NCBI RefSeq assembly: GCF_003334315.1 | Contig: NZ_QOWR01000014.1 | Strand: one strand, 5' to 3' | Length of the DNA stretch: 64,000 bases | Source of the DNA: Escherichia coli | GTDB lineage: Bacteria; Pseudomonadota; Gammaproteobacteria; Enterobacterales; Enterobacteriaceae | Shown: piece after piece, positions 1 to 64,000 of the stretch | How positions within the stretch are numbered: the stretch's first letter is position 1 | How the letters are laid out: every line of letters begins with the position of its first letter | The notes under the pieces: model-generated | Databases searched by the model: none | Seen by the model: the letters and a program-made list of their open reading frames with translations, nothing else | Told to the model about the DNA's origin: nothing | Made by a program: the position numbers and the translations under genes

Positions 1-9367: not shown

Positions 9368-11758
9368 ATGGCAATTAACAATACAGGCTCGCGACGATTA
9401 CTCGTCACGCTAACAGCCCTTTTTGCAGCGCTTTGCGGGCTGTATCTACTCATTGGCGGAGGCTGGCTGGTCGCGATTGGCGGCTCCTGGTACTACCCTA
9501 TCGCTGGCCTTGTGATGCTCGGCGTCGCCTGGATGCTGTGGCGCAGTAAACGCGCCGCGCTTTGGCTATACGCAGCCCTGCTGCTCGGCACCATGATTTG
9601 GGGCGTCTGGGAAGTTGGTTTCGACTTCTGGGCGCTGACTCCGCGCAGCGACATTCTGGTCTTCTTCGGCATCTGGCTGATCCTGCCGTTTGTCTGGCGT
9701 CGCCTGGTCATTCCTGCCAGCGGCGCAGTTGCCGCACTGGTGGTCGCACTGCTGATTAGCGGTGGTATCCTGACCTGGGCCGGATTTAACGATCCGCAGG
9801 AGATCAACGGCACCTTAAGCGCCGATGCCACACCTGCTGAAGCTATCTCCCCCGTAGCCGATCAGGACTGGCCTGCCTATGGTCGTAATCAGGAAGGTCA
9901 ACGCTTTTCGCCGCTGAAACAAATTAACGCCGATAACGTCCATAATCTGAAAGAAGCCTGGGTGTTCCGTACTGGCGATGTGAAGCAGCCGAACGATCCG
10001 GGTGAAATCACCAATGAAGTGACGCCGATTAAAGTGGGCGACACCCTTTACCTGTGTACCGCTCACCAGCGCCTGTTTGCGCTTGATGCCGCCAGCGGCA
10101 AAGAGAAATGGCATTACGATCCTGAGCTGAAAACCAACGAGTCTTTCCAGCACGTAACCTGCCGTGGTGTCTCTTATCATGAAGCCAAAGCAGAAACCGC
10201 TTCGCCGGAAGTGATGGCGGATTGCCCGCGTCGTATCATTCTTCCGGTCAATGATGGTCGACTGATTGCGATTAACGCTGAAAACGGCAAACTGTGCGAA
10301 ACCTTCGCCAATAAAGGCGTGCTCAATCTGCAAAGCAATATGCCAGACACCAAACCGGGTCTGTATGAACCGACTTCGCCACCGATTATCACCGATAAAA
10401 CCATCGTGATGGCCGGTTCAGTTACCGATAACTTCTCAACCCGCGAAACGTCTGGCGTGATCCGTGGTTTTGATGTCAACACCGGGGAGCTGCTGTGGGC
10501 TTTTGATCCCGGCGCGAAAGATCCGAACGCAATCCCGTCTGACGAACACACCTTTACCTTTAACTCGCCAAACTCCTGGGCACCAGCGGCCTATGACGCG
10601 AAGCTGGATCTGGTCTATCTGCCGATGGGCGTGACCACGCCGGATATCTGGGGCGGTAACCGCACACCGGAACAGGAACGTTATGCCAGCTCGATTCTGG
10701 CGCTGAATGCCACTACCGGGAAACTGGCGTGGAGCTACCAGACCGTTCACCACGACCTGTGGGACATGGATCTTCCGGCACAGCCGACGCTGGCGGACAT
10801 CACCGTTAATGGTCAGAAAGTGCCAGTTATTTACGCTCCGGCGAAAACCGGCAACATTTTTGTGCTCGATCGTCGTAATGGCGAACTGGTGGTTCCGGCA
10901 CCGGAAAAACCGGTTCCCCAAGGTGCAGCGAAAGGCGATTACGTAACCCCAACTCAACCGTTTTCTGAACTGAGCTTCCGTCCGACGAAAGATTTGAGCG
11001 GTGCGGATATGTGGGGAGCCACCATGTTTGACCAACTGGTGTGCCGCGTGATGTTCCACCAGATGCGCTATGAAGGCATTTTCACCCCGCCATCTGAACA
11101 GGGTACGCTGGTCTTCCCGGGTAACCTGGGGATGTTCGAATGGGGCGGGATTTCCGTTGATCCAAATCGTGAAGTGGCGATTGCCAACCCAATGGCACTG
11201 CCGTTTGTTTCGAAACTGATCCCGCGTGGTCCTGGCAACCCGATGGAGCAGCCGAAAGATGCCAAAGGCACGGGTACGGAATCCGGCATTCAGCCACAGT
11301 ACGGTGTACCGTATGGTGTCACGCTCAACCCGTTCCTCTCACCATTTGGTCTGCCATGTAAACAGCCAGCATGGGGTTATATCTCGGCGCTGGATCTGAA
11401 AACTAATGAAGTGGTGTGGAAGAAACGTATTGGTACGCCGCAGGACAGTATGCCGTTCCCGATGCCGGTTCCGGTGCCGTTCAATATGGGTATGCCGATG
11501 CTGGGCGGGCCAATCTCCACGGCGGGTAACGTGCTGTTTATCGCCGCTACGGCAGATAACTACCTGCGCGCTTACAACATGAGCAACGGTGAAAAACTGT
11601 GGCAGGGTCGTTTACCAGCGGGTGGTCAGGCTACGCCAATGACCTATGAAGTGAATGGTAAGCAGTATGTGGTGATCTCCGCAGGCGGTCACGGTTCATT
11701 TGGTACGAAGATGGGCGACTATATTGTGGCTTATGCGCTGCCGGATGATGTGAAGTAA
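9368..11758 (+). CDS. gcd: PQQ-dependent quinoprotein glucose dehydrogenase
   Basis: 796-aa protein from ATG 9368 (MAINNTGSRRLLV...), N-terminal membrane segments; track ORF is extended by 6 codons. Confidence 0.96.
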   Translation: MAINNTGSRRLLVTLTALFAALCGLYLLIGGGWLVAIGGSWYYPIAGLVMLGVAWMLWRSKRAALWLYAALLLGTMIWGVWEVGFDFWALTPRSDILVFFGIWLILPFVWRRLVIPASGAVAALVVALLISGGILTWAGFNDPQEINGTLSADATPAEAISPVADQDWPAYGRNQEGQRFSPLKQINADNVHNLKEAWVFRTGDVKQPNDPGEITNEVTPIKVGDTLYLCTAHQRLFALDAASGKEKWHYDPELKTNESFQHVTCRGVSYHEAKAETASPEVMADCPRRIILPVNDGRLIAINAENGKLCETFANKGVLNLQSNMPDTKPGLYEPTSPPIITDKTIVMAGSVTDNFSTRETSGVIRGFDVNTGELLWAFDPGAKDPNAIPSDEHTFTFNSPNSWAPAAYDAKLDLVYLPMGVTTPDIWGGNRTPEQERYASSILALNATTGKLAWSYQTVHHDLWDMDLPAQPTLADITVNGQKVPVIYAPAKTGNIFVLDRRNGELVVPAPEKPVPQGAAKGDYVTPTQPFSELSFRPTKDLSGADMWGATMFDQLVCRVMFHQMRYEGIFTPPSEQGTLVFPGNLGMFEWGGISVDPNREVAIANPMALPFVSKLIPRGPGNPMEQPKDAKGTGTESGIQPQYGVPYGVTLNPFLSPFGLPCKQPAWGYISALDLKTNEVVWKKRIGTPQDSMPFPMPVPVPFNMGMPMLGGPISTAGNVLFIAATADNYLRAYNMSNGEKLWQGRLPAGGQATPMTYEVNGKQYVVISAGGHGSFGTKMGDYIVAYALPDDVK

Positions 11759-11796
11759 GACTTGCTCAGATTGCTGACAACGTGCGCGTTGTTCAT

Positions 11797-11895
11797 GCCG
11801 GATGCGGCGTGAACGCCTTATCCAGCCTACAAAATTGTGCAAAATCAATGGATTGCACAGCTAGCGTAGGCCTGATAAGCGTAGCGCATCAGGCA
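11797..11895. repeat. REP/BIME palindromic elements (two copies) between gcd and cueO
   Basis: gccggatgcggcgtgaacgccttatcc...ctac and taggcctgataagcgtagcgcatcaggc motifs. Confidence 0.8.
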
Positions 11896-11959
11896 GATTT
11901 GCGTTTGTCATCAGTTTAATGCCCGGAGAGATCCGGGCATATTTCCGAATACGGTCTTT

Positions 11960-13510
11960 TTATACCGTAAACCCTAACATCATCCCCGTATCTTCATGCT
12001 CCAGCAGATGGCAGTGCGCCATATAAGCATGTTCTTTCGGTGCATCGTGATTAAACTTCACCAGCACTTCGCTGACATTACCTTCTACCTTAACGGTATC
12101 TTTCCAGCCCGCGCGATGAGCCGCTGGCGGTTTGCCATTTTCTGACAAGATACGGAACTGCGTGCCGTGGATATGGAACGGATGCAGCATCATGTCGCCC
12201 ACGCCAGAGATAACCCAACGTTCGTATTGCCCTTTCGCCGCCGCAAACATCGGCTTGTTCATATCAAACGCCTGACCGTTGATTTTGTTGGCATGGTGGA
12301 AATCGAACTTCCCGCCGTGGTTCATATGATTCATATTGCCGTGCCCCATATGGCCCATCATCTGGCTGTGATCCATCCCGGCCATCGCCTGATCGCCATA
12401 TTTCTCCATTAGCATCTGCATCCCCATCATATCGAGCATCGGGTCCATAGAGAGTTGCAGCTTGCGTACCGTCAGCCCTTCCAGCGAAGGTAACGCAGGC
12501 AGGCTACTTAATGTGTCTGGCAAAGCACCGGAGGCACTAATAGCAATCGGCTGAATCCGCATTACCGGATGAGGCTTATCAAACGGCGCAATCGCCATCC
12601 CCATCTGGCTGACCGGCAGCGTCACCAGGTCAAAGGGTTTGTTATCGTTAACCTCCACCAGCACTTCAAAACGCTCGCCCATCAGCACCGGCAGTTCGCT
12701 CACCTTCACTGGTTCAGGTAGCAGACCACCGTCGCTGGCAATCACATACAGCGGGCGATTGTCGCTGGTGGCGAAATTGAGCGAGCGGGCATTACAGCCA
12801 TTGAGCAAACGCAGGCGCAGCCAACCACGCGGGGCAGCGTGTTGTGGGTAGATTGCACCGTTGGTCAGCAGCGTATCGCCAAACCAGCCCACGGCGGCGG
12901 TCATCACATCCAGTTGATAATCAATCTGCCCATCAGCGTTAAATTTTTTATCCTGAACAATCACCGGAACATCATCGATACCCCACTGTTTTGGCAGCAT
13001 TAATTTCAGGATCTCGTCATCTTCAATTACCACCAGCCCAGCCAACCCCATCGCCACCTGTCGCCCGGTCTTGCCATGTTGATGTGGATGGAACCAGCAA
13101 GTAGCGGCAGGTTGATCAACGTTCAACGTCACCGAGCGCTTGCCACCTGGCAGAATAATTCCCTGCGGGCCGCCGTCGACTTCACCCGGTACTTCCAGCC
13201 CGTGCCAGTGCAACGTCGTCTCTTCCGTCAGTTGGTTATAGATATCAACCGTTACCGCTTTGCCGCGCTGTAATTTCACCGCCGGCCCCAGCAGATTGCC
13301 GTTATAGCCCCAGGTAGTTGCAGTTTTCTCGCCAAAGGTAGACTGACCTGCGCCAATAGTTAACTGAATGCGATTACGGGCATCGGTCGTGAGCAAATCA
13401 GGGATCGGTAACGTTGGGCGTTCCGCCGCAAAGACTGCGCGGCTCCACAGCGGCAAGGCTGAAGCCACACCCAGCGCGACGGAATATTTTAAGAAATCAC
13501 GACGTTGCAT
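11960..13510 (-). CDS. cueO: multicopper oxidase (cuprous oxidase)
   Basis: 516-aa protein from ATG 13510; Tat signal MQRRDFLK and Met-rich segment ([14 protein letters not shown]...[14 protein letters not shown]). Confidence 0.96.
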
Positions 13511-13563
13511 AGTTATTTCCTTATTCTTAAGCAGGCGAAACGAAATCAAACGTTGAGCATAGT

Positions 13564-13582
13564 CCTTCCCCTTACGGGAAGG
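13564..13582. promoter_or_regulatory. CueR (MerR-family) operator in cueO promoter
   Basis: Inverted repeat CCTTCCC-cttac-GGGAAGG, 54-72 bp upstream of cueO start. Confidence 0.75.
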
Positions 13583-13675
13583 TCAAGCCGCAGACACAAT
13601 TTAATCGACAATAATGGTCGTCGCCTCGCTCGCAGTGTGCTAACGTTTATCTTCTTTAAGCCCCTGGTAGAAGCA

Positions 13676-14023
13676 ATGAAGACGTTTTTCAGAACAGTGT
13701 TATTCGGCAGCCTGATGGCCGTTTGCGCAAACAGTTACGCGCTCAGCGAGTCTGAAGCCGAAGATATGGCCGATTTAACGGCAGTTTTTGTCTTTCTGAA
13801 GAACGATTGTGGTTACCAGAACTTACCTAACGGGCAAATTCGTCGCGCACTGGTCTTTTTCGCCCAGCAAAACCAGTGGGATCTCAGTAATTACGACACC
13901 TTCGACATGAAAGCTCTCGGTGAAGACAGCTACCGCGATCTCAGCGGCATTGGCATTCCTGTCGCTAAAAAATGCAAAGCCCTGGCCCGCGATTCCTTAA
14001 GCCTGCTTGCCTACGTCAAATAA
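13676..14023 (+). CDS. yacC: uncharacterised periplasmic protein
   Basis: 115-aa protein from ATG 13676 with signal peptide MKTFFRTVLFGSLMAVCANSYA; track ORF is 5'-extended. Confidence 0.88.
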   Translation: MKTFFRTVLFGSLMAVCANSYALSESEAEDMADLTAVFVFLKNDCGYQNLPNGQIRRALVFFAQQNQWDLSNYDTFDMKALGEDSYRDLSGIGIPVAKKCKALARDSLSLLAYVK

Positions 14024-14128
14024 TCCCTGATACCTTTTTGTAGAAATATTGACCGTGCATCCGCGGTCAATGTTAGCTATTATGTTGCGCCCTTTTTTTA
14101 CGGGTGTTAACAAAGGAGGTATCAACCC

Positions 14129-14995
14129 ATGGCCGAAAAAAAACAGTGGCATGAAACGCTACACGACCAGTTTGGGCAGTACTTTGCGGTAGATAACGTT
14201 CTGTATCATGAAAAGACCGATCACCAGGATCTGATCATTTTTGAGAACGCTGCATTTGGTCGCGTAATGGCGCTGGATGGCGTAGTACAAACCACCGAGC
14301 GCGACGAGTTTATCTATCATGAGATGATGACCCATGTTCCGCTACTGGCCCACGGTCACGCGAAACATGTGCTGATTATCGGCGGCGGCGACGGTGCCAT
14401 GCTGCGTGAAGTAACCCGACATAAAAACGTTGAGTCAATCACGATGGTGGAAATCGATGCGGGTGTCGTATCGTTCTGCCGTCAGTATCTACCCAACCAT
14501 AACGCCGGTAGCTACGACGATCCGCGCTTTAAGCTGGTGATCGACGATGGCGTCAATTTCGTTAATCAAACCAGCCAGACCTTTGATGTCATTATCTCCG
14601 ACTGCACCGATCCTATCGGTCCCGGCGAAAGCCTTTTCACTTCGGCATTTTATGAAGGCTGCAAACGTTGCCTGAATCCTGGCGGTATCTTCGTCGCACA
14701 AAACGGCGTCTGCTTTTTACAGCAGGAAGAAGCCATCGACAGCCATCGCAAACTCAGCCATTACTTCAGCGACGTTGGCTTTTATCAGGCGGCGATCCCG
14801 ACCTATTACGGCGGTATCATGACTTTTGCATGGGCGACAGATAACGACGCCTTACGCCATCTCTCAACCGAAATTATTCAGGCGCGTTTTCTCGCTTCTG
14901 GCCTGAAATGCCGTTATTACAATTCGGCAATCCATACGGCAGCTTTTGCCTTACCTCAGTATCTGCAAGACGCACTGGCTTCACAGCCGTCCTAA
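14129..14995 (+). CDS. speE: spermidine synthase
   Basis: 288-aa ORF, RBS aaggaggt at 14113-14120; recognised as SpeE. Confidence 0.97.
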
Positions 14996-15010
14996 GGAGA
15001 AGATAAGAAA

Positions 15011-15805
15011 TTGAAAAAACTGAAACTGCATGGCTTTAATAATCTGACCAAAAGTCTGAGTTTTTGTATTTACGATATCTGCTACGCCAAAACTGCCGAA
15101 GAGCGCGACGGTTATATTGCTTATATCGATGAACTCTATAATGCCAACCGTCTGACCGAAATCCTGTCAGAAACCTGTTCCATTATCGGGGCCAATATTC
15201 TTAACATCGCCCGCCAGGATTACGAACCACAGGGTGCCAGCGTCACTATTCTGGTGAGTGAAGAACCGGTTGACCCGAAACTCATCGACAAAACAGAACA
15301 CCCCGGCCCACTGCCAGAAACGGTGGTTGCCCATCTCGATAAAAGTCATATTTGCGTACATACCTACCCGGAAAGTCATCCTGAAGGCGGTTTATGTACC
15401 TTCCGCGCCGATATTGAAGTCTCTACCTGCGGCGTGATTTCTCCGCTGAAGGCGCTGAATTACCTGATCCACCAGCTTGAGTCCGATATCGTAACCATTG
15501 ATTATCGCGTGCGCGGTTTTACCCGCGACATTAACGGTATGAAGCACTTTATCGACCATGAGATTAATTCGATTCAGAACTTTATGTCTGACGATATGAA
15601 GGCGCTGTATGACATGGTGGATGTGAACGTCTATCAGGAAAATATCTTCCATACCAAGATGTTGCTTAAAGAGTTCGACCTTAAGCACTACATGTTCCAC
15701 ACCAAACCGGAAGATTTAACCGACAGCGAGCGCCAGGAAATTACCGCTGCGCTGTGGAAAGAAATGCGCGAGATTTATTACGGGCGCAATATGCCAGCTG
15801 TTTAA
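15011..15805 (+). CDS. speD: S-adenosylmethionine decarboxylase proenzyme
   Basis: 264-aa ORF, TTG start; [18 protein letters not shown]... recognised as SpeD. Confidence 0.96.
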
Positions 15806-15810
15806 CGGCT

Positions 15811-15840
15811 CTGGCGGAGCTCCCAGGCTCCGCCAGATTT
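15811..15840. terminator. hairpin between convergent speD and yacL
   Basis: 10-bp stem ctggcggagc/gctccgccag, loop tcccag, then attt. Confidence 0.65.
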
Positions 15841-15842
15841 AT

Positions 15843-16205
15843 TTACTTCTGCTGCACGAAATTGCGGTAAGCCGCCACGACCTGCAGAAAATCCTCAACG
15901 CCGCATAGCGACAGGCTTTCTTCGTCGTAGTAGTTCATCCCCTCTTCCATTTCATCGCCAGCGAATTCCAGTTGATTGGCGCGAACCATCACCTCTTCAC
16001 CGTCCATCCACAGGGTGTATTCGTGCCCTGCCCGTTGCCAGGACCGTTCGCTACCTTTCAGTGCGTGCGCTGCTTGTTCCACTTCATCAAGCAAGGCCAG
16101 GTTTTCTTTCACCTCTTCATTAAACCAGTGCCCGACCACTTCATGCCCCATGGACATACGCACCTTTACTACTCCGGTAATATCGCGCAGAAATTCGTAA
16201 TCCAT
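15843..16205 (-). CDS. yacL: UPF0231 family protein
   Basis: 120-aa protein from ATG 16205 ([12 protein letters not shown]...); track ORF is 5'-extended. Confidence 0.9.
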
Positions 16206-16304
16206 AGTGTGTTCCTCTGCTCCCGGCAATGCGCCGAAATCGCATTGCGCCATTGATGTAATTATCGCAGCCTTACCGGAGAAAAACAGCGGAACGGCGA
16301 TGGT

Positions 16305-16346
16305 CTAGAAATAAAAAATGCCCGGGAATCTCATTCACCGGGCATT
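16305..16346 (-). terminator. rho-independent terminator after acnB
   Basis: Stem aaatgcccgg/ccgggcatt; on the minus strand the hairpin is followed by a U-run (plus-strand aaaaaa at 16312-16317). Confidence 0.75.
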
Positions 16347-16379
16347 GTGTCGTTTATGCGCAGCGCGTGCGCTGACTTT

Positions 16380-18977
16380 TTAAACTGCAGTCTGGAAAAT
16401 CACACCATCGGCTTTTTCAGTGTACTGAGAAAGCTGGTTGAAGTTCAGGTAACGGTAAGTATCAACGGCAGTTTTATCCACCTGCGCCACGTAGGTCTGG
16501 TACTCTTCCGGCGTCGGTAGTTTGCCAATCAGCGCCGCAACAGCAGCCAGTTCCGCAGAAGCCAGGAAGACATTCGCGCCAGTCCCCAGACGGTTCGGGA
16601 AGTTACGGGTAGAGGTGGAAACCACCGTCGCACCGTCTGCTACACGCGCCTGGTTACCCATACACAGGGAACAGCCAGGGATCTCGATACGCGCACCGCT
16701 CTTACCGAAGACGCTATAGTAGCCTTCTTCGGTCAACTGCGCGGCATCCATACGGGTTGGCGGTGCCACCCACAGGCGCGTCGGCAACTGGCCTTTGTGC
16801 GCATCCAGCAGTTTACCCGCAGCACGGAAGTGACCGATGTTGGTCATGCAGGAACCGATAAACACTTCGTCGATCTTCTCGCCCTGTACCGCAGACAGCG
16901 GACGTGCGTCGTCCGGGTCGTTCGGTGCACAGAGGATTGGCTCTTTAATATCCGCCAGATCGATGTCGATCACTGCCGCGTATTCCGCATCTGCATCGGC
17001 TTCCAGCAGCTCAGGATTCGCCAGCCATTTTTCCATGCCCTGAATACGACGTTCCAGGGTACGACGATCGCCGTAACCTTCCGCGATCATCCACTTCAGC
17101 AGGACGATGTTAGAGTTCAGGTATTCGATGATCGGTTCTTTGTTCAGCTTGATGGTACAACCAGCGGCAGAACGCTCGGCGGACGCATCGGTTAGCTCAA
17201 AGGCCTGCTCAACTTTCAGATCCGGCAGACCTTCAATTTCCAGGATGCGGCCAGAGAAGATGTTTTTCTTGCCTTTCTTCTCAACGGTCAGCAGACCTTG
17301 TTTGATCGCATACAGCGGAATAGCGTGTACCAGATCGCGCAGGGTGATGCCCGGCTGCATTTTGCCTTTGAAGCGCACCAGAACGGATTCCGGCATATCA
17401 AGCGGCATTACGCCAGTTGCGGCAGCAAACGCCACCAGACCAGAACCCGCCGGGAAAGAGATACCGATCGGGAAACGGGTATGGGAGTCACCACCGGTAC
17501 CGACGGTATCCGGCAGCAGCATACGGTTCAGCCAGGAGTGAATGACGCCGTCACCCGGACGCAGCGACACACCGCCACGGTTCATAATGAAGTCCGGCAG
17601 CGTGTGGTGCGTGTTCACGTCAACTGGCTTCGGATACGCCGCGGTGTGGCAGAAAGACTGCATCACCAGGTCAGCCGAGAAGCCCAGGCACGCCAGGTCT
17701 TTCAGTTCATCACGGGTCATCGGGCCGGTGGTGTCCTGGGAACCTACAGAAGTCATTTTCGGTTCACAGTACGCGCCCGGACGAATGCCTTTCACGCCAC
17801 AGGCACGGCCTACCATTTTTTGCGCCAGCGAGAAGCCGCGATCGCTCTCAGCGACATCTTTCGCCTGACGGAACACATCACTGTGCGGCAGACCAAGTGC
17901 TTCACGCGCTTTGGTGGTCAGGCCACGCCCGATAATCAGCGGAATACGGCCACCAGCACGCACTTCATCAATCAGCACGTCGGTTTTCAGTTCGAAGGTC
18001 GCCAGCAGTTCGCCGGTTTCGTGGTTACGCACTTCACCTTTGTACGGGTAAACGTCAATCACGTCGCCCATGTTCAGGTTAGAGACGTCGACTTCGATTG
18101 GCAGTGCACCCGCGTCTTCCATCGTGTTAAAGAAGATGGGTGCAATTTTACCGCCGAGGCACAAACCACCGCCGCGTTTGTTCGGCACATGTGGAATATC
18201 ATCGCCCATAAACCACAGAACGGAGTTAGTGGCGGATTTACGCGAAGAACCCGTACCCACAACGTCACCGACGTACGCCAGCGGGAAACCTTTCTGTTGC
18301 AGAGCTTCGATTTGCTTGATCGGACCAACAACACCAGGCTGGTCTGGCTCAATACCTTCACGGGCGTTTTTCAGCATCGCCAGCGCGTGCAGTGGGATAT
18401 CCGGGCGTGACCACGCATCCGGTGCCGGAGAAAGGTCATCGGTGTTAGTTTCGCCAGTGACTTTGAAGACAGTAACGGTCAGTTTTTCAGCCAGCGCCGG
18501 GCGATTCAGGAACCATTCGGCATCCGCCCAGGACTGCATAACCTGCTTCGCATATTCGTTGCCTGCTTTCGCTTTCTCTTCTACGTCATAGAAGTTATCG
18601 AACATCAGCAGCGTGTGAGAAAGTGCTTTGGCAGCAATAGGTGCCAGTTTGGCATCATCCAGCGCGTCGATCAGCGGATGAATGTTGTAACCACCCTGCA
18701 TGGTGCCCAGCAGTTCGATGGCTTTTTCCGGAGTCAGCAGAGGGGATTTGGCTTCGCCTTTCGCGATAGCAGCCAGGAAGCCTGCTTTGACATAGGCGGC
18801 TTCATCGACGCCTGGGGGAACACGGTTGGTTAACAGATCTAACAGGAATTCTTCTTCGCCCGCGGGCGGGTTTTTCAGCAGCTCTACAAGTGCGGCCATT
18901 TGGTTTGCATCCAGGGGTTTGGGCGCAATCCCCTCAGCGGCACGCTCAGCTACGTGCTTACGGTATTCTTCTAGCAC
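16380..18977 (-). CDS. acnB: aconitate hydratase B
   Basis: 865-aa protein from GTG 18977 ([12 protein letters not shown]...); track ORF extended to 916 aa. Confidence 0.96.
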
Positions 18978-19331
18978 GACGGTTCTCCTCGCTCTCATTG
19001 TCATAGTGCGGCAGGCGATTCTCTTCACGCTCCTGTGAGACAGCAGTTTGTAGGGTAAATGCCCAGTACCGCAACGGGCAGAATAGCAGGATTTTGACGA
19101 TGTGTTAATCTGTTTACAAAAAAGCAACATAAAAAAGTGGCTGAATCGTTAAGGATGGTCTAGAGATTGTTTCCCTCCGTAAAAACTTCGTTAATTCGCA
19201 TGGTGATAATCACCTTTCTCAACGAATCCCAAGATTAGTCAAAATTTAAACTACCGCCTCTTTATACTCGGATTCACAGCACCTGCGGGTGGCAGTTCGC
19301 CGACCATTGCGATTTCCTTGAGATCCGAATT

Positions 19332-21089
19332 ATGAAAATGACTTTGCCGTTTAAACCCCATGTGCTGGCGCTAATTTGCAGTGCCGGGCTTTGTGCCGCC
19401 TCTACCGGGCTATATATAAAAAGCCGCACAGTGGAAGCGCCTGTGGAACCGCAATCGACACAACAGACTGCGCCTGACATCACCGCAGTTACGCTTCCTG
19501 CAACGGTTTCCGCACCGCCCGTAACGCCCGCCGTCGTCAAATCCGCATTCAGCACTGCACAAATCGATCAATGGGTTGCGCCTGTCGCGCTGTACCCCGA
19601 TTCTCTGCTTTCACAAGTGTTAATGGCATCAACCTATCCGGCAAACGTTGCTCAAGCAGTGCAATGGTCGCACGATAATCCACTTAAACAAGGCGATGCT
19701 GCTATTCAGGCGGTATCTGACCAGCCGTGGGACGCCAGCGTTAAATCACTGGTGGCCTTTCCACAATTGATGGCATTGATGGGCGAAAACCCGCAATGGG
19801 TGCAAAACCTGGGCGATGCTTTTCTGGCGCAGCCGCAGGACGTGATGGACTCGGTACAGCGATTGCGGCAACTGGCGCAACAAACCGGTTCGCTGAAGTC
19901 ATCAACCGAACAAAAAGTTATTACCACAACGAAGAAAGCTGTACCGGTAAAACAGACAGTCACGGCACCCGTCATACCATCCAATACCGTTTTAACTGCC
20001 AGCCCCGTCATTACAGAGCCTGCAACAACCGTCATTTCCATTGAGCCCGCCAATCCTGATGTGGTCTATATTCCCAACTACAACCCAACCGTGGTTTACG
20101 GGAACTGGGCCAATACTGCGTATCCGCCGGTTTATCTGCCACCACCAGCCGGAGAACCGTTTATTGACAGCTTTGTGCGCGGATTCGGCTATAGCATGGG
20201 TGTTGCTACCACGTACGCACTATTCAGCAGCATCGACTGGGATGACGACGATCATGACCATCATCATCATGACGATGATGATTATCATCACCACGATGGC
20301 GGTCATCGTGACGGTAATGGCTGGCAACACAACGGCGACAACATCAATATCGACGTCAACAATTTCAACCGTATCACCGGTGAGCATCTTACTGATAAGA
20401 ATATGGCATGGCGGCACAATCCAAACTACCGTAATGGTGTGCCCTATCATGATCAGGATATGGCAAAGCGGTTTCATCAAACCGATGTCAACGGCGGAAT
20501 GAGCGCCACGCAGCTACCTGCTCCAACACGCGACAGCCAGCGTCAGGCGGCAGCAAGTCAGTTTCAGCAACGAACACACGCCGCCCCCGTCATTACACGA
20601 GATACCCAACGTCAGGCAGCGGCACAGCGGTTTAATGAAGCTGAAAACTATGGGAGCTATGACGACTTCCGCGACTTCAGCCGTCGCCAACCACTGACCC
20701 AGCAACAAAAGGACGCCGCTCGTCAGCGTTATCAGTCGGCCTCGCCTGAGCAGCGCCAGGCAGTCCGCGAGAAAATGCAGACTAACCCACAGATCCAGCA
20801 GCGAAGAGACGCAGCGCGTGAGCGTATTCAGTCCGCCTCGCCTGAGCAGCGCCAGGTGTTTAAGGAAAAAGTACAGCAGCGCCCACTGAACCAACAGCAA
20901 CGTGATAACGCCCGCCAGCGTGTTCAATCAGCATCACCTGAACAACGTCAGGTTTTTCGGGAAAAAGTTCAGGAGAGCCGCCCACAACGTCTAAACGACA
21001 GTAACCATACTGTCAGGCTGAATAACGAGCAACGGTCAGCAGTACGCGAACGTCTCTCTGAGCGCGGAGCAAGGCGACAGGAAAGGTAA
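19332..21089 (+). CDS. yacH: DUF3300-family protein with His/Asp-rich tract and C-terminal tandem repeats
   Basis: 585-aa ORF; signal-like N-terminus; recognised as YacH. Confidence 0.88.
   Translation: MKMTLPFKPHVLALICSAGLCAASTGLYIKSRTVEAPVEPQSTQQTAPDITAVTLPATVSAPPVTPAVVKSAFSTAQIDQWVAPVALYPDSLLSQVLMASTYPANVAQAVQWSHDNPLKQGDAAIQAVSDQPWDASVKSLVAFPQLMALMGENPQWVQNLGDAFLAQPQDVMDSVQRLRQLAQQTGSLKSSTEQKVITTTKKAVPVKQTVTAPVIPSNTVLTASPVITEPATTVISIEPANPDVVYIPNYNPTVVYGNWANTAYPPVYLPPPAGEPFIDSFVRGFGYSMGVATTYALFSSIDWDDDDHDHHHHDDDDYHHHDGGHRDGNGWQHNGDNINIDVNNFNRITGEHLTDKNMAWRHNPNYRNGVPYHDQDMAKRFHQTDVNGGMSATQLPAPTRDSQRQAAASQFQQRTHAAPVITRDTQRQAAAQRFNEAENYGSYDDFRDFSRRQPLTQQQKDAARQRYQSASPEQRQAVREKMQTNPQIQQRRDAARERIQSASPEQRQVFKEKVQQRPLNQQQRDNARQRVQSASPEQRQVFREKVQESRPQRLNDSNHTVRLNNEQRSAVRERLSERGARRQER
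20691..20978 (+). repeat. three tandem 96-bp (32-aa) repeats inside yacH
   Basis: Units start at 20691, 20787 and 20883; each encodes ...ARQR.QSASPEQRQ..EK.Q...; units 1 and 2 share an identical gcctcgcctgagcagcgccagg core. Confidence 0.85.
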
Positions 21090-21100
21090 ATTGCAGACGT

Positions 21101-21130
21101 AAAAAAAGCGGCGTGGTTAGCCGCTTTTTT
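21101..21130. terminator. bidirectional rho-independent terminator between yacH and lpd
   Basis: Stem agcggc/gccgct with loop gtggtta, flanked by A7 upstream and T6 downstream. Confidence 0.8.
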
Positions 21131-21159
21131 AATTGCCGGATGTTCCGGCAAACGAACAA

Positions 21160-33396: not shown

Positions 33397-34782
33397 ATGA
33401 ATATTCCACAGCTCACTGCCCTGTGTCTGCGTTATCATGGAGTCTTGCTGGATGCCAGCGAAGAGGTGGTTCATGTTGCGGTAGTCGATGCACCTTCGCA
33501 TGAGCTACTGGACGCATTGCATTTCGCTACCACCAAACGTATTGAGATCACCTGCTGGACGCGCCAACAAATGGAAGGTCACGCCAGTCGCACACAACAG
33601 ACATTGCCCGTAGCTGTTCAGGAGAAGCATCAGCCCAAAGCAGAGTTGCTAACTCGAACGTTACAATCTGCGCTGGAACAACGCGCGTCTGATATTCATA
33701 TCGAACCAGCGGACAATGCCTACCGCATCCGCTTGCGTATCGACGGCGTATTGCATCCTTTACCGGATGTTTCACCGGATGCCGGAGTCGCATTAACCGC
33801 CAGATTAAAAGTGCTGGGAAACCTGGATATTGCGGAACATCGCCTGCCGCAGGACGGGCAATTCACTGTCGAACTGGCAGGAAACGCCGTCTCATTTCGT
33901 ATTGCGACCTTACCATGTCGGGGTGGTGAAAAGGTGGTATTAAGGTTGTTACAGCAGGTGGGTCAGGCACTGGATGTCAACACGCTTGGAATGCAGCCGT
34001 TACAACTGGCGGACTTTGCTCATGCCTTGCAACAACCACAGGGACTGGTGCTGGTAACTGGCCCTACCGGCAGCGGCAAAACGGTCACGCTTTATAGTGC
34101 CCTGCAAAAGCTGAATACCGCTGACATTAATATTTGTAGCGTCGAAGATCCAGTTGAGATCCCCATAGCCGGACTAAACCAGACGCAAATCCATCCGCGT
34201 GCCGGACTCACCTTTCAGGGCGTTTTGCGTGCGTTATTGCGCCAGGATCCTGACGTCATCATGATCGGAGAGATCCGCGATGGCGAAACAGCAGAGATCG
34301 CTATTAAAGCGGCGCAAACTGGTCACCTGGTGTTGTCTACCCTACACACTAATTCCACCTGCGAAACGCTGGTACGTTTACAGCAAATGGGGGTCGCCCG
34401 CTGGATGCTATCATCGGCGCTTACGCTGGTAATAGCCCAGCGTCTGGTACGCAAACTTTGCCCACATTGTCGCCGGCAGCAAGGGGAGCCCATCCACATT
34501 CCAGACAATGTATGGCCATCGCCGCTGCCCCACTGGCAGGCACCCGGTTGTGTACATTGCTACCACGGTTTTTATGGTCGTACGGCCTTATTTGAAGTTC
34601 TGCCCATAACGCCGGTCATTCGTCAGCTTATTTCCGCTAATACCGACGTTGAATCGCTGGAAACGCACGCACGACAGGCGGGTATGCGTACGCTTTTTGA
34701 AAACGGCTGCCTGGCCGTAGAGCAAGGCTTAACCACCTTTGAAGAGTTAATCCGCGTACTGGGGATGCCGCATGGCGAGTAA
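33397..34782 (+). CDS. hofB: type IV pilus / T2SS assembly ATPase (GspE/PilB family)
   Basis: 461-aa ORF, Walker A GPTGSGKT. Confidence 0.94.
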   Translation: MNIPQLTALCLRYHGVLLDASEEVVHVAVVDAPSHELLDALHFATTKRIEITCWTRQQMEGHASRTQQTLPVAVQEKHQPKAELLTRTLQSALEQRASDIHIEPADNAYRIRLRIDGVLHPLPDVSPDAGVALTARLKVLGNLDIAEHRLPQDGQFTVELAGNAVSFRIATLPCRGGEKVVLRLLQQVGQALDVNTLGMQPLQLADFAHALQQPQGLVLVTGPTGSGKTVTLYSALQKLNTADINICSVEDPVEIPIAGLNQTQIHPRAGLTFQGVLRALLRQDPDVIMIGEIRDGETAEIAIKAAQTGHLVLSTLHTNSTCETLVRLQQMGVARWMLSSALTLVIAQRLVRKLCPHCRRQQGEPIHIPDNVWPSPLPHWQAPGCVHCYHGFYGRTALFEVLPITPVIRQLISANTDVESLETHARQAGMRTLFENGCLAVEQGLTTFEELIRVLGMPHGE

Positions 34783-35974
34783 GCAACTCTGGCGCTGGCA
34801 TGGCATAACCGGCGACGGCAATGCGCAAGATGGGATGCTATGGGCAGAGAGCCGTACTTTACTGCTTATGGCACTACAGCAACAGATGGTTACCCCACTA
34901 AGCCTGAAGCGAATCGCCATCAATTCTGCGCAGTGGCGAGGAGATAAAAGCGCGGAAGTCATTCATCAACTGGCGACGCTACTCAAAGCAGGGTTAACGC
35001 TTTCTGAAGGGCTGGCTCTGCTGGCGGAACAGCATCCCAGTAAGCAATGGCAAGCGTTGCTGCAATCGCTGGCGCACGATCTCGAACAGGGCATTGCTTT
35101 TTCCAATGCCTTATTACCCTGGTCAGAGGTATTTCCGCCGCTCTATCAGGCGATGATCCGCACGGGTGAACTGACCGGTAAGCTGGATGAATGCTGCTTT
35201 GAACTGGCGCGTCAGCAAAAAGCCCAGCGTCAGTTGACCGACAAAGTGAAATCAGCGTTACGTTATCCCATCATCATTTTAGCGATGGCAATCATGGTGG
35301 TTGTGGCAATGCTGCATTTTGTTCTGCCGGAGTTTGCCGCTATCTATAAGACCTTCAACACCCCACTACCGGCACTAACGCAGGGGATCATGACGCTGGC
35401 AGACTTTAGTGGCGAATGGAGCTGGCTGCTGGTGTTGTTCGGCTTTCTGCTGGCGATAGCCAATAAGTTGCTGATGCGCCGACCGACCTGGCTTATAGTG
35501 CGGCAGAAATTGCTGTTACGCATCCCGATTATGGGTTCACTGATGCGGGGACAAAAACTCACGCAGATCTTTACGATTCTGGCGCTGACACAAAGTGCAG
35601 GCATTACTTTTTTACAGGGCGTAGAGAGCGTCAGAGAAACAATGCGCTGCCCGTACTGGGTGCAACTTCTGACACAAATCCAGCACGATATCAGTAACGG
35701 TCAACCCATCTGGCTGGCGCTAAAAAATACCGGTGAGTTTAGCCCGCTCTGTTTGCAATTAGTGAGAACAGGAGAGGCATCCGGCTCTCTGGATCTCATG
35801 TTAGACAACCTCGCCCATCATCATCGGGAAAACACAATGGCGCTGGCGGATAACCTCGCAGCCTTACTGGAACCGGCGTTGCTGATCATAACGGGAGGAA
35901 TTATTGGTACGCTGGTGGTGGCAATGTATCTGCCAATTTTCCATTTAGGCGATGCGATGAGTGGGATGGGATAA
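34772..35974 (+). CDS. hofC: type IV pilus inner-membrane platform protein (GspF/PilC family)
   Basis: 400-aa ORF; overlaps hofB by 11 nt. Confidence 0.94.
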   Translation: MASKQLWRWHGITGDGNAQDGMLWAESRTLLLMALQQQMVTPLSLKRIAINSAQWRGDKSAEVIHQLATLLKAGLTLSEGLALLAEQHPSKQWQALLQSLAHDLEQGIAFSNALLPWSEVFPPLYQAMIRTGELTGKLDECCFELARQQKAQRQLTDKVKSALRYPIIILAMAIMVVVAMLHFVLPEFAAIYKTFNTPLPALTQGIMTLADFSGEWSWLLVLFGFLLAIANKLLMRRPTWLIVRQKLLLRIPIMGSLMRGQKLTQIFTILALTQSAGITFLQGVESVRETMRCPYWVQLLTQIQHDISNGQPIWLALKNTGEFSPLCLQLVRTGEASGSLDLMLDNLAHHHRENTMALADNLAALLEPALLIITGGIIGTLVVAMYLPIFHLGDAMSGMG

Positions 35975-36002
35975 CGCTGGCGTGTTGCTCCACGCCAGCG
36001 TT
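35973..36002. terminator. hairpin between convergent hofC and guaC
   Basis: 12-bp stem aacgctggcgtg/cacgccagcgtt with loop ttgctc; no clear U-tract. Confidence 0.4.
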
Positions 36003-36008
36003 GGGAGA

Positions 36009-37052
36009 TTACAGGTTGTTGAAGATGCGGTTTTCTTGTTCCTGCACACGAATAAACGTGGTGCGCTTGGTCAGCTCTTTCAGGCGTGAAGCCCCAACGT
36101 ATGTACAAGCTGAACGCAGGCCGCCCAAAATATCTCGCGCGGTATTTTCAACCGGGCCTCGCAGCGGCAGCTTAACGGTTTTACCTTCTGCTGCGCGATA
36201 TTCCGCAACGCCGCCAACGTGACGTTTCATCGCAGACTCGGAGCTCATGCCGTAGAACAGCATAAATTTCTCGCCGTTCTCCTCAACGATGCGACCGCCG
36301 CTCTCTTCGTGGCCCGCCAGCATGCCGCCAAGCATGACGAAATCGGCACCGCCGCCAAAGGCTTTCGCCACATCGCCCGGCGTGGTGCAGCCACCATCGC
36401 TGACGATCATTCCGCCCAGACCGTGCGCAGCATCGGCACATTCGATTACCGCAGAAAGTTGCGGATAACCGACGCCTGTTTTGACGCGAGTTGTACAAAC
36501 AGAACCTGGGCCAATGCCAACTTTAACGATATCGGCACCTGAGAGGATAAGCTCCTCACACATTTCACCAGTCACTACGTTACCAGCACAAATGGTTTTG
36601 GTCGGCCACGCTTCACGCGCTTTCGCAACGAACTGCACGAAGTGTTCGGAATAACCATTCGCCACGTCAATACAAACGAAGTTTAATGCCGGGTTCAGGT
36701 CGAGAATCTGTTTAGTTTTTTCGAAATCCGCATCAGACGTACCGGTAGAAACCATCACATGTTTCAGCACATCAGCGGAAGAATTGTTGATAAACGCTTG
36801 CCACTCTTCGACAGAATAGTGTTTATGCACAGCAGTCAAAATATCAAAAGAAGCCAGCGCAGAGGCCATAGAAAATGTGCCTACGGTGTCCATATTTGCG
36901 GCGATAATCGGCACGCCGGACCAGCTCTGACCTGAATGTTTGAAGGTGAATTGACGTTCCAGTTCAACATCGGAACGGCTTTTAAGAGTGGAGCGTTTAG
37001 GGCGGATGAGAACGTCTTTAAAACCTAACTTCAGATCTTCTTCAATACGCAT
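36009..37052 (-). CDS. guaC: GMP reductase
   Basis: 347-aa ORF recognised as GuaC. Confidence 0.97.
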
Positions 37053-37276
37053 GTGCGGATTCCTGGGGTTAATGGCTATAAGGGTAAGAGCGCAACTCCA
37101 GTGACGCTATCATACGCACTAATCAATGCGGCGCAAGACTGCGAAATTGTCTTTTTTTACGCTACAATCCCATAAATTTACCTGGTAAATAGTGAGCGAA
37201 CGTTTCATCAATTTCGCTTTCGTGCACTCATTTTTAACGTTTTGATAATCATGATGAATTCCCGGGAATATAAATT

Positions 37277-37897
37277 ATGAGGTATATAGTTGCCTTAACG
37301 GGAGGCATTGGCAGTGGCAAGAGTACCGTTGCCAATGCGTTTGCTGATCTCGGAATTAACGTCATTGATGCCGATATTATTGCGCGTCAGGTGGTTGAAC
37401 CAGGTGCACCTGCGCTACATGCCATTGCTGATCACTTTGGCGCTAACATGATTGCTGCTGATGGAACATTGCAGCGCCGGGCCTTGCGCGAGCGGATCTT
37501 CGCCAACCCGGAAGAGAAAAACTGGCTTAACGCCCTGCTGCATCCGCTGATTCAGCAAGAGACGCAACACCAGATCCAGCAAGCTACTTCCCCCTATGTA
37601 CTGTGGGTTGTGCCATTGCTGGTAGAAAACTCACTGTATAAAAAAGCGAATCGAGTGCTGGTGGTGGATGTCAGCCCAGAAACGCAACTTAAGCGCACCA
37701 TGCAGCGCGATGATGTAACTCGCGAGCATGTCGAACAAATCCTTGCTGCTCAGGCAACGCGCGAAGCCCGCCTTGCCGTGGCAGATGACGTCATTGATAA
37801 TAACGGCGCACCGGATGCTATCGCATCGGATGTTGCCCGCCTGCACGCACACTATTTGCAGCTTGCGTCGCAGTTTGTCTCACAGGAAAAACCGTAA
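37277..37897 (+). CDS. coaE: dephospho-CoA kinase
   Basis: 206-aa ORF, P-loop GGIGSGKST. Confidence 0.96.
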
Positions 37898-38640
37898 TGC
37901 AGACCCAGGTCCTTTTTGAACATCCACTAAATGAAAAAATGCGTACATGGCTGCGCATTGAGTTTTTGATTCAGCAACTCACCGTTAATTTACCCATCGT
38001 TGACCACGCTGGCGCGCTGCATTTCTTCCGTAATGTCAGTGAATTACTGGATGTTTTCGAGCGCGGCGAAGTCCGCACTGAGCTGTTGAAAGAACTTGAC
38101 CGGCAGCAACGTAAACTCCAGACCTGGATTGGCGTGCCTGGCGTGGACCAGAGCCGTATTGAAGCATTAATTCAGCAGTTAAAAGCGGCGGGGAGCGTAT
38201 TAATTTCCGCGCCGCGTATCGGGCAATTTCTGCGTGAAGATCGTTTGATTGCTCTGGTGCGTCAGCGACTGAGCATCCCAGGCGGCTGTTGCAGCTTTGA
38301 TTTACCTACATTGCACATTTGGCTGCATCTACCCCTGGCGCAGCGCGACAGCCAGGTAGAAACCTGGATTGCCAGCCTGAACCCGCTCACCCAGGCACTT
38401 ACCATGGTGCTGGATTTAATTCGCCAGTCGGCCCCCTTCCGTAAACAAACCAGCCTGAATGGTTTTTATCAGGATAACGGTGGCGATGCCGACTTGCTGC
38501 GCCTGAATCTGTCGCTCGATTCACAGCTTTATCCGCAAATTTCCGGACATAAGAGCCGTTTTGCCATTCGTTTTATGCCGCTGGACACTGAAAACGGACA
38601 GGTACCGGAACGTCTGGATTTCGAACTGGCCTGTTGCTAA
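37897..38640 (+). CDS. zapD: cell division factor ZapD
   Basis: 247-aa ORF; start overlaps coaE stop (taATG). Confidence 0.95.
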
Positions 38641-38649
38641 GGAGTAAAA

Positions 38650-38847
38650 ATGTCAGAAACTATTACGGTGAATTGCCCAACCTGCGGGAAAACGGTGGTG
38701 TGGGGTGAAATCAGCCCGTTTCGGCCATTTTGCTCCAAACGTTGTCAGCTGATCGACCTCGGAGAATGGGCTGCTGAAGAAAAACGAATCCCCAGCAGTG
38801 GCGATCTTTCCGAAAGCGATGACTGGAGCGAAGAACCAAAGCAGTGA
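38650..38847 (+). CDS. yacG: DNA gyrase inhibitor YacG (zinc-finger)
   Basis: 65-aa ORF with CPTCGK...CSKRCQ zinc-ribbon motif. Confidence 0.94.
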
Positions 38848-38856
38848 CATTTGTCT

Positions 38857-39062
<206 letters not shown>

Positions 39063-39066
<4 letters not shown>

Positions 39067-39452
39067 AGACGTTTAAGCTTCGCAATTACCGGTTCATTGG
39101 CTGGCGGAAAATCATCGGCATTAAGACCGACCAGCGACATCCACTCACCGGGTTGCCCTTCTTTACCCCACGGCTCCCCTTCCCAGCGTTCGACCAGCCA
39201 AAACCACAGTGTTATATGCCTGTCCGGGAATTCATATTCCAGTTTTTCAAATAGCGAAAAATGTTGGGGGGTAATCCCGACTTCTTCCTGAAGTTCACGC
39301 ACCACCGCCTGTTCCGGCGTTTCACCCATTTCAATTTTACCGCCGGGAAACTCCAGTTTATTCGCCATGTGCGCATCTGCTGCGCGACGCGTTATAAAGA
39401 TTTCATTGTTCTCGTTGCGAATAATACCTACCGCAATTTGCAGCTTTTTCAT
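39063..39452 (-). CDS. mutT: 8-oxo-dGTP diphosphatase (Nudix)
   Basis: 129-aa ORF with Nudix box GKIEMGETPEQAVVRELQEEVGI. Confidence 0.96.
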
Positions 39453-39511
39453 TGTCTTAAACCTATAAAAAAGGCGCAGAATCCTGCGCCTTTTACTTCA
39501 ACAGTTAGCTT

Positions 39512-42217
39512 TTATTGCAGGCGGCCATGGCACTGCTTGTATTTTTTACCAGAACCGCACGGGCAAGGATCGTTACGTCCTACTTTGCGCTCTCCGGTTT
39601 GCGCCGCCAGTGCAGCTGCGGCTGCAGAGTCGTCATCCTGATGGCTAAGCTGCTGCATTTGCGCTAAACGCTCGGCTTCCATACGACGCTGTTGTTCCAG
39701 CTCCTCAACCTCTTCAGGCATACGTACCTGAACTTTGCTCAGCGTACTGATAACTTCATATTTCAACGACTCCAGCATCGCTGCAAACATGGAGAACGAT
39801 TCACGTTTGTATTCCTGCTTCGGATCTTTCTGTGCGTAGCCACGCAGGTGGATACCCTGACGCAGATAGTCCATCGCTGCCAGGTGCTCTTTCCACAGGG
39901 AGTCAAGCGTTTGCAGCATGACGCCTTTCTCGAAGTGACGCATCATCTCAGCACCAACCACTTCTTCTTTACGCTGATACACTTCGATGGACTGCGCCAG
40001 AATGCGCTCACGCAGCGTCTCTTCATGCAGTTCTGGTTCTTTATCCAGCCACTCGGCAATTGGCAAATCGAGGTCGAAATCGTTCTTCAGACGTTCCTGC
40101 AGCCCCGGAATATCCCACATTTCTTCCAGCGACTGTGGTGGAATGTAGGCATCAATGGTCGCTTTGAACACATCTTCACGAATGCTGTTAATGGTTTCGC
40201 TCACATCGCTGACATCCAACAGTTCGTTACGCTGGGAGTAAATGGCGCGACGCTGATCGTTAGCCACGTCATCATATTCCAGCAGTTGCTTACGAATGTC
40301 GAAGTTACGGCTTTCAACTTTACGCTGGGCGTTGGCAATCGCTTTAGTCACCCACGGGTGTTCAATGGCTTCGCCTGGCTTCATACCCAGTTTACGCATC
40401 ATGCCGGATACTCGGTCGGAAGCAAAAATACGCATCAGCGCATCTTCCATCGACAGGTAGAAACGGGAAGAACCAGCATCCCCCTGACGACCAGAACGAC
40501 CGCGCAACTGGTTATCGATACGACGGGATTCGTGACGCTCGGTACCGATGATATGCAGGCCACCTGCTTCCAGTACCGCATCGTGACGTACCTGCCAGTC
40601 GGCTTTAATTTTTTCAATTTGCTCTGCGGTCGGATTTTCCAGCGCGGCAACTTCTGCCTGCCAGCTACCACCGAGCACAATATCTGTACCACGACCCGCC
40701 ATATTGGTCGCGATAGTCACCGCAGCCGGATAACCTGCCTGAGCAACAATCGCCGCTTCGTTGGCGTGGAATTTGGCGTTCAGGACGTTGTGCTTAATAC
40801 CGGCTTTGGTCAGTTCGTTTGACACCAGCTCCGATTTTTCGATGGAGATAGTACCCACCAGCACCGGCTGGCCTTTCGCAGTACGTTCTTTGATATCTTC
40901 AATGATCGCCTGAATTTTTTCCGCTTCAGTCATGTAGACCAGGTCCGGCAGATCTTTACGAATCATTGGACGGTTGGTCGGAACAACGACGGTATCCAGC
41001 TTGTAGATTGAGCTAAATTCGAAAGCTTCGGTATCAGCAGTACCGGTCATCCCCGCCAGTTTTTCATACAGACGGAAGTAGTTCTGGAAGGTGATCGAAG
41101 CCAGCGTTTGGTTTTCGTTCTGGATCTGCACACCTTCTTTCGCTTCCACAGCCTGGTGCAGACCATCGGACCAGCGACGGCCCTGCATGGTACGACCGGT
41201 GTGTTCGTCAACGATGATAACTTCACCATCTTTAACGATGTAGTCGACGTCACGGGTAAACAGCGCATGAGCGCGCAGCGCCGCCGTTACGTGGTGCATC
41301 AGCATGATGTTGGCCGGAGAGTACAGAGACTCCCCTTCATCCATGATGCCCTCTTTCACCAGCAGTTCTTCAATCAGCACCAGACCACGTTCGGTCAGGT
41401 TCACCTGGCGAGATTTTTCGTCCACCGAGAAGTGGCCTTCGCCCTGGAAGGTTTCGGAGTCTTCTTTTTCCTGACGGATCAGGTGCGGAATAATTTTATT
41501 CACGCGTTTATACATTTCCGAGCTGTCTTCTGCCGGGCCGGAAATGATCAGCGGTGTACGCGCTTCATCGATCAGGATGGAGTCCACTTCGTCCACCAGC
41601 GCATAGTGCAGTTTACGCTGTACACGTTCTTCAGGGCTGAACGCCATGTTGTCGCGCAGGTAGTCAAAGCCGTATTCGTTGTTCGTACCGTAAGTGATGT
41701 CAGCTGCGTAAGCTTCGCGCTTTGCCGGTGCTGGCATGCCCGGCAGGTTGATACCGACAGTCAGGCCAAGGAATTCAAACAGCGGACGGTTGTTTTCGGC
41801 GTCACGTTGCGCCAGGTAGTCGTTGACGGTAACTACGTGCACGCCTTTACCGGTTAGTGCGTTCAGGTAAGCAGGCAGCGTTGCGGTCAGGGTTTTTCCT
41901 TCACCGGTACGCATTTCGGCGATGCAGCGTTCGTTAAGAACCATACCGCCGAGTAACTGAACGTCGAAGTGACGCATACCAAAGACGCGCTTACTTGCCT
42001 CACGTACCACGGCGAAAGCTTCCGGGATCAGATTTTCCAGCACTTCGCCTTTTTCCAGACGTGCACGAAACTCTGCGGTTTTCCCTTTCAGTTCTTCGTC
42101 GGAGAGTTTTTCCATCTCCGGTTCCATGGCATTGATGATGTTGACCACTTTGCGCATCCGGCGCAGGGTGCGATCGTTACGACTACCGAAAACTTTAGTT
42201 AACAATTTGATTAGCAT
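39512..42217 (-). CDS. secA: preprotein translocase ATPase SecA
   Basis: 901-aa ORF recognised as SecA; C-terminal zinc-binding [14 protein letters not shown]. Confidence 0.98.
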
Positions 42218-42278
42218 AATAAAATCTCAAACGCCCCGCGTTGCGGAGTTAATAAAATGAAGTAAAGGTTTATTGTTG

Positions 42279-42996
<718 letters not shown>

Positions 42997-43021
42997 ATTT
43001 TATACGACAGTATAAATGTCG

Positions 43022-43960
<939 letters not shown>

Positions 43961-44039
43961 CTATCCAACCGAAGTGTACTATACATTCGGCGGGCCAGTT
44001 TAGCACAAAGAGCCTCGAAACCCAAATTCCAGTCAATTC

Positions 44040-45191
44040 TTAATCAGCTTGCTTACGCAGGAATGCTGGGATATCCAGATAATCCGGCTCTTTCGCAGTT
44101 TGCGGCGCATTGTCATTCACGACTTTAGCAACCGGCTTCTGCTCCTGGGTCAGCGGAGCCATCCCATGCTGCTGGTAGCGATCCATCACTGGCTGCTGAA
44201 CCTGCTTATTGGTCACCAGAGTGATTTCAGGACGTTTGTCCATGCCGATACCTGTCGCAACAACGGTTACGCGCAGCTCGTCATTCATATCCGGGTCAAG
44301 AGAAGTACCGATAACCACAGTCGCGTTGTCGGAAGCAAATGCACGGATGGTGTTACCTACCGTTTCGAACTCATCCAGACGCAGGTCGAAGCCCGCCGTG
44401 ATGTTAACCAGCACGCCGCGCGCGCCAGACAGGTCGATATCTTCCAGCAGCGGAGAAGAGATAGCCATTTCAGCAGCTTCTTCCGCACGGTCTTCACCGC
44501 TCGCCACGCCAGAACCCATCATTGCGTAGCCCATCTCAGACATTACGGTGCGTACGTCTGCAAAGTCCACGTTCATCAAACCCGGACGAGTAATCAGTTC
44601 AGCGATACCTTGCACAGCGCCTTTCAGTACATCGTTCGCTGCGCCAAACGCATCCAGCAGGGAGATACCGCGGCCCAGAACTTTCAGCAGTTTGTCGTTC
44701 GGGATAGTGATCAGAGAGTCCACATGCTTGGACAGTTCAGTGATCCCCTGCTCCGCGAATGCCATACGCTTCTTGCCTTCAAAGTTGAAAGGCTTAGTGA
44801 CGACAGCAACGGTCAGGATACCCAAATCTTTTGCCACTTCAGCGACGACTGGTGCTGCACCTGTACCGGTACCACCACCCATACCCGCAGCAATAAAGAC
44901 CATGTCTGCACCTTCCAGCGCCGCACGCAATGCATCGCGATCCTCATCAGCCGCATTGCGGCCAACTTCTGGATTAGCGCCAGCGCCCAGTCCTTTGGTG
45001 ATACCGCTACCGATTTGAATCGTCTGTCCAACCGCTGTTTTACGCAGCGCTTGTGCATCGGTATTTACCGCGAAGAATTCAACACCTTCAATGCGCTCGC
45101 GCACCATGTGTTCAACAGCATTACCGCCGCCGCCGCCGACGCCGATGACTTTAATCACCGCGTCATTGGTAAGTTCCATTGGTTCAAACAT
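44040..45191 (-). CDS. ftsZ: cell division GTPase FtsZ
   Basis: 383-aa ORF, tubulin signature GGGTGTG. Confidence 0.98.
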
Positions 45192-45251
45192 AGTTTCTCT
45201 CCGATTTGTGCCTGTCGCCTGAGGCCGTAATCATCGTCGGCCTCATAAAAA

Positions 45252-46514
45252 TTAAAACTCTTTTCGCAGCCAACTATTGAGTCGCTTGATCCACGAGCCA
45301 ACTGATGCTGTAACACGTTTTTCTACTTCAGCTTCACCGTTAAGATGTGACTCTTTCCCATAGTGAAGCAATCCCACCGCCGTCGAATAATACGGCTCCT
45401 GAGCATAATCCGTTAAACCGGTAATGTTCAGCGGCGCGCCGATACGCACTTGCGTATGAAACACGCGCTGAGCACAGGCTGCAAGACCTTCGATCTGCGC
45501 TGCGCCACCGGTTAATACAATGCCTGCCGCCAGGTGATGTTTAACCCCTTGTTGGCGAAGCTTTTCCTGCAACTGCAATATCTCTTCGTTGACCAGGTTG
45601 AGCAGCTCGGTATAGCGCGGCTCGATCACCTCTGCCAGTGTCTGACGTTGCAGACTCCGTGGCGGACGACCACCTACGCTCGGCACTTCCACGCTCTCAT
45701 CTTTTCCAACGATGGAACCCAGCGCACAACCGTGGCGAACTTTAATCGCTTCGGCGTCGCTTGGCGGCGTGCCAAAGGCGTAAGCGATATCACTGGTCAC
45801 GACATTGCCAGCATAAGGAATTACCTTAGTGTGGCGCAATGCCCCACCGGTATAAACGGCGATATCCATTGTACCACCACCGATATCGACGACGCAGACA
45901 CCCAGTTCACGTTCATCTTCCGTCAATACCGAATAACTTGATGCCAGTCCGGCAAATATCAGTTGGTCAACTTTCAGCCCACAACGTTCAACCGCTTTGA
46001 CGATGTTTTTCGCCATATCGTTGTGACATGTGATCAGGTGCACTTTTGCCTGCATCCGCACGCCCGAAAGTCCTACCGGATTCTTGATCCCTTCCTGATA
46101 GTCAATCGCATACTCTTGCGGGATCACATGCAGCACACGATGCTCATCGCGCACACGCACCGATTTCGCGGTATGGACGACGTTTTCCACATCTTCTTGC
46201 GTTACTTCTTCTTCAGAAATAGGCACCATACCAATTTCATTCTGGCAGCTGATATGCTTACCAGAAAGCGCCAGATATACCGAAGAGATCTGACAATCTG
46301 CCATCAATTCTGCCTGGTCAATGGCGCGCTGTACGCACTTGACCACGGATTCGAGGTCGTTCACCCCGCCTTTATCCATACCACGCGACGGGCAGCTGCC
46401 CACGCCAATGATATTGACCATACCGTCGGGCAGAACTTCCCCTACTAAAGCGGCAACCTTCGCGGTACCAATCTCCAGTCCTACTACCAGTTTTCTGTCC
46501 GTCGCCTTGATCAT
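45252..46514 (-). CDS. ftsA: cell division protein FtsA
   Basis: 420-aa ORF recognised as FtsA. Confidence 0.97.
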
Positions 46515-47341
46515 TGTTGTTCTGCCTGTGCCTGATTTTGTTGCTGAGTAGATTCCTCTGGCGGCAAGGGCGCCCAGCCTACTGCCGCTCCAGAGTCATA
46601 ACGCAAATCAACGTAGCTAATCCGTTTGCCATCGGTTTGCGCCTGCTGCTGTAAAACCGGATAAAGTTCTACAAAGCGAGCCAAACGTTTCATCGTATCG
46701 CCCCGGCCAAGATTGAGCTTAATATCGTTATTCAGCGTCAACTGCCAGGAACGCCGCGCGGTCATCGCCGCTTCCTTCAGAGTAAATCTGTCCTTTGCCA
46801 GCATCTGCCCCATTTCGCGATAGCCCTGCAACACTTCATTAGCGCTGCCTTCCGGGCCATACAGCATTGGAAGCACCTGCTTGCTGGTGCGATCTGGCGG
46901 CACGCTGAAGGTGTTTCCTTCCGCGTCTACCATGTGTTGATCATTCCACCGCGCAATCGGCACATATTCAACCAGATGAATCTTCAATTCATCAGGCCAC
47001 TGCTTTCTGACGCTCACCTGCTTAATCCACGGCAGGCGTTGTTCTATTTGCGTCTGGATGATGTTGACATCCTGGGTCATAAAGGTACCCGGCTCACCCA
47101 ATGCCAGGATCGACTGCCGGATATCGTCATTACGCGTGTAATGGCGTTCACCGGTCAACACCAGCTTTGAGAGCGGCAGGCGTTGCGCATCTTCCATCCA
47201 GCCCAACACGACCCAGCCGCTCACCAACACTGTCGTTAAAACGGTCAGCAGGAAAAGGATCCCCGCCAGACGCGTTCCATTATTGCGGCGAGAAGAAACC
47301 TCTTCTTCGCTATTTCGCGTGTTCAGAGCAGCCTGCGACAT
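46511..47341 (-). CDS. ftsQ: cell division protein FtsQ
   Basis: 276-aa ORF recognised as FtsQ. Confidence 0.96.
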
Positions 47342-47342
47342 A

Positions 47343-49731
<2,389 letters not shown>

Positions 49732-49784
49732 TCTTTACGCCATTAACTTCTTAAATTCATACGATGCAAAAGGCATCGCTACAA

Positions 49785-50852
49785 TTACGCCCGGGCAACC
49801 CGGCTCACTTCATTTGCCACTCGCTCGGTGGCATCCGGAATGGATGCAGCGCGGGCGCGTTCTGCCATGGTTAATAAGGTTTCTCGCGACCACCCGGCCA
49901 GGGTGTTGGCGACAGCATCCACGCTAAGCTGTGGCTGCTCGATAATTTTGGCTGCGCCCGCTTTTTCCAGCGGTAGCGCATTCCAGTATTGCTGGCGGTC
50001 TTTATGTTGAAACGGCACAAACAACGCCGGTAGTCCTGCCGCGGCGATTTCACTCACCGTTAACGCACCGGAGCGGCAAACGACGACATCCGCCCACGCA
50101 TACGCCGCCGCCATATCATCAATAAATTCCGTCACTTTATGCTGCGGTTGCCCCGCTTCGGCATACGCCTGTTCAACGGATTGTTGCGAACCTTTGCCGC
50201 TCTGATGCCAGATAGTGACTGAATCACCCAGTTTCGCAGCAACCTGCGGCATTGTCTGGTTAAGAATGCGTGCGCCCTGAGAACCACCCACTACCAGCAC
50301 ACGAACCGGACCTTCACGTCCAGCCAAACGTTGCTGCGGCAACGGCAGCGCCAACACATCGGTACGCACCGGGTTACCCACTACTTCCGCATTAGGGAAA
50401 GCACCTGGAAACGCCTGCATCACTTTGGTGGCAATCTTCGCCAGCCATTTATTGGTTAAGCCCGCAATACCGTTTTGTTCATGAAGTACAACCGGAATGC
50501 CTAACGACCACGCGGCCAGACCACCTGGACCTGACACGTAGCCTCCCATACCGAGCACCACGTCAGGTTTGTACGCTTTCATAATCGCCCGCGCCTGACG
50601 CCAGGCGTTGAAGATACGCAGCGGGGCAGCTATCAGTGCTTTTATACCTTTTCCACGCAGACCAGAGATACGAATGAAATCAATTTCGATGCCATGTTTT
50701 GGCACTAAGTCCGCTTCCATACGGTCGGCAGTCCCCAGCCAGCGAACTTGCCAACCCTGAGCCATTAGATGGTGCGCAACCGCCAGTCCCGGGAATACAT
50801 GTCCACCGGTTCCGCCTGCCATCACCATTAATCGCTTTCCTTGACCACTCAT
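49785..50852 (-). CDS. murG: UDP-GlcNAc:lipid I N-acetylglucosaminyltransferase
   Basis: 355-aa ORF recognised as MurG. Confidence 0.97.

Positions 50853-64000: not shown

What the first reader, a model, noticed from the sequence alone, without database searches (positions are those of the whole stretch)
11797..11945. REP/BIME elements at convergent gene ends
Two REP copies between gcd and cueO and four between yacG and mutT (38857..39066, the last overlapping the mutT stop). These are typical extragenic palindromes and expected RAYT targets; they mark mRNA-stabilising or termination sites rather than anything novel.
Basis: established knowledge. Interest (0 to 1): 0.12.

Follow-up and report, generated by a model that had tools for sequence, protein, structure and literature searches.

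The report
Ordinary REP/BIME repeats between convergent genes
These are six copies of the well-known E. coli REP palindromic repeat, arranged as one BIME-1 and one tandem BIME-2 cluster between two pairs of convergent genes; they are ordinary, already described, and vary in copy number or are absent in other strains.

Summary
The window is E. coli, identical to K-12 MG1655 at both loci. It holds exactly six REP copies, all at the two reported sites.

**gcd–cueO.** A classical BIME-1: Y REP 11796-11830, L linker with an IHF consensus at 11843-11855, inverted Z1 REP 11865-11894. It has conserved flank motifs, so the unit spans about 11768-11915. A separate non-REP hairpin (11919-11940) is present in every allele.

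**yacG–mutT.** A BIME-2: two Z2–S–Y units with a 116-117 nt period, spanning 38866-39066. The last Y REP supplies the mutT stop codon (39063-39065).

**Strain variation (5,426 complete genomes).**
- About half carry the gcd–cueO BIME-1.
- About 44% have an empty site there, and about 6% keep only the flank.
- yacG–mutT carries 2, 4 or 6 REPs.
- REP-specific insertion sequences (IS621, IS1397) sit in these same REPs in some strains.

Mechanistic roles (3' hairpin protection of mRNA, IHF or gyrase binding, RAYT substrate) are inferred from published work, not shown here. No canonical terminator is predicted at either locus.

Verdict: real, already known, low interest.

The parts
11768..11795 (+). 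Left flank motif of the BIME-1 unit (TCAGATTGCTGACAACGTGCGCGTTGTTCA)
   Evidence: The same sequence precedes the Y REP at the yiiF-fdhE and sbp-pfkA BIME-1 loci. The 38-nt stretch 11759-11796 has a median of 7 places per E. coli genome.
11796..11830 (+). Y-type REP (CTAC tail at its 3' end on the + strand)
   Evidence: 33/35 to the y consensus. Hairpin -15.1 kcal/mol, z -3.2.
11831..11864 (+). Long L linker of BIME-1, with IHF consensus AATCAATGGATTG at 11843-11855
   Evidence: WATCAANNNNTTR match. Sub-threshold Rfam ES036/CssrF match covering the linker, 30.9 bits against a gathering score of 37.6. IHF binding itself was not tested.
11865..11894 (-). Z1-type REP, inverted relative to the Y copy; holds an exact IS621 target ATCAGGCCTAC (11866-11876)
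   Evidence: 30/30 to the z1 consensus. Hairpin z -3.5. IS621 is inserted at GCGTAG| in strain CEA224S.
11895..11915 (+). Right flank motif of the BIME-1 unit (..TTTGCGTTTGTCATCAGT), a partial inverted repeat of the left flank
   Evidence: Conserved at the yiiF-fdhE and sbp-pfkA BIME-1 copies.
11919..11940 (.). Non-REP hairpin ATGCCCGGA-GAGA-TCCGGGCAT shared by the convergent gcd and cueO 3' ends; not part of the repeat
   Evidence: Invariant in all six E. coli alleles, including the empty site where it lies 5 nt after the gcd stop. -17.4 kcal/mol, z -6.1. Not called as a canonical terminator.
38866..38903 (-). Z2-type REP (first BIME-2 unit); exact IS621 target at 38867-38877
   Evidence: 36/38 to the z2 consensus. 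Hairpin -21.3 kcal/mol, z -5.6. Target 11-mer found.
38904..38915 (+). Short S linker (ATCTTGTGCAAA)
   Evidence: 12 nt between the inverted Z2 and Y copies.
38916..38950 (+). Y-type REP (first BIME-2 unit)
   Evidence: 32/35. z -4.8. Together with the Z2 copy it matches Rfam naRNA4 at 78.4 bits, 38870-38947 on the minus strand.
38951..38984 (+). Inter-unit linker, locus-specific, with IHF consensus TATCAATGAGTTA at 38962-38974
   Evidence: Consensus match. Present in 1,868 of 5,426 genomes, 1-3 copies each. A different linker in 222 genomes also carries TATCAACATGTTA.
38985..39019 (-). Z2-type REP (second unit); its tail reads TTAG instead of GTAG
   Evidence: 35/35 to the z2 consensus core. 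z -4.4.
39020..39031 (+). Short S linker (ATCGTGTGCGAA)
39032..39066 (+). Y-type REP (second unit); its CCTAC tail contains the mutT stop codon (39063-39065, minus strand)
   Evidence: 31/35. mutT ORF 39063-39452 on the minus strand. Rfam naRNA4 77.8 bits for 38987-39063 on the minus strand.

Best explanation
**What they are.** Both sites are standard E. coli REP clusters.
- Locus 1 is a single BIME-1 (also called RIP/RIB): flank, Y, L linker with IHF site, inverted Z1, flank. It sits in the gcd 3' region, between the gcd stop and a hairpin shared with cueO.
- Locus 2 is a two-unit BIME-2, (Z2, short linker, Y) x2. It fills the whole 215-nt spacer between yacG and mutT.

**How they got there (inferred).** They are non-autonomous repeats thought to be spread and amplified through single-strand cleavage and rejoining by the REP-associated tyrosine transposase (TnpA_REP/RAYT), which is encoded elsewhere in the genome. 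They persist where insertion is harmless, namely the 3' ends of convergent genes.

**What they do (inferred from other loci).**
- Once transcribed, their stable hairpins are expected to block 3'-5' exonucleases and define or protect the 3' ends of the gcd, yacG and mutT transcripts.
- At the DNA level, the BIME-1 linker is a likely IHF site and the BIME-2 Y copies are likely gyrase sites.

**Shown versus inferred.** Shown here are sequence identity, architecture, hairpin stability, genomic dispersal, strain polymorphism, and use as IS targets. All protein binding, RNA stabilisation and RAYT action are inferred.
For: **Identity and architecture.**
- Near-perfect matches to the y, z1 and z2 consensus, with only six copies in the window. 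Enriched over shuffles.
- The architectures match the published definitions of BIME-1 (y+z1, long L linker with IHF site, single copy) and BIME-2 (y+z2, short linker, tandem copies that vary between strains) (PMC3333891).
- The BIME-1 unit with the same flanks recurs at yiiF-fdhE and sbp-pfkA.

**Structure and dispersal.**
- Strong folding of both spacers: z -5.2 and -5.5 at locus 1, z -6.8 at locus 2. Each REP also folds on its own.
- Rfam naRNA4 scores above its gathering score on both Z2-Y pairs.
- The query regions hit 10-53 places per genome in all 5,426 genomes.

**Polymorphism typical of mobile, dispensable repeats.**
- gcd-cueO: BIME-1 in 2,741 genomes (L linker in 2,705), a three-REP variant in 128, an empty site in 2,375, flank only in 327.
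- yacG-mutT: 2, 4 or 6 REPs in steps of 116-117 nt.

**Use as IS targets.**
- IS621 is inserted at its published target ATCAGGCCTAC in the Z1 copy.
- IS1397 is inserted in a Z2 loop with a GCCA duplication.

**Other species.** The same junction holds REP-type repeats in other Escherichia and in other genera.
Against: - Nothing here measures function.
- The simple terminator scan finds no stem plus T-run at either locus.
- The gcd-cueO element is absent from about half of E. coli genomes, so any role there is dispensable.
- One Z2 copy lacks the conserved GTAG (TTAG at 38984-38987). According to PMC3333891, GTAG is required for TnpA_REP binding.
- The RAYT gene is not among the genes annotated in the aligned MG1655 stretch, which corresponds to window 1-40,600.
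- IHF consensus matches are only weakly enriched in the window: 6 against 2.1 expected.
- Published gyrase-site supplements do not name these genes.
Confidence: 0.93

Rival explanations
1. Locus-specific regulator of MutT. The last Y REP overlaps the mutT stop, and in the mRNA its hairpin begins directly after the UAG. It therefore stalls terminating ribosomes and lowers MutT output through tmRNA. REP tail alleles also change the MutT C-terminus.
For: - The stem starts at the base after the UAG.
- REPs fewer than 16 nt from a stop codon are reported to down-regulate translation (Liang et al. 2015, as summarised in PMC12306157).
- O157, SF-173 and 20Ec-P-124 alleles read GTAT instead of GTAG, and MutT then ends ...KRVYVG (132 aa) at the REP's GGATAA.
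Against: - No expression data are available here, and the original paper was not held.
- The same overlap is present in every allele examined, so it may simply be tolerated.
- This K-12 Y copy has a weakened stem (-13.1 kcal/mol).
Confidence: 0.2
2. Purely selfish or neutral passengers, with no effect on the neighbouring genes or on the chromosome at these two sites.
For: - Presence/absence and copy-number polymorphism occurs without any change in the flanking genes.
- IS insertions into these REPs are tolerated.
- Unrelated repeat families occupy the same junction in other genera.
Against: - At yacG-mutT the REP hairpins are the only strong structures in the spacer. They must therefore shape the transcript 3' ends in some way.
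- An IHF consensus is retained in two otherwise different inter-unit linkers.
Confidence: 0.3
3. Genes for nucleoid-associated noncoding RNAs (naRNA4-like) that, together with HU, bridge cruciform DNA.
For: - Both Z2-Y pairs score 78.4 and 77.8 bits against Rfam RF02564, whose gathering score is 59.5.
- The matched strand is the mutT sense strand, so read-through from mutT would produce such an RNA.
- naRNA4 needs two hairpins, Y and Z2 (PMC4550694).
Against: - The Rfam model is built on a Y-Z2 BIME-2 unit, so any BIME-2 will match it.
- No promoter-like site is found in the spacer.
- The experiments concern REP325 at yjdM-yjdN, not this locus.
- Locus 1 scores only 34.8 bits.
Confidence: 0.05
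4. Ordinary gene-specific intrinsic terminators or chance palindromes, not members of a repeat family.
For: Their position at the 3' ends of convergent genes and their strong hairpins would also suit terminators.
Against: - They are near-identical to the REP consensus and recur tens of times per genome.
- No T-run terminators are called.
- The only locus-specific hairpin is 11919-11940, which lies outside the REPs.
Confidence: 0.01

Closest known systems
BIME-1 (also called RIP or RIB: REP pair with an IHF site)
   Same: Y and Z1 REPs in inverted orientation around a 34-nt L linker carrying an IHF consensus. A single unit, at the 3' end of a transcription unit. The same flanks occur at other BIME-1 loci.
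   Different: Nothing essential. This copy's Y tail reads CCAGCCTAC rather than CCGGCCTAC. Its L linker has an exact WATCAA core, where other copies read ATTCAA.
BIME-2 (tandem Y/Z2 clusters; gyrase sites)
   Same: Z2 and Y copies separated by a 12-nt short linker, repeated in tandem with a 116-117 nt period. Unit number varies between strains.
   Different: The inter-unit linker is specific to this locus and carries an IHF-like consensus in the same register as a BIME-1 L linker. It could therefore also be filed as an 'atypical BIME'. Gyrase cleavage here is undocumented in the sources read.
REP325 / naRNA4 (Rfam RF02564)
   Same: Same Y-linker-Z2 unit, scoring above the Rfam gathering threshold.
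   Different: Two units rather than six, at a different locus, with no evidence of a processed RNA or HU binding.
REPtron / TnpA_REP (RAYT) substrates
   Same: The REPs carry the GTAG/CTAC tetranucleotide and stem mismatches that TnpA_REP needs in vitro.
   Different: The enzyme gene is not among the genes annotated in the aligned MG1655 stretch. One Z2 copy has TTAG. No cleavage data exist for these copies.

Membership tests
E. coli REP / palindromic unit (y, z1, z2) | 30-40 nt imperfect palindrome matching one of the three consensus types | tested here: met
   Six copies at 31/35 to 35/35 and 30/30 identity. Each folds as a hairpin, z -3.2 to -5.6.
E. coli REP / palindromic unit (y, z1, z2) | Conserved GTAG (CTAC) tetranucleotide at the foot of the stem | tested here: met
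   Present in five of six copies. The Z2 copy at 38985-39019 has TTAG.
E. coli REP / palindromic unit (y, z1, z2) | Many dispersed copies per genome, in intergenic DNA | tested here: met
   10-53 places per genome with the locus 1 query and 4-35 with the locus 2 query, in all 5,426 genomes. Both sites are intergenic. The last copy overlaps mutT by 4 nt.
E. coli REP / palindromic unit (y, z1, z2) | Bound and cleaved by TnpA_REP (RAYT) as single-stranded DNA | not testable with these tools
   Known only from in vitro work on other BIMEs (PMC3333891).
BIME-1 | One y and one z1 REP in inverted orientation | tested here: met
   Y 11796-11830 (+) and Z1 11865-11894 (-).
BIME-1 | Long conserved L linker, often with an IHF site | tested here: met
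   34-nt linker with AATCAATGGATTG. Rfam ES036 match over the linker, 30.9 bits, E 1.8e-4, below the gathering score. Similar linkers occur at two other loci. Actual IHF binding was not tested.
BIME-1 | Occurs as a single unit at a locus | tested here: met
   One unit in the window and in K-12. By contrast, Escherichia sp. MOD1-EC7003 has about 8 tandem units at the same site.
BIME-2 | y and z2 REPs separated by a short linker | tested here: met
   Z2-12 nt-Y, twice.
BIME-2 | Tandem units whose number varies between strains | tested here: met
   One unit in W, O157 and SF-173, two units in K-12 and the window, three units in BY63. The K-12-type inter-unit linker is present 1-3 times in 1,868 genomes.
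BIME-2 | Preferential DNA gyrase binding and cleavage | not testable with these tools
   Reported for a subset of BIME-2 elements (PMC6379681). The held supplements do not mention mutT or yacG.
naRNA4 (Rfam RF02564) | Covariance-model score at or above the gathering score | tested here: met
   78.4 and 77.8 bits against 59.5 at locus 2. Locus 1 reaches only 34.8 bits.
naRNA4 (Rfam RF02564) | Expressed RNA that binds HU and condenses DNA | not testable with these tools
   Shown only for REP325 (PMC4550694).
REP translational down-regulators (Liang, Rudd and Deutscher 2015) | REP lies fewer than 16 nt downstream of the stop codon | tested here: met
   Met for mutT, where the REP overlaps the stop codon. 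Not met for gcd (37-nt gap) or yacG (18-nt gap). The criterion is taken from PMC12306157.
REP translational down-regulators (Liang, Rudd and Deutscher 2015) | tmRNA-dependent reduction of protein output | not testable with these tools
   Needs reporter assays.
Intrinsic (Rho-independent) terminator | G+C-rich stem followed by a T run | tested here: not met
   No terminator-like site in 11650-12050 or 38750-39150 on either strand.
IS621 natural target | Exact ATCAGGCCTAC with a CT core | tested here: met
   Two exact sites, 11866-11876 and 38867-38877 on the minus strand (target from PMC11208160). A natural IS621 insertion at the first site occurs in strain CEA224S.

The most novel reading that the evidence does not exclude
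The REP that overlaps the mutT stop codon may be more than a tolerated passenger. It may be a tuning device for the antimutator MutT. Its hairpin starts immediately after the UAG, which is the position class reported to stall terminating ribosomes. A natural GTAG-to-GTAT variant of the same REP adds three residues to MutT (129 to 132 aa) in O157, SF-173 and 20Ec-P-124. REP sequence drift could therefore alter MutT level or stability, and hence the A:T-to-C:G mutation rate, between E. coli strains.
Probability: 0.1. Interest if true: 0.35.

Novelty: already known. Interest (0 to 1): 0.07.

Why it matters
It matters little beyond correct annotation. REP/BIME elements have been catalogued in E. 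coli K-12 for decades, and these two clusters fit the definitions.

The follow-up gives a clean, quantified illustration of REP dynamics at two fixed loci:
- presence and absence, a likely secondary deletion, and tandem gain or loss of units;
- capture of a stop codon by a REP;
- natural IS621 and IS1397 insertions into the same REPs.

This could serve as a reference case for REP turnover or for natural bridge-recombinase target sites.

Tried and rejected
- **RefSeq annotation.** The NC_000913.3 annotation lists no repeat features at either locus, so the K-12 REP numbering could not be recovered.
- **Terminator and promoter scans.** Nothing was found at either locus. The idea that the REPs are canonical terminators was dropped.
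- **Rfam at locus 1.** Only sub-threshold matches appeared (naRNA4 34.8 bits, ES036 30.9 bits). The remaining hits (miRNA, snoRNA and similar) are noise.
- **BLAST with the L linker alone.** It found only this locus, one place per genome, so dispersal of the L motif could not be shown that way.
- **Literature.** Liang et al. 2015 is not held. The IHF ChIP-seq paper has no held supplements and does not name these genes. Another IHF genome-wide paper does not mention them. The gyrase Topo-seq supplements do not name them either.
- **Technical failures.** A fuzzy-regex scan of the whole window timed out and was replaced by blastn-short. NCBIfam gave no family for the three ORFs in the E. whittamii insert.
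- **Strain identity.** I first assumed the window was MG1655 itself. It is only 99.2-99.5% identical over 40 kb, although it is identical at both loci.

Full report
**Source of the window.** The window is Escherichia coli in reverse orientation relative to K-12 MG1655. NC_000913.3 138300-139200 and 110900-112000 match the window exactly as reverse complements, at 11393-12293 and from 38496. Over 40 kb the identity is only 99.2-99.5%, with a 96-nt difference inside yacH. The strain is therefore a close relative rather than MG1655 itself. RefSeq annotation and ORF listing place the first site between gcd (+, stop 11756-11758) and cueO (-, stop 11960-11962). They place the second between yacG (+, 38650-38847) and mutT (-, 39063-39452). 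Both gene pairs are convergent.

- Y 11796-11830 (33/35)
- Z1 11865-11894 (30/30, inverted)
- Z2 38866-38903 (36/38, inverted)
- Y 38916-38950 (32/35)
- Z2 38985-39019 (35/35, inverted)
- Y 39032-39066 (31/35)

A blastn-short scan of the whole window finds no further copy. The REP tail motif occurs 11 times against 1.6 expected, and no shuffle reaches that number. Each copy folds into the expected imperfect hairpin, with z from -3.2 to -5.6. Both spacers fold far better than shuffles, with z of -5.2 and -5.5 at locus 1 and -6.8 at locus 2.

**Anatomy of locus 1.** The two REPs face each other across a 34-nt linker. The linker carries an exact IHF consensus, AATCAATGGATTG, at 11843-11855. This is the definition of a BIME-1: y plus z1, a long L linker that often carries an IHF site, and a single copy (PMC3333891). 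Rfam's ES036/CssrF family aligns to the linker below threshold (30.9 bits). This indicates kinship with other L linkers.

The repeated unit is larger than the two REPs. The 38 nt left of the Y copy occur at a median of seven places per genome. At two of those places (yiiF-fdhE and sbp-pfkA) the same left flank, Y, L, Z1 and right flank are found in the same order. The unit therefore spans about 11768-11915.

It is invariant in all alleles, including those without any REP. It is the strongest local structure, with z -6.1. It lacks a proper T run and is not called as a terminator.

**Anatomy of locus 2.** The 215-nt spacer is filled by two direct repeats with a 116-117 nt period. Each repeat is an inverted Z2, a 12-nt short linker and a Y copy. 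That is a BIME-2. Both units exceed the gathering score of Rfam naRNA4 (78.4 and 77.8 bits against 59.5). That model is built on the Y-Z2 unit of REP325. This confirms the unit type and says nothing about function.

The 34-nt linker between the units is specific to this locus, with 1-3 copies per genome in 1,868 genomes. It contains another IHF consensus at 38962-38974. A different linker, found in 222 genomes, also holds one (TATCAACATGTTA). The second Z2 copy has TTAG in place of GTAG.

Counts are from 5,426 complete E. coli genomes.

At gcd-cueO (sample sequences):

| Allele | Genomes |
|---|---|
| BIME-1 allele | 2,741 (its L linker in 2,705) |
| Variant with the flank and Y copy duplicated (three REPs) | 128 |
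| Empty site: gcd stop, then CCATA, then the hairpin | 2,375 |
| Left flank kept, REPs missing (Nissle 1917, ATCC 25922, clone D i14) | 327 |

The flank-only allele reads ...TTGTTCATGCC|CGGAGAG. It is what a deletion between the two ATGCC repeats bordering the element would leave. I therefore read it as a secondary loss; this is an inference.

At yacG-mutT:
- Strains carry one unit (W, O157:H7, SF-173), two units (K-12) or three units (BY63, 331-nt spacer).
- In O157, SF-173 and 20Ec-P-124 the REP foot reads GTAT instead of GTAG.
- mutT then runs on to the REP's GGATAA, giving ...KRVYVG (132 aa) instead of ...KRL (129 aa).

**REP-specific insertion sequences at these loci.**
- In strain CEA224S an IS621 element interrupts the Z1 copy at GCGTAG|. 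This is the CT core of the published natural target ATCAGGCCTAC. The window holds that 11-mer exactly at 11866-11876 and 38867-38877.
- The far end of that IS621 is itself followed by an IS3-family element.
- In UPEC 26-1 an IS1397 sits in the loop of the Z2 copy at yacG-mutT, with a GCCA duplication. This fits its known specificity for palindromic units.

**Other species.** A degenerate pattern for the Gcd C-terminus retrieved 15 loci.
- A divergent E. coli lineage carries a diverged BIME-1 at the same place.
- Escherichia sp. MOD1-EC7003 carries about eight tandem BIME-1 units with a 107-nt period.
- E. whittamii has a decayed BIME-1 inside a 1.5-kb insert.
- Silvania and Lelliottia carry REP-like palindromes of a different sequence.
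- Pseudocitrobacter, Yokenella and two unnamed Enterobacteriaceae carry a different palindromic repeat (CCCTCTCCC..GGGAGAGGG..GGGTGAGGG).
- Trabulsiella has only a hairpin with a T run.

This convergent junction is thus repeatedly colonised by small palindromic repeats. The direction of change for the E. coli empty allele (ancestral or deleted) remains open.

**How it most likely works.**

Shown here: identity, architecture, hairpin stability, dispersal, polymorphism, and use as IS targets.

Inferred from published work on other copies:
- Spread and tandem amplification through TnpA_REP acting on single-stranded REPs, guided by GTAG.
- Protection of upstream mRNA 3' ends by the hairpins.
- IHF binding to the L linker.
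- Gyrase cleavage preferentially in the Y copies of BIME-2.

The gcd-cueO unit lies between the gcd stop and the conserved hairpin. It would therefore be part of the gcd 3' untranslated region. Its absence from half of the species shows it is dispensable there. At yacG-mutT the REP hairpins are the only strong structures between the two genes, so they probably define the transcript ends.

The mutT case also meets the positional criterion for translational down-regulation (a REP fewer than 16 nt after the stop codon). gcd (37 nt) and yacG (18 nt) do not. This remains untested.

**Verdict.** This is a correct observation of ordinary, long-known elements. [quoted passage not shown]

Noticed in passing
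L008 (NZ_CP166080.1, strain CEA224S) 860-1470; L031 300-620; corresponds to window 11865-11870: An IS621 (IS110 family, the bridge-RNA recombinase element) is inserted in the Z1 REP of the gcd-cueO BIME-1 at GCGTAG|, the CT core of its published target. Its other end abuts an IS3-family element, so the locus is a nested IS site in this strain.
   Followed up: partly
L014 (NZ_CP016497.1, UPEC 26-1) 1060-2505; corresponds to window about 38885-38890: IS1397 (IS3 family, frameshifted transposase) is inserted in the loop of the Z2 REP at yacG-mutT. GCCA is duplicated on both sides.
   Followed up: partly
window 39063-39075; L010, L011, L012: The MutT C-terminus depends on the REP allele. It is ...AKLKRL (129 aa, stop TAG in the REP GTAG) in the window, K-12 and W. 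It is ...AKLKRVYVG (132 aa, stop TAA in the REP GGATAA) in O157:H7, SF-173 and 20Ec-P-124.
   Followed up: partly
L025 (Escherichia sp. MOD1-EC7003) 2677-3524: About eight tandem BIME-1-like units (Y-L-Z1, 107-nt period) lie between gcd and cueO. BIME-1 is usually described as single-copy.
   Followed up: partly
L016, L018, L022, L024, L027, L030 (Pseudocitrobacter, Yokenella, unnamed Enterobacteriaceae), just after the gcd stop: The same gcd-cueO junction holds a different G+C-rich palindromic repeat (CCCTCTCCC..GGGAGAGGG..GGGTGAGGG) instead of REPs. Silvania and Lelliottia (L020, L021, L029) hold REP-like palindromes of a different sequence (e.g. GCCGGGTGGCGG...CCGACCTAC in L020).
   Followed up: no
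L026 (E. whittamii) 2880-4435: A 1.5-kb insert lies between gcd and cueO. It changes the last codons of gcd. It contains a decayed BIME-1 (about 3600-3730) and a 172-aa ORF (3739-4257, minus strand) with no NCBIfam match.
   Followed up: partly
window 20691-20900: A 96-nt in-frame tandem repeat inside yacH has 2.2 copies here. The window is 96 nt shorter than MG1655 at this point, i.e. about one unit fewer. Overall the window is only 99.2-99.5% identical to MG1655.
   Followed up: partly
window 45183-45272 (minus strand): There is a full-length Rfam match to PssrA, described as a plasmid-encoded Shigella sRNA (105.5 bits). It spans the ftsA 3' end, the ftsA-ftsZ spacer and the first codons of ftsZ (FtsZ 44040-45191, FtsA 45252-46514, both on the minus strand).
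   Followed up: partly
window 27482-27595 (+) and 39467-39536 (-): Rfam matches above the gathering score to tp2 and to STnc40. STnc40 lies just upstream of mutT.
   Followed up: no
window 38852-38861: TGTCTGATGC, 5 nt after the yacG stop, resembles a REP half-site. It is 90% complementary to 38895-38904 and 39011-39020. It may be a remnant of a further REP copy.
   Followed up: no

What the first reader, a model, noticed from the sequence alone, without database searches (positions are those of the whole stretch)
20239..20978. yacH carries a His/Asp-rich tract and three 96-bp tandem repeats; probable repeat-number difference from K-12
Residues around 20239-20320 encode DDDDHDHHHHDDDDYHHHDGGHRDG, a metal-chelating-like low-complexity segment. 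Further on, three consecutive 32-aa units (starts 20691, 20787, 20883) repeat ARQR.QSASPEQRQ..EK.Q, with near-identical DNA cores in units 1 and 2. The ORF here is 585 aa; my recollection of the K-12 protein is about 617 aa, a difference of exactly one 32-aa unit, consistent with slipped-strand or recombinational repeat contraction. Function of YacH is unknown.
Basis: partly seen in the sequence, partly recalled or inferred. Interest (0 to 1): 0.5.

Follow-up and report, generated by a model that had tools for sequence, protein, structure and literature searches.

The report
Length-variable repeats in E. coli yacH
The E. coli envelope gene yacH (function unknown) has two stretches, a histidine/aspartate-rich loop and a run of 96-base repeats, that gain and lose whole in-frame units between strains; this is real and recurrent but an ordinary kind of repeat polymorphism.

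Summary
Window 19332..21089 (+) is E. coli yacH (585 aa, Pfam DUF3300), lying between acnB and lpdA. It carries an Asp/His tract (aa 304-328, nt 20241-20315) and three in-frame 96-bp units (20691, 20787, 20883).

K-12 yacH is 1854 bp / 617 aa. In an evenly spaced sample of 60 of 5,426 complete E. coli genomes, 28 have three units and 31 have four. Two- and five-unit alleles also exist.

The His/Asp tract varies independently: at least 19 distinct versions of 11-35 aa, with changes such as +GACCAT, -CAT and a +24-bp duplication. The window's own backbone, identical outside the variable tracts, occurs with three and with four units and with nine other tract versions. The changes are therefore recent and recurrent, as expected from replication slippage or unequal recombination.

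dN/dS of about 0.13 shows the protein is maintained. Both tracts lie in low-confidence, probably flexible parts of the predicted structure.

The direction of change (contraction or expansion) cannot be decided here. Metal binding is plausible but untested. A suspected CpxP/Spy LTXXQ relationship was tested and not met. The gene is known; I found no published description of this polymorphism. Interest is modest.

The parts
19332..21089 (+). yacH coding sequence (585 aa plus stop); the three-unit allele
   Evidence: ORF. Annotated as yacH / DUF3300 in 5,426 of 5,426 E. coli genomes. Synteny acnB-yacH-lpdA is kept across Enterobacteriaceae.
19332..19421 (+). N-terminal signal peptide or signal anchor (aa 1-30). 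It is the only hydrophobic segment, so the protein is predicted to be exported.
   Evidence: Kyte-Doolittle maximum of 1.91 at aa 11-29 and no other TM-like segment. Most family representatives start with a classical signal peptide ending in AxA-like motifs. Cleavage is inferred, not shown.
19554..20330 (+). Pfam DUF3300 (PF11737) match, aa 75-333. It comprises a conserved helical N-domain (aa 75-200), a T/P/V-rich linker and a beta segment.
   Evidence: i-Evalue 1.1e-78 over model positions 2-227 of 227. AF2 pLDDT is 93-98 for aa 70-200 and about 94 for aa 230-270. dN/dS of the N-domain is 0.02-0.04.
20241..20315 (+). Asp/His-rich tract DDDDHDHHHHDDDDYHHHDGGHRDG (aa 304-328), built of GAT/GAC/CAT triplet runs. 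Length-hypervariable and in frame.
   Evidence: Sequence. At least 19 distinct tract versions among the 120 nearest database proteins. DNA variants: +GACCAT, +24-bp duplication, -CAT, -GAT. 11 of 60 sampled genomes differ in length in this segment. Low pLDDT (<50 at aa 309-335). The family-wide loop here has a median of 4 aa versus 34 aa in YacH.
20259..20270 (+). (CAT)4 trinucleotide run inside the tract; database alleles carry runs of 3 to 6 His codons
20526..20663 (+). Degenerate pair of 23-aa units: TRDSQRQAAASQFQQRTHAAPVI / TRDTQRQAAAQRFNEAENYGSYD. The RD.QRQAA motif is kept in all Enterobacteriaceae orthologues.
   Evidence: A 23-aa tandem duplication (P0025) and a 16-bp frameshifting deletion (L004) occur here in other strains.
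20691..20786 (+). Repeat unit 1 (PLTQQQKDAARQRYQSASPEQRQAVREKMQTN)
20787..20882 (+). Repeat unit 2 (PQIQQRRDAARERIQSASPEQRQVFKEKVQQR). Four-unit alleles carry one extra 96-bp period across the unit 1/2 boundary.
   Evidence: The alignment with UTAK-13 and K-12 shows a single 96-nt gap.
20883..20978 (+). Repeat unit 3 (PLNQQQRDNARQRVQSASPEQRQVFREKVQES)
20739..20760 (+). 22-bp exact core (encodes ASPEQRQ), repeated at 20835-20856. It is the longest perfect homology between units in this allele and the likely substrate for misalignment.
20979..21086 (+). Basic C-terminal tail (net +5). It contains a degenerate half-unit, LNNEQRSAVRERLSER, which is conserved in other genera as LN.EQRAAVREH.

Best explanation
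The region is the 3' part of yacH, a core gene of E. coli and related Enterobacteriaceae. It encodes an exported protein of the large, uncharacterised DUF3300 family.

Two segments of the gene are in-frame length-hypervariable tracts.

(1) A loop after the invariant Trp303 is about 4 residues long in most of the family. In the enterobacterial branch it has expanded to about 25-35 residues of almost pure Asp/His. It is encoded by short GAT/GAC/CAT triplet runs, which gain or lose codons or short blocks by replication slippage.

(2) The C-terminal Gln/Arg-rich tail contains a tandem array of 96-bp (32-aa) units. Each unit is two roughly 16-aa helix-forming half-units that begin with a capping motif (L-T/N-Q-Q-Q, S-P-E-Q). 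Misalignment between neighbouring units, by slippage or unequal recombination on the 22-53-bp perfect identities they share, adds or removes whole units.

The window carries the three-unit allele and K-12 the four-unit allele. The two forms each make up about half of sequenced E. coli, and 2- and 5-unit forms are rare. The events are recurrent.

The protein as a whole is kept by purifying selection. Both tracts sit in flexible, poorly ordered segments, so length changes are tolerated. They are most likely nearly neutral, or at most tune capacity.

Shown: the anatomy, the polymorphism, its recurrence, purifying selection and family membership.

Inferred: the slippage/recombination mechanism, export to the envelope, cation binding by the acidic His/Asp loop, and binding of anionic partners by the basic tail.
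For: Anatomy.

K-12 has 617 aa and four units, and the difference is a single 96-nt in-frame gap flanked by the repeated core.

Population: yacH is present in 5,426 of 5,426 complete genomes. In an evenly spaced sample of 60 there were 28 three-unit alleles, 31 four-unit alleles and 1 deeply divergent allele. Three members of the 'split-match' class were checked and are 1854 bp. Units range from 2 to 5 among database proteins.

His/Asp tract: at least 19 versions exist. The DNA changes are whole codons or short direct duplications. 11 of 60 sampled genomes vary in length in this segment.

Recurrence: 14 sequences share the window's exact backbone, and they include three- and four-unit forms and nine other tract versions. 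Other backbones carry 3/4/5 units. Both states also occur in other Escherichia species.

Selection: dN/dS is 0.13-0.14 overall, 0.02-0.04 in the N-domain and 0.08-0.15 in the repeat/tail segment.

Disorder: pLDDT is below 50 in the tract and 45-82 in the repeats.

Loop expansion: the family median is 4 aa against 34 aa here. H+D make up 31% of this loop in the 106 other aligned family members (several of which carry similar H/D-rich expansions), against 6.8% over whole proteins.

Related genera have 1-4 copies of roughly 17-aa units at the same place (NPTAQQQQRR..AK.H.Q or STPEQRQARRENVQQRV), so the tail is a repeat-evolving module throughout the group.

Literature: an 8-bp deletion inside the same tract (GATCATCA at Asp284) makes yacH a pseudogene in several S. 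Typhimurium strains (PMC3391293, PMC10048834). yacH is reported as CpxR-regulated, and its deletion improves survival in protamine (PMC9600279).
Against: No mutation rate was measured. Recurrence is inferred from protein backbones, not from a genome phylogeny, so recombination moving tracts between lineages could mimic part of it.

The units of the window allele are only 67-72% identical, with a 22-bp perfect core. Slippage in this particular allele should therefore be infrequent.

The frequencies come from 60-genome samples of a clinically biased collection.

The functional part has no direct support. There is no homology to any metal-binding or chaperone family and no structural relative in the PDB. 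Localisation is predicted only.
Confidence: 0.8

Rival explanations
1. Adaptive tuning locus. Copy number of the basic units and length of the acidic His/Asp loop are under diversifying or fluctuating selection. Candidate pressures are cationic antimicrobial peptides, metals or host immunity, because the tracts set how much cation or anionic polymer the envelope protein can bind.
For: Recurrent changes occur on identical backbones. The three- and four-unit forms are held at roughly 50/50. H/D-rich expansions of the same loop appear in several distant DUF3300 lineages. The loop has net charge -10 and the repeats plus tail +14. The gene is reported as CpxR-regulated, repressed by protamine and cecropin A, and its deletion improves protamine survival (PMC9600279).
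Against: No phenotype is linked to any allele. dN/dS is low (0.08-0.15 in the repeat/tail segment) with no sign of positive selection. Only 2-5 units occur, with modest inter-unit identity, unlike true high-frequency switching loci. Many other in-frame duplications are scattered along the gene, which suggests simple tolerance. The gene is lost in some lineages (PMC3391293).
Confidence: 0.12
2. Relaxed constraint or decay. yacH is dispensable and drifting towards loss, and the length variation is just the first symptom.
For: A frameshifted pseudogene in UC4224 (-16 bp). An IS1 insertion in E69. A rearranged, frameshifted copy in ETEC L3_E36. A pseudogene in several S. Typhimurium strains (PMC3391293). 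The deletion mutant is viable and even performs better in two assays (PMC9600279, PMC7376861). YacH evolves much faster than its neighbours: 46-58% identity between genera versus 91-100% for AcnB and LpdA.
Against: dN/dS is about 0.13, and 0.02-0.04 in the N-domain. 5,414 of 5,426 genomes match over at least 80% of the gene, and only about 2 of 100 sampled copies are annotated as frameshifted pseudogenes. Synteny is kept across Enterobacteriaceae. The full-length database alleles examined differ only by in-frame changes.
Confidence: 0.06
3. Artefact: the three-unit form is a collapsed repeat produced by short-read assembly.
For: Tandem repeats are a classic site of assembly collapse.
Against: A 288-bp array of units only 67-72% identical is easily spanned by reads. 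The window allele is 100% identical to a finished genome, and about 47% of sampled complete genomes share the three-unit form on several divergent backbones.
Confidence: 0.01

Closest known systems
Intragenic (coding) VNTRs / minisatellites of bacterial envelope and surface proteins, as used in MLVA typing of E. coli and Shigella (for example locus ms11, also a 96-bp unit)
   Same: Head-to-tail units whose length is a multiple of three, in-frame copy-number differences between strains, and generation by slippage or unequal recombination.
   Different: yacH is not one of the published loci. None of the 34 primers of the Gorge 7-locus panel and the 10-locus generic E. coli panel matches anywhere in the 64-kb window with up to 3 mismatches. 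The copy range is narrow (2-5) and the units are already diverged (67-72%).
His-rich metal-binding loops and tails of bacterial proteins (the ZnuA His-rich loop, ZraP, the SlyD and HypB tails; recalled from general knowledge)
   Same: Composition (runs of His mixed with Asp), a flexible loop, and a predicted envelope location. A compositional, non-significant hit to the ZnuA loop was seen (E 9.6).
   Different: There is no homology and no binding data. The tract is as rich in Asp as in His (net charge -10). Its length is polymorphic within the species.
LTXXQ-motif periplasmic proteins CpxP / Spy / ZraP (Pfam PF07813, PF13801)
   Same: Reported Cpx regulation (PMC9600279), predicted periplasmic location, and helices that start with L-T-x-x-Q or S-P-E-Q capping motifs in a Gln/Arg-rich context.
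   Different: No HMM match was found, even at E<=10, for the whole protein, the tail, or 21 orthologous tails. There was no PDB sequence match with a tail profile. The resemblance is limited to a short capping motif.
Simple-sequence contingency loci (phase variation) of Neisseria, Haemophilus and Campylobacter
   Same: Short repeats inside a gene for an envelope protein, mutating by slipped-strand mispairing.
   Different: The repeat periods here (3 bp and 96 bp) preserve the frame, so the result is length variation rather than ON/OFF switching. The frameshifting 8-bp and 16-bp deletions seen in Salmonella and in UC4224 are not reversible repeat-number changes.
DUF3300 (PF11737) family
   Same: A full-length, highly significant match and a shared architecture: signal peptide, helical domain, linker, beta segment, then a basic low-complexity tail.
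   Different: The enterobacterial branch has the expanded His/Asp loop, and Escherichia has the 32-aa unit array. The family has no known function and no solved or similar structure.

Membership tests
DUF3300 (Pfam PF11737) | Significant match to the family HMM over most of the model | tested here: met
   i-Evalue 1.1e-78, model positions 2-227 of 227, aa 75-333. 6,616 cluster representatives at E<=1e-10. AFDB50 hits are all DUF3300 proteins.
Coding VNTR / minisatellite | Head-to-tail tandem copies of one unit | tested here: met
   Three copies of 96 nt with spacing 96, 96. TRF period 96, score 217.
Coding VNTR / minisatellite | Unit length is a multiple of 3 and changes keep the reading frame | tested here: met
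   96 bp = 32 codons. Alleles with 2, 3, 4 and 5 units are all intact ORFs.
Coding VNTR / minisatellite | Copy number differs among strains of the species | tested here: met
   28 three-unit versus 31 four-unit alleles in a 60-genome sample. K-12 has four, the window three.
Coding VNTR / minisatellite | Changes are recurrent (homoplasy) rather than a single ancient event | tested here: met
   Identical protein backbones carry 3 and 4 units, or 3, 4 and 5 units. This was not tested on a genome phylogeny.
Published E. coli/Shigella MLVA loci (ms06-ms32, CVN001-017, CCR001) | Primer pair of the locus flanks the repeat | tested here: not met
   None of the 34 primers matches the 64-kb window with up to 3 mismatches. 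Primers were taken from PMC8215070, PMC4644529 and PMC8143711.
Phase-variable contingency locus | Repeat-number change shifts the frame or alters a promoter, giving reversible ON/OFF expression | tested here: not met
   The repeat periods are 3 and 96 bp and the observed repeat-number variants are in frame. Frameshift alleles arise from non-repeat-unit deletions, an inversion or IS1.
LTXXQ / CpxP-Spy-ZraP family | Match to PF07813 or PF13801 or to solved members | tested here: not met
   No such hit for the whole protein, for the tail, or for 21 orthologous tails. NCBIfam gave none. The PDB search with a tail profile gave 0 hits.
His-rich metal-binding segment | Binds divalent transition metals | not testable with these tools
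   Only composition is available (11 Asp + 9 His of 25), plus enrichment of H/D in the homologous loop of relatives.
Exported (Sec-dependent) envelope protein | Cleavable signal peptide or signal anchor, with experimental localisation | tested here: inconclusive
   There is a single N-terminal hydrophobic segment and relatives have signal-peptide-like N-termini. No predictor or experiment was available. The literature labels it 'extracellular' or 'outer membrane' by prediction only (PMC9600279, PMC10048834).

The most novel reading that the evidence does not exclude
YacH is a tunable envelope polyelectrolyte. An acidic His/Asp loop captures divalent metals or cationic antimicrobial peptides, and a basic helical-repeat tail anchors the protein to an anionic envelope polymer. 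E. coli lineages repeatedly adjust the size of both modules by slippage, which would make yacH an in-frame 'capacity-variation' locus under selection by host peptides or metals, within a large protein family that has no solved or structurally similar fold.
Probability: 0.1. Interest if true: 0.6.

Novelty: new member of a known kind. Interest (0 to 1): 0.3.

Why it matters
Practical points. yacH alleles differ by 96 bp and by small codon indels, so length-based gene calling, cgMLST allele calling and pseudogene flags at this locus need care. The locus could also serve as an extra size marker for typing.

Biological points. The analysis shows that a conserved, Cpx-linked envelope protein of unknown function tolerates, and repeatedly undergoes, changes in two charged modules. 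It shows that the His/Asp tract is an expansion of a normally tiny loop of the DUF3300 family. It also points to concrete experiments (metal and cationic-peptide binding, isogenic unit-number variants) that could finally assign a function to YacH and to a family with thousands of members and no structural relatives.

None of this overturns current understanding.

Tried and rejected
(1) MLVA locus ms11, which also has a 96-bp unit, was suspected to be this repeat. Its primers, and those of all other loci in the Gorge panel and the GECM-10 panel, are absent from the window. Rejected.

(2) A CpxP/Spy/ZraP LTXXQ relationship of the repeat units was considered. No Pfam, NCBIfam or PDB support was found. 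Only weak, non-significant hits appeared (RskA_N 0.044, DUF1104 0.26, DUF3106 0.78). Rejected as membership and kept only as a motif-level resemblance.

(4) A CpxR box upstream was sought. There is one 2-mismatch GTAAA-N5-GTAAA match at 19263-19277, but the window holds 55 such matches against 47 expected by chance. Uninformative.

(5) Promoter/terminator and Rfam scans of the region found nothing specific.

(6) Several literature hits for 'yacH' were author names (Yachida, Yachandra, Yachdav) and were discarded. Searches combining yacH with zinc or with acnB/lpdA found nothing relevant except a sigma-28 SELEX site in the yacH-acnB spacer.

(7) The ancestral state (3 or 4 units) could not be polarised. 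Outgroups carry both states.

Full report
**What is there**

The finding lies in the ORF 19332..21089 (+), 585 aa. It sits between acnB (minus strand, upstream, divergent) and lpdA (minus strand, downstream, convergent). Megablast against 5,426 complete E. coli genomes finds the gene in every one, annotated 'yacH: DUF3300 domain-containing protein'. The window allele is 100% identical to that of strain RM14721. Pfam places DUF3300 (PF11737) on aa 75-333 with E 1.1e-78.

**The observation**

- The Asp/His tract DDDDHDHHHHDDDDYHHHDGGHRDG is aa 304-328, nt 20241-20315. It contains (CAT)4 and (GAT)3 runs.
They are 67-72% identical in DNA.
- Units 1 and 2 share a 22-bp perfect core, at 20739 and 20835.

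All parts of the observation are confirmed, apart from a 2-nt offset at the start of the tract.

**Comparison with K-12 and the population**

K-12 MG1655 yacH is 1854 bp / 617 aa. Aligned with the window, it and the nearly identical UTAK-13 allele differ by one clean 96-nt in-frame block bounded by the repeated core.

Allele lengths among complete genomes include 1758, 1764, 1782, 1815, 1848, 1854 and 1860 bp, plus a 1742-bp frameshifted pseudogene.

I took an evenly spaced sample of 60 genomes using the repeat region as query:

| Class | Genomes |
|---|---|
| Three-unit span | 28 |
| Four-unit span, one place of two joined pieces | 9 |
| K-12-like split matches | 22 |
| Deeply divergent allele | 1 |

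Three members of the split class were fetched and are annotated at 1854 bp. The two forms are therefore about equally common: roughly 47% three-unit and 52% four-unit, in a biased collection. Among the 120 nearest database proteins, unit numbers run from 2 to 5.

**The His/Asp tract is also variable**

The same 120 proteins carry at least 19 different tract versions, 11 to 35 residues long. These are distinct sequences, not frequencies. They include His runs of 3, 4, 5 or 6 and a triplicated DDDDYHHH block.

At the DNA level the changes are whole codons or short direct duplications: +GACCAT in the ST131-type allele, a +24-bp duplication, -CAT and -GAT. In a 60-genome sample of this segment, 11 differ in length or arrangement: six +6 bp, three -39 bp, one -6 bp and one rearranged.

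In S. Typhimurium, published comparisons report an 8-bp deletion in the equivalent tract (GATCATCA at Asp284). It makes yacH a pseudogene in UK-1, 14028s, D23580 and SL1344 relative to LT2 (PMC3391293, PMC10048834).

**Recurrence**

I removed both variable tracts and grouped sequences by the remaining three segments. Fourteen sequences share the window's exact backbone. They include three- and four-unit forms and nine other tract versions. Three further backbones carry 3/4 or 3/4/5 units.

Other Escherichia species also show both states: E. albertii 3, E. whittamii 4, and unnamed Escherichia lineages 3 or 4. The changes are thus recent and repeated, and the direction (contraction or expansion) cannot be assigned.

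The longest perfect inter-unit identity is 22 bp in the window allele, 30 bp in K-12 and 53 bp in UTAK-13. Recently duplicated four-unit alleles should therefore be the least stable. That is a prediction, not a result.

**Selection and structure**

- dN/dS between the window and the K-12 or B2-type alleles is 0.13-0.14 overall.
- It is 0.02-0.04 in the helical N-domain and 0.08-0.15 in the repeat/tail segment.
- dS (0.11-0.29) is several-fold higher than in lpdA (0.027).

The protein is maintained but evolves fast. Between genera YacH is 46-58% identical, while the flanking AcnB and LpdA are 91-100% identical and synteny is kept.

An AlphaFold2 model built on 107 family sequences is confident for aa 70-200 (helical), 230-270 (beta) and 360-385. 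It is of low confidence in the tract (pLDDT below 50) and only moderate in the repeats, which are predicted as short helices. Only the N-terminus is hydrophobic, and relatives have signal-peptide-like N-termini. Export is therefore likely but unproven.

**The tracts in family context**

In an alignment of 106 DUF3300 representatives, the loop between the nearly invariant Trp303 and the conserved 'INVN' strand has a median length of 4 residues. In YacH it is 34 residues, 65% His/Asp. A few unrelated lineages have independently H/D-rich expansions at the same place.

Enterobacterial orthologues all keep an Asp/His-rich tract after 'IDWDD'. A Bordetella-like homologue does not.

The C-terminal tail is Gln/Arg-rich throughout. 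In other genera it contains 1-4 copies of roughly 17-aa units (NPTAQQQQRR..AK.H.Q; STPEQRQARRENVQQRV). The Escherichia 32-aa unit looks like two such half-units. Repeat turnover in this tail is therefore a long-standing property of the gene.

**Function**

No tool gave a functional assignment.

- NCBIfam: none.
- PDB by sequence: none, apart from compositional hits to His tags and the ZnuA loop.
- AFDB50: only unannotated DUF3300 proteins.

The idea that the units are LTXXQ motifs of the CpxP/Spy/ZraP type was tested and not supported.

The literature reports that yacH is CpxR-regulated, that protamine lowers its mRNA (and cites an earlier report of the same for cecropin A), and that its deletion improves survival in protamine (PMC9600279). 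Its deletion also raises recombinant GFP yield (PMC7376861).

The charge pattern is a loop of net -10 and repeats plus tail of net +14. Together with these reports, it makes a cation-binding loop and a polyanion-binding tail a reasonable but unproven working model.

**Verdict**

The feature is a genuine double in-frame length polymorphism, generated by ordinary slippage or unequal recombination, in a known but uncharacterised gene.

It is not one of the published MLVA loci that I could test, and I found no paper describing it. It is best filed as a new example of a well-known kind of variation. Interest is modest.

Noticed in passing
L014:4093-4880 (E. coli E69, CP089930.1): yacH is interrupted by an insertion of about 770 bp with IS1-like ends, flanked by a 9-bp target duplication GGTTTGCCT. 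The gene is inactivated in this strain.
   Followed up: partly
L041:~798-960 (ETEC L3_E36, NZ_LR882997.1): From the end of the His/Asp tract onward, the sequence continues as the reverse complement of downstream yacH sequence. This is a small inversion, and the gene is annotated as frameshifted. It could be real or an assembly error.
   Followed up: partly
L008:1001-2860 (E. coli AST85) and 8 other genomes in the 60-80% identity band: A deeply divergent yacH allele: 76% aa identity to the window and dS of about 2. That is lower than the 80% best-segment identity reported for E. albertii. Yet it sits between an lpdA that is 98.8% and an acnB 5' end that is 96.4% identical in DNA. It is either an imported allele or a cryptic-clade strain labelled E. 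coli.
   Followed up: partly
window 19332-21089; proteins P0002, P0021, P0025, P0033, P0039, P0071, P0107: Many other in-frame tandem duplications or deletions occur elsewhere in yacH in different strains: +LMA, +16 aa (LAQPQDVMDSVQRLRQ), +17 aa, +19 aa (MAWRHNPNYRNGVPYHDQD), +23 aa, +45 aa, and -IQQR (seen on 249 contigs). The whole gene tolerates length change unusually well.
   Followed up: partly
L004:301-2042 (E. coli UC4224): A 16-bp deletion in the QRQAAA...THAAPV region frameshifts yacH, which is annotated as a pseudogene.
   Followed up: yes
L034 (record titled Chryseobacterium sp. 18061): The contig carries an enterobacterial acnB-yacH locus (AcnB 94% identical to E. coli). The record is probably mislabelled or from a mixed culture.
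   Followed up: no
window 16380-19130 (-): The mechanical ORF for acnB (916 aa) overruns the real start. The annotated protein begins at the GTG encoding V-LEEYRK, which gives a 354-bp divergent spacer to yacH. A sigma-28 holoenzyme SELEX site is reported in that spacer (PMC5493296).
   Followed up: partly
window 21101-21131: A hairpin AGCGGC-GTGGTTA-GCCGCT is flanked by an A-run and a T-run between the convergent yacH and lpdA. It looks like a shared bidirectional terminator but was not flagged by the consensus scan.
   Followed up: no
[not shown]
   Followed up: partly
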